NCBI GenBank assembly: GCA_964016885.1
Contig: OZ024743.1
Coordinates: 128,278,001 to 128,342,000, forward strand
Length of the DNA stretch: 64,000 nucleotides
Direction of reading: 5' to 3'
Source: Eledone cirrhosa
Taxonomy: Eukaryota
Under the pieces are notes generated by a model. That model had not been told where the DNA came from, did not search any database, and worked only from the letters and a program-made list of their open reading frames with translations. Shown in pieces: positions 1-64,000 of this stretch. Numbering within the stretch: the first letter of the stretch is position 1; every line of letters starts with the position of its first letter. A program made the translations under genes and the position numbers.

Positions 1-7
1 AACCATT

Positions 8-60
8 ACCAGTCCGAGCTGAAGATCCGCATAAGGTGAAACAATTGTTCTCGGTATGGT
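8..60 (+). ncRNA. Type I minimal hammerhead ribozyme motif (PLE-type)
   Basis: ACCA-gt-CCGAG / CTGAAGA / tCC-gcataa-GGt / GAAAC-AATT-GTT / CTCGG-ta-TGGT. Helix I pairs on both sides of a 2x2 internal loop and loop III is palindromic. Helix II is weak. Confidence 0.65.
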
Positions 61-85
61 GAACTCATTGTTGTGTTACTATTAC

Positions 86-87
<2 letters not shown>

Positions 88-144
<57 letters not shown>

Positions 145-318
145 ATATATATATATATATATACACACACACATACATATATATATACACACATACATCA
201 CATATATATACACATACACATATATATATATATATATATACACATACATACATATATATATATATACACATACATACATATATATATATATATACACATA
301 CATACATATACACATTAT

Positions 319-373
<55 letters not shown>
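88..373. repeat. (CT)n followed by compound (TA)n/(CA)n microsatellite
   Basis: Directly visible; source of the YI/LS low-complexity ORFs. Confidence 0.95.
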
Positions 374-375
<2 letters not shown>

Positions 376-376
<1 letters not shown>

Positions 377-858
377 TAGCTAAACTACCCGTCCTATGGA
401 CGGTTCATGTAGCTTTCGATGTAGCTCATTAAACTAAACAAAGTAAATTTGAATACATAGAAGAAAAACGTACTTTATGTAAACATGAAAACCTTAGGCA
501 CTATTCCAGCGAAATGATATTGTTATTATCTTTGTTTCAAGTAGAAAGAGTAAATTAAAACCCGACTGAAGCTAATTACGAAAGATAACTCTTGATTAGG
601 AAACATAACTATTGTGTTACTTAATCACGAAAATCCACACAAATAACCCAAACTTTTTTAATGTCTCCAAAGGACCCAATATCGAATTTTGAAAGCCTTT
701 GAAGATCATGTACAGGTGTTGTGCAAGGAGAAGCTCTGTAAAAAATTTCAAAGAAATCGCATGAATGGTGTAGAATATATGAGCCCTCATTAAAAAAGCT
801 TGACACACATATCCACATACACACATATACACAGAAATTTTCAGATTTATATATATAC

Positions 859-861
<3 letters not shown>
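376..861 (-). mobile_element. Non-autonomous Helitron
   Basis: Minus strand starts TCTGTATATATATAAA followed by a (TG)-rich stretch. It ends with a CCGTCC-ata-GGACGG hairpin (389-403) about 10 nt before CTAG|T. Confidence 0.7.
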
Positions 862-937
<76 letters not shown>

Positions 938-989
938 TTTGGCATTAGTTAGAGTGTAGACAAAATGCATTGTGGTTTTAGTTCTGGTT

Positions 990-2210
990 TGCTACACTCT
1001 GATTTCAAATCTCACTATGGTTAACTTTGCTTTCATCCTTTTCAGATTGATTAAATATAGTACATATCCAGTGTAATGACTTGGTGGAATTGTTAGATCA
1101 TTAGACAAGATCACGTATGATATTTGTTCTGGCTCTTTTTTCCATTCTAAGTTTGAATCCCATTTTGGTCTACTCAAGTTATAAACTTAATCTGCTGGTG
1201 GAGATTTGAGGAGACTGGTTGGTAGTATGTGTCTGTAAGAGTCATAACAGCTGATTTGTTTTTTACCATTTAATCTGGGAGGAAAGTGCACTGATCATGA
1301 TCCCTTATATTTTCCAGGTCTTACATAACTATAGAAAAAATGGGAAGAAGGTAGCCTCAAACTGGAGACCTGATCTGAATGCTTGCAACAGGCATAAAGA
1401 CTAGAGACCTAATCTGAACTCTGCAAAAGGCATCGAAGGACATGGTGGTGGTGTTTAACAGCATGACAGATTGTCTACCACTCAAAGTGAAAAGGGTATG
1501 TTAGATTATAATTAGAAGTTACATTTTATGTTTTAATATAGGAACTGAACTCTGAGTGGAAAGAGCCAGAATAAATATGGCATGGCATCCTATTTGATGC
1601 TCTAACAATTCCACTAATCCACTGTGCCATTTGGGACATTATTCATCAATTGTAGAAGGATAAAAAGCATTTCATTAGATGCTCAAACAAATCTTCTAAT
1701 CTATCACTGCAGTCTGGTACATTATTTTTGTTTTACTCCAGAAGGATGAAAGGCAATGTTTGACTTTGGCAGGAACTGAATGCAAGATGATATAGCATAA
1801 GGCATCTTGTCTGATGTTCCAACAATTCTACCAATCTACCTTGGACAGGTAAATTATTTATCAACCCTGGATATATAAAAAATAAAATTGACCTGGATGG
1901 GATTTGAATTCCAAACGACAAGAACCAGAACAAATACCTCAAGGCATCTTAACTGATACTCTAACAATTCTGCTAATCCATCATCCAAGACTGGTACTTT
2001 AGTTTCTCAACACCAGAAAAATAAAAATTAAAGTTGATCTTGGCAGGATTTGAACTCAGAATGCAAAGAGTTAATAAACTGGAAAGCATCTCATCTCATT
2101 ATCTAACAATTCTGCCAATCCCTCTTGATTTGAACTCAGAACATCATGAACTGGAATTAATACAGCAAGACTTTTCCTCTGATGATCTAACAATTGTCCC
2201 AATTTGCTAC
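990..2210 (-). mobile_element. Cluster of decayed tRNA-derived SINE (family A) heads and bodies
   Basis: Repeated 'ggatgaaaggcaa..gattgaactc..tctaacaattctgccaatcc' segments homologous to the intact copies at 7299 and 59102; mixed orientation near 990-1180. Confidence 0.6.
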
Positions 2211-2684
2211 TTTAGAAGTGGGTGGGAGACATGCTATAACCATATAAAAGCAATGCCTGGCCTGGGTTGGGATGTCTAAACATGATCTAAAAGCACGGAA
2301 AAACATTTAAGAAAAAAAATCCTACAAATGTCTCTTTAATTTAATGAAATGTTGAGGTCAGTTAGCTGGTTTAGCTCACATTTGAGGTCACTATAGATGC
2401 CACTTGCTATCCTGTGGGGTGCAGCAACAGCACATGGCTTCTTCAATTTCTGTGTGTTGGTATCAGAAAGCAAGGATAAGGGAAGAATTTCAGGGATGGG
2501 TATCAAAAGAAAATACAGACACTTAAAGGCACTATCACTGACATACACACTCCTTGCTGTCTTATCAGTGAAACAGGAAGATTAGAAATAATAACTATAT
2601 GAATGAATAAATAAATAAATAAATAAATAGATGAAAAAAGTTTGTGTAAACACGGAATTGCAATGGGAAGTGGAATCGAGCATT

Positions 2685-3070
2685 AACCCTGACGTTACTA
2701 TATTTCCAATAAAAGTCACTGCCTATAATTTTCAAATAATTTAAAAAATAATAAAATATTAATATTATTAAGCTGGTGTTTGGAACATAACTTAACAAAG
2801 GTTCTTAGATAAAATTATGATGGAAATCTTTTAGTTAAATATAAACACTTTAACCTTTATATTACCATATTTCTAATGTCCATGATTTTTCAAATAATTT
2901 TCAAAATGATAACAAATTTAGAGGATTTAGTAGTATAACAATTTTTTTCATTATTATGTAGGTATTTGGAAAATAAAGGTTTTTACATAAAATTATGATA
3001 GGAGTTTTTTAAATAAATAAAAAAAACTTTCAAATAAACAGTATTGTCTTTATAGAACCAAGGGCAGTTT
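2685..3070. mobile_element. Abundant AT-rich MITE, probably piggyBac-like (also at ~24530-24760, 34790-35035, 37108-37300, 41375-41860, 47555-47795)
   Basis: Shared core 'ttattaagctggtgtttggaacataacttaacaaag..taaaattatgatggaa' and ends of the form ttaaccc.../...aaatggttaa. Confidence 0.5.
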
Positions 3071-4439
3071 CATGTTATTTAGTATTAAAACATTTAAGGA
3101 TGATTGCAGAAATCATGGTTCTCTCTACCCACCATTTTACAAATCACCTTGCAGTCTTGTTTTTTTTTTTCGTGTTCACCTTGAGGGAAAAGCTAACATC
3201 CTTCAAGCCAAGTATAGAACTTCTACGTGGTTGCTTGGCTTGTTAGAAATAGCAGCCAAATTACATCGTATTACACCCTGTATGACTAGCAAATGAAAGA
3301 CACACTGGACAACATTGCACTAGATACAAAAAAAATCACAGGATGGCCATGGCTGAGATATTAGAATGATTGTTCCATCTTTCTACCCTTTGAGTTCAAG
3401 TCCCACTGAGGCCAACTTTGGAGTACATTGGCAGAATTGTAAGAGCATTAGACAAGCTGCTTTGTAGAATATATTCTCAATACTTTGTGCTCTCAGTTCA
3501 AATTCCACCATGGTCAACTTTGCCTTGCATCCTTTCGCCATCAATAAAATAAGATACTAGTCCAGCATGGTGGATTCAAGTAATTGATAGAGCATCAGAC
3601 AAGATGCTTTCAGGTATTTGTTCCAGATTTTTGCATTCTGAGTTCAAATTCTGCTATGGCCTACTTGGACACAAAATTTAATCTACCACCAAGTTTAACA
3701 TCATTATCTAGCCCGCAGGCATATTAACAGCAGAGACCATTCGGTTTCAAGCACTGAGACCAGATTTTTGACATGAAGATAACTTTTCTTCTTTGCATCA
3801 GAAAAGGGTTATGGATACTGCATTTACTTACTAAACAGTAAAAAAAAATATATATATATTTTTTAATTTCAAGTTCACTTTTAGAGGAAATGTAGCATCC
3901 TTTGAGTCAAGAATGAAGCTTCTACATGGTCACTTGACTTGTGAAAAATAACCAAATTACATCGAATCACATCCTGCATGATTAAGAAATGATGACATGT
4001 GTTTCTAGAACAGTAGATTTCACAAAATCATTTTAGTTTTCCATAAAATAAGGTCACTTTTAGTAAAGTTTAATTAAAAAAAAAATACATGATGTTATTT
4101 CTATATGAATAAATTCTTTCTCTTAAATAATTTTTGTTTCATTCTAATGCCTTATTAAAATTAGAGGTGGGGATTGTTTGTAAAAAATACAATGCTTAAT
4201 ATTGACTGTTGTGAAAATGAGTACTCAGTACCATAGCTGAGATTTATTGATTTTTTTTTAAGGTTAAGGCAAAGAGGAGTCCTGTTGATTTGATGTTTCA
4301 CCTCCGTATTTGAAGGGTCACAAGCAAAACTCCAGATTAGCAGCACTCTGACCAGGATATAATAATGAAGAAAGAAAGGGGACATAAAATGATGATGATG
4401 ATATAAAAAACAAACTGGCTCTGTCAATGTTTTGTATCA

Positions 4440-5312
4440 TTGTATATTCATTTTCAAACTGGTCAACCTTAAATTTCAGGATATGACAGATACATCTGAT
4501 AAGACAACAAAATACCAATGGGAGCTCCAACACTAGATTTTCTGTATGAAACATTATAAGTGTGGCTCATACATGCAGTTACTGAAGCAATTTCATGGAT
4601 TTTTTTTGTGGACCTCTGATGAAGCCCTCTTTTACTTAGAAGGGAAGATCAACACTGAAGTGGCTATGAAACTGCTCCACTCAGCTAAATGTACCGTCTG
4701 GTCTGCCATTTCAGAGAGAGGGTTGATTGGCCCATTCTTCTTTGAGAAAAATGGTGTCACTGCTACAGTCACAAAGGAACGGTATGGGGAAGTCCTGGAA
4801 GTCTTCAAAAAGGAGCTACAGATCATATACCCATCTCTAATGAATATGTTTTGGTTCCAGCAACATGAGTTGTGGGAATGGTTGGAAAGTAACTTTGTGT
4901 GATCAGTTTGAACACTGATTTTGAGGGGGCCCCACACAACATTGGTTCAAGTCCCCCCACCCCACCCAATTTCTTTCTTTGAGGCTATCTGAAGGATATG
5001 GTGTATGTCAACAAACCCAGGACAATCACTGAATTAAAGGAAAACATCAGGGAGGTAATCAGAGCCATCACTAGGTCTGTATGTAAGACGTTATGCTAAA
5101 CTTCATTGTGCACCTCAAACAATGCATGGATTCAAATGGGGATAACTTGGAACATGTGCTGTAACTCTGAACAGAAACATCAGAAGATAATGAATGTTTG
5201 ATATGTTGCTTCTAATTGTATGAACTAAATATATTCGGTGTTTCATCTGATTTTGCCAATAAAGGAATGATGTAGACAAAAATAAGAATGGGACCATTTT
5301 ATTAGTCCCCTG
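4440..5312 (+). mobile_element. Decayed Tc1/mariner transposon, rosa/DD41D-like, internally deleted
   Basis: ORF 4546-4902 contains WTSDEALFYLEG..LHSAKCTVWSAIS..GLIGPFFFE..WFQQ. Downstream frames give FFL.GYLKDMVYVNKPRTITELKENI. The right end '...attagtcccctg' is followed by TA; no left TIR was seen. Confidence 0.75.
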
Positions 5313-5875
5313 TATATTTATACACACAGACACACACCACACAAAAGTAAATATGATTTATAATATCAGTATACATACCATACAAAGCTGTGAGTTCTAC
5401 ATGTTTCAAGAACCCAGTCATAACAGACTGCAGAAGGATCACAGAAATACATAGATATCCTCTTGGAGAATGGTAACATACAATAGTTCTTTGGAGTTAT
5501 ATGGTAAAAAACAAAGGAAGGGTACACTGGGGAGTAGGTTTAGTTCCAAACAAGAAGATCCTCAGTTCAAATATAATACCAGTATGATGTGTCTGTAAAA
5601 AGTCAAAAGGAAAAATGAAGTTATTATTTATCCATTATAAAGATTTTGATTTGTTTGAATATTTTTAACATTAAAAGCTGCATTTATCTTTCATTCTCCT
5701 TTTCTCTCTCTTAATTTATGTCATGCATAGATATTTTGTAGGTGTGGAGAATGTTTCACAACCATGAAATTTTGGGCTTGGTACCACTGCATGGTACTTT
5801 AGGAAAGTATTTTCTACTACAGCCTTAGATTGACCAATGCCTCGTGAGTAGCATGCAGTGAGATCCAGTAGCTGA

Positions 5876-6430
5876 TTACTTGATATAGACATCCAGCAAC
5901 TCCAACCACATCCAGATAAAGAAATCAACAGTGGCTGGTTGCTTGATCTTGACACCATCCCTGCCCCCAATATCAACACTGCCCCTAACACTAACCACAC
6001 TGAAAGAGAAATCAACAGCAGCTGGTTACTTGATCTAGGACCACCTCCGACCCACAACACTAACCACTCCCTGACAGAAAAATCAGCACCGCCCAGATAT
6101 AACAAGATCAGAGAAATGTCTTTACAAGAACCCAATATGACAGACTGGTTACTTGATCTAATACCACCTCCGACCCACAACACCATCTACACCCTGACAG
6201 AAAAATCAGCACCGCCCAGATATAACAAGATCAGAGAAATGTCATTACAAGAACCCAATATGACAGACTGGTTACTTGATCTAATACCACCTCCGACCCA
6301 CAACACCATCTACACCCTGACAGAAAAATCAACACCGCCCAGATATAACAAGATCGCACAAATGTCTTTACAAGAACTCAATATGACAAATGTTTTAGGG
6401 AATGACAAGATCCCATGGAAAGCTGAATAA
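5876..6430 (+). other. In-frame tandem repeat ORF: three 123-bp/41-aa units plus shorter WLLD units; coding status unknown
   Basis: WLLD codons at 5936, 6023, 6146 and 6269, and a TGA-LLD at 5873. Spacings are 63, 87, 123 and 123 nt, all multiples of 3. Each long unit has PPRY. Confidence 0.45.
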
Positions 6431-6530
6431 ACAAAGTCAGAAATAACAATGGCTGATCCAGCAGATTGTTACAGAAACAGGGGGAAACTACAGTAATAGT
6501 ACCTAACCCTGTTCTGTTCCTCCTTTTTGT

Positions 6531-6575
6531 GAAGAAGAAGAAGAAGAAGAAGAAGAAGAAGAAGAAGAAGAAGAA
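6531..6575. repeat. (GAA)n microsatellite
   Basis: Directly visible. Confidence 0.95.
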
Positions 6576-6728
6576 ACAATAGCAACAACAACAACAAAAA
6601 AAACCATCTTATGTAAATAGTTGGATCTAAGTAATTCTTCCTTCAAAAATCTCTTCTGCTTGACAAACATCATTGAAGGAGGATTTTATTTTCATGTTGG
6701 CCTGACACAACTATATGTTTTACTTTAA

Positions 6729-6949
6729 CTCTTTAGTATTTAAACTGGCTGTAACCAGCAAGAATTCTCTCACCTGTTTCTGTTTAAACTGGCCGTAACT
6801 GGCCACTCATACAGACGTTATGGTATTTTTCTCAAAAAAGATAACATAAAAATCTCATAGATTTGATATTATGTGAGATAATTATGTAAGATAAAGCATT
6901 GACCACAAAGATACAATAGTATATATAGAATAATGTAAATGCTAAAGAG
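6729..6949. mobile_element. piggyBac-like MITE
   Basis: TTAA|ctctttagtatttaaa ... gtaaatgctaaagag|TTAA; related inverted copy at 43448-43668. Confidence 0.7.
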
Positions 6950-7298
6950 TTAACAGACAGACAAATCAGGAAATGTATTGTATTGTTGTACAGAAGTATA
7001 GAAGGATGAAAGTTTTTTGTTTTAAATAGGATTAAAATAATAAACAAGAAAAGAGATGAAAAGAGGTGAAGAAAAAAAATTAAATATTGTAAAAGGAGTA
7101 AATGGTAAGGAAGGGGCAAACTTTACATCCTTGGCTGGACAGTATATCTTGCCTGTGCCTCATGGTCAGAATGGCAAAACAGAAACATTGCTGCAGAGGA
7201 CAGCCAATGACACCTGTTGCATCAGCCATTCAACATCACGGGGCTCCTTCCTCAGGTGCGATGCACCCTTCCTGATATATATATATATATATATATAA

Positions 7299-7487
7299 TT
7301 GTTTCTACTTTTGGCACAAGGCCAGCAATTATCCCAGTGCATTACTGGTGCTTTATTTTATCGACCCCGTAAGGATGAAAGGCAAAGTTAACTTTGGCGG
7401 GATTTGAACTCAGACCATAAAGGGCCGTAATTCCATGCTGCAAAGCATGGTGCCCGACCCTCTACTGATACCGCCAATCCACTGCCT
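7299..7487 (-). mobile_element. tRNA-derived SINE family A
   Basis: Minus strand has a GGCAGTGGATTGGCGGTATCAGTAG head, B-box GAGTTCAAATCC, central GTTAACTTTGCCTTTCATCCT..GGGGTCGATAAAATAAAG and a tail ending GTAGAAACAA. At least 7 copies are in the window. Confidence 0.85.
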
Positions 7488-7496
7488 TTTTAATAT

Positions 7497-7521
7497 GGTA
7501 GTGTGACCGAGTGGTCTAAGG
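7497..7521 (+). pseudogene. 5' fragment of a tRNA-Leu-like sequence
   Basis: GGTAGTGTGACCGAGTGGTCTAAGG resembles the tRNA-Leu 5' end (GGTAGCGTGGCCGAGCGGTCTAAGG); it is truncated into a TA tract. Confidence 0.45.
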
Positions 7522-9016
7522 TCTATATATATATATATATTTTTTTTTTAAGGAAACAGCAATTTGGGATTTAAAGACACTGTAGACCTTGATGATGGGC
7601 AACACAAAAATAAGTGTTTCCACTCCTCTGCATTACAAGCAGTGGTGCCCAGATTTGTTGCAATATGTAACATCCCAGATTAGTTATTAACACCCCTTAA
7701 ACAGGAAAAGGGTTATCCTCTCTGAATGCTTAGCCTCACCGGAGTTGGGGCCTGCAGGCTCTAGGTTTATTTTAACTAAATCAGCTGTTTTTTGGGGGCT
7801 AACTCTTTCTTTCATCTCACTGCTCCCACCTAACACACATTCACACACAGTCACAGAAAGATACACACATAAAGACACACACACACACACACACACAGAA
7901 AGACACAAACACACAGATAGAGAGAGAGAAAAACCCATATCTTTTCTGGAGAAATAGGCCTTCTTTGTTTTCTGTTCTTCACAATAAATATAAAAGGTGA
8001 CCCCTACTGTGTTAACTGCCTCTAGTAAAGTTGTTAACAATATGGCAGAGGGATAAGGTGGAAGTAGGGAGTATTTAGTATATAACACCACTAAAGTTGT
8101 TATAGTAAAGACATTTTAGTCCACAATCATGGATGTCTTAATCTTTTAATTCTACAACTCTGCTAACATATTCATACTTTTTCTCTTCCTCTGCCTTACT
8201 CTCAGTCTTGCTCTTTCCCTAGATAGGCTCTGACCTGGATGAGGATGAGTTCTGCCAGTATATTATTGTAACATCCTTATGATTCAATCAGGGGTTATGG
8301 GTCCACGGCATGGATTAGCTGTTTAGATACCACATTTGCAGAACAGAAAATAAAGTAAGTTTGGACATCTTTAGTCACTGTTGGGTAGGAGTTGAGGGGA
8401 AGGGATTCGTTATTGCCAAGGAAATTATCCTCACCAGAAGTTTGGTAATTTTCATATCAACAATTAGTGGAGACATCTGACACCACCAATAATGATAGAC
8501 TTCCAGAATCACCAAAACACACACACACATACTCAGTAGAACTAAAATGTACATACTAATACAGACACTCATACATGCATACATTAGTAACATTAAACTA
8601 AAACACTTATACACACATCCACAAACACACACGTTAACTTATAATACATACACAGAATGCATACATGTATATACATATCTACATACAAACATTTCCATAT
8701 AAGACCAAGGACAAGCACACAGACACATACATACATACGTAATTACCAGAGAGACCAGTTTAAAGTAGTGACAAGCTAGAACATTCTAAAAACATTTATG
8801 GAAGGACTGGAGTGAAGTGTGACACTCAAATGAGAGCCTTGATATTCACCATTAAACACACACACAAATATATATATATATACACCATGCATGTACACAT
8901 ATATACATAATTACACACTGACCATACTAAGTACCTTTTACAAATGACAAGTCAACCATTGTCATTTGCCTTGATATCTGCCAGACTTTAGCTATTGCCA
9001 GTGATCAAAACAGCCT

Positions 9017-9017
9017 T

Positions 9018-9098
<81 letters not shown>

Positions 9099-9155
9099 TA
9101 TACATATATATATATATACATATATATACATATATATATATATACATACATATAC

Positions 9156-9190
<35 letters not shown>

Positions 9191-9221
9191 CATACATATA
9201 TATATATATACATACATATAC

Positions 9222-9268
<47 letters not shown>

Positions 9269-9285
9269 CATATACATATATATAC

Positions 9286-9330
<45 letters not shown>

Positions 9331-9520
9331 TATATATGTATATATATATATATATATATATACACAAGCCGAAACCGCTTGACACTGCAGTTGGGATTTT
9401 ACATATCTCTATTTACATATACATACATATATGTATATACACCCACACATATATAAGGGTATATACATATATACACATACAAATACATGTATATATATAT
9501 ATATACATACACATATATTA
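9017..9520. repeat. Compound (TA)n/(TACA)n microsatellite
   Basis: Directly visible. Confidence 0.95.
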
Positions 9521-9899
9521 TCTAGGAAAAAAGTCAGTACCCCAACGGTTGAGCTCCTGCCATTTCGACATGCACGATCTATATCTGAAAGGGTAGCTAA
9601 ACAATGAAATGTGAAAGAAATAGAAAATAGATGGCATGGAACAGATGAGAGAGAGAGTGAGGAGTGAAGAGAGAGAGAGAGTGAGGAGTGGAGAGAAAGA
9701 GAGGGAGGAAGAGAGGGTTAGACAATGTAAATAGGCAAGTTTGTTTATATATGTATCATATGTTCTAATGTATATGTTTAGTATTTATTTACAAAATATA
9801 TGTTTTCTATTAAAAATAAATATTTCCTCTATTTACTGTCATAGCTGTCCCTTTTATGTTTAAAATCCTTTTGATACTTAACTACCCCATTTATTCTTG

Positions 9900-10270
9900 A
9901 GAGGGTCATGGGGGCAGAGTCTGCAAACATTCCTTCCAGCAGGTCATGTCAGAAGCCACCATCTCCAACTGATCCAGCTGGATCCCCAAGCATGACCAGC
10001 CAAGCTCATGGATGTTATCCAACCATCTTGCTCGGGGTCTACCTCTGGGTCTCTTGCCAGTTGCTTTTGCCCATATAATCTGTTCAGTGTGTGTATGTAT
10101 AAATAAAACTATCCAGCGATTCTTTCCTGAGACATTCTAACCACATGCCCATAGTATCATAGCTGTGATCTCTCAATTCAGAGAAGTAGCTGCTCTATCT
10201 GGACTGACTCTCTGATCTACGAGTTATGCACTTGTATTCCATCATAATTTTATTTAAGAAATTTTTGTTA
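9900..10270 (-). mobile_element. Old RTE-like LINE 3' fragment
   Basis: Minus-strand remnants QL*YYGHV and KRPRGRP..RWLDNI typical of the RTE ORF C-terminus. Confidence 0.6.
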
Positions 10271-10745
10271 AAGTTGTAGTGCTGGTGCTCCCAAAAAATG
10301 CATCCTGTACACTCTGTAAAGTAGTAGTATTGGTGCTGTATCCGCAACAAATCCAGCAATTTATTCCAAAATCTACTGTCCATTTTGCATTGTTATTGCT
10401 TTCAAATAATATACTGCTCTATATACTAACACAATGCTCCAAGCAAACTACAACACCCTCATATGTGCGTGTGTATGAATATATATACATAGAGAGAAAG
10501 AAAGAGAGATTAAGTAGGATCAAAGTCAGTGTTGCAGCATATGTACAAACTTTATAGGCACATTACAATATCGAAACAATTGTAATACGTTAATAAAGTT
10601 TGTACATATGTTATGACACTGACTTTGATTCTATTTACACTCAGCATATTACAGCTGCCTTAATTCAACCCACATGAGATGGATATCGTAACAGCATTGA
10701 GTGCTTTGAATGGTGCATCGCCTGTAAATGTAGTTACACACCTAA

Positions 10746-10789
<44 letters not shown>

Positions 10790-10795
<6 letters not shown>

Positions 10796-11070
10796 TACTT
10801 GGGGAGGGTCATATTGTTGTAATAATATTGCCAGAAATAATAACAGAACTCACTCAATGTTTGGTTGGTTTTCACTTCTGTATCTTTTATATTTCAACAG
10901 TTATTTCATTCGGTCCTCAATGTTTACCATTGACTGACCAATGGTCAAAAATACACATATATATATAGTCTAACAAAGTTCTTTCTTTGCACATCTGCAA
11001 CAACATCGTCAGTGGTACTATTATGTTCCTCCTGTTGTATTGTATATCTACGCCATCTTTATTATATATA
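10790..11070 (-). mobile_element. PLE terminal remnant related to the 11072-11870 element
   Basis: Shares the 'ttatact(t)ggg(g)agggtcat' end, 'aagatggcgtag' and a homologous HHR. Confidence 0.55.
10972..11016 (-). ncRNA. Hammerhead ribozyme motif (decayed)
   Basis: Minus strand: acca CTGACGA tgttg TTGCA-gatg-TGCAA a GAAAG-aa-CTT tgtt; same 3' core as the 11683 motif. Confidence 0.45.
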
Positions 11071-11071
11071 T

Positions 11072-11870
11072 ATATTGTTATACTGGGGGGGGGGGGGCGC
11101 ATGTTGCCAATAAGAAACACACGCACCAGTTGCTTTCACTCAAATTTATTATAAATGTTCATTTAACCGTTAAGTGTTCATTTAACCGTTCACCTATACT
11201 ACACTATAAAGATAAGAATATAGTGTACATAGCTGAGACAGCTCGTAGTATAGGTGAACAGTTAAATGAACACTGGCGAGAGCTTCAAGATAGAAAAGAA
11301 TCTTCAATACTCCACCAACATGCTAAAATAGAACATAAGGGCAAATTAGAGAACATAGAAATAAAAATAAAACCTACACACAGAAAAGACGCAATGTTTA
11401 GACAAATCACAGAGGCAATAAACATAAATGAACTCCAACCGAAATTAAATAGAAAACATGAATGGAATAGCAACACCACAACTTACAATTAAGGACAAAA
11501 TGAAAACACACACACATAGAACAAACAACCAACCAGTAACATGTAAATAAACAAATAAATAAACAAATAAAAACACAGACACCCAGATGTAACACATGCG
11601 CAAACTAAACACACAACACACACAAAAACAAGATGGCGTAGGACAGAACAAAGGAGAGGCACAAAACAAAGAAAAGAATCCCGTCACTGAAGAGGTCACA
11701 GAATATGTGACGAAAGAACTTTGACAATATATGAACAACCAACCGGAAATTTATTTTAAAAAAAAATTTTTTTGAAAAGATTTAAAAAATTTATAATAAA
11801 TTGGAGTGAAAGCAACTGGTGCGTGTGTTTCTTATTGGCAACATGACCCTCCCAAAGTATAACAATATCG
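11072..11870 (+). mobile_element. 5'-truncated Penelope-like element: GIY-YIG C-terminus plus pLTR, preceded by an inverted pLTR copy
   Basis: VYIAETARSIGEQLNEH..SILHQH..EH..RQITEA..I..LN..HEWN in ORF 11040-11492. 11072-11155 is the reverse complement of ~11787-11867. Confidence 0.85.
11683..11725 (+). ncRNA. Type I hammerhead ribozyme in PLE pLTR
   Basis: GTCA CTGAAGA g GTCACA-gaata-TGTGAC GAAAG-aa-CTT TGAC. Confidence 0.7.
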
Positions 11871-12160
11871 GTTTCAACACACATTTTTAGATAAAGAATC
11901 TTGCTAAACAAATTCAGAAACGAAATATATATATATATTATAAAGAAGAGAGATGGTTTTAAATGTACATCCTCTATTTATTATATAATACACAGAGGAT
12001 GTACATTTAAATCTGTCTTTATAATATAGAAACTCCAGTTGATACCTCATCGATAACATTCTAAGGAATACAAATCTTAGAGTGCTTTACGTCTGTTTAC
12101 AACAAAAGCCAGTGTATTATCTGATCAATTTCTTAAATTAAATAATATATATATATATAT

Positions 12161-12161
<1 letters not shown>

Positions 12162-12206
<45 letters not shown>

Positions 12207-12545
12207 GGTTTAGCGTCCGTGTTCCACGCTTGCATGGGTTTGGACGGGGGTTTTCCCACTTGAGGCAAGAGTGGTTGTCTTGCTCGCATAGGACTGTCTG
12301 GCGGGTTTTCTACAGTTGGATGCCCTTCCTAACACCAACCACATTTACAGTGTGGGGCTGGGAGGTTTTTACCGTGTTGCCTACACGGCCACATTACAGC
12401 GTGGACTGTCTGGCGGGTTTTCTACAGCTGGATGCCCTTCCTAACACCAACCACATTTACAGTGTGGGGCTGGGAGGTTTTTACCGTCTTGCCTACACGG
12501 CCACATTTACAGCGTGGACTGTGTGTTTTTTTTGTCGTGACACCT
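12162..12545 (-). mobile_element. RTE-family 3' UTR fragment with (GAT)n tail and internal duplication
   Basis: Homologous to 51107-51350 and 63860-64000; the ~120-bp 'ggatgcccttcctaacaccaacc' unit occurs twice. Confidence 0.8.
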
Positions 12546-13066
12546 AATATATATATATATATATATATACATACATATATATATAATTAATATAGAAATG
12601 GCTTCTACAGTTCCTGTAGAACCCATTTCTATATTAATTATTTATACTCTGCTATGTATTGAGTACCTTACTGTGGTTACCCCCAATTGAACCCGGGATA
12701 AACATATATATATAATTCAATTTAGGAAAGTCAGTTGAGTTGATCAGATGATCCACCGACTTATATATACCCATCCCACCCATGGCAACATAGAAAAAAA
12801 TTGCCTAGTAGGTAGTTAGAGTGTTGGGCTTACACTCTTAATTTCATGAGTTCAATTCCTGGACCAGATAGCATGATGTGCTCTTGAAAAATGCGCTTCA
12901 TTTCACTTGCTCCTGTCAACTCAGCGGAAAATGAGTAACAGCAGCAGCTGGGGTTTAACCCTGTCTTGTACTCTCAGTCATTTAAATGCCAATGAAACTG
13001 AAATAAACTTCAGCCTAATATATATATATATATATCATCATCATCATTTAACGACTATCTTCCATG

Positions 13067-13114
<48 letters not shown>

Positions 13115-14082
13115 GAATATCCAGTTGACTTTAACAAACATTGGGAAAATTTTTAATTTTAAATGTAGCCATCCAAATGTAAAATACTATAATAATAATA
13201 AATAATAATTGAGCAAAAGTTGATAAAGTAATCTTGGAAATGGAAACAAGTGGGCAAAAGTGCATGCGAAGAATTGAACTCTGCATATCTCAGATACTAA
13301 ACAAGTGCAGTAATTATTAAGTTAAGGGGTCCCAGGCCATGAATTGTGTGTTTGTGCTTATGTTTATGTTTACTGTTTATGTCCTGTAACTTAATGGTTG
13401 AACACAAAGAGATTGATAAAATAAGAACTTGACTTTAAAAAATATATTCTGGGGTCAAAACTATATCCCTTACCCACAGTTTAATGATTGAAACAAGTGA
13501 AAGAATAGTGTTTTTCATTAGAAATATGGTAACAAAATGGTTAACAGATTCAGCCCTGTCTCTAACTTAATTAAATTAGAAACAAAATTCATAGAAAATT
13601 AATAAGTTATTGGCTATCATTCAGTGTCAAGAGGAATTATCTATGAAAGCAATACATCAGTGTATAATTTCTTTGATTGTGTTGGGGAAATAATCACAGA
13701 GAGGCACCACATGTCCCTAATAGATATACATTAGTATAGCTTCCCAGATAGCCATTCCACCTGGTACAGCTCTAGTATCCAAAACAGCATTTAATAAAAC
13801 TTACACTAAGATAACATAGTCTTATTAGAATTTGAACTTTACATTTAAAACTAGAGAATTTGTACGGATCAAATAACAAAGATCAGTGAGTTAGAGCAGT
13901 GAGCAATTAGTCTTTTAGCATCCAATTCCAGTTAGGGTTACTGGGCTGGAAGGTATTTAACACCTGCTTTAGCTGGATTTGAACACAGCTCCCCTGTAGT
14001 GAGGGACATACAAAACACCAGATGTGTGTCTAACAATTAATTCATTATTTTATTGCAACGTCATATTAGAACTCTCTCTGTG

Positions 14083-14120
<38 letters not shown>

Positions 14121-14124
14121 CATA

Positions 14125-14392
14125 TATTGTTATACTTTGGGAGGGTCATGTTGCCAATAAGAAACACACGCACCAGTTGCTTTCACTCCAATTTATTATA
14201 AATTAAATTATAAATTTAAAAATTTATAAATTTCCGATTGGTTGGTTGGTTCCACAACCGAACGGTTGCTCATATATTGTCAAAGTTCTTTCGTCACACA
14301 TTCTGTGACCTCTTCAGTGACTGGGATTCTTTTCTTTGTTTTGTGCTTCTCCTTTGTTCTGTCCTACACCATCTTGTTTTTGTGTGTTGTCA
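14125..14392 (-). mobile_element. Solo PLE pLTR, same family as 11072-11870
   Basis: Reverse complement of ~11610-11868. Confidence 0.85.
14279..14321 (-). ncRNA. Type I hammerhead ribozyme (second copy of the 11683 motif)
   Basis: Minus strand: GTCA CTGAAGA g GTCACA-gaatg-TGTGAC GAAAG-aa-CTT TGAC. Confidence 0.7.
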
Positions 14393-14457
14393 TATACATA
14401 TACTTATATATATATAATATATATATATATCCTCATCATTACCTTCATATATATATA

Positions 14458-15731
14458 CAAGGTTTGTCAGAAAAGTTCCAGGACTGATGTCACAAAAGAT
14501 TTATTTCAAACCCAAACTTCACACTAAGAGTTTTCTCCTTCAAAGTAATCCCCATGGAGTATGTAACTGTAATCTTAGCTCTCTGCAGCAGTCAAACTTT
14601 TTTCCTCATAATTTTATATACATGTCCTCTGTTTCAGATCGCCAAGCAATGAGCACAGAGCAACGAACAAACTTGAAGCTTCTGGTACGGCTGGGGAAAA
14701 CTCTGCTGCAGCAAGTGTATGGAGATGAGACGATGTCACGCTCACGTGTTTTTGAGTGGTGCAAGAGGTTTAAAGAAGGACACGAGGACGTGGAAGATGA
14801 CCCCAGGAGCGGAAGACCCTCAACAACCAGGACTGAGGTGAACGTTGAGCGCGTCAGGCAGATGGTGCGTAGCGATCATCAGCTGACTGTTCGACTGATG
14901 GCAAATGAGCTGGGCATGAATTTGGACAGCGTCTGGAAGATTCTCACTGAAGATTTGCGCGAAGATGGTGCCAAAACTGTTGAATGATGACCAGAAGGGT
15001 CGACGCATGCAAGTGTACCAGGACATCCTCGAACGTCTTGAAACCGAACCAGACTTGCTAGGGACAGTCATCACCGGTGATGAGTCATGGATCATCAAGT
15101 ACGACCCGGAAACCAAACGCCAGAGCCTTCAGTGGAAGAGTCTGTCGTCGTCAAGGCCGAAGAAAGCACGACAGTCGAAGTCCAAAGTCAAGTTCATGTT
15201 GATCACATTCTTCGATGTGAGGGGGATCGTCCACTGCGAGTTCTTGCCACAGGGCCAGACGATCAACCAATATGTCTACAAAGAGATACTGCAGCGTTTG
15301 CTTTGTTCAGTGCGTGAGAAGAGGCGAGAGTTGTGGCAGGACAACTTGTGGCTGCTTCACCATGACAACACGCCTGCTCACAATGCCCTGAACATCCAAC
15401 AGTTCCTGGCCGAGAACATCGCCGTGTTGGAGCAACCGCCCTACTCCCCCGACCTGGCTCTGTGTGATTTTTACCTATTCCCCAAGCTCAAGGGGTCATC
15501 AAGGGGACCCGTTTTGAAGACGTGGACGACATCAAAAAGGCCTAGACGACGGAATTGCGGAGGATCCCGGAAGAATCCTTCCAGAAGTGCATGCAAGTAT
15601 GGCAGAAAAGGATGGAAAAGTGCATTAGACTCCAGGGTGATTACTTTGAAGGAGAAAACTCTTAGTGTGAAGTTTGGGTTTGAAATAAATCTTTTGTGAC
15701 ATCAATCCTGGAACTTTTCTGACACACCTCG
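14458..15731 (+). mobile_element. Full-length mariner transposon with ~103-bp TIRs and TA target duplication
   Basis: TIRs at 14458-14560 and 15629-15731, with TA on both sides. Confidence 0.92.
14649..15665 (+). pseudogene. Frameshifted mariner transposase
   Basis: HTH region EQRTNLKLLVRLGK..YGDETMSRSRVFEW..RFKEG..DDPRSGRP, then MVPKLL, TGDESW, HHDNTPAH, PYSPDLALCD and GDYFEG. Frameshifts at ~14960 and ~15495. The last two Asp are 33 residues apart, probably one codon lost from DD34D. Confidence 0.9.
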
Positions 15732-15807
<76 letters not shown>

Positions 15808-15810
<3 letters not shown>

Positions 15811-16230
15811 AAATGAAAATCCAAAGGCAAGGTAAAATTCTTTTAATCACATGTTTCAATAAGAGATAGATCGATTGTGAAGCCATGATGGGGGAATGAA
15901 TTCTGTGAGAGAACATCGTTATTTTTCTCCCTCATATCAAGAATTTGAAGACAATTCATTTTCACCTGATGAGATCAGTGATAATCGATCATGGCTTCAC
16001 AATTGATCTATCTCTTATTGAAATGTCTTGTGATTAAATGATTGGAATTTTACCTTGCCTTCGGATTTTCATTTTGATACTTATACTCCGTTTTACATCA
16101 TCTAGCTGATCCCTTGAATGGAATTGGAGATATACAAAAGCGTGGAGAACTTAATATTGCTAACAAAGTTATTGGACCATTTTACACAACCAATAATGCA
16201 CCATACTATATAACAACTATATATAAATAT
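15808..16230 (+). mobile_element. PLE terminal remnant with inverted duplication and a decayed HHR-like motif
   Basis: 15808-15890 is inverted relative to ~15988-16078; TCAC CTGATGA ... GAAAT GTC ttGTGA at 15962-16033. Confidence 0.45.
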
Positions 16231-16235
16231 ATAGA

Positions 16236-16565
16236 GGCACATGGCTTAGTGGTTAGAGCATTGGCCTTGCAATCGAAAGGTTGTGAGTTCAATTCTCAGA
16301 CCGGGTGATGTGTTGTTTCCTTGAGCAAGACACTTTATTTCACATTGCTCCAGTTTACACAGCTGTAGAAATGAGATGATAGGACTGGGGTCCCTATCAT
16401 TTCACTGCAAAGTGGTCATGGAGGTGCCACGGTAATAAAGCACCCACTCACTGTAAATGAGGTTGGTGTTAGGAAGGGCATCCAGCTGTAGAAATCAAGC
16501 CAGAATCAGTTCCCATCTCACTCTTGCAAGCAGGGAAAAAGCGGACGTAAAATGAAATGATGAAA
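16236..16565 (+). mobile_element. tRNA-derived SINE family B with RTE-type 3' tail
   Basis: A-box TGGCTTAGTGG, B-box GAGTTCAATTC, central CCTTGAGCAAGACACTTTAT, 3' CTTGCAAGCAGGGAAAA..GCGGACGTAAAATGA. Confidence 0.88.
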
Positions 16566-16602
16566 TATATATATATATATATCATCATTACCTTCATATA
16601 TA

Positions 16603-18889
16603 GCTATATGGCGGTGTCATATCCAAAGACTGGTGCAGCAGTATTCTCATAAATTGCTGTGGAGAGGAGCATTTACAGGAAGGTGTGGAGAAGAAAGGTC
16701 TGGAAGCTAAAAGACCTTTCACTAAAATACAAATTTAGGAAAGCCCTTCAAAATGTATATGACGAAAAAGAAGACGATTTAGAGACTATGACATAGATAA
16801 TAACTGGAATTTCTTACGTGACAACTTGCTGCAGGCTACTGATGAAATTTGTGGCTGGAGCAGAGCTCCAACCAGACAGAGAGTGACCTGGTGGTGGAAC
16901 AGCACAGTAGATAAGGCCATTAGAGACAAAATACTAGCATGGAAGGCTTGGAAAAAGGGTGGGAGTAGGGAAGAATATACAGCCACTAAGAGAGAAGCTA
17001 GACGTCAGGTGTACTTAGCACGCAGGGAGGCGGGGAGTAGGAGTTGCCAATGTTCTGCGACGGGAAGATCAGAGGTGTGCGGTGTTCCACATTGCAAGGT
17101 AGTGTGTCAATGCAAATCAGGATGCTGTTGGAGATAAATGTGTCCGGGATGATGCCGGTGTACTTAGTGTCATGAATGATCAGAAAAAAGAGGCCTGGAA
17201 ATGTCATTATGAGAGACTCATGAATCTGGAGAAAGAATGGGAGAGAGAGAAATTACCCTTAGTAGATCCGACAGAGGGACCAGCTATTGAGATTGATGAA
17301 TATAGGGTCCAAGAGGCGATTAAGGGAATGAAAAATGGTAAAGCTGCTGGACCATCGGGAATAGTTGCTGAGATGCTGAAGACATCAGGGGATGTAGGCA
17401 CTAAACTGGATGCACGCATCATCAATCAGGCTATATATGGTGGTGTCATACCCAAAGACTGGTGCAGCAGTATTCTTATAAATTGCTACAAAGGTAAAGG
17501 GGATGCTCTGGAGAGGAGCATTTATAGGGGTATAAAACTGATGGATCAGGTTATGAAAGTGGCAATAAAGATATTAGCGCAACTAATTAGAGAAGGGGTC
17601 AAACTAGATGAGATGCAGTTTGGTTTTGTGCCTGAGAAAAGTACAACAGATGCCCTCTTCTTAGTGAGGCAACTACATGAGAGATTCTTAGAGAAGAATA
17701 AGCTACCATACTTAGCTTTTGTTGACCTAGAGAAGGCCTTTGATAGGGTACCTCGATCTGTCATCTGGTGGTCCCTAAGGAAACTAGGTGTTGAGGAATG
17801 GCTTGTGAGGACAGTGCAAGCTTTGTACAGAGGTGCTGTCAGTAAAATGAGAATAGGAATGGAGTTTAGTGAGGAATTCCACATAAAATAGGAGTACATC
17901 AGGGTTCAGTCCTCAGCCCGCTCTTGTTCATTATAGTCCTCCAAACCATAACAGAGGAGTTTAAGACTGGCTGTCCATGACAAAAGTGTTGATGAGTAGA
18001 AGACAAAAGAGAAAAGTGTTGATGAGTAGAAAAGAGGACAAAACTCTGATTCCGTCAAGGAAATGGCCATGTTCGATATGCAGAAAAGGAACTGGCATAA
18101 ATTCTATAAAATGTACACAATGAAGATCTTGGGTACATAAGAGATGTAGTGGGATAGCAGGCAAACTAACAGGTAGGGAAAACTATGTATGCAGTAGATG
18201 TACAGGGAAAGTTGGCAGTAGTAATCACAGTGATAGACACATTTTTCCAATGCAGGTGGGTTCTACAGAAGTGGTTGATAGCTTCTGGTTACTAGGTGAT
18301 CAGATTAGCATGGGAGGGGGTGTTCCGATACCATAGTATCTAGAATAAGGATGGGTTGCAAGAAGTTTAGGGAGCTGCTTCCTTTGCTGATGAAGAAGGG
18401 TTTCTCCCTGCATACGAAAGGCCAGTTATATAATGCCTGTGTGAGGTGCGCGATGCTGCATGGTAGTGAGACATGGGCAGCAACTGCAGAGCTTATGCAA
18501 TGGCTGTTGAGAAATAAGGTGCGCATGCTCCGTTGGAGGTGCAATGTCAATGTGTGTGAATGACCGAGCATGGATGTGTTGAGAAAGAAACTGGGTATAA
18601 GAGGGATAAGTTGTAGTGTGCGGGAGAGAAGACTGCAATGGTATGGACATGTGATGCACATGGAGGATGACCGCTGGGTAAAGAAGTGCCAAGAAATCCC
18701 AGTAGAAGGAAGACATACTAGAGGAAGACCACGAAACACATGGGCGGAGGTGGTGAGAGCAGACCTCAGATTGCTGAAACTCACGGTGGAGATGACGAAG
18801 GACCGTGACAAGTGGAGAGATGGTGTGCTGAATAAGACCAGTCCCACCCTTGCAAGCAGGGAAAAGCGGACGCAAAATGATGATGATGA
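16603..18889 (+). mobile_element. RTE-clade LINE, 5'-truncated and decayed
   Basis: ORF 17172-17891 has KAAGPSGI, YKGKGD, YRGIKL, QFGF and FVDLEKAFD. The C-terminus has WYGHV..GRPR.TW, followed by a (GAT)n tail. Flanked by a direct repeat tatcatcattaccttcatatata. An internal deletion removes the YADD region. Confidence 0.92.
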
Positions 18890-18916
18890 TATCATCATTA
18901 CCTTCATATATACATA

Positions 18917-19170
18917 TATTTCCTTGAGCAAGAGACTTTATTTCACATTGCTCCAGTTTACTCAGCTGTAGAAATGAGATGATAGGGACTGGGGTCCATA
19001 TTCCACTACAAAGTGGTCGTGGAGGTGCCACGGCAAAAAAGCACCCAGCACTCACTGTAAACGAGGTTGGTGTTAGGAAGGGCATCCAGCTGTAGAAATC
19101 AAGCCAGAATCAGTTCCCGTCCCACCCTTGCAAGCAGGGAAAAGCGGACGTAAAACGATGATGATGATGA
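18917..19170 (+). mobile_element. SINE family B, 5'-truncated
   Basis: Body and tail homologous to 16236 and 56631. Confidence 0.85.
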
Positions 19171-19329
19171 TATATATATATATTATCCTCATCATCACCA
19201 CCATTTAACGTCTTATTTTTCATGCTTACATGGACAGGTTGTCTACGTCATGAGGCAAGTCTGGCCAGTTGGCTGCATTGTACCTTGCTCAAATGGAACT
19301 GCATTGTACCTTGCTTAAATGGAACTGCA

Positions 19330-19829
19330 TTTTGACCATATTGATTCAAAACAAATTTTTCCTCCAAATTGAAACCAGTATAATATTTACCTCCAAAGTA
19401 AAACTGTTATAATATTCACCTCCAAAGTAAAACTGTTATAATATTTACCTCCAAAGTAAAACTGTTATAATATTCACCTCCAAAGTAAAACTGTTATAAT
19501 ATTTACCTCCAAAGTAAAACTGTTATGATATTCACCTCCAAAGTAAAACTGTTATAATATTCACCTCCAAAGTAAAACTGTTATAATATTTACCTCCAAA
19601 GTAAAACTGTTATAATATTCATCTCCAAAGTAAAACTGTTATAATATCACCTCCAAAGTAAAACTGTTATAATATTCACCTCCAAAACGAAAATATTTTA
19701 GCATCTCATTTGAAGTTGGTGAAAATAAGTAAAATATTCACCCCAAATATAAGCTGACCCTCCCTTTCCCATTTTACCATCGATTTATTATTGTCACATA
19801 TTTCTCAGCTTATATATGAGTATATACAG
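19330..19829 (-). mobile_element. pogo/Tigger-like MITE remnant carrying an expanded minisatellite
   Basis: Ends 'cttatatatgagtatatacag|ta', the reverse complement of the start of the 57201 element. Confidence 0.6.
19359..19686. repeat. 29-bp minisatellite, ~11 copies
   Basis: Unit ataatatt(c/t)acctccaaagtaaaactgtt, head to tail with no spacers. Confidence 0.95.
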
Positions 19830-20198
19830 TATTTGGACAGGAGGTTTTAAAAAGCAGCTACTACAATAATGAAATGTAGTGGGTGGAGGGAATCATTAGA
19901 GTGTCGGACAGAATGCTTTGTGGCATTTGTTCTGCTCTTTGTATTCTGAATCCAAATATCCCTGAAGTCAACTTCACCTTCCATCCTTTCAAAGTTGATA
20001 GCGTACCAGATGATAGCTGGGGTCGATTCTTCCTCATTATATCTTTTTCACTTCATTTCTCTCGCTCTCTCTCTTATGCTCTGGAAGAGATTGGCTGGGT
20101 TCGAAGATGGAGATAGACGAGTTACACCATGTTTAAATACCTAAGACATGTTACATGTCACTACAACACTCCTATAACACCATCAGGAGTTATGTACC

Positions 20199-20284
<86 letters not shown>

Positions 20285-20318
20285 AGATTTGAATGGATAC
20301 AGTTTAGTTGAAAGGAAT

Positions 20319-20435
20319 TTATTGACACGTGTTTCTATAACAGTTACATAACCTAAAACAGCTATCTACAAACTTTTAGTTATGCAGACATTCAATATTT
20401 CAATGTTATTATTTACTGTCATTTCATCAGAATAA
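20319..20435 (-). ncRNA. Type I hammerhead with 88-nt branched helix II
   Basis: TTATT CTGATGA a ATGACAGT[...]ACTGTTAT a GAAAC-ACGT-GTC AATAA. Confidence 0.72.
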
Positions 20436-21025
20436 TATTACTGAGGACCTATTTAGTTTTTATAGAGAATATTAGGAGGAAGGGGTGAAGTTGTTAGAAG
20501 AATAGTTGAAGGAGTGGTTTTTCGATAGCAGTGAGAATTCTTGGTGGCAGTGATTAATTAGATTCCCATCTGTTGTTTTGACATTTTTTATAGAATATAT
20601 TATTGGTTATTTTTCTAAATCTATAGAAGGATTAGAGATAGTAAAGATATGCGTGGTTGGTTTTGTGTTTGCACTTAACATTCAGACTTCAATTTTTCTT
20701 TCAAGTGTACGTATTCTTTCACCCACGCATTCACACACAAATATATTTGCACACCTCTACAAAATACATATACTCACAATTCACATATTCATACTTACAT
20801 ATATATACACATGCATACACATATATATACACACATGTATTCATGTACATACATACGCGCTCATGTGTATACATTTTCATACTCAACTTATCTTTATATA
20901 TACACACGTATAGACACACACATATATACATACATACTCTAGTCCATGTGTACACACATACACATACATACACATCCATATACACATACATACATACACA
21001 TATATATATACATATATACATATAC

Positions 21026-21058
<33 letters not shown>

Positions 21059-21065
21059 CACATAC

Positions 21066-21114
<49 letters not shown>

Positions 21115-21383
21115 AGCACTTTAATACATGAATACACTTACATCTAACTATACACATCAAACATATATATATATTTACTTATTTATATACATTTTCACAT
21201 ATATATACATACTTATGGACGTTTTTAGACACATTCATTATCGCATATTTGTACCTATTCCCATCAGCATATCTTTTCATTATTAGTATGGTAATTTAAG
21301 GTTATTAATATATGTTGAAAAGAGATTGTTTTTATATTTTTCTAACTAGATTAAGGTTTATATAGTTGGGGGATGTCCCTCTT

Positions 21384-22680
21384 TTATGTAATATTCGGCT
21401 TGTAGTGGGAAAAAAGGGTTTTAGTTCTGTGACGGCAGAATAATGTTCGTTCAATTCTGTTATTCAGCAGTTTCTTCTTGTGTGTGATTATGTAATAAAT
21501 CTCAAGATTACACAATTTGCAGAAATTTTGGCTCCTGGAAAAGCTTTGGGTTTTAGCTAATTTTTCCCATTTTAGGGTAAACTTTTGATTGCTATCCCTG
21601 AGCGTCCAAGCTTTCTCTGCTAAAGTTGTTACATTTCTTTGGCTCTGGTGTTTTATTGAGTAAGAATGCCTATACAATCGAGATTTAAACGATGTTGCCG
21701 TTGATCCCACGTAATACCACTCGTTGCCTCCGGATTTAATGGTACACTTATAAATAATATTTTTTTCCAGGCAGTTATTGCCGAGGGGGCAGTTGTCAGG
21801 ATAGGTGCAGTTACAGTTGTGTACGTTGGGTTTTCTCTGGAGTAGTATTGCGGACGAACTTAGGTGTGGTTTATTTATGTTCTGTAGTGTATTGTCTACT
21901 GTTTTTTGGGGGTTCTTTGTACTTAAGTTCTTAGTGTTTTCGTTTAACCTTCTAGTATTGATCTTTTTTATGTGTTGTTCAAGGTTTAACGCTGTAGAGT
22001 ATGACAGTCTTATAGTGGTAGGGTTTAGGATTTTGTGGTATTTGTGTGATGTGGGAAAATGTCTTTTAATTATTTTAAAGAAGAGTACTGGTAAATTTGT
22101 ACTAATGGAGCTATTGTATTCGGGGTTATACCATAAGTACTCTTTGCATCGCTTTCTATTAGTTTTGTTTGTTGGTTTACTGGTGTGCATACTATGGTAG
22201 TAAGTGTGGTTTGGTGTTGTGTTATTATATCTACCTATGTGGGATTTATTTTGGGTGTTTTGATTGTTCCCATCTATGTACTCTATTTTGTTGAGGTAGC
22301 CTGCTTTACTAAGGGCGTTATCGTAGTACTCGGCGTGTTCCTTAAATACTTGTATGTTAGAAGATAGACCTGAGATTCTAAGGGAAATATTTTTAGGGAT
22401 AGATTTAATTATAGAGATGGGGTGGTTAGACCCAACATTTACGTATTTGAGATTTTCATTCAATTTATGAAACGGTTTAATCAAACCAGAGTTTAAATTG
22501 AGTGTGACATCCAGGAAGTTAACTACTTTAAGGTTGTATTCATATGTTATAGTTAGTCCTATTTCGAGTAGTAGTTTTCTTATATCTTTGCGTAGTTTTT
22601 CTAGTTTTTGGTTATTAAGGTTTTTAGCTAGGAGGAGAACATCGTCGCGGTATATTCCGCCGTGGAGATTGCTGAATTTT
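21384..22680 (-). CDS. PLE polyprotein C-terminal part: RT (YRDD) and thumb, Asn-rich linker, CxC-x5-C knuckle, GIY-YIG endonuclease
   Basis: GGIYRDD; VNFLDVTLNL; YVNVGSNHP; WYNPEY; NCNCTYPDNCPLGNNCL; IIYKC..YYVGST..FKSRLYRH; CKLCNLE; LLNNRIE..CRH. Open with no stops over ~430 codons. Confidence 0.88.
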
Positions 22681-22841
22681 ATATATATATACACATATAC
22701 ACACACATGGTAGACATAGATGCAATTCAATTCAATTCAAGCATTGGACATCATATTACTTCTTCAAAATAAGCATGACGGAAAATAATTAGAATGAAGA
22801 AAATGCGAAGGTGTACATGTTAGAGTCCTTTATTAATAAGG

Positions 22842-22938
22842 CTGTGATACATATTTCAATGATGATCATGGTCAATTGATTATAATCCCGATATTGGTTA
22901 AGTAATTACTTAACCAATATCGTGATTTCATCAGACAG
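22842..22938 (-). ncRNA. Type I hammerhead with 70-nt helix II containing a perfect 34-bp palindrome
   Basis: CTGT CTGATGA aat..att GAAAT-ATGT-ATC ACAG; palindrome at 22889-22922. Confidence 0.6.
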
Positions 22939-23152
22939 TAAAATTCAGTAAAAGGTTACGTTTCTGAGGCATTCTTGGATGCAAGGGAGTGGAATAGATA
23001 TAAACAATGGGAATGGCAACAGATGCAATAGTAACAGAGCAACAACAGCAATATAAATTACAAACAATAACAACAGCAACAATACCAATAATAGCAATAT
23101 CAACAACAACAATAGCAATAAAAATCACAAACAACAGCAACTATACCAATAA

Positions 23153-23370
23153 TAGTTTCTTATATAGGCACAAGGCCAGCAATTTGGGGGGGAGGGGAAA
23201 ATCGATTAAATTGACCCCAGTGCATGACTGGTACTTTATTTTATCGACCCTGTAAGGATGAAAGGCAAAGTTAACCTCGGCGGAATTTGAACTCAGATCA
23301 CAAAGGGCCGTAACTCTATGCTGCAAAGCATGGCATCCGATCCTCTACCGATACTGCCAATCCACCACCC
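23153..23370 (-). mobile_element. SINE family A inserted in a (CAA/CAG)-rich tract
   Basis: Homology to the 7299 copy. Confidence 0.85.
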
Positions 23371-25339
23371 TCAACAATACCAATAACAGCAATATCAACA
23401 ACAACAATAGCAACAACAGCAATAGATACTATAAACAACAGCAACAATACCAATAATAACAATATCAGCAACAGCAGCAACAGTAGAAGAAATTATTTCT
23501 GTCACAAGTGTTCATTTATCTGTAAAACCTTTTTTTTTAACTGTACTGAGGTGGTTGAATGGATTTAATATTCAAACACATACACATACATATTATCTCT
23601 CTCTCTCTCAGACACACAGCCAGATGTGCCATGGTGTAATGGCTAAATACAGTTTACTGACATACAGTAGATGCATAGGCCAATTTTATTCCATCTCCAG
23701 GGGTACATTATTTATAGTTATCTGCATTGTGGCAGCTTCCAAAAAGGAGAAGCAAGCATTTTATTTTGGAACTAGCCCTACTACTTTACAGTTTAATGGA
23801 TGCATTTTATTGTGGCACCAGCAGCTCTAACATTTTATGGAGTGCATTAGTTGCACTATCACTTTATCATGCACTGAGTGCATATTACCGAGGCACCAGC
23901 ACTACCACTTTACAAAGTGTACTGGGTGCATTTCATCATTACATCAGCACTAGTGACATTGTCATGTACCCAACGAGACTGAGGTGTCTTCTCTCTCTCC
24001 CATATTGTCTCTGTTCCATCACCAGCCACTTTCCTGTGTCTACTGGGTGCATTTCATCATGGCACCAACACTAGAGAATTTGACATCCTTAACAGGGCTA
24101 AAGGGTTCTCTCTTCTATTCATCAACACTTAACAAGGAGTACTGAGTGTGTTCCATGAGACACAGGCACACACACACACATATATATATATCATCATCAT
24201 CACCACCATCACACATATATACATATCCATATAATCCATACCAGAATGGAAAAAAAAACAATGGCAAAACATTAGTGGTGGTGGTGATGGTGCAGAGGAA
24301 CAGGGAGAGGAAGAATGGTTATATGTATGAGTATTTCCCCATCCTGTGACATAAATTGATCATATTTGGTATCACAGACCCATTTATGTCAAGTGAGGGG
24401 GAATATAATTGACACAAACACCGAAACACATTTTAACATTTGTGTGTTTTTTCAGTATTGCTATGTGGGTGCTGTGTATATATATATATATATATGTGTG
24501 TGTGTTTCTGAATATTATGAATATTTCTAATATTAGATGCTTTCTATGATTTTCAAATCCTTTTCAAAATAATCAGGAACTTATAGTAATTTGGCAATAT
24601 AAATAACTTTACCATTATTAAGCTGGTGTTTGCAGCATAACTTAATAAATGTTCTTAGAGAAAATTTTAATGGAAGCTTTTTGATAAAAATAAACATTTT
24701 AAGATAAACAGCTTTGTATCATAAACCAGGCATGGTTTCAGGTGGGTTGATAACAAGTCTTAAAGTGCCTATATTTATCTAAAAACATTCCATCGGAATT
24801 TATTGTGAGAACCTTTGTTAAGTTAATAATGAGAAAATTTGTTATATTACACAATCTCTCCAAAAAGTGTTTGATCATTTTCAAAATTTATTGAAACCTA
24901 TTGGCTGAGTATTTCATTATAAATAGAGTAACAATGAATTAAGAAGTTAACTTCACATCCCCATGGTGTCAAGTTCAGTCCCATTGCATGGCAACTTCAG
25001 TAAATGTCTCTACTATATCCTTAGCTTGACCTATTGCTTTTGTGCGAAATATCGAAATGAAAACTATAAAGAACAGAATTCCATCATATATATCATCATC
25101 ATCACCTATTTTTCCAGGTTTGCATAAGAGAGATGGGTTGTCACATTATAAGACAAGTGAGGTTTGGAGACCACATCATGCTCATATGGATCTGTATTTT
25201 AGGGTGGTTTTTAGAGCTGGATATGATTCCTAACGCCAACCACATTACAGGGTGAACTGAGTGATTTTTATCATGGCACTGAAATGTAGACTAAAAGTGT
25301 TTTTTGTTGTGTACCCATCAAGAAATATGTATATATATA

Positions 25340-25575
25340 TATTAATTCAAAATATTAACAAATATAGACATTCTTGTGATCAAGTATATTTTATTATACA
25401 TATTTCAGAGGTACTGAGCTATCTTCAACAGTACGTCCTCATCAGATAAAATAAGATGATGCATGACATACCTTGACTAAGTAGATGGTTAAAATTCAGT
25501 CATGGCATTAATATATATAATAAAATATACTTGATCACACGAATGTCTATATTTGTTAATATTTTGAATTAATAT
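25340..25575 (-). mobile_element. PLE terminal remnant with inverted duplication
   Basis: 25340-25398 is inverted relative to ~25515-25575 and encloses an HHR. Confidence 0.6.
25388..25452 (-). ncRNA. Type I hammerhead ribozyme motif
   Basis: ATTTTAT CTGATGA ggac GTACTG-ttgaagatagct-CAGTAC ctct GAAAT-ATGT-ATA ATAAAAT. Confidence 0.65.
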
Positions 25576-25676
25576 TAATAACTCCAGAAAATCATTTCTT
25601 TGGAGTGCTTCTAATCTATTGTAAAACTTTATTCATTGAACCTTGTTTAACCTTTAAATATATATATATATATTTA

Positions 25677-25708
<32 letters not shown>

Positions 25709-25734
25709 TGCTGTTGAGAGATTAACAAATCTTG

Positions 25735-26225
25735 TTTGGGGAGCTACTAAAGCTGCTAGCTACAAAAGGTTTTCCCCTCAGAATGGAGGGCAGATTGTAT
25801 GATATATACAAACTGAAATGTTGCATGGTAGTGAGACCTGGTTGCTATGTGCAGAAGACCTGCGAAGATTTGAAAGAAATGAAGCTTCCATGCTACGATG
25901 GATGTGTAATAGTAATATATATGAATAGCAAAGCAAAATGAACTATGAGAAAAATTGGGCATAAGAGGAATCAGAAGCAGTGTGCAGGGGAGGAAACTGC
26001 ATTAGTATGGACATGTGATGCATACTAAGGATGACATAAAAAAGTACAGAGCACTCAAAGTTGATGGAAGCTATGGAGTAAGAAGACCTAGGAAGACTTG
26101 GGATGAGGTGATAAAAGCTTATCTTGCAAAATTGCACTTCTCAAAGGCAATTACACAGGACCGTGATCCCTGGCATTAGGCACTAATAAAGAAGACCCAC
26201 CTTCCCATGGACACAGGTGGAGGCA
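25735..26225 (+). mobile_element. Decayed RTE LINE 3' fragment
   Basis: ELLKLLATKGFPLRMEGRLYD, HGSETW, YGHVM, RPRKTWDEVI. Confidence 0.8.
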
Positions 26226-26249
26226 TACATCTAGTATGCTCCACCTTCC

Positions 26250-26660
26250 CCTCCATAAGATGACCTTTAGACACTCGGATAAGTGATCATCCACAAAGCT
26301 GGCAAGCCACATATGGTCACTCAAAGATGCCGACGTCAATTACTCCATTCAATGGAAAGTTCTGACCATATCTTGCTGAGATTATGTAATAGTACTTGTC
26401 TCAATAAAGATCGTTTTTTTTTTAATCGCTGCTCCCATGCCACAAAGTACATGTTATGTAACTAGAAGGACCCACACTAATTTTACTCAGAATGAACTCA
26501 ATTGTTTCCTTTTCAACAGTCTAACTTGAATTTTCTCCCTTGTTGACGTCCATGCACAAAGATCTATGCACAACCTGACTCAAGTTGAGAATCCCTAATT
26601 TTTGTGGAACTAACTTTATACCGAACTTGTCCTATGGGCTGAGTGCTCTATTTACTTCAG
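26250..26660 (+). mobile_element. Decayed Naiad-type PLE GIY-YIG C-terminal fragment
   Basis: HKMTFRHSDK*SSTKLASHIWSLKDADVNYSIQWKVL...CLNK...RCSHATKYML, homologous to the end of the 21384 ORF. Confidence 0.65.
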
Positions 26661-26715
26661 ATCTGACCTCTCGGTGTTTTACCCCTATTACAGTCCACAC
26701 TGTAAAGTGGTTTAT

Positions 26716-27213
26716 TTGAAAGGACAGTTATACGATGCCTGTGTGAAATGCGCGATGCTGTGTGGTAGTGAGAAATGCGCGATGCTGTGTGGTAGTGAGA
26801 CAACTGCAGAGGATATGCAACAGCTTGAGGAAATGAAGCAAGCATGCTCCGTTGGAGGTGCAATGTCAATGTGCATGAACGACCAAGCATAGACGAGTTG
26901 AGAAAGAAACTGGGTATAAAAGGGATAAGTTGTGGTGTGCAGGAGAGAAGACTGAGATGGTATGGACATGTGATGCGCATGGAGGATGACCGCTGGGTAA
27001 AGAAGTGCCAAGAAATCCCAGTAGAAGGAAGATGCAGTAGAGATAGACCACGAAAAACATGGGTGGAAGTGGTGAGAGCAGATCTCAGATTGCTGAAACT
27101 CACGGAGAAGATGATGAAGGACTGTGACAAGTGGAGAGATACTGTGCTGAAGAGGACCTATCCAACCCTTGTAAGCAGGAAAAAGCGGACGTAAAATGAT
27201 GATGATGATGATC
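26716..27213 (+). mobile_element. RTE LINE 3' fragment
   Basis: ORF 26844-27194 homologous to the C-terminus of 31030-32385; (GAT)n tail. Confidence 0.88.
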
Positions 27214-27398
27214 ATCATAGAAAGCACCATGTCTACACTGCAAATGTGCTTGGCGCTAGGATGAACATCCAACAATAGAAACCAAACCAGAAACAGTTCT
27301 GAATGAGCAAGCCACGGTCATCTAGTCTGACTTGTCTCACTATAGGACAACTCATCTAACCCATTATATGGTGATGATATATATAGTTGCACTATCAG

Positions 27399-27486
27399 AA
27401 GTCTGATGAGCTTTTGATTCCAGAGTCGGGCCGATCGATAGAGATCAAACCTTGATCTGAATAAACGTAATGAAAATTTGACACTT
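27399..27486 (+). ncRNA. Possible decayed hammerhead with long helix II
   Basis: AAGT CTGATGA [~60 nt incl. AGATCAA-acc-TTGATCT] GAAA-attt-GAC ACTT; helix III and the cleavage triplet are damaged. Confidence 0.3.
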
Positions 27487-27514
27487 TATCCATGCTTATC
27501 TACTTATATATATA

Positions 27515-28001
27515 ACCAGCAATTTCTCTGTCTGTCTGTCCGACAGTGGAAACACGTGCGTAGAGAGAGAGTGAGAGTGAAAGAAAGAGACAGACTACGA
27601 GAGGGGGATAGCGGGAGGGAGAGAGAGAGAGTGAATAGACGCTAAAACACGTGCTACAGAAACATTACCTTCCCCTCTCCACTGACTTTGGTCACTGAGG
27701 CTGAGGGAATCGCGCTGAGCGCGTCATAATGACATAATGCAGACACCCAGACAGATATTATAAAGGCGCAATGTTATATCTATGTATCTATCTAAAAAGA
27801 AAGACTAAGAATTATATAGAGAGAATGCTAAATCGCCTAATGCGGTCCCTAGGGCATTGAAAATTTGAAATAATTTTTGCTCAAAACACTCACAGGACCA
27901 TAAGTATTACATGTCTAAAGTTTGAAAACAATCGGTTGGATGGTTCTCAAGTTTTAGTGAGCTGACAGACAGATAGACATTCTCTGTTTTAGATATATAG
28001 A
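27515..28001 (-). mobile_element. Non-autonomous Helitron (left arm of a divergent pair)
   Basis: Minus strand starts TCTATATATCTAAAAC..TGTCTATCTGTCTGTC. Its first ~270 bp are homologous to 28039-28310. It ends ...TTGCTGG|T (CTRR). Confidence 0.65.
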
Positions 28002-28038
28002 CTAGCAGAAAACCGCCTGCCAGGTGGTTTTCTGCTAG

Positions 28039-29242
28039 TCTATATATATAAAACTGAGGATGTCTGTCTGTGTGTGTGTGATTTTGAATCCCTAAAACTC
28101 GAAAAACACCCAACCGACTGTTTTCAAACTTTACACGTGTAATACTTATGTTTCAGGGAGTGTTCTGAGCAAAGAAAATTTCAAATTTTCAATGCCCTAG
28201 GGACCGCATTAGGCGATTTAGTGATCTCTCTCTATAATTCTTAGTCTTTCTCATTTTAGATATACATACATATAACGTCGCGCCCTTATAATATCTGTGT
28301 GTATGTCTGGCTGTCTTCATTACTTCACTTCCCACAATTCCATCTGCGTCCAGAACACGCCCTTATAATATCTGTCTGTATGTCTGGCTGTCTGCTGCCT
28401 CCGGTTATTCTGCCACCCTTGCTCAAGATACTCATTCCCCAAACAGTTGGTAAGAGCACACAACATCTTCCTCACGTTTTAAGCAACAGTGTTGCTTATG
28501 TACCACCAGACCCTTACTTCTTTACCAGCCGTGGTTGTGGCAATACTAAGCTTAGCTAAGGCGGTTATATATTTCACACAACACTAAAAATTAAAGCCGG
28601 TAAAGAAAAACATTGCTATAATAGCTTCAGTTTTCACAGTGTTGCTTACTTACGTACTTTTACGAGAACAAAAGTTACTCAGGTAGTGTTATGCACATAA
28701 AAAATTCAACTTTTTGATCCCCTAGGTGAGTGTTATGCACATAAAAAATCCAATTTTTTGATCCCACATTAGGTGAAAAACTGCCGTTTTTTTTCAGCTT
28801 TTTAGGGGTATTTTGAAGCGTTACGTCAGATCGATTTCCTTGAAATTGTAACTATGTATTAGTCAGTCTCTTCTTCATACCATAAGCAAAGAAAATCCAA
28901 CTTTTTTATGGCCTAGGGCCCGCATTAGGTGAAAAACTTCATTTTTTCAGCTTTTTAGGGATTTTTTTAAGCGCTACGTCTAGCTGATTTTCCCTAAATT
29001 TCAAGGCATATTATGCACATAAAAAAAAATTCATTTTCTTGATGCCCAAGGGCCCGCATTAGGTGAAAAACTGCATTTTTCCTGCTTCACCGAGGAAAAT
29101 CTTAAAGATTATCCAGCCATCAAAGTATTCGGTTTATTTTCTTTACATATTGTTGAGACATGCAGTTTTTCCACGAACAGGTCTGTTGGCGGCCCGCATT
29201 CCGAAATACCTTATCCCGTGTAACGCCGGGTACCACTGCTAG
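28039..29242 (+). mobile_element. Non-autonomous Helitron
   Basis: 5' TCTATATATATAAAAC..tgtctgtctg; 3' CCCG-tgtaacgc-CGGG hairpin (29215-29230), then CTAG|T. Internal imperfect repeats of 'ccgcattaggtgaaaaac'. Confidence 0.8.
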
Positions 29243-29507
29243 TTATATATATATATATATATATATGAAACCATTATATATATATGTATATAATATATAT
29301 ATATAAGAAACTATTATATATATATATAATATATATATATATCATCATCATCATCGTTTAACGTCCATTTTTCACGCTAGCATGGGTTATATATATATAT
29401 ATATATATATGTGTATGTATGTAAAAGGTAAACAGAAATAACAACACAATCGGTACAGTAACTGGAAGGCATATATTAGGTTAACGCTCGAAATAGCAGG
29501 AAGAGGG

Positions 29508-29543
29508 TCTTAATGTTTTGGACGATAGTCCTTCATCAGAAGA
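29508..29543 (-). ncRNA. CpG-decayed minimal hammerhead
   Basis: TCTT CTGATGA a GGAC-tatc-GTCC aAAAC aTT AAGA; two CG>CA changes would restore CGAAACGTT. Confidence 0.5.
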
Positions 29544-29764
29544 AAGAATGAGAAATTAGAAAGATTGAAGACAGGCGGGGCGGAATCGGAAAAAAATGTT
29601 TATATATATATATATATGCATGCATGTATGTGTGTGAATTCACAAAATAATGTGTGTATGTGTTCATAGGTGGTGATGATAAAAACAGAAAAAAAAAACA
29701 AGCAAACAAGTAATTGTTGGCATCTGGAAAGGGTATCCATAGCAGAAAAAAATTTAAAAACAAT

Positions 29765-29905
29765 GTTAATGATGATGATTGTGACAATGCTGATTATGAT
29801 AGTGGTGGTGTTAACAATGATGATACTGGTGACAATAATGATGATGATGATGATGGTGATGGTGACAATGACAGTGATAATGATGATAGTGATAATGATG
29901 TTGAT
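29765..29905. repeat. Degenerate (GAT)n tract
   Basis: Directly visible. Confidence 0.85.
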
Positions 29906-29974
29906 AAAATTTATATAACTTAACTAAAGCAAGTTTCTGCAAGACATAATGAAACAACTTTTCATATATATATA

Positions 29975-32411
29975 TTACTAGTTAGGCAGCGGGACAGGCA
30001 GATAGTGTCTAATACCAAGGCATACCCTGGGGAAGAATGTACCCCAGAGCATAGGTTAGTCGTTAGTGATATCTCAGTAAGCAAGAGATGGAATGAGACA
30101 TATAGGAAGGTGTGGAGAAGAAAGGTCTGGAAGCTAAAAGACCTTTCACTAAAATACAAATTTAGGAAAGCCCTTCAAAATGTATATGACGAAAAAGAAG
30201 ACGAGTGACATAGATAATAACTGGAATTTCTTACGTGACAACTTGCTGCAGGCTACTGATGAAATTTGTGGCTGGAGCAGAGCTCCAACCAGACAGAGAG
30301 TGACCTGGTGGTGGAACAGCACAGTAGATAAGGCCATTAGAGACAAAATACTAGCATGGAAGGCTTGGAAAAAGGGTGGGAGTAGGGAAGAATATACAGC
30401 CACTAAGAGAGAAGCTAGACGTCAGGTGTACTTAGCACGCAGGGAGGCGGAGAGTAGGAGTTGCCAATGTTCTGCGACGGGAAGATCAGAGGTGTGCGGT
30501 GTTCCACATTGCAAGGTAGTGTGTCAATGCAAATCAGGATGCTGTTGGAGATAAATGTGTCCGGGATGATGCCGGTGTACTTAGTGTCATGAATGATCAG
30601 AAAAAAGAGGCCTGGAAATGTCATTATGAGAGACTCATGAATCTGGAGAAAGAATGGGAGAGAGAGAAATTACCCTTAGTAGATCCAACAGAGGGACCAG
30701 CTATTGAGATTGATGAATATAGGGTCCAAGAGGCGATTAAGGAAATGAAAAATGGTAAAGCTGCTGGACCATCGGGAATAGTTGCTGAGATGCTGAAGAC
30801 ATCAGGGGATGTAGGCACTAAACTGGTTGCACGCATCATCAATCAGGCTATATATGGTGGTGTCATACCCAAAGACTGGTGCAGCAGTATTCTTATAAAT
30901 TGCTACAAAGGTAAAGGGGATGCTCTGGAGAGGAGCATTTATAGGGGTATAAAACTGATGGATCAGGTTATGAAAGTGGCAGAAAGGATATTAGCATAAC
31001 TAATTAGAGAAAGGGTCAAACTAGATGAGATGCAGTTTGGTTTTGTGCCTGGGAAGAGTACAACAGATGCCCTCTTCTTGGTGAGACAATTGCAAGAGAG
31101 GTTCTTAGAGAAAAATAAGCCACTATACTTAGCCTTTGTTGACCTAGAGAAGGCCTTTGATAGGATACCCCGATCTGTCATCTGGTGGTCCCTAAGGAAA
31201 CTAGGTGTTGAGGAATGGCTTGTGAGGACAGTGCAAACTTTGTACAGAGGTACTCTCAGTAAAGTCAGGGTAGGAATGGAGTTTAGTGAGGAATTCCAGA
31301 TACAAGTAGGAGTACATCAAGGTTCTGTCCTCAGCCCGCTCTTGTTCATTATAGTCCTCCAAGCCATAACAGAGGAGTTTAAAACTGGCTGTCCATGGGA
31401 ACTTCTCTATGCTGACGATCTGGTTCTTATAGCAGAATCAGTAGAGGAGCTAGAGAATAAATTCTGGCTATGGAAACAGCAGTTGGTAGCAAGAGGACTG
31501 AGAGTTAACCTAGCTAAGACAAAAGTGTTGATGAGTAGAAAAGAGGACAAAACTCTGATTCCGTCAGGGAAATGGCCATGTTCGATATGCAGAAAAGGAA
31601 CTGGCATAAATTCTATAAAATGCACACAATGCAGATCCTGGGTACATAAGAGATGTAGTGGGATAGCAGGCAAACTAACAGGTAGGGAGAAATATGTATG
31701 CAGTAGATGTACAGGGAAATTAGACAGTAGAAGTCGCATTGATAGACACATTTTTCAAATGCAGGAGGGTGCTATAGAAGTGGTGGATAGCTTCCTGTAC
31801 CTAGGAGATCAGATTAGCATGGGAGGAGGGTGTTCCAAGGCCATAGTATCTAGAATAAGGACAGGTCGGAAGAAGTTTAGGGAGCTGCTTCCTCTGATGA
31901 TGAAGAAGGGTTTCTCCCTGCGTATGAAAGGCCGGTTGTATGATGCCTGTGTGAGGAGTGCGATGCTGCATGGTAGTGAGACATGGGCAGCAACTGCAGA
32001 GGATATGCGATGGCTGGAGAGAAATGAGGCAAGCATGCTCCGTTGGATGTGCAATGTCAATGTGCGTGAACGACCCAGCATAAATGTGTTGAGAGAGAAA
32101 CTGTGTCTGAGAGGGATAGAATGTAGTGTACGGGAGAGGAGACTGAAGTGGTATGGACATGTGATGCGCATGGAGGATGACCGATGGGTGAAGAAGTGTC
32201 AGGAAATGCCAGTTGAAGGAAGACGTGGTAGAGGTAGACCACGAAAAACATGGGCGGAGGTGGTGAGAACAGACCTCAGATCATTGAAGCTCACAGTGGA
32301 GATGACGAAGGACCGTGACGAGTGGAGAGATGCTGTGCTGAATAAGACCTGTCCCACCCTTGCAAGCAGGGAAAAGCGGACGTAAAATGATGATGATGAT
32401 GATGATGATGA
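29975..32411 (+). mobile_element. RTE-clade LINE from the end of the APE domain to the (GAT)n tail
   Basis: ..PGEECTPEHRLVVSD, TWWWN, RT domain and 3' tail; frameshift at ~30457 and stop at 30997-30999. Confidence 0.95.
31030..32385 (+). CDS. RTE reverse transcriptase (intact distal part) with PHD-like finger
   Basis: QFGF, FVDLEKAFD, GVHQGSVLSPLLF, LYADDL, GLRVN..KTK, CSIC..CTQC..VHKRC..CSRC, FLYLG, HGSETW, WYGHV, GRGRPRKTW. Confidence 0.9.
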   Translation: MQFGFVPGKSTTDALFLVRQLQERFLEKNKPLYLAFVDLEKAFDRIPRSVIWWSLRKLGVEEWLVRTVQTLYRGTLSKVRVGMEFSEEFQIQVGVHQGSVLSPLLFIIVLQAITEEFKTGCPWELLYADDLVLIAESVEELENKFWLWKQQLVARGLRVNLAKTKVLMSRKEDKTLIPSGKWPCSICRKGTGINSIKCTQCRSWVHKRCSGIAGKLTGREKYVCSRCTGKLDSRSRIDRHIFQMQEGAIEVVDSFLYLGDQISMGGGCSKAIVSRIRTGRKKFRELLPLMMKKGFSLRMKGRLYDACVRSAMLHGSETWAATAEDMRWLERNEASMLRWMCNVNVRERPSINVLREKLCLRGIECSVRERRLKWYGHVMRMEDDRWVKKCQEMPVEGRRGRGRPRKTWAEVVRTDLRSLKLTVEMTKDRDEWRDAVLNKTCPTLASREKRT

Positions 32412-32482
32412 TATATATACTTTTTTGTTATATGTTGATTATGAAGACGGCACATCACTATATAATATACATATCATTTTTT

Positions 32483-32736
32483 TCATTTCATTTTACGTCC
32501 GCTTTTTCCCTGCTTGCAAGGGTGGGATGGGAACTGATGCCGGCTTGATTTCTACAGCTGGATGCCCTTCCTAACACCAACCTTATTTACAGTGAGTGCT
32601 GGGTGCTTTTTTGCCGTGGCACCTCCATGACCACTTTGCAGTAGTATGATATGGACCCCAGTCCCTATCATCTCATTTCTACAGCTGAGTAAACTGGAGC
32701 AATGTGAAATAAAGTGTCTTGCTCAAGGAAACAACA
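32483..32736 (-). mobile_element. SINE family B, 5'-truncated
   Basis: Reverse complement of the SINE B body and tail. Confidence 0.85.
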
Positions 32737-34252
32737 AGTCACCCGGTCTGATATATGGTGGGCTCTTAGAAATCTAGGAGTAGATGAATGGCTTGTGAAA
32801 GCTGTACAAGCCATGTATAGGAGAGCAGTCAGCAAGGTTAGGATTAGCAATGAGCATAGCGAGGAATTTGGCGTACAGGTCGGTGTCCACCAGGGCTCTG
32901 TTTTTAGCCCTCTCCTGTTCATCATAGTCCTGCAGGCAATAACGGAGGAGTTTAAGACTGGATGCCCATGGGAACTCCTGTATGCAGATGACCTCGCACT
33001 TATAGCTGAATCTATGGTAGAACTAGAGAAGAAATTCCAAACTTGGAAGCAGCGACTAGAAAGAAAGGGTCTCAAAGTCAACATGACAAAGACTAAGGTC
33101 CTTGTAAGTAGACGAGAAAAAAGAACCCAGATTCCCTTAGGGAAATGGCCTTGCTCAGTATGTAGGAAAGGTGAAGGTAGGAACTCCATTCTCTGCCCCA
33201 AATGCAAACAATGGGTACACAAGAGATGTAGCGGGATCTCAGGAAGCTTAATTAAGAATATAGGCTTCACATGTAGCAGCTGTGCTGGGACAGCAAGCAG
33301 CAAACAGCCACAGGAAACAAGTACCACCAATCTCTGGGAGGGCTCTGTAGAAACAGTAGACAGCTTTTGCTACCTAGGTGATCGAATTAGCAGCGGAGGT
33401 GGGTGTTCAGAAAGTACAATAACTAGAGTAAGAACGGGATGGAAGAAGTTCAGGGAACTACTGCCACTGCTAGCTGCAAAAGGCTTCTCCCTCAAAATGA
33501 AAGGCAGACTGTATGATGCGTGTATCTGAACAGCAATGTTACACGGTAGTGAGACCTGGGTGCTGAAGGTGGAAGACTTACGTAGTTTAGAAAGAAACGA
33601 AGCCTGCATGCTCCGATGGATGTGTAATAGTAATATACGCGAACGGCAAAGCATAAATGAATTGAGAGAGAGACTGAGCATCAGAGGAATCAAATGCTGT
33701 GTGCAGGAGAGGCGGATGCGTTGCTATGGACATGTGATGCGTATGAAGGATGACAGCTGCATAAAAAGGTGCAGAGCACTAGAAGTCAATGGAGGCCGCA
33801 GAGTGGAGAGACCCAAGAAGACCTGGGATGAGGTGATAGGGGCCGACCTTACCCAGTTGCACCTCTCAAAGGCGATGACACACGACCGTGATCTCTGGCG
33901 TCACACATTAATACAGAGTACCCGACCTCCCAAGGGTACAAGCTGAAGCATATAGACAATATGTCCCCACACCCTCCCACTGCAAAGTGGTCGTGGAGGT
34001 GCCACGGCAAAAAAGCACCCAGCCCACACTGTAAAGTGGTCGTGTAGGCGCCACGGAAAATAGCACCCAGCACTCACTGTAAATGAGGTTGGTGTTAGGA
34101 AGGGCATCCAGCTGTAGAAATCAAGCCAAAATCAGTTCCTGTATGAGCAAGGCATGGTCAGCCGACCAGACACTGCCCACAACAGGACAACCCGTCTAAC
34201 CCATGCTAGCATGGAAGAACGGACGTAAAACGGTGATGATGATGATGATGAT
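32737..34252 (+). mobile_element. RTE LINE, second family, with long 3' UTR
   Basis: GVHQGSVFSPLLF, LYADDL, PHD-like finger, stop at 33527-33529. The 3' UTR ends AACCCATGCTAGCATGG..GGACGTAAAACG(GAT)n. Confidence 0.92.
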
Positions 34253-34263
34253 ATATATACATT

Positions 34264-34296
<33 letters not shown>

Positions 34297-35107
34297 TGAT
34301 ATACCATCTTCATTATCAACATATAACAAAAAAATATAAAGAAATCCAAAGAATTGAAACAATATAAAAAGAGAATTCCCCCAAATCAAAAGAGTTAATG
34401 ATAAATCAAGAGTTAACATCTCCTGGGAGATATTTTCACTATGTTTAAAATTTAGTTTGACAGAAATTCTAACACCATTACAGCTCTCTTTCTCTCTCTC
34501 CCACTCACACACACACATGCACCCACCCTATATAGCATGGTGGCGATAAGCTGCACAGTTTTGAAATACTTTACCAATGTTAACTCCACAGACAATAAAA
34601 ACTAAATTAAGATAACAGGCCATGTATATATCTGTATTATACATTGACAGCAAAGTAAAGTAACCTTGTTCCGTTACAGTTCAATGCAAAACACAACAGA
34701 AACAAAAGGATTGTGGGGAAGGAGATGAGAAGTGCAAGGGAAGGCATGTGAGTGTGTGTGTGGAAGGGGTTTTATTAAAACTGAGCTTTAACGCTTTCAT
34801 TGCCATATTTCTAAATGAAAGTCGTTGCCTAAATGTTTCAAATAATTTTGAAAATAATAAAAAATCAGGAGGGATTTTGTAATATAACAAACAGTATTAT
34901 TTAGTTCGTTTTTAGAGCATAACTTAACAAAGATTTTTACATAAAAGTATGATTGAAGGTTTTTTAGATAAATATAAGTACTTTAAAATAGTTGTGTATC
35001 ATAGAACTATTGTTTCAGGTGGTTTGGTATCAAAAGGTGGCGAATAAAAAGCAAGATATTTTAAAGAAACAGAATACATATCTCTTTCTTTGCATATATA
35101 TATGTTG

Positions 35108-35440
35108 CCAACAACAACCCTGAGTACCTTTTCGATTTCCATGTGTCTAACACACGTGGACATGCCCACAAAGTAAGAAAACAGCACAGTTCCCATGACT
35201 TTCGGAAACATTTTTTCACGCTCAGAGTTGCTGAAGCATGGAACAAACTACCTGCATCAGTTGTTAGCTGTCGAGACACTGCATCCTTTAAGGCCTCCAT
35301 GCTTCCCGAGATCCGCCAACACTACAGCTAACACATACACACATGTACTTCCCTGACATTTGTGTATTGTTCTATGTACTATATTGACGAGTTGTAGTGC
35401 ACCTGAGCACTTTACACAATAATTTCATTATTATTATTAT
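35108..35440 (+). mobile_element. CR1-clade LINE 3' end
   Basis: NTRGHAHKVRK..RKHFFTLRVAEAWNKLPASVV..FK, short 3' UTR and (ATT)n tail. Confidence 0.85.
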
Positions 35441-35467
35441 ATATATATATATATATATATAAATATA

Positions 35468-35819
35468 CAGTGAAATTCCATTATAACGAAATCCACGGGG
35501 TATAAAAAAACATTTTCTGTAACAAAAAATTCTTTATAATGAGATCGACCTAATACATCAAGCGTGTGGCCAGGGATTGAAAAAAATTTTGTTATACTGA
35601 AAAATTAGTTATAATGGTATTTGTTATTACAGAATTTTATATATATATAAAATTCTGTAATAACAAATACCATTATAACTAATTTTTCAGTATAACAACA
35701 TTTTTTTCAATCCCTGGCCACACGCTTGATGTATTAGGTCGATCTCATTATAAAGAATTTTTTGTTACAGAAAATGTTTTTTTATACCCCGTGGATTTCG
35801 TTATAATGGAATTTCACTG
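35468..35819. mobile_element. Tigger/pogo-like MITE present as a near-perfect inverted dimer (352-bp palindrome)
   Basis: TA|CAGTGAAATTCCATTATAACG ... CGTTATAATGGAATTTCACTG|TA. Arms meet in a TA tract at ~35643; one mismatch was seen. Confidence 0.8.
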
Positions 35820-38800
35820 TATATTTATATATATATATATATATATATGCAAAGAAAGAGAGATGTATTCTGTTTCTTTAAAATATCTTGCTTTTTATTC
35901 CACCTTTGATAAAGGAGTGAATATATTTGTGCACCTTATGCAACTTCTGTCTACCACTGGTTCCTGTTCTCTTTGTTATTTATCAAGACTAGTCTTCTCT
36001 AAGATTACATTTGAGCCGTTCGACTCTAGATTTTTCTTTTATGTCTGGAGTTCTGCCTCTATCTCTGCCATGGATATATATATATATCAAATGTAATCTT
36101 AGAGAAGACTAGTCTTGATAAATAACAAAGAGAACAGGAACCTGTGGTTGACAGAAGTTGCATAAGGTGCACAAATATATTCACTCCTTTATCAAAGGTG
36201 GAAAAAGTCAGTTAACTGGTGCCTAGTTCCCAACAATATTCATTTAACCAAACCGCATTTGCCCAAACACAAACACTAGTTATCTTTATTTTATCTACAC
36301 TTAAGGAGATTTTGATACTTATATACCATGGCTCCACTTACCAAATAATAGTCTTAATAGGTAGTTTCTAGCTGTTTAAGTAGCTCTGATTTCATGCCAT
36401 AAATTTAATGATATAATATATACATATAACAACACACACACACATAAACATACAGATAGTTTAGGCAACATTCTTAGATGATATACAACCTGTCTCTGGC
36501 AGCCAGATGACATAACATGTGGTTAAAATGTTTGCCTCTCATTTATGTGGTTTTAGCTTTAATCCTACTGCACAGTTCTTTGGGCGTGTAACCTTTACTA
36601 TAGTCTTGGGTGGGTCAACCTAAGTATTGGGAGTGAAATTTGGGAGACCAAAACTACCAGAAAGACTGTTCCTGTTCTTGAACAGTAGACTTAATCCCCC
36701 ACCTGGTTTAATACCACTTGTTTTTAGCTCCTGGAGTCCTTTAACAAAATCCATTTTCTTACAAGAATTCAGGCCATGTAAGTGGTATAGAGATAACGTT
36801 CTACCATCAGTCAATGGATGTTCCAGAAAAAGATTCATGGGTACTGTTATACCTCCTCTGACTAAAGTATCATCATCATCCTTGTTTAACGTCTGTTTTC
36901 CCTACTAAACCATTAAAGGTAACTGACAAAATATATGTAGCAGATTTGAACTCACAAAATAAGATTTAGTATGTCAATACTTTATCATCTCACATACTTA
37001 ATATCTGCATCTTTGTAAACTGTGGCAAGTTGAATTGTCTTTACTTAACGTACAGTCCCAATGGTAATAGTGATGTATAAAATATAAACACACAGCCTCT
37101 AAAGGGATTTAACCCATTAGTTACTATATTTGTAATGAAAGTCATTGCCTGTAATCTTGACATCATTTTGAAAATATTCAAGGATTTAGAGGGATTGAGT
37201 AATATAACTAATATTTTCAGTATTAAGTTGGTATTTAACACATATCAAAACTCATATAAAATTATGATGGAAGATTTTAAAATGAATATGTAAGTAATGA
37301 TAAACAGACAGACACCAACAGACAGAGAAGTGCGTCTGGTTGTGTTGAGGACTTTTCAACTTCTATTGTGTTGGTTTCATCCATAATAAAATACACCCAG
37401 TATACTTTGTATAGTGGCTGGTGACTGAGCAGAGATGATATAGGCTAGTGAGATATCTTCAGTCTTGCTGAATGCATGACAACCTCTCTAATGTTGATAC
37501 CATGATAAAATGCACCAAGTAAACTCTGTAAAATGAGAGTGCTAGTACTGCAATATAATGCACCTTAATACACTCTGCAAATTGTTGGCATTGAGAAAGG
37601 CATCCAGCCATCAAAACCATGCTGAAATACGGAATGTATGAACAAGATATGGTTCTCCAATAATGGACCATAATGACCCATCAAACGTATATCAACATGA
37701 AAAGTGGATGTGAAATACTGATGAGTATAATGAATACTTTAAAACAAACAGTTTTGTATAGTAGAGCCAAGGGCAATTTCAGGCAGCTTGATATCAAAAT
37801 GATTAAATTGAAAACTATATGTTTAAGTTCTAAAATTTAGGCCACCAGGCTCACAAAAACGATAAGAAGATCATGGATGGAACACCATAAGAACGAATCC
37901 TTAGTTCTACTGACATGACATGAAGCAGATGAGAAATAAATGGTACTTTTCACTTGGATAAGATATAAGTCTATCTTAGATAACATTCCAAGGCAATCTG
38001 GTGCCTATTTCAGGCTAGAAGTTGCACAGATGAAGAATTAAGTGGACTTCTCAAACACACAAGAGAAAAGGTGAACTGAATTTTAATCCATGACCTATGA
38101 TATATCAAATCAGGTTTCATGGGAAAATTCTGGAATTTCAAGAGATAAGTTTAATAGAATTTAATAAAAAAATGTTTGTTTTTTTTTCTTTACATGAATA
38201 AAATTTCTCTCTAAAACAATTTCTGTTTCATTTAATGTCTTGTTATAATTAAGATGGTTTGTGGTAGTTTGTAAAATATGGGTATGGGTTCCATGATTTC
38301 TGGAAAATTGCTCAAGGCAAATTTGGAAACCACTGTATTAGATCAAACAAGCTTCAGCTATTTCTCTTGGGATCATGCCTATAACCCAGAAATCCAGTTT
38401 TCAACTCTTTTACATACACTAAACTACTCTTTCTCTTTGGCATATACTTATAACTGAAAAGTCCACTCTTCAACATCTACCTTCAACTCTTCTATATCTA
38501 CACTCATCTGTCTTCAACACACATTTAGATTGAACATATCTGAGAAAGAATGTAAGAGTCATAGGCATTCATTCTATTCTTCCTATAACAACTAGCTGCA
38601 ACTACAGCAACTGTAAAAACAATACTAACAGCAACAACAACAACTAACACATAAAAAGAAAAAAATAAGACTTCAGATGTAGCAAATATCCATCTCCCTC
38701 CTCTTCATCATCATCACCATTTTACATCAATTTTCATTGCTGGTATGGGTTGGTCGGTTTGTTACGTTGTGAGACTACAACAGGCCAGATGCCCCCCCCC

Positions 38801-39235
38801 CCTGCTCATATGTTCCAGTTTGGCATGGTTTCTACAGCCAGATACCCATCTTAATGTCAACTATTTTGCAGTGTGTACTAAGTGCATTTTATCATGGCTC
38901 CTGGAATATCATGTTACAGACAGATCTGTTCTAACTCTCTGCATTCTGAATTCAAATCCTGCTGCATTCAGGTTTGCCTTTCACCTTTTCAAGGCTGATA
39001 AATCTAGGATTGGATATTCTATCTCTCTCTCTCTCTCTCAACCTCATCCTTCTCTTTGGAATGTACCTACTCAAAGATTGATCCCATGGCTTTATGATCA
39101 AGAGACCAACACCTTAACCACTAGACCAACACCTTCACTGGGTAACACACTGGGTAACAAACTAAACAAAGTAATCCATTCAATTGGTTATTCTACTGTA
39201 TTATCAACTGGGCTGATTTACTTTACTGGAGTGTT

Positions 39236-39648
39236 AATGTGTGAGAGAGAAAGAGAGATTAGGAGAGAGAAATTTGGACAGAAAGAGAGAGAGAGGGTGA
39301 GGAGAGGGATTGGAGGAGAGAGAAAATTGCATTGTGTGAGTGTGAGTGAGAGAGAGAGAGTGGGAGAGAGAGGGTGAGAAGGATTGGAGGAGAGATCGAT
39401 TTGCATGAAGAGAGAGATGCATTGTTTGTGTGTGTAAGGGGGAGAGAGAGAGAGAGTGCATGAGGGAGAGAGATAGAGTGAAGAAGAGAGTGAGTGAGAG
39501 ATGCATTGTATATGTGAGTGTGTGAGAGAGAGAAAGAAAGAGAGTGAGGGAGAGAGAGAGTGAGAGAGAGTGAGGGAGAGAGAGAGAGAAAGAGCGAGAG
39601 TGAGTGCGAGATGCATTGTATGTGTGTGAGTGTGTGAGAGAGAAAAAG

Positions 39649-39730
<82 letters not shown>
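39236..39730. repeat. GA-rich low-complexity tract with repeated 'gatgcattgt' and (TA)n
   Basis: Directly visible. Confidence 0.85.
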
Positions 39731-39731
<1 letters not shown>

Positions 39732-40798
39732 AGTATGAAGAAAAGATGAAAACAATAAATAAAGAATCAAGTAAGAAATAAATATGCGAGACATTGGGGG
39801 ACCAAAGGAGTTCCAAAATATACAGAGAGATCAAATTGCAGGAATGAGTAGTTTATATTTCAGCACCTTTGATAAAGACACTGTAGCATATGGTTACTTT
39901 TGGTTTATAAAGTGAAGTATTAGAAACAAACAGACAAAACACAAAGAAACAAACAGAAAATAGGATTGAAATTTATTTAGATGTTTATGTTTTGAGGTGA
40001 CAACAACATCCAACAACATCACAGTTATTTCCTTACAGGAAGTAAATGTGTACCTAGCTCCTCCACTAAACACATCATCAAACAGCCACACCACCTACAT
40101 CAACCCTGAAAATTATTTTTGTTTTCTTTTTATTTTCTCTTCAGTTTCTCCACCCTACCCCCCACATTGAGATGAAGTTTAGTTATTAGTAACATCTGTC
40201 CTTAAGGAGAGAGAGAGGGCGGGGGGTAGAGATCACTAAAGAGAGAGAGAGAGAGAGAGATGGGGGAGAGACCACTAAAGAGAGAGATAGACAGAGGGAG
40301 AGCCCTAAAGAAAGTCAGTGGGAGACAGAGATCCTCCAAAAGAGAATCAATCAGAGAGAAAGACAGAGACCCCTAAAGAAAGTCAGTGGAAGTGTGACAG
40401 AGACCCCCTAAAAAGAGTCAGTGAGAGAAAGACAGAAACCCCTAGAGAGAGAGAGAGAGAGAGAGAGAAGGATGAAATGCAAGGTATGATATAATATACA
40501 TATGAACGATGAGCAAAACTAAAAGACAAAGAAGAAAACAAAAAGAAGTTGTTGACCTCAGCTTTAGAGGCTAATGAAGCTGGAGCTTACTCCAGTTTCG
40601 TGTGGAGTTAAGAGACAAAGTACACAATTCTATTGCAAAGTTAAACCCCAGCTACTGTAGGTACTCATGCAATGTAAAGTGATGTTTTTTGTTCAAGGGT
40701 ACAAAGCACCAACCAGTCCAAGAATTGAATACATGGCATATATCTTGTCTTGTACAATGTACTAAAGCTTATGAATTATTGAAGCACCTGAAGTGTTT

Positions 40799-41061
40799 GA
40801 AATTTCGAAAATGTGAGAGTCCCAAATACAAAAAAAATAATTGTAATAACAGTAGGTCACTCTAAATAATAGTTGATCAAATTGGGTAAATTTTCCTTAG
40901 AGATAGAAAAAAATGGGCAGAGGTACCTACGAGGCATTTTCCTTGAATGTGGCTATGTCCACTTTTTTCTAATTTACCCAATTTTCACAACTATTATCTG
41001 TAGTGATTGACTGTTATTAAAATTATTTTCTGCATTTGGGACTCACACATTTTCAAATTTC
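40799..41061. mobile_element. Old foldback MITE with ~90-bp imperfect inverted arms
   Basis: aaaatgtgagagtcccaaat..attgggtaaatt versus aatttacccaat..atttgggactcacacatttt. Confidence 0.6.
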
Positions 41062-41526
41062 AATGTATTAAATCTAGGTTTTTCTCAAATGTTCATCAAG
41101 CTATAGCTTATCCTGGTTTTATTGGCTTTAACTGACTGAGAGTGCAAAACTTCTAACTGGTTGTCTCAAAGTTTACCACCAGCTGCTCTTGGCACCCATT
41201 CTTTAACTAAATGTCTAAAGTATTATGAAAAAAAAAATGCTTTGCTCAAGGATGCAATGTGCCACCCAGTTCAAAGATCAGACCCATGGCTATATGATCA
41301 CAAGGCATACATTGTAATCAAATTAAATTTTAAAGTTTTCCTCAGTAAAGTCAGAGCTTATGGTGTCATGTGACAACCCTTTTCATACCAAACCACCTAA
41401 AACCGCCTCTGGTTTGATGAAAAACAGTTGTTTATTTTAAAGTGCTTATGCTAATCTAAAAACCTTCCACCATAATTTTATCTAAGAACTTTTGTTAAAT
41501 TACATTCCAAACATCAACTTAATAAT

Positions 41527-41742
41527 TGTTTCTACTTTAGGCACAAGGCCAGCAACTTGAAGGGGTGAGAAAAGTCAATTAAATCGATTCCAGTGCATTA
41601 CTGGTGCTTTATTTATCAACCTCGTAAGGATGGAAGACAAAGCTAACCTCAGCGGGATTTGAACTCAGAACGTAAAGGGCCATAACTATACCGCAAAGCA
41701 TAGTGTCCAACGCTCTACTGATTCTGACAATCCACGACCTTC
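41527..41742 (-). mobile_element. SINE family A inserted into a MITE
   Basis: Homology; direct repeat 'caaacatcaacttaataat' on both sides. Confidence 0.85.
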
Positions 41743-42614
41743 AAACATCAACTTAATAATGAGAAGGTTAGTTATATTACTAAATCCTTCCCAAATCTTG
41801 ATTATTTTCAAAATCATATGTAGTGTCTTTCATTAGAAATATAGTAACAAAATGGTTAAGCAATTAACATAGACTTCCCTCAGGATGTGATACTAGTCTG
41901 TTGCAAGGTTAACCCCCAGCTGCTCTTAATACTAAATTTCAGCTGGGTGGATGGAAGCAATGCAAAATGAAATGCCTTGAAATGCTATTTGCTCAAGGAT
42001 ACACTATGCCATCCAGTATGGGGGATCAAACCCATGACCTTAGATCTTGAAACTAACACCCTAACCACTAGGATATGCACCTTCAGTTATTTCACCAGTT
42101 TCAGTGAAGGAGTGTAATTAATATGTATGGACAGATAATCTGTTTGGTGTGTGGTATATATGAAGGCTTTTCACACATGAGTGCATTTGCATGGGAGCAA
42201 GGAAGCATGCAGAAGAGAGGTAGGTAAAGAGCTAAATAAAGGTGGTATGTAGGTAAAAATATAGGTGTAAGTATTAGAATAATATTGCCTGAGTGAGGAA
42301 ATGATATAGAGAAACCAGTGTGTGCCTACAGGTGTATAGAGGCTCTAGTTAGTTCTTTCTTTCCTCTTGTGCTAAAATTCTTCCTCTTTCTCTATTTCAA
42401 CTTGTACACACAAACATATGTAAACACATCTATACACACACGATTATATATTCACACAAGAAAACACTATACTCTATAGGTAAATTAATACAGACACGCA
42501 AAGCTTTAACTATATATGTAAGACATGTACCCATGTATATGTAGATAACAGTAAGGAGGAGCAAGAAAGTGGAATAAGGAAAGAGTTATATAAACAATTA
42601 TAGAATGAAAGTAT

Positions 42615-42648
<34 letters not shown>

Positions 42649-42814
42649 GAGAGAGGTGGAGGGAGAAAAGCATGTCTTCATGTTGATGTAGACAAATTAT
42701 GTGTGTACTTATGTTGATATACAGATGGGTGAATAAATAGATTACACATATGGAAGTATAAACACACATTTATTTGACTCATTGTGTGAATGCTCTAATG
42801 TAAATTCTATACTT

Positions 42815-42963
<149 letters not shown>

Positions 42964-43447
42964 AAGACACAATTTATGGAAATATATGTTTCACCTGTAC
43001 AAAACTACATTGAAATATATATCTTCACATTGCACACTGAAATAGATGCTATTGTAGTAATAGTTTTAAAATGTAAATTAAGTAATGTAACTAATTTATC
43101 ATCATCACCATCATCATTTTACATGTTTTTTCATGCTTGCATGAGATCAGCTATAAGTCCCTCTTCCTAGTTTTCCTTGGTTTTCTTCTACTGCAGCTTC
43201 CTTCCACTGGTATCTCTTGACACTTCTTTACCAAGTGATCATCATCCATACTCATCATATGCTTGTACCAGTGCAGTCTACAACGTTCCACACTACATCT
43301 GATACATCTTATACACATTTATATGTGCGTGAGTGTGTGTGTAAATTTAAACAATATAAAAGAACTTATTTCATATATCAAGTTGAGAAACCAACTAGTA
43401 TTATGTACATATGTGCAGAATGACAAATAATAAATGTACTCACTTAA

Positions 43448-43668
43448 CCCTTTAACGTTTACATTATTCTATATTTACTATTCTATTTTCACAGTAAATG
43501 CTTTATCTTACATAATTATCTCACATAATATCAAATCTACAAGATTTTGATGTTATCTATTTTGAGAACAGTACCTTAATGTAAGTATGAGCAGCCAGAT
43601 ATAGCCGGTTTGAACAGAAAGAGGTGAGATAGTTCTGGCCAGATATGACCAGTTTAAATGCTAAAAGG
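43448..43668. mobile_element. piggyBac-like MITE
   Basis: TTAA|ccctttaacgtttac ... tttaaatgctaaaagg|TTA; related to 6729-6949. Confidence 0.6.
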
Positions 43669-43704
43669 TTATAGAAAGAATCAAGACAAAAATCATCTAA
43701 AGTT

Positions 43705-43837
43705 CACTTATATGGTAGTTTCATGAATTCCAGAACATGTCGCATATAATCGATTTTAATGGTTGGTATCAATCACCAATTATCGACCTTGGTAATAAGT
43801 ATCATTAAGACCATTGAATACCATTCCTCAGTAAGTG
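43705..43837 (-). ncRNA. Type I hammerhead with 102-nt helix II domain
   Basis: CACTTA CTGAGGA ATGgtATTC[...]GAATtCAT GAAAC-tacc-ATA TAAGTG. Confidence 0.6.
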
Positions 43838-44039
43838 TTAAGGTCTTGTCTATATACATCTCACTTTGCACATTATTTAGTTACCTGTCCAAGCAAGACG
43901 CTCGATTAAAACTGCAAATTACTAGTTACCTGTATATCATCTAAATTTGTATAAATTATGCTCTGAGCTTAATGTTCATGGAACTTTCTTTGTTGAGTAA
44001 CATAATCAATATGTATATTATATGTATATATTAAACCTA

Positions 44040-44072
<33 letters not shown>

Positions 44073-44100
44073 CGCATATGGAGGCACATGGCTTAGTATG

Positions 44101-44431
44101 GAGGCACATGACTTAGTGGTTAGAGCATTGGCCTTGCAATCGAAAGGTTGTGAGTTCAATTCTCAGACCGGGTGATGTGTTGTTTCCTTGAGCAAGACAC
44201 TTTATTTCACATTGCTCCAGTTTACTCAGCTGTAGAAATGAGATGATAGGGACTGGGGTCCCTATCATTCCACTGTAAAGTGGTCGTGGAGGTGCCATGG
44301 CAAAAAAGCACCCATCACTCACTGTAAATGGGGTTGATGTTAGGAAGGGCATCCAGCTGTAGAAATCAAGCCAGAATCAGTTCCCGTCCCACCCTTGCAA
44401 GCAGGGAAAAGCGGACGTAAAATGTTGATGA
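44101..44431 (+). mobile_element. SINE family B, full length with duplicated 5' end
   Basis: Homology to 16236; 'tatggaggcacatggcttag' occurs twice (44077, 44097). Confidence 0.88.
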
Positions 44432-44585
44432 AAAAAAAAATATATATATATATATATACCAGGATATGACCAGGATTTTTTCATTCTGAGGATTAAAAGC
44501 AAAATCTTTTGCTTTTAAGAAACCACTGGTAAATGGAATAATTGCCTTATGTTGTTTATTACATAAATGTATATATATATATATA

Positions 44586-45353
44586 GAATGTACACAATGC
44601 AGATCTTAGGTACACAAGAGGTGTAGTGGGATAGCAGGCAAACTAACAAGAAGGGAAAACTACATATGTAGTTGATGTTCAGGGAAATTTGATAGTAGAA
44701 GTGGCAGTGATAGACACATTTTTCAAATGCAGGTAGGATCTAAAGGTGGTTGATAGCTTCTGATACCTAGGTGATCAGATTAGCAAGGGAAGAGGATTCT
44801 CTGAGGCCATAGTGTCTAGAACAAGGATGAGCCGGAAGAAGTTTAGGGAGCTGCTTCTTTTGATGACAACGAATGAAAGGCTGGTTATATGATGCCTGTG
44901 TGAAATGCACGATGCTGCACGGTAGTGAGACATGGGCAGCAACTGCAGAGGATATGCGATGGCTGGAGAGAAATGAAGCAATCATGCTCCAATTGATGTG
45001 CAATGTCAATGTGCGTGAACGACCAATCATAGACGAGTTGAGAGTGAAACTGTGTATAAGAGGGATAAACTGTAGTGTGCGGGAGAGAAGACTGCGTTGG
45101 TGTGGACATGTGATGCACAGGGAAGATGACCACTGGGTAAAGAAGTGCCAAGAAATTCCAATGGAAGGAAGATGCAATAGAGGAAGACCACAAAAATCAT
45201 GGGTAGAGGTAGTGAAAGCTGACCTCAGATCGCTGAAGCTCACAGAGGAGATGACGAAGACCGTGACGAATGGAGAGATGCTGTGCTGAATAGGACCCGT
45301 CCTACCCTTGCAAGCAAGGAAAAGCGGACGTAAAATGATGATGATGATGATGA
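44586..45353 (+). mobile_element. RTE LINE 3' fragment (first family)
   Basis: Starts in the PHD-like finger; ORF 44873-45289; (GAT)n tail. Confidence 0.88.
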
Positions 45354-46307
45354 TAAAATACATGTATAATATATATATAAAAAATATATATTGATTATGT
45401 TATTCAACAAAGAAAGCTCAATGAGCATTAAGCTCATAGCATAATATGTATATAAGTACAATTACATCTTCAAGAAGATGCCTTACATTAATTTACCTTC
45501 AGTGAACATAGCCTTGACTAGGAGTTTTGAGGTCATCGGATGTGTTTCAACCCTCAACTGTGAGGCCATTGCTTGGTATCACTTATTTTGGGCCATTTGA
45601 TGAATTCTCTCACAAGGTGGGTTTGGCTTTCCTTGTGGCATCAAGTAGGTTCCTCCTGAGGATTTGATCTGGGACAGGTACTGAGAGATCTCCAGTTCTG
45701 TGGGACACTTCCTGCCTGGTGTTCTCCAGAATCTTTCCACAGTAATGCTTTACTTTAAATACCTCCTCAGTAAATGTTGTTTAGGTGATCTGTCTTTGCA
45801 TATGCAATTCATTCCTGGTAATTGTCATATCTGTCCCGTTGAGTCTCTCATGCTCCCCTCTCACAGGAGACTTTGTGGGTATTTCTTGCTTTTATACTTT
45901 GTAACTTGGTCGGTGCCCTCTTGCGAGTGATGTATAAAGTTGCTAGACTCCTACACCCATGCCAGTCTTTCCTGGAGGTTAACTGTCTTTCCAGTGTCAC
46001 TGAACTTCCTTAGTTGCCATCCAGACCTTCCTGGAAGTCACTGGTTGTCCAAAGAATTGTAGGCCTAATTACATATATATATGTATGTATGATGACACTC
46101 CCCTTTCATTTGTAATTCTAATCCTCCACCACTATTACCACCACACAACTTTTTACATTTTTCCAAATATGATATATAAATACACATAACATTAAGTTTC
46201 TTTTGATCTTGTATTCATCACAATAAGGATTAATCGACCTTTCCTATCATAAAACTTTTGTAAAATACACCATCTTATTGCTTTCTCAACTTCATATAAT
46301 ATATATA

Positions 46308-46360
<53 letters not shown>

Positions 46361-47937
46361 GACAGTGTTTGGCTTAATAGTTATGGTATTCATCTTCTGA
46401 TTGTAAGTTGTTGCTGAAATTAATTTTCTTTGTGTCTTTAAGCAAGACACTTTAGTTCACATTTTTCCAGTCTACTCAACTGAAAAACAATTATTTGTAC
46501 CTGTATTTTAAAGTGCCAGCTTTGTCACACACTAAGTCATGCTGAATCACCCTGAGAACTACATTAAGAGAAGACATGTTTGTGAAGTACTCAGCCACTT
46601 GCACTTTAATTTCATGAGTAAGCTGTTCCATTGATCAAACATCTGGAGTACTCATCGTCTGAATCGATGTGGGTCTGACAACATATATATCATCTGTTTT
46701 TTCCATACTGGCATGAGTTGGATGGGTCATCACTAACCAAGTCAGTACTTAATGAGAGTTACTGACCTTCCAGATGTGCAGAGCATGAGACACATTTCAC
46801 ATAGATTCCAGTTTTGGTATGGTTTCTACAGGTTTGGAACCTTTCAATCACCAACCTCTTTACAGAGTATACTGAGTGCATTTTATTGTGACACAGGCAC
46901 TGGAGAGGTTGTTGTGACCATAATGTGACTGAAGAGTTTTTTCAATCCTTATTGGTATGGTTTTTGAGATGGGATGCCCTTTCAATTACCAACAATTTCA
47001 AGAAGGGTATCCAGACCCCTTCAAATACTTTTCACTTTTCCTACAACTGTATTACACTAAAGAGAAAATGGAATCTTTGAAATGAGATAATTAAAGATAA
47101 AATTAAAACTAAACTGGTTAAGAAGAAATACAGAAATCAAATATTATTTTTGAATTAACATTAATTATTTTACAAGAAAAGAGAATAATCCAACCGCTAT
47201 TCTTTCCCCTGAAATTTATAACAATGAGTGATGACTATTACATAGGACCAGTTTTGTAGATATGATGAAAACTTTTGAAATGTATTAATGTAAAACCTTT
47301 AGTTTTGTATAAAACTCTAGTTTAACGAAAAGATGAAAATACAAAAATTATCAAATTAACAAAAAATATGATTTTGGGAGTAAAATAACAGGAACATGTT
47401 TATAGGAAATACCAGTGTGAAATGAAATGAAAGAAGGGAAAATATTTGTTTAATTGAGAAGAAAGATAAGAGTATGAATTCCATCTAAGTGGAAAGATAA
47501 AAACATATTTCCATTAGTTATGTGGAAGTGGTAATATAGTGAAGTAGAAAGCTTAACCATTTTTATACCAAACTGCCAGAAACTGTCTCTGGTTCTAGAT
47601 ACAAAGCTGTTTATATTTTTTTATGTTTTTATCATAGTTTGTAAGAACCTTTTTGAAGTTATGCCCCAAACACCAGCTTAATAATGAAAAATTTAATTAT
47701 ATTACTAAATCCTTGTAAATTTTATTATCATTCTTAAAATCTATTGAAAATCATAGGTAGTGACTTTCACTAGAAATATGATAACGAAAAGGTTAGAATA
47801 CCTAAATATAAGAAGGCTTAATTTTGTTACAAGAAAAACTTGATTCCAAAATTGTGAGGTTAAAGTCTTTAGTTTACAGATGTAGGGGCCATGAATCCAA
47901 ACCTCAACTATTCCTTCTGCATTATTATTTCAGGCAA

Positions 47938-48124
47938 GGGCGGTGAATTGGCAGTATCGGTAGAGGGTTGGACACCATGCTTTCTAGCATAGTTACGTCC
48001 CTTTACGGTTTGAGTTCAAATCCCGCCGAGGTTAACTTTGCCTTTCATCCTTACGGGGTCGATAAAATAAAGTACCAGTAATGTACTGGGTAATTGCTGT
48101 CCTTGTGCCTAAAGTAGAAACAAT
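47938..48124 (+). mobile_element. SINE family A with target-site duplication
   Basis: Direct repeat attatt(a/t)tttcaggcaagg on both sides. Confidence 0.88.
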
Positions 48125-50571
48125 TATTATTTCAGGCAAGGTGTGTTAGCCTTGATAATGTACTGAAAAACTCAACATGGTCAATTCAACCAACAAGTTT
48201 TTTAAATCCAATTTTCTGTGCTAAAGTAGTGGTTAACCTTACAGGCTCCATGAAAGACTTCATATTGATCGTGAAATATTTTCTGATGCAATGTTTAACA
48301 GCCAGATGCCCTTCCAGGCACCAACACTTTTAATCACCTCTTATGTCATATGGAAATATGGTGCACCTATTTTAAACTGGATACAAACATGGCTGATCCA
48401 TTAGCCAAAAAATGGAATACTTTTCTTGATAAGCTAGCACCTCTAAATGAAACCCATAATGTTGTGGATCATATCTTACAGATAGCAGGTATTGGTTGCT
48501 TAAGTTTCCTGCCAGGATTTTGGTTTATTTCACATGTATTGGTGATTTCTATGAAATCTATGACAGGATGAGTAACACAGATGATAACAGTTATATAGAT
48601 TATGATACTGATGATCCTGGTAAGTTATTTCTGGTATATTAATGTGCTAGAAATTCAGCAGGTTGGATTATTATGATGGGTAATGACTACCATAAGAAGC
48701 CAGAACTTTATTGTTCATTCAGATTTTCCTTGGTGTACAAATGAGAGAATTTGCATTTGTTGCAATGTCATACCATTTGTAAGATTTACATAAATTTATG
48801 GGTATATAGCACTTCTAAGAGTTATTCAATGCTATTTGAGTCATTATGTTTTTCTATTGTTTGACAATTACCCTATAGCGTTTCTCACTATATAGAAATA
48901 TAAAATCATAGCACTAAAAGAGTTAATCGACTGGCTTTATTAGTTTACCTGACTGCTGGGTATTTTTCTTACATCTTCATAACATCAGGACCATAAAATA
49001 TTTATAATGTTCTTGTTTTTATTCATTTATTCATATCTAATTTTCTATCTGTATTGCTGTAGCCTCATAACATGCTCCTTTTTTAAAAATATATATACAT
49101 ATATGCATATAATAATGGCTAGTGATCTCCACATTAGACATTTGTAATTGCTGGGTGTGATCAACTTCTGTTTGCGATACTGTAGATTCACTGAGTGGAG
49201 CCAGTTTAAACCATCCTAGCACATTGAGCCAGTGTTAGAGATACAACAAAAAAATCTGACATAAAATTATGATGGAAGTTTGTAACTGAAATATGAATGC
49301 TTTAAAACATTGAGTGAGGGGCAGTCTCGGGAAGGATAAAATTGAAAGAATTAAAACTTGTCAAAATATAGTTCTTATGTAAACCAGAGATATAACCAAC
49401 AACATAAAGCAGCCAACACTGAAATACATTAGTAAGGTAGTAGCTGTAAAAGTGTAAATCAATGTCCCAAGCAAATTCCAAGGAACCACAGGGTTCCATT
49501 TAAAATTGTAGGGACCCTGCAAGATAATGTATCTTTCAATAAGATTTAATAAAAATTTACTGGGTTGTTTTTATATGAATAAATTTTCTGTCTAAAACTA
49601 TTTTTGTTTCATTTAATGTATTATAAAAAATAGGGTGGTGGGGGTTATCTTTTAAATATATGTATGAGTTCTGTGATTTAAAAAAATATGTGTAATGGTT
49701 CCATGACAAAAGAAGTTGGGAAACAACATGTCTAAATTTAAAGAAATGAAGAAGATATCTACATGCCTTGAACAAAGTTTGGCATGTGGGGGAGGGGGAT
49801 CTAAAAATAATTCTCTAAACAGGTTATATAATGCAGTATTATTTATATATTTGAGAAGCCGAAGTCTGATAAAACAACCCTTAAACCAACATAAAATAGA
49901 TCACATTTGAACAGAGGAGGCAAAAGAGAGTTTGTATAGTATGGTATTACATTTGTGAAAGAGATAGGGGCCAGCATAAACAAATCCTAATCTTTGTGAG
50001 CTCAGATTGTGCAGGAGCTGCTTTTGTTGTTGATAAAACAAACAAAGTAATACACATAGGCCAACTTAATTGAACATGTCACCCCACTATCAAAGTGGGA
50101 GGCTTTATACTGAATAGAAACAAATTAAACACACATTTGAATAGTAAGGGCTACTTATATATATATGTGTGGTGATTTGGTAGGGTTGTTGAGGTGTCAG
50201 ATAAATGTTTCACAATATTTGTTCCAGGTGAGGTCAATTTTGTATTTCATTTTTTTAAAGTCAATAAATAAAATACCAGTGTAGAGCAGTGGATTGGCAG
50301 AGTTATTTGATTGTCAAACATGACACCTTGTGGTATTTGTTCTGGCTCTTTACATTCTGAGTTCAAATATTGCTGTAGCCCATTTTGGATGGTAAGAGTA
50401 ATTGGCTGCCCAGTTTAACACCATCAAGTGGTCCTTGGGTACCCCTAGTAGAGCCCATTCTGTTTGAAGCATTCTGTCTATCTTTCTCACACTCCCTTCC
50501 CCAAACTAATCATAGAGTCCCTAAACAGGCTTCGTAGACACCATCCTTCATTCCCTAACTAAACAGTAAAA

Positions 50572-51010
50572 AAATTCATATTAAGAGAGAGAGAAAGAGT
50601 CATATATCAATTGAGAAACAGAGTATTTTGTATATATTTAATCACCTCTCAACTGATATAAAGGTATTTTGTACAATGTAGACCATATCTAAAAACAATT
50701 CCTCTAATGAGTAGTTCCTTGTCTTTTGTTGGCCTTTTCCAGAATCAATAATCGATTACTTAGATTGATTTCCACTTGTATAACCTTTCTCTTGGAGCTA
50801 TGAAACAGTACTGTCAGGAATATCACGTATTATTCCACCTTATGTATGTATATTTTTTTCTGAATATTATTTGTATTAAATATGTGTACAAAATACTATG
50901 TGTTTCTCAAACAATATATGACTCTTTTGTTGCGCCCTTGTGGCTAATAAAGAAATCAATATATGACTCTTTTTCTCTCTCTCTAAATATATCTTTTGAA
51001 TTTGAATTAT
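50572..51010 (+). mobile_element. PLE terminal remnant with inverted duplication
   Basis: 50572-50642 is inverted relative to ~50875-51009 and encloses an HHR. Confidence 0.55.
50698..50821 (+). ncRNA. Type I hammerhead with 91-nt helix II domain, core G5>A
   Basis: ATTCCT CTaATGA GTAGTTCC[...]GGAGCTAT GAAAC-AGTACT-GTC AGGAAT. Confidence 0.65.
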
Positions 51011-51106
51011 TGATGCTCTGAACCAAGGTCCATTGAGCTTATTTAAAGAGAAACAGGGTTATCATACATATTAAATATGTTTTGGTATCTTAACATTAAA
51101 TATATA

Positions 51107-51577
51107 TCATCATCATCATCGTTTAACGTCCATCTTCCACGCTTGCATGGGTTTGGACGGGAGTTTTCCCACTTGAGGCAAGATTGGTTGTCCTGCTCGT
51201 ATAGGACTGTCTGGCAGGTTTTCTACGGCTGGATGCCCTTCCTAACACCAACCACGTTTACAGTGTGGACTGGGAGGTTTTTACCGTGCTACCTACACGG
51301 CCACATTACAGCGTGGACTGTGTTTTTTTTGTTGTGACACCTACACGACCTCATTTGTTTCAGACTGGATGTTGTGGTACCAACAAAACTTCACATTTAA
51401 GGGGGTGGTGTGGATGGGGTGGAGGTAGTGCGACAGGGGTGTATTTTTGTTAGAGGTGCCTGCTGACTGTAGGTTCCGCTTTGTACTTAGGCAAGGCGGG
51501 TCTTCTGTATTACTGTGTAGCGCCAAAGATCTCGGTCCAGTGACATTGTCTTGGAGAGGTGTAAGTGTGTGAGGTTG

Positions 51578-51579
<2 letters not shown>
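51107..51579 (-). mobile_element. RTE LINE 3' end (same family as 61110-64000)
   Basis: LTHLHLSKTMSLDRDLWRY matches 63598-63655; 3' UTR and (GAT)n tail. Confidence 0.88.
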
Positions 51580-51629
<50 letters not shown>

Positions 51630-51694
51630 TGGTGGCAATAACTGGATCCTGAAACCAATGGTCGCACATACAAGTTATGTGTATGAAATATTAT

Positions 51695-52000
51695 TGTTAA
51701 CTTTGCCTTTCATCCTAATGGGGGTTGATAAAATAAAGTACCAGTAATACACTGGGATAATTGCTGGCCTTGTGCCTATTGTAGAAACAATTATTATATA
51801 TATATATATATATATATTGTTTCTACATTTTGGCACAAGGCCAGCAATTGCCCAGTACATTACTGGTACTTTATTTTATCGACCCCCGTAAGGATGAAAG
51901 GTAAAGTTAACCTCAGCGTGATTTGAACACAGACCATAAAGGGGCGTAACTATGCGTCAAAGCATGGCGTCCGACCCTCTACCGATACTGCCAATCCACA
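51695..52000. mobile_element. Two SINE family A copies tail to tail around a TA tract
   Basis: Plus-strand partial at 51695-51792 and minus-strand full copy at 51817-52000. Confidence 0.82.
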
Positions 52001-52009
52001 TATATATTG

Positions 52010-52049
<40 letters not shown>

Positions 52050-52390
52050 ACTTCTTTCCTTTACAGTCAGGTGTGCACCAGTTGATTCAATCAATGGTAC
52101 TGCTTGCTTGTGAAATTAATGTATAACTGGTTAAACATTCCATAGACACTTGCATCCTAAACATAGTTCTCAGGAAGAATCAGTTTGACGCAATATGTGA
52201 GAAAGCTGGTCTCTTGAATTACAGGTACCACTCATTTTGCCAACTGAGTGGACTGAAGCAATGGGAAATAAAGTGTCTTGCTCATCGATACAAATCACCA
52301 CCTGATCAAGGAATTGAACTCACAACCTTACAATCATGAACCCAACACCCTAACCATTATGTCACACACACACACACATATATATATATT

Positions 52391-52885
52391 ATCATCATCG
52401 CCCTTTAATGTCCATTTCCCATGCTAGCATGGGTTAGACAAGCTGTCCTGTTGTGAGACTAACCAGGTCGGAGGACCGTGTTGCACTCACACTGAACTGA
52501 TTTTGGCTTGGTTTTTATGGCTGAATGCCCATCCTAATGCCAATCACATTTACAGTATGTACTCGGTGTTTTTTGTCGTGACACCTACATGACACCTTTA
52601 CAGTGTGGGCTGGGCATGTTTTGTAATGTCACCAACAGGATCACTTTACAGTATGGGCTGGGCGCTGTTTGTTGTGACACTTACATAACTGGACTGGGCA
52701 CTTTTACCGTGGCACCAAAACGGCCACTTTGCAGCATGGACTGGGGACTTAAGTGGAGGAGGTGCATGGGGATTGGGGAGGTAGATCTATGGGCATGGGT
52801 AAGGGGTGGGGCGTTAGGGCATGTGTGGGTGTATAGAAGTGTGTGGGGAGGTTAGGCAAGAGGTGTATGGTAGGGCAGGTCTTCT
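52391..52885 (-). mobile_element. RTE-derived 3' UTR fragment
   Basis: (GAT)n tail, ccatgctagcatggg and ~40-bp 'cactttacagtgtgggctggg' repeats. Confidence 0.7.
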
Positions 52886-52934
<49 letters not shown>

Positions 52935-53109
52935 CACAGACACACATATATGTATGTCTGTGTGCGTGCGTGCACAGACACACATATATGTATGTCATGT
53001 ATATACTCATGCATAAGTCATGCCATTTCCCATAAGAATGTAACCTGAAAAATCAACAGGTAACATATCTGTTGCAGCCCCAAAACACCAATTAAAAAAA
53101 AATATTACG

Positions 53110-53405
53110 TCAATACTAAGTGTGTCAATCGGTCACACACCACAAGGGGTGACATGCCTCCCTCAAATACTTTTTGAGGCAATCCAACACACTGACAGCA
53201 TTACCGGGTATGATAGCAAGCCTAAGGCAATGGACAACCAAGCAACTTCACGGGCATCACCAGATGTAAGGCAAGCTGCTAATGATGACAAGAACTTTGT
53301 TGACAACAGCCCAGCTCCTCCAAATGTCCCGAATGCCAGAGGCTAGATAAAATGGCTTTTCGATAGTTCCCAGTATTTTAACATTTTTATTCCATTTGGA
53401 TATGG
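53110..53405 (-). mobile_element. CRE-like non-LTR retrotransposon, restriction-like endonuclease C-terminal remnant
   Basis: Minus strand: KMLKYWELSKSHFI*PLAFGTFGGAG..FLSSLAACL..GDAREVAWL, then AIIPGNAVSV after a frameshift. Confidence 0.65.
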
Positions 53406-53781
53406 AAGCAGTGACCCTCAAAATTCAAACTATATGGCAAATTGTAAATGATTTTTCTAAAAGTATCTATTAGTAAGCAATTTATAAACATGTATATATA
53501 TGGGATATATTAGCATCTCTGCTGAGAAAACTGAAAGTATAAGCGTGCTTGTTATGTATAATGTGTGAATGTAAGTGTGTCACACTTCTTAAGAAACAGC
53601 ACACATACACCAAACAACTAACACCATCTAGTGGCTGTCGTCAGCTACAGACACTGATCTTCAGAGAAGAAAAAATAAACCACCCACCCATTCACCTACC
53701 ACCAACACCACTTCCGCCATCCCCTAAGCTCTCCAAATTCTGTCCTCACCACCACAACTGCCACCACCACCACCACCACTA

Positions 53782-53812
<31 letters not shown>

Positions 53813-54017
53813 CTGACACTGTCCCTATAAATACTATTTGTACACCACTGCTGCCCATACCCCCACCACCAGTGCCACTTCCATAACTACTGCCACCACC
53901 AGTACCACCACCTTATGACCACTATCACCACCATTCATACTACCTCCACCAACAGAGAGGCAAATCTCTACAACACCAGTATGTTTTCTTCTATTCTATG
54001 ATCTTCTTGTAAAACAA

Positions 54018-54067
<50 letters not shown>

Positions 54068-54081
54068 CAGCAGCAGTAGTG

Positions 54082-54133
<52 letters not shown>

Positions 54134-54177
54134 TAGTAGTAGTAGTAGTGGTAGTAGTAGTGGTAGTAGTAGTAGTG

Positions 54178-54240
<63 letters not shown>
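54018..54240. repeat. (GTA)n microsatellite; complementary (CAC/TAC)n tract at 53745-53950
   Basis: Directly visible. Confidence 0.95.
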
Positions 54241-54564
54241 ATTGAAGCAAGGCAGTGATGGCAGCAATGGTGGAGATGGTGGCAATTGCAGTGATGATGA
54301 TGATGTTGGTACAAGCAGTGGTGGTGATCACAATTTTAGTGGTGGTAGTGGGAGTGGTAGTAGTAGGGGTATAAGTGGTAGTAGCAGTAATGGTGATGGT
54401 GGTGTGTTAGCCTGCCACTGCCATTCATTAGACAGTAAGAAATAGAAGGAATGGTGGTAGGAAGTTCTATGAAAGGGGTAGTGAGAGGATGCTGTAACAG
54501 AACAAAATATAGGTTGATGACATTTTATATAAATATCTCAGTAAAATGTTAGATAGATTTTACC

Positions 54565-54565
54565 T

Positions 54566-54612
<47 letters not shown>

Positions 54613-54656
54613 TATATATATATATATATATACACATATATATACTATATATATAT

Positions 54657-54687
<31 letters not shown>

Positions 54688-55532
54688 TATACTATATATA
54701 TATATATACACAGTGGAACACGGACGTTAAACAATGATGATGATGAACACACACATATATACTATATATATATATACACATATATATATACATACATATA
54801 TATACTATATATATATATATATATACACATATATATACACATATATATATACTATATATATATATATATATACACATATATATACACACATATATATACT
54901 ATATATATACACACATATATATACTATATATATATATACACATATATATACTATATATATATATATATATAGACATATATATACTATATATATATATATA
55001 CACATATATATACTATAGATATATATATATACACATATATATACTATATATATATATATACACATATATATACTATATATATATATACACATATATATAC
55101 TATATATATACACATATATATACTATATATATATATACACATATATATACTATATATATACACATATATATACTATATATATATATACACATATATATAC
55201 TATATATATATACACATATATATACTATATATATATACACACATATATATACTATATATATATACACACATATATATACTATATATATATATATACACAT
55301 ATATACTATATATATATATACACATATATATATATATATACACATATATACTATATATATATATATATACACATATATATACTATATATATATATATACA
55401 CACACATATATATACTATATATACATATATATATATACACATATATATACTATATATATATATATATATATACACATATATATACTATATATATATATAC
55501 ACATATATATACTATATATATATATACACATA
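54565..55532. repeat. Higher-order TA satellite, unit ~(TA)n-CACA-(TA)n-C
   Basis: About 1 kb of ~22-28-bp variable units. Confidence 0.92.
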
Positions 55533-56605
55533 TCATCATCACCGTTTTACGTCCATGCTTCCACGCTAGCATGGGTTAGACGGGTTGTCCTGTTGTGGGC
55601 AGTGTCCGGTCGGCTGACCTTGTCTTGCTCAATTATTGATTTCTACAGCTGGATGCCCTTCCTAACACCAACCTCATTTATAATGAGTGATGGGTGCTTT
55701 TTTTCCCATGGCGCCTATACGTCCACTTTGCAGTGGGAGGGGGTTGGGGCATACTGTCTATATGATTCAGCTTCGGCTTGTACCCATGGGAAGTCAGGTC
55801 TTCTGTATTACTGCGTGATGCCAGAGGTTACAGTCGTGTGTCATCGCTTTTGAGAGGTGCAATTGGGAAGGGTCGGCTTTTATCACCTCATCCCAGGTCA
55901 TCGACTTCTAGTGCTCTGCACTTTTTTATGCAGTTGTCATCCTTCATACGCATCACATGTCCATACGAACACAACCTCCTCTCCTGCACACAGCATTTGA
56001 TTCCTCTTATGCTCAGTCTCTCTCTCAATTCGTTTATGCTCTGCCGTTCGCGTATATTACTATTACACATCCATCGGAGCATGCAGGCTTCGTTTCTTTC
56101 TAATCTACGCAAGTCTTCTACAGACAGCACCCAGGTCTCACTATCATGTAACATTGCTGTTCGTATACACGCATCATACAGTCTGCCTTTCATTTCGAGG
56201 GAAAAGCCTTTTGCAGTTAGCAGTGGCAGTAGCTCCCTGAACTTCTTCCATCCCGTTCTTACCCTAGTTATTGTACTTTCCGAACACCCGCCTCCGCTGC
56301 TAATTCGGTCACCTAGGTAGCAGAAACTGTCTACTGTTTCGACAGAGCCCTCCCACAGTTTGATGGTGCTTGTTTCCTTTGGCCGTTTTCTGCTTGCTGT
56401 TCAAGCACAGCTGCTACATGTGAAGCCTACATTCTTAGTTAAGCTTCCTGAGATCCCACTACATCTCTTGTGTACCCATTGTTTGCATTTGGGGCAGAGG
56501 ATGTAGTTCCTACCTACACCTTTCCTACATACTGAGCAAGGCCATTTCCCTGAGGATCTGGGTTCTGTTTTCTCGTCTACTTACGGGGACCTTAGTCTTT
56601 GTCAG
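55532..56605 (-). mobile_element. RTE LINE second family, 3' part
   Basis: Reverse complement of ~33085-34250; ORF 55888-56193. Confidence 0.9.
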
Positions 56606-56630
56606 GTATGTGTACTATATATATATATAT

Positions 56631-56950
56631 AGGCACATGGCTTAGTGGTTAGAGCATTGGCCTTGCAATCAAAAGGTTGTGAGTTCAATTCTCAGACCGG
56701 GTGACGTGTTGTTTCCTTGAGCAAGACACTTTATTTCACATTGCTCCAGTTTACTCAGCTGTAGAAATGAGATGATAGGGACTGGGCTCCCTATCATTCC
56801 ACTGCAAAGTGGTCATGGAGGTGCCACGGCAAAAAAGCGCCCAGCACTCACTGTAAATGAGGTTGGTGTTAGGAAGGGCATCCAGCTGTAGAAATCAAGC
56901 CACAATCAGTTCCCGTCCCACCCTTGCAAGCAGGGAAAAGCGGACGTAAA

Positions 56951-56984
<34 letters not shown>
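56631..56984 (+). mobile_element. SINE family B, full length
   Basis: tRNA head, central domain, RTE tail and (GAT)n. Confidence 0.9.
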
Positions 56985-56985
<1 letters not shown>

Positions 56986-57011
56986 ATCTATATATAGTAT
57001 ATATATGTGTG

Positions 57012-57051
<40 letters not shown>

Positions 57052-57200
57052 CATGTGTGTGTGTATGTAAATGTGAACATGATACTATGTGGCTTAGTGG
57101 TTTAAGGTGTTTGGCTCACAATTGTAAGGCTGTGAGTTCAATTCTTGGCAGTGTGCTGTAGCATGAGAAAAATACATTCCACCACTCAGCTTGAAAATGA

Positions 57201-57744
57201 CTGTATATACTCGTATATAAGGTGAGAAATATGTGACCAAAAAAGCATAGTAAAATAGGGATGGGAGGGCATTGACTTATATTCAAGATCATCAATATTT
57301 TGATGATTTTCACCAACTTCAAAGTTTTACATAAATGCGGGGCTAAAATATTTTCGTTTTGGAGATAAATATTACACTGGTTTCACTTTGGAGGTAAATA
57401 TTACACCAGTTTAACTTTGGAAATGAATATTACACCACTTTCAATTTCGTTGTGAAATTCACATTTTTTATTGTTTTTTATGTTTTGAATGAATATGACC
57501 TTCAAAACGGCCGGAAATTGGTAAAATTATCATTACGTAATGGAGTTGTGAAACAAAAACTATACACCATATGACACTTAAAACATTAAATATCAAAATA
57601 TTAAAACTCCATAAATATGTTCTCCCCTTATGAGAATTTCAAAACTACACCATCTAAGTATATTGCGTTGACTAATTGGATTTGAATTTTTGCATATTTC
57701 TCATATATAAAATAGACTGTCAGCTTATATTTGAGTATATATGG
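57201..57744. mobile_element. pogo/Tigger-like MITE
   Basis: TIRs ctgtatatactcgtatataag / cttatatttgagtatatatgg|ta; three 29-bp internal repeats at 57361-57447. Confidence 0.65.
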
Positions 57745-57974
57745 TAGTTGTTCTTGTGATTCAAACGGCCAATCTTGCCACACTGATTCATGTTGAATCT
57801 TCCCATTAAGGGTACATCTGCTTGTGCAATGCTAAGCCTTATAACTTCATGAGTAGGCTCTTCGGTTGATCAAACATCTGGAACACTCATCAGAACTGAC
57901 AGAGGTCCAGTGAAATATGTGGGTTTATAAATATATCTGTACGTATGTGGATCTTTATTAGTAAATAACAACAG

Positions 57975-58330
57975 TTGATCCACTAAGAGTGGAAACTTCT
58001 GGTGCCCTTGGCCCTAGGGCCACCTCCCTACTCAGCACCATAGGCGCTGAGCTGTCTAGCCGCAGGTGTGAACTTCGTGAGATGGAATGGCTCTTCCAGC
58101 GCATCTCCCTCATCATCCTTCAGGGAACGTCTTTTCTATTCTGTCCACTGGGACCATGGAGCGGCCAGCATGTGGGACCTAATATGCTCATAATAGTGAA
58201 AGATGGGGAGGGTGAGAGAGATTGAGGTGATAACAGTGGAAGTTTGGCTCCTCTGTGTTTGAACCTGGTGTACATGTGTGTGTATTTTTACACTATCAAA
58301 CCATATAAATATAGTATTAAATAAAGAGTT
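57975..58330 (+). mobile_element. CRE-like retrotransposon 3' end (restriction-like endonuclease)
   Basis: PLRVETSGALGPRATSLLSTIG..L..RRCELREMEWLFQRISLIILQG; ends near AATAAA. Confidence 0.7.
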
Positions 58331-58554
58331 ACATGACAACTGCTTTTTGCTAGATTTGTTTGGGAAATGGTAAATTCATAACTTCCTCTCTACCCCTGTC
58401 TCTCAAAAGAGTGTTGATAAGATGGTCAGTAGCTCAACAGGCAGCTATCTACTTACATATCTATCTTTGGACAATAAATGTAACATATATATCTATGTAT
58501 CTAACTAACTGTCTACTTACCTATCTGCCTATCTTTCTATCTATCTATATATTA

Positions 58555-58860
58555 TGAAAGGTGGGTGAAAGTGGCGAGAATGGCCCGAGTGAATGGGCCT
58601 TCTCTCTATATCAGCCTGTAGGTTGAGGAAAAGGAGGAGGAGAGGAAAGGAGTACAAACTCTTCGTACTCCTGGAGATGAGGGTTGCACATTTTTTCGGG
58701 GGTATGCGTTACCCATATAAACTGTCTCCCCCTATTGTGGAAAATCGACTAACCTTTTAAATTGCATTTGTGATAACATTTTACATGTTTTTATTGTATG
58801 TAAACTTCCCCCTTTGTATTTGTCCCCTTCTTTTGTGCCCCTGTGGCTAATAAAGAAACA
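58555..58860 (+). mobile_element. Tx1/L1-like LINE 3' end within a (TATC)n tract
   Basis: RWVKVARMARVNGPSL C-terminal remnant; 3' UTR ends gtgcccctgtggctaataaagaaa. Further tail copies at 59338-59434 (-) and 50929-50956. Confidence 0.5.
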
Positions 58861-59101
58861 TATCTATCTATATATCTGTCTATCCATCTGTTTAGCTTTG
58901 TGTTTGTCTATTTATCTATCTATATCTTTACACAACTGTCTATCTATTTACTTACATATATATTTATCCATCTACCTACCTACCTATCTACTCAATTATT
59001 TTTTCATTTGCCTGTCTATGTATCTATCTGGCTGTCAATCTATAGTTATCTAATTATGTATATTTATCAATGTATCTATCTTCAAACCAGAACAACAATA
59101 A

Positions 59102-59287
59102 CTGTTTCTACTTTAGGCACAAGGCCAGCAATTACCCAGTGCATTACTGGTACTTTATTTTATCGACCCCGTAAGGATGAAAGGCAAAGTCAATCTCGGC
59201 GGGATTTGAACTCAGATCGTAAAGGGACGTAACTATGCTGGAAAGCATGGCGTCCGACCCTCTACCGATACTGCCAATCCACCGCCC
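59102..59287 (-). mobile_element. SINE family A
   Basis: Homology; direct repeat caacaataac on both sides. Confidence 0.88.
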
Positions 59288-59764
59288 AACAATAACAACG
59301 ATAAATCACAAATCCCAGTAGCATTAGAAAGATAGATATGTTTCTTTATTAGCCACAGGGGCACAAAAGAAGGGGACAAATACAAAGGGGGAAGTTTGCA
59401 TACAATAAAAGCGTGTAAAATGCTATCACAAATGTAGCATTAGAAAGATAGATAGACAGATAGATATAGAAAGACAGACACCAGGCAGACAGAAAGGTAA
59501 ATACATACGTAGAACAAAAGTTTCATAATTTAGTAGATATATGTTTGATGAGGATTAAAGAGACTATAGAAGAAAATTATTGTAATTGATTTAAATGAAT
59601 GTAAAATGAAATTTGGGGTTGGCTGGAAAGACAAGAGGAAGGTCAACAAAAAGTGAGAATTCAAATGTCTTTACATATACTGTTGTAATCAAGGAATTAT
59701 TAAATTGAATATTTTTTACTATAAGCTCAGTCATTTTTTACATGTAATACGCCAGTATATACAA

Positions 59765-60280
59765 TCATCATTATCATCTTCATCACCATTTAACACCCAT
59801 TTTCCATGCTAGCATCGCTTAGTTCAGTTGTCCCATTGTGAGAAAAGTCAGATCAGACGACTGTGTCTTACTCATACAGAACTGCTTCTGGCTTGGTTGC
59901 TATGGCTGGATGCCCTTCCTAATACCAACCATAGGTTGGACTGGCTATTTTATTATGTCACTATCACAACCACTTTACAACATGGATTGGGCATTTATTT
60001 TTATGTCATGTTGCCAACATGACCACTCTACAGGGTGGATGTGGTGCTTTTTGTCGTGTCACCATCATGACTGCCTTAAAAGATAGGCTGGATACTCTTT
60101 GTTGTGTCACCAACCCTACCACTCCACAGGGTGGACCAGGTGCTTTCTGTTGTGCCATTAACACAACCCATTTACAGTGTGGACTGGGTGCATCATATCA
60201 TGTCCTCAACATCACCACCTTATAGAGTGAACTGGGTGCTTATTTGTCATGTCACCAACATGACCACCTTGCAGTGGTAT
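59765..60280 (-). mobile_element. RTE-derived non-autonomous element with ~40-bp tandem subrepeats
   Basis: catgctagcat tail, ggatgcccttcctaataccaacc and repeated 'tgtcacc..catgaccactttacag'. Confidence 0.6.
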
Positions 60281-60289
60281 CAGGTCAGA

Positions 60290-61105
60290 TCATTGTACCA
60301 ACTGGCCTTTGGCCACTCTGTCACTCTAATAGTTCACCTGTTGTCTGTAACGAGAGACGTGGCCAGCCCACCTATGTTTGCTCTTCTTGATAGTTCGATT
60401 ATGTCCTTCATGCCCATCTGTTGTCAAATCCAGATGTTTCTCTTCCTTTCGTGTAAGTGATGCCAAGCATGATCTGCTCTGCTTTACATTGGACCACAAC
60501 AAGAGTCTCTGCAGTGGTTGTGTTGAGTGCCCATGTCTCACTACCATATGGCATCACCAGCAGAACATATTCGTTAAACAGCTTTCTTTTGGTTTTAATT
60601 GTTGACTAGGTACTTCTAATAATTGTTTCTACTTTTGGCACAAGGCCAGCAACTATCCCAGTGCATTACTGGTACTTTATTTTATCGACCCCGTAAAGAT
60701 GAAAGGCCTAGTTAACCTTGGCGCGATTTGAACTGAGACTGTAAAGGGACGTAACTCTATGCTGGAAAGCATGGCGTCCGGCCCTCTACCAATACTGCCA
60801 ATCCACTGTCTAATAATGTTTAAACTTTTCCAAAAGCTGCCCAGCCAAGCACAATTCTTCTTTTGATCCCTGGAAATTGGGCACCATCTCTTGCAACCTT
60901 CTTTCTTAGGTATACATAACTCTCTACTTCCTCAATGGTCTTTCCATCCACAATAATTGGTGATGGTTTGGCGTGGCTGTTAAACATGACCTTGGTTTTC
61001 CCAAGAGCGATGTTAAGACCTACTGGTTGGTTCACAGTGTGGATAGCATTGAGCATCTCCTCCAGTTCTTGTGGCGTATGGGCTATTAGGATGATGTCGT
61101 CATAC
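60290..61105 (-). mobile_element. Divergent RTE LINE fragment interrupted by a SINE
   Basis: DDIILIA..ELEEML..GLNI..GKTKVM..IEEVESYVYL..IKRRIVLGWAAFGK; KHRWAGHV. Confidence 0.8.
60622..60809 (-). mobile_element. SINE family A
   Basis: Homology; direct repeat tctaataat. Confidence 0.85.
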
Positions 61106-61109
61106 ATAC

Positions 61110-64000
61110 ATACTATTGCTGGCGATCTAAACGGCCACGTTGGACAACATAGTGATGGCTATGATAGAATCCATGGAGGCTATGGGGTTTGAAATAGAAA
61201 TGAGGAAGGCTTCAGAATCCTGAAATTCTGTGACGCCAATAACCTAACTATCTGTAACACAAACTTCAAAAAATGTGAAAACCACTTGATCACCTATAGA
61301 TTAGGGGAACACGCCAGCCAGATAAATTATATCCTTACTAGAAGACGGGACAAAGTGTCTGTTGTAAACACTAAATCCCTCCCCCATGAAGAATGCACCT
61401 CCCAACATAGCCTAGTAGTTAGTGACCTCACAGTCAGGAATAGATGTACTCGACGACAGAGGAGGCCTACCTTCAGGAGAAGAATATGGAAGTTGAAGGA
61501 CCCCATAGCCAGTGACAAATTTAAAAGTTTATTACTTGATGCCTTTGACAATAAGGAAGAGCAATTAGAGATGTGCGATATAGAGGAACAGTGGCAATTC
61601 TTGAAAGTGAACCTGCTGAAAGCAACGGATGAAATCTGTGGCTGGAGCAGACCTATTGGCAGGAGGAGAGTAACTTGGTGGTGGAACAGTAAGGTAGAAG
61701 AGACAATCAAGGCCAAAAAGCAGGCTTGGAAAGTATGGCAGGATGGGGGAAGTAGAGAGCACTATCAAGTGACCAGGAGAAAAGCTAGGAGACAAGTGTA
61801 CCTTGCAAAAAGGGAAGCAGAGGAAAGAAAGTTCAAGCATGTTCTACAACGTGAGGACCAAAAACGTGAGGTGTTCAGGATTGCTAGACAATGTGTCAAG
61901 GAAAACCGTGATATTGTCGGGGAGAAGTGGGTCCATAATGATAACGCTGTACTTGCTCTCACTGATGCTGATAAGAAGATATCCTGGAAGTGTCACTACG
62001 AGAGACTATTAAATGAGGAGAATAAGTGGGAAAAAGATAGTCTGCCCCAAATCGATCCAATAGAAGGATCAGCGGTGCAAGTTAAAGGTAGTATAATAAG
62101 TAAGGCAATCAAAGATATGAAGACAGGTAAGGCAGCTGGGCCTTCGGAGATAGTTGCTGAGATGTTGAAGGCATCTGGAATGGTGGGACATACTATGGTC
62201 ACCCATATAGTTAACCAAGTAATACAGAATGGGGTCATACCAAAAGACTGTCGAAGCAGCATCACCATTACTACTACAAGGGTAAAGGAGATGCTCTAGA
62301 TAGAGGAAACTATAGAGGCATTAAGTTAGTTGACTAGGTCATGAAGGTCACAGAAAGAGTTATAGCACAACTAATCAGAGAGCGGATTGATCTAGATGAA
62401 ATGCAGTTTGGATTTGTGTCAGGTAAAAGTACCACAGACGCTCTTTTCCTTGTACGACAACTACAAGAAAAGTAACTAGCTAAAAGTAAACCCCCTCTAC
62501 TTAGCTTTTGTAGACCTAAAAGCCTTTGACAGAGTCCCCCACTTCATTATCTGGTGGGCTCTTAGAAAACTAGGTGTAGATGAATGGCTTGTGAGAGCTA
62601 TACAAGCTATGTATAATGAAACAGTCAGCAAGGTTAGAATTAACAATGAATATTGTGAAGAATTTAGTGTAAAAGTTGGTGTTCACCAAGGCTCTGTCTT
62701 TAGCCCCCTTCTATTTATTATTGCCCTTCAGGCTATAACAGAGGAGTTCATGACCGGCTGCCCATGGGAACTCCTATACGCAGATGATCTAATGCTCATA
62801 GCTGAATCAATGGCTGAACTAGAAAAGAAATGCCAAACATGGAAGCATGGCCTAGAATCAAAAGGCCTTAAAGTTAACTTGTCTAAGACTAAAGTCCTAG
62901 TTTGTAGAAAGGAAAATAAGGCACAGGTACCCTCAGGGAAATGGTCTTGCTCAGTATGTCCCAAATGCAAACTATGGGTACATAAAAGATGTAGTGGGAT
63001 CACAGATAAACTATCTAAGAACGTAGACTTTATATGTGGCCGATGCTCAGATGCAATAGGTAGCAAGTGTCCACAGGATACTAGCCCCTTCTATTGCCCA
63101 GATGGTTCTATAGAAATAGTAGACACTTTCCGTTATCTGGGTGACAAAATCAGCAGTGGTGGAGGGCGTTCTGAAAGTACAGTTGCCAGAGTCAGAACGG
63201 GATGGAAAAAGTTCAGAGAGCTTATACCGCTGTTGGCCACAAAAGGTTTCTCTCTAAAAATGAAAGGCAGATTGTATGATGCTTGTATAGGAACAGCAAT
63301 ACTACATGGCAGTGAGACATGGGCACTGCGTGCAGAGGAGCTGCGTAGACTGGAAAGGAACGAAGCATGCATGCTCTGTTGGATGTGTAATAGTAACATA
63401 CGTGAACGGCAAAGCATAAATGAACTAAGTGAGAAATTAGGAATAAGAGGGATCAGATGCTGTTTACTCGAGAGTATGGCCACGTGATGCGCATGAAAGA
63501 CGACAGCTGTATAAAAAAGTGCAGGGCGATCAAAATTGATGGTAGTTACGGAGTAGGTAGACCCAGAAAAACCTGAGACAATCTGATAAATTCCGACCTT
63601 ACACACTTGCACCTCTCTAAGACAATGTCACTGGACCGAGATCTTTGGCGCTACGCAGTAATACAGAAGACCCGCCTTGCCTATGTACAAAGCGAAACCT
63701 ACAGTCAGTAGGCACTTCTTAACCAAATATACACCCCAACCCACTACCCCTACCCTATCCTCCCATCAACATCACCCTCTCTTTATAAAGTTGGTACCAC
63801 AACATCCAGTCCAAATAAAGGAGATAATGAGATCGAGATCGAGATCGTGTAGATGTCACGAGAAAAAACACACAGTCCACACTGTAATGTGGCCATGTAG
63901 GTAACACGGTAAAAAGTTCCCAGTTCCACACTGTAAATGTGGTTGGTGTTAGGAAGGGCATCCAGCCATAGAAAACCTGCCAGATAGTCCTATATGAGCG
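61110..64000 (+). mobile_element. RTE LINE (third family): APE + RT + PHD-like finger + 3' UTR; multiple stops and frameshifts; runs off the window end
   Basis: IAGDLNGHVG, NEEG.RIL.FC, SQINYIL, TWWWN, QFGF, GVHQGSVFSPLLF, LYADDL, HGSETW. Confidence 0.93.

What the first reader, a model, noticed from the sequence alone, without database searches (positions are those of the whole stretch)
20319..20435. Best-preserved long-helix-II hammerhead, attached to an ORF-intact Naiad-type PLE
The core is perfect (CUGAUGA/GAAAC-ACGU-GUC) with 5-bp helix I and an 8-bp basal helix II (AUGACAGU/ACUGUUAU, offset by an A-A pair). Above it are two sub-hairpins (ACAUU/AAUGU and UGCAUAAC-UAAAA/UUUUA-g-GUUAUGUA), forming a multiway junction. 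It is sense to, and ~950 nt downstream of, an uninterrupted RT/GIY-YIG ORF, so the copy is probably young and close to the functional state.
Basis: partly seen in the sequence, partly recalled or inferred. Interest (0 to 1): 0.75.

Follow-up and report, generated by a model that had tools for sequence, protein, structure and literature searches.

The report
Long-armed hammerhead in young Penelope retrotransposon
This is a hammerhead motif, predicted to be a self-cutting RNA, with an unusually long 88-base side arm at the end of a broken copy of a very young, abundant Penelope-like jumping gene, and the layout of the family's copies suggests the element is likely copied from an RNA circle that the ribozyme would help to make.

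Summary
The motif is real: a type I hammerhead on the minus strand (core 20430-20424, 88-nt helix II, predicted cut after 20324). It belongs to the element upstream, a family with over 3,100 near-identical ends in this 3-Gb genome. (1) The element is not a Naiad: RT precedes the endonuclease and all seven published Hydra-clade protein motifs are met. (2) This copy's ORF is not intact: it lacks the first 342 of 773 residues. Helix III is a 2-bp palindrome, so cutting likely needs a dimer or the element's protein. No sampled copy ends at the cut site; ends lie about 45 or 160 nt beyond it. Repeats within one insertion are identical in 16 of 17 loci (shuffled mean 5), in seamless arrays of up to 2.3 units. 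This fits re-copying of one template, likely a ribozyme-made circle; template jumping is not excluded. Covariation support for the arm is weak. The scan reported long-armed hammerheads in this genome before; eight paper searches found none.

The parts
20279..22680 (-). Whole insertion: 5'-truncated (2.4 of 3.6 kb), solitary copy of a Hydra-clade Penelope-like element, inserted in (TA)n
   Evidence: BLAST to full-length units 98.5-99.4%; both junctions in TA repeats
21384..22680 (-). 3' part of the ORF: RT from just before YRDD, thumb, CxCX5C linker, GIY-YIG endonuclease (residues 343-773)
22681..22736 (-). Host flank that happens to stay in frame; not part of the element
   Evidence: homology stops at 22680
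20436..21383 (-). 3' untranslated region, with an internal microsatellite that travels with the element
   Evidence: present in family copies
20431..20435 (-). Helix I, 5' strand (UUAUU)
20424..20430 (-). Hammerhead core CUGAUGA
20336..20423 (-). 88-nt helix II arm: A.A, 8-bp basal stem, then a predicted rod of 5+8+8+4 pairs with internal loops
20324..20335 (-). GAAA, palindromic helix III (ACACGUGU), C17; predicted cut between 20324 and 20323
20319..20323 (-). Helix I, 3' strand (AAUAA)
20279..20323 (-). 45 nt from predicted cut site to the element's short 3' end (inferred start of reverse transcription)
   Evidence: the commonest 3' end of the family
20201..20280 (.). (TA)n target microsatellite

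Best explanation
This is the type I hammerhead motif in the terminal repeat (pLTR) of a very young Hydra-clade Penelope-like retrotransposon, with helix II stretched to an 88-91-nt arm predicted to be an unbranched rod; it likely cuts only as a dimer or with the element's protein, and likely serves to excise and re-join one 3.6-kb unit as a circle that is then reverse transcribed. Steps. Shown: motif, family membership, tandem pLTR-ORF-pLTR layout, 3' ends about 45 or 160 nt past the predicted cut, no ends at the cut, identical repeats within insertions. Predicted: rod fold; weak monomer fold; 8-bp dimer helix III. Inferred: a transcript through a tandem locus carries two hammerheads whose palindromic helices III pair; both cut; the unit circularises; a lone hammerhead in the circle is nearly silent; the RT/endonuclease nicks (TA)n and starts at +45 or +160, runs round the circle for a random length, giving truncated copies such as this one and arrays longer than one unit. 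The long arm is likely a tolerated rod stacked away from the core, possibly a docking site for the element's protein (untested). The window copy itself is likely dead: no 5' pLTR, no partner hammerhead, no RT N-terminus. Odds: identity as a Hydra-clade pLTR hammerhead 0.95; rod 0.85; circle template 0.45.
For: Motif beyond chance. 3,129 exact matches to a 20-mer over the core's 3' half, control 0; hammerhead at the same place in family copies and twice per tandem, 3.6 kb apart, 210 nt before the ATG. Hydra motifs RWK, DKT, CxCX5C, CxxC, CxH, no CCHH. Arm: -24.1 kcal/mol, 0 of 300 shuffles as stable; rod probability 0.99 in 4 of 4 subfamily representatives folded; rod 98.1% of cells paired vs 86.9% for the branched model in 50 distinct copies. 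Monomer helices I and III have probability <0.05 and the active fold costs 5.6 kcal/mol; the palindrome gives an 8-bp duplex, -11.7 kcal/mol; such motifs work as dimers (PMC4209133). Of 63 sampled 3' ends, 44 lie at +38 to +45 and 19 at +155 to +160. 12 of 12 places with a different base just after the site are point mutants that read on. 5' starts at the site: 5 of 16 places, against 16 of 23 at a control site 16 nt upstream. All pLTR copies within an insertion identical in 16 of 17 loci, 7 haplotypes in all; shuffled mean 5.0, maximum 11 in 100,000; arrays of up to 2.3 units with scattered 5' ends. Circle model proposed before (PMC4209133).
Against: No cleavage, circle or RNA was observed. 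In the only reconstituted PLE, ribozyme-dead mutants inserted normally and unprocessed RNA was the template (PMC11167929). Identical repeats also follow from template jumping on a linear RNA, from gene conversion or from assembly polishing (internal microsatellites do differ in 9 of 14 tandem pairs, which argues against simple collapse). No pair of the upper rod has a two-sided change (0 of 24); the basal stem has 2 such pairs in 4 sequences; a sister group of 15 sequences gave no RNAalifold consensus and no covariation above shuffles. The young lineage has A.A at 10.1-11.1, seen in 0 of 26 published Hydra-clade rows (14 have U.U), and an all-A-U helix I. The 141-nt whole motif folds only modestly better than shuffles (15 of 200). 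The 18 long loci were chosen for a full ORF, so arrays over one unit are enriched.
Confidence: 0.5

Rival explanations
1. The ribozyme is real but cuts rarely or late; the template is an uncleaved linear read-through RNA, and repeats within an insertion arise by the RT jumping back onto the same RNA. The arm and core act mainly as a protein-binding or folding element near the RT start sites.
For: PMC11167929: cutting needs the protein, is not needed for insertion in vitro, and no RNA-seq reads end at the site; two RT start sites define the tail, as here (+45, +160). Explains the absence of ends at the cut and the identical repeats equally well.
Against: Needs several exact jumps to give a 2.3-unit arm joined to an inverted 1.56-unit arm with identical pLTRs; does not explain why the catalytic core is kept across families with 40-50% protein identity.
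Confidence: 0.33
2. In the currently amplifying subfamily the ribozyme is decaying or dead and the arm is a neutral expansion carried along with the pLTR.
For: Young copies have lost the 10.1-11.1 pair, two basal pairs and (window type) three rod pairs compared with older subfamilies; no covariation in the upper arm; Naiads spread without canonical hammerheads.
Against: No subfamily-level change in the core, helix I or helix III (one search agrees, but its rows were picked for an intact core); recurrent arm changes mostly fall in loops or make wobble pairs; mismatches at 10.1-11.1 occur in active natural hammerheads (U.U; PMC3088659, PMC7229834) and A.A recurs in other families here.
Confidence: 0.12
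3. One reading: a monomeric ribozyme whose helix II is a multiway junction with two sub-hairpins.
For: Both sub-hairpins can be drawn in the window copy; two recurrent changes keep them as wobble pairs. Other families in this genome do fold as three-way junctions (95-97 nt).
Against: 6.2 kcal/mol worse than the rod, probability <0.001; three of its pairs are broken in 22, 39 and 41 of 50 sequences.
Confidence: 0.05

Closest known systems
Hydra-clade Penelope-like elements and their hammerheads (Craig et al. 2021, PMC8557442; sections 3 and 11, Files S1, S2 and parts of S4/S7 read)
   Same: RT then GIY-YIG; RWK, DKT, CxCX5C, CxxC, CxH; no CCHH; (TA)n targets; 3' type I hammerhead with palindromic helix III (acac-gtgt also in Hydra-1_cRog and Penelope-17_HM); frequent mismatch at the base of helix II; tail at one end of inverted insertions.
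   Different: Helix II is 88-92 nt against 12-26 nt in the 26 Hydra rows of File S2 (hand count); unit is 3.6 kb, not under 3 kb; tail is about 115 nt, not 30-40; basal mismatch is A.A, not U.U. The longest helix II in File S2 is about 54 nt (PLE-X1_sMoe, not Hydra).
Metazoan PLE hammerheads, minimal or with small palindromic helix III (Cervera and de la Pena 2014, PMC4209133; parts 1-2 of 4 read)
   Same: Type I, short helix I, in pLTRs, predicted dimer dependence; circle model proposed there.
   Different: Their 'large' helix II is 6-8 bp with G10.1-C11.1; here about 33 predicted pairs and A.A.
PAc (Poseidon) from Anolis (Frangieh et al. 2024, PMC11167929; passages and second half of main text read)
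   Same: Two RT start sites just downstream of the hammerhead define a tail; no ends at the cut site; AT-rich targets.
   Different: Other clade; its ORF overlaps the ribozyme, here the ATG is 210 nt downstream; no long arm reported.
Naiad PLEs (PMC8557442)
   Same: (TA)n insertion, pLTRs, 3.4-4.4-kb length.
   Different: Naiads have N-terminal EN, CxC, DKA, CCHH and no canonical hammerhead; none of this holds here.
Non-LTR retrozymes (PMC7229834, passages; bioRxiv 2026.07.22.740005, part 1 of 5)
   Same: Type I hammerheads in tandem units, circular RNA intermediates.
   Different: Retrozymes are 170-400-nt non-coding units; this is an autonomous 3.6-kb coding element.

Membership tests
Naiad PLE | GIY-YIG endonuclease N-terminal to RT | tested here: not met
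   YRDD at 352, GIY-YIG at 650-669 of 773
Naiad PLE | DKA motif and CxC linker between EN and RT | tested here: not met
   DKT at 121; no EN ahead of RT
Naiad PLE | No canonical hammerhead | tested here: not met
   full core with three helices
Hydra-clade PLE | Single ORF, RT then C-terminal GIY-YIG | tested here: met
Hydra-clade PLE | RWK motif; DKG changed to DKT | tested here: met
   RWK at 37, DKT at 121
Hydra-clade PLE | CxCX5C linker | tested here: met
   CNCTYPDNC at 631
Hydra-clade PLE | CCHH absent; CxxC and CxH beside the conserved E and N | tested here: met
   one Cys only between IIY and YVG; CKLC at 729, CRH at 757
Hydra-clade PLE | Insertion into (TA)n; hammerhead near 3' end | tested here: met
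Hydra-clade PLE | Generally shorter than 3 kb (a tendency, not a criterion) | tested here: not met
   unit 3,601 nt, owing to a long 3' region
Hydra-clade PLE | Groups with Hydra families in an RT tree | not tested
   no tree built; N-terminus and RT resemble Hydra-1_Obim by eye
Type I hammerhead ribozyme | Core CUGANGA / GAAA / NUH with three helices, helix I open | tested here: met
Type I hammerhead ribozyme | Paired 10.1-11.1 (usually G-C) | tested here: not met
   A.A here, A-U in older subfamilies; natural mismatched variants are known, so this is not disqualifying
Type I hammerhead ribozyme | Rfam hammerhead model match | tested here: not met
   0 matches at gathering score in the window; long arm likely defeats the models
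Type I hammerhead ribozyme | Helix I-helix II tertiary contact | not tested
   no pseudoknot search run
Type I hammerhead ribozyme | Site-specific self-cleavage | not testable with these tools
   bench test

The most novel reading that the evidence does not exclude
Hydra-clade Penelope-like elements replicate through a full-length 3.6-kb RNA circle made by paired hammerheads, with reverse transcription rolling round it, and a lineage of these elements has turned helix II into an 80-100-nt arm that docks the RT next to its start sites; thousands of such ribozymes per genome are invisible to Rfam and to published descriptors.
Probability: 0.25. Interest if true: 0.8.

Novelty: new variant of a known kind. 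Interest (0 to 1): 0.45.

Why it matters
What hammerheads do in Penelope-like elements is an open question (PMC8557442 calls it unclear; PMC11167929 found cutting dispensable in vitro). This family is young enough (0.1-0.5% between copies, 39 of 98 scored copies with the full 785-codon frame) that its insertions record the mechanism: no ends at the cut site and repeats that are re-made identical in each insertion. It offers natural A-U and A.A versions and several arm lengths for direct tests of cleavage, circle formation and arm function. The long arm also shows that standard searches miss at least 7,000 hammerhead-like motifs in this genome. The single window copy is an ordinary truncated insertion.

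Tried and rejected
DNA similarity search of the own genome found nothing, not even the window; patterns and protein were used instead. Rfam: 0 matches. Pfam: 0 families for the truncated and the full ORF. Nematis was my first clade guess; dropped after the Hydra motifs were checked. A subfamily-wide compensatory C-G to U-A change that I first noted was wrong: it is mostly C-G to U-G (20 of 50), U-A in 3. A shared bulged-A motif across families depends on which of two similar segments is aligned; not claimed. Sister-group covariation: no support. A hairpin that masks the core (UCAG/CUGA) is not kept in the oldest subfamilies; dropped. Sequencing runs: no RNA holder listed; only the hammerhead-bearing end of the element was laid on contigs, which cannot show ends or strand. 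The folding script stopped after 4 of 6 subfamily representatives. Lunse et al. 2016 is not held; known only through PMC6765202. No tree, structure prediction or covariance model was made. No look-alike notes by sequence.

Full report
Observation. The minus strand of 20435-20319 reads UUAUU CUGAUGA [88 nt] GAAA C ACGU G U C AAUAA. A descriptor scan of the window found it with helix I 5 bp, basal helix II 8 bp and helix III 2 bp; 0 of 100 locally shuffled windows gave a match that strong. Rfam finds nothing in the window. The predicted cut is between 20324 and 20323.

The element. The 450-codon frame at 21384-22736 begins in host DNA; family homology starts at 22680, residue 343 of a 773-residue protein. 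A protein search of the own genome (3.0 Gb, animal; octopus-like by my recall of its repeats, not tested) returned 98 scored copies at 99-100% identity, 39 of them with the full 785-codon frame (hand count). The ORF, 3' region and hammerhead travel together down to 20279, so the hammerhead belongs to the element. A 20-mer over the core's 3' half has 3,129 exact matches, control 0. In tandem loci the hammerhead occurs every 3.6 kb, 210 nt before the ATG. The window copy differs from its nearest 3 of 29 other copies at 2 of 1,540 positions (range 2-8), has no upstream pLTR or inverted partner (L043) and sits in (TA)n.

Clade. Craig et al. (PMC8557442; passages, sections 3 and 11, supplement parts 1-2 and a search of it) define Naiads by an N-terminal endonuclease and lack of canonical hammerheads. 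This protein has RT first, RWK, DKT, CxCX5C, CxxC, CxH and no CCHH: their Hydra clade. The lead came from an earlier scan note and was checked here; no tree was built. Relatives at 31-43% identity are common in public data (299 hits among 7,996 scored); Pfam recognises nothing.

The arm. Older subfamilies were fetched by pattern (375 matches). On 50 distinct copies chosen for an intact core the upper rod is 98.1% paired, the branched model 86.9%, with three pairs broken in 22, 39 and 41 sequences; RNAalifold also returns the rod. This is weak evidence of selection: 0 of 24 upper pairs show a two-sided change and the shuffles are matched. Recurrent changes mostly fall in loops or make wobbles, one breaks a pair in 5 sequences. 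Taking the more diverged copies as older (inference), the young lineage lost the A-U pair next to the core, two basal pairs and, in the window type, three rod pairs, and gained four at the tip.

Long arms are common here. Cores spaced 45-75 nt apart: 1,872 matches, control 39; 76-106 nt: 5,186, control 33. Several of these families lie beside ORF remains 33-54% identical to this protein (6 of the printed non-family rows). A sister group with 81-83-nt arms can be drawn as a rod (83% paired) but without covariation above shuffles; a 95-97-nt family folds as a three-way junction. Published Hydra-clade helices II are 12-26 nt (26 rows, File S2, hand count), the longest in that file about 54 nt. 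Eight searches found no paper describing 80-100-nt arms; subscription papers, Lunse et al. 2016, the supplementary figures of PMC4209133 and bioRxiv supplements were not seen and may bear on this. The scan itself has at least eight earlier notes on such motifs in this genome.

Catalytic state. With 40-nt flanks helices I and III have probabilities of 0.002 and 0.04, and the active fold costs 5.6 kcal/mol. Helix III is the palindrome ACACGUGU, giving an 8-bp duplex between two copies. PLE hammerheads of this build showed little or no activity as monomers and low activity as dimers (PMC4209133, parts 1-2 of 4; review passages PMC6765202), and the Anolis one cut only with protein (PMC11167929). 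A.A at 10.1-11.1 is absent from the 26 Hydra rows, where 14 have U.U; U.U is the best-tolerated mismatch (PMC3088659 passages).

What the insertions record. Of 95 hammerheads followed downstream, 32 read into the next unit, 44 end at +38 to +45 and 19 at +155 to +160 (some loci overlap, and this set could not show ends at the site). Separate genome-wide patterns did: 12 of 12 places with a different base at +1 or +2 are point mutants; 5 of 16 places start within about 3 nt of the site, against 16 of 23 at a control site 16 nt upstream, which starts with TATA and may attract junctions. So templates spanned the scissile bond. Inverted pairs have one short and one long end in 5 of 5 long loci with both ends in view and 2 of 2 short ones. 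In 18 loci chosen for a full ORF, arms reach 2.3 units with scattered 5' ends. Tandem pLTR pairs are identical in 17 of 17 comparisons, pairs between loci in 231 of 750; per locus 16 of 17, shuffled mean 5.0, maximum 11. Lineage marks therefore appear in both repeats at once, which plain copying of a two-pLTR linear transcript would not give. Internal microsatellites differ in 9 of 14 tandem pairs.

Mechanism. Best: paired hammerheads cut a tandem transcript, the unit circularises, the lone ribozyme in the circle is nearly silent, and RT starts at +45 or +160 and rolls round (model of PMC4209133; odds 0.45). Close rival: uncleaved linear RNA with template jumps, in line with the in vitro data of PMC11167929 (0.33). 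The arm is likely a tolerated rod; a role in docking the protein is a guess. Hammerheads before ORFs can aid translation in some RNA viruses (PMC13725137 passages); nothing here tests that.

Verdict. A real hammerhead of a known kind of element, with an arm length not found in print; new variant of a known kind, interest 0.45.

Noticed in passing
window 20285-20720, run X5: Contigs of X5 (88 M letters, kind not on record) carry clustered A>G (10 places) and T>C (4 places) changes, with 10-22 differences per short contig, mostly absent from X1 (same organism and study codes, other sample) and from the genomic copies aligned. It looks like A-to-I hyper-editing of pLTR RNA on both strands if X5 is RNA; not established.
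   Followed up: partly
window 25395-25445 (-): Second hammerhead motif, 32-nt helix II, helix III AUAUGUAU, helix I 6 bp.
   Followed up: no
window 44486-44531 (+): Third hammerhead motif, CUGAGGA core, 26-nt helix II with A.A or U-A base, helix I 6-7 bp.
   Followed up: no
window about 22865-22935 (-): CUGAUGA followed by a long near-perfect hairpin and a decayed GAAA/AAUU segment, 200 nt upstream of the insertion's 5' junction; the hairpin's centre occurs only here in the genome.
   Followed up: partly
L251-L253, L120; L122, L123: Other long-arm families whose 83-97-nt helix II is predicted to be truly branched, with U.U, A.A or A.C at its base.
   Followed up: partly
L065, L075, L077, L062+L063, L067+L068: Every inverted pair with both ends in view has one end at +45 and one at +160: a 115-nt tail, longer than the 30-40 bp in print.
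   Followed up: partly
window 20720-21140: A mixed TA/TG microsatellite is a fixed part of the element's 3' region and varies in length between and within insertions.
   Followed up: partly
window 14418-15699, 17103-17891, 31000-33529, 62480-63487: Mariner-type transposase pieces and RT pieces, three followed by a PHD finger.
   Followed up: no
window about 19500-19700: Short tandem array of about 30-nt units.
   Followed up: no
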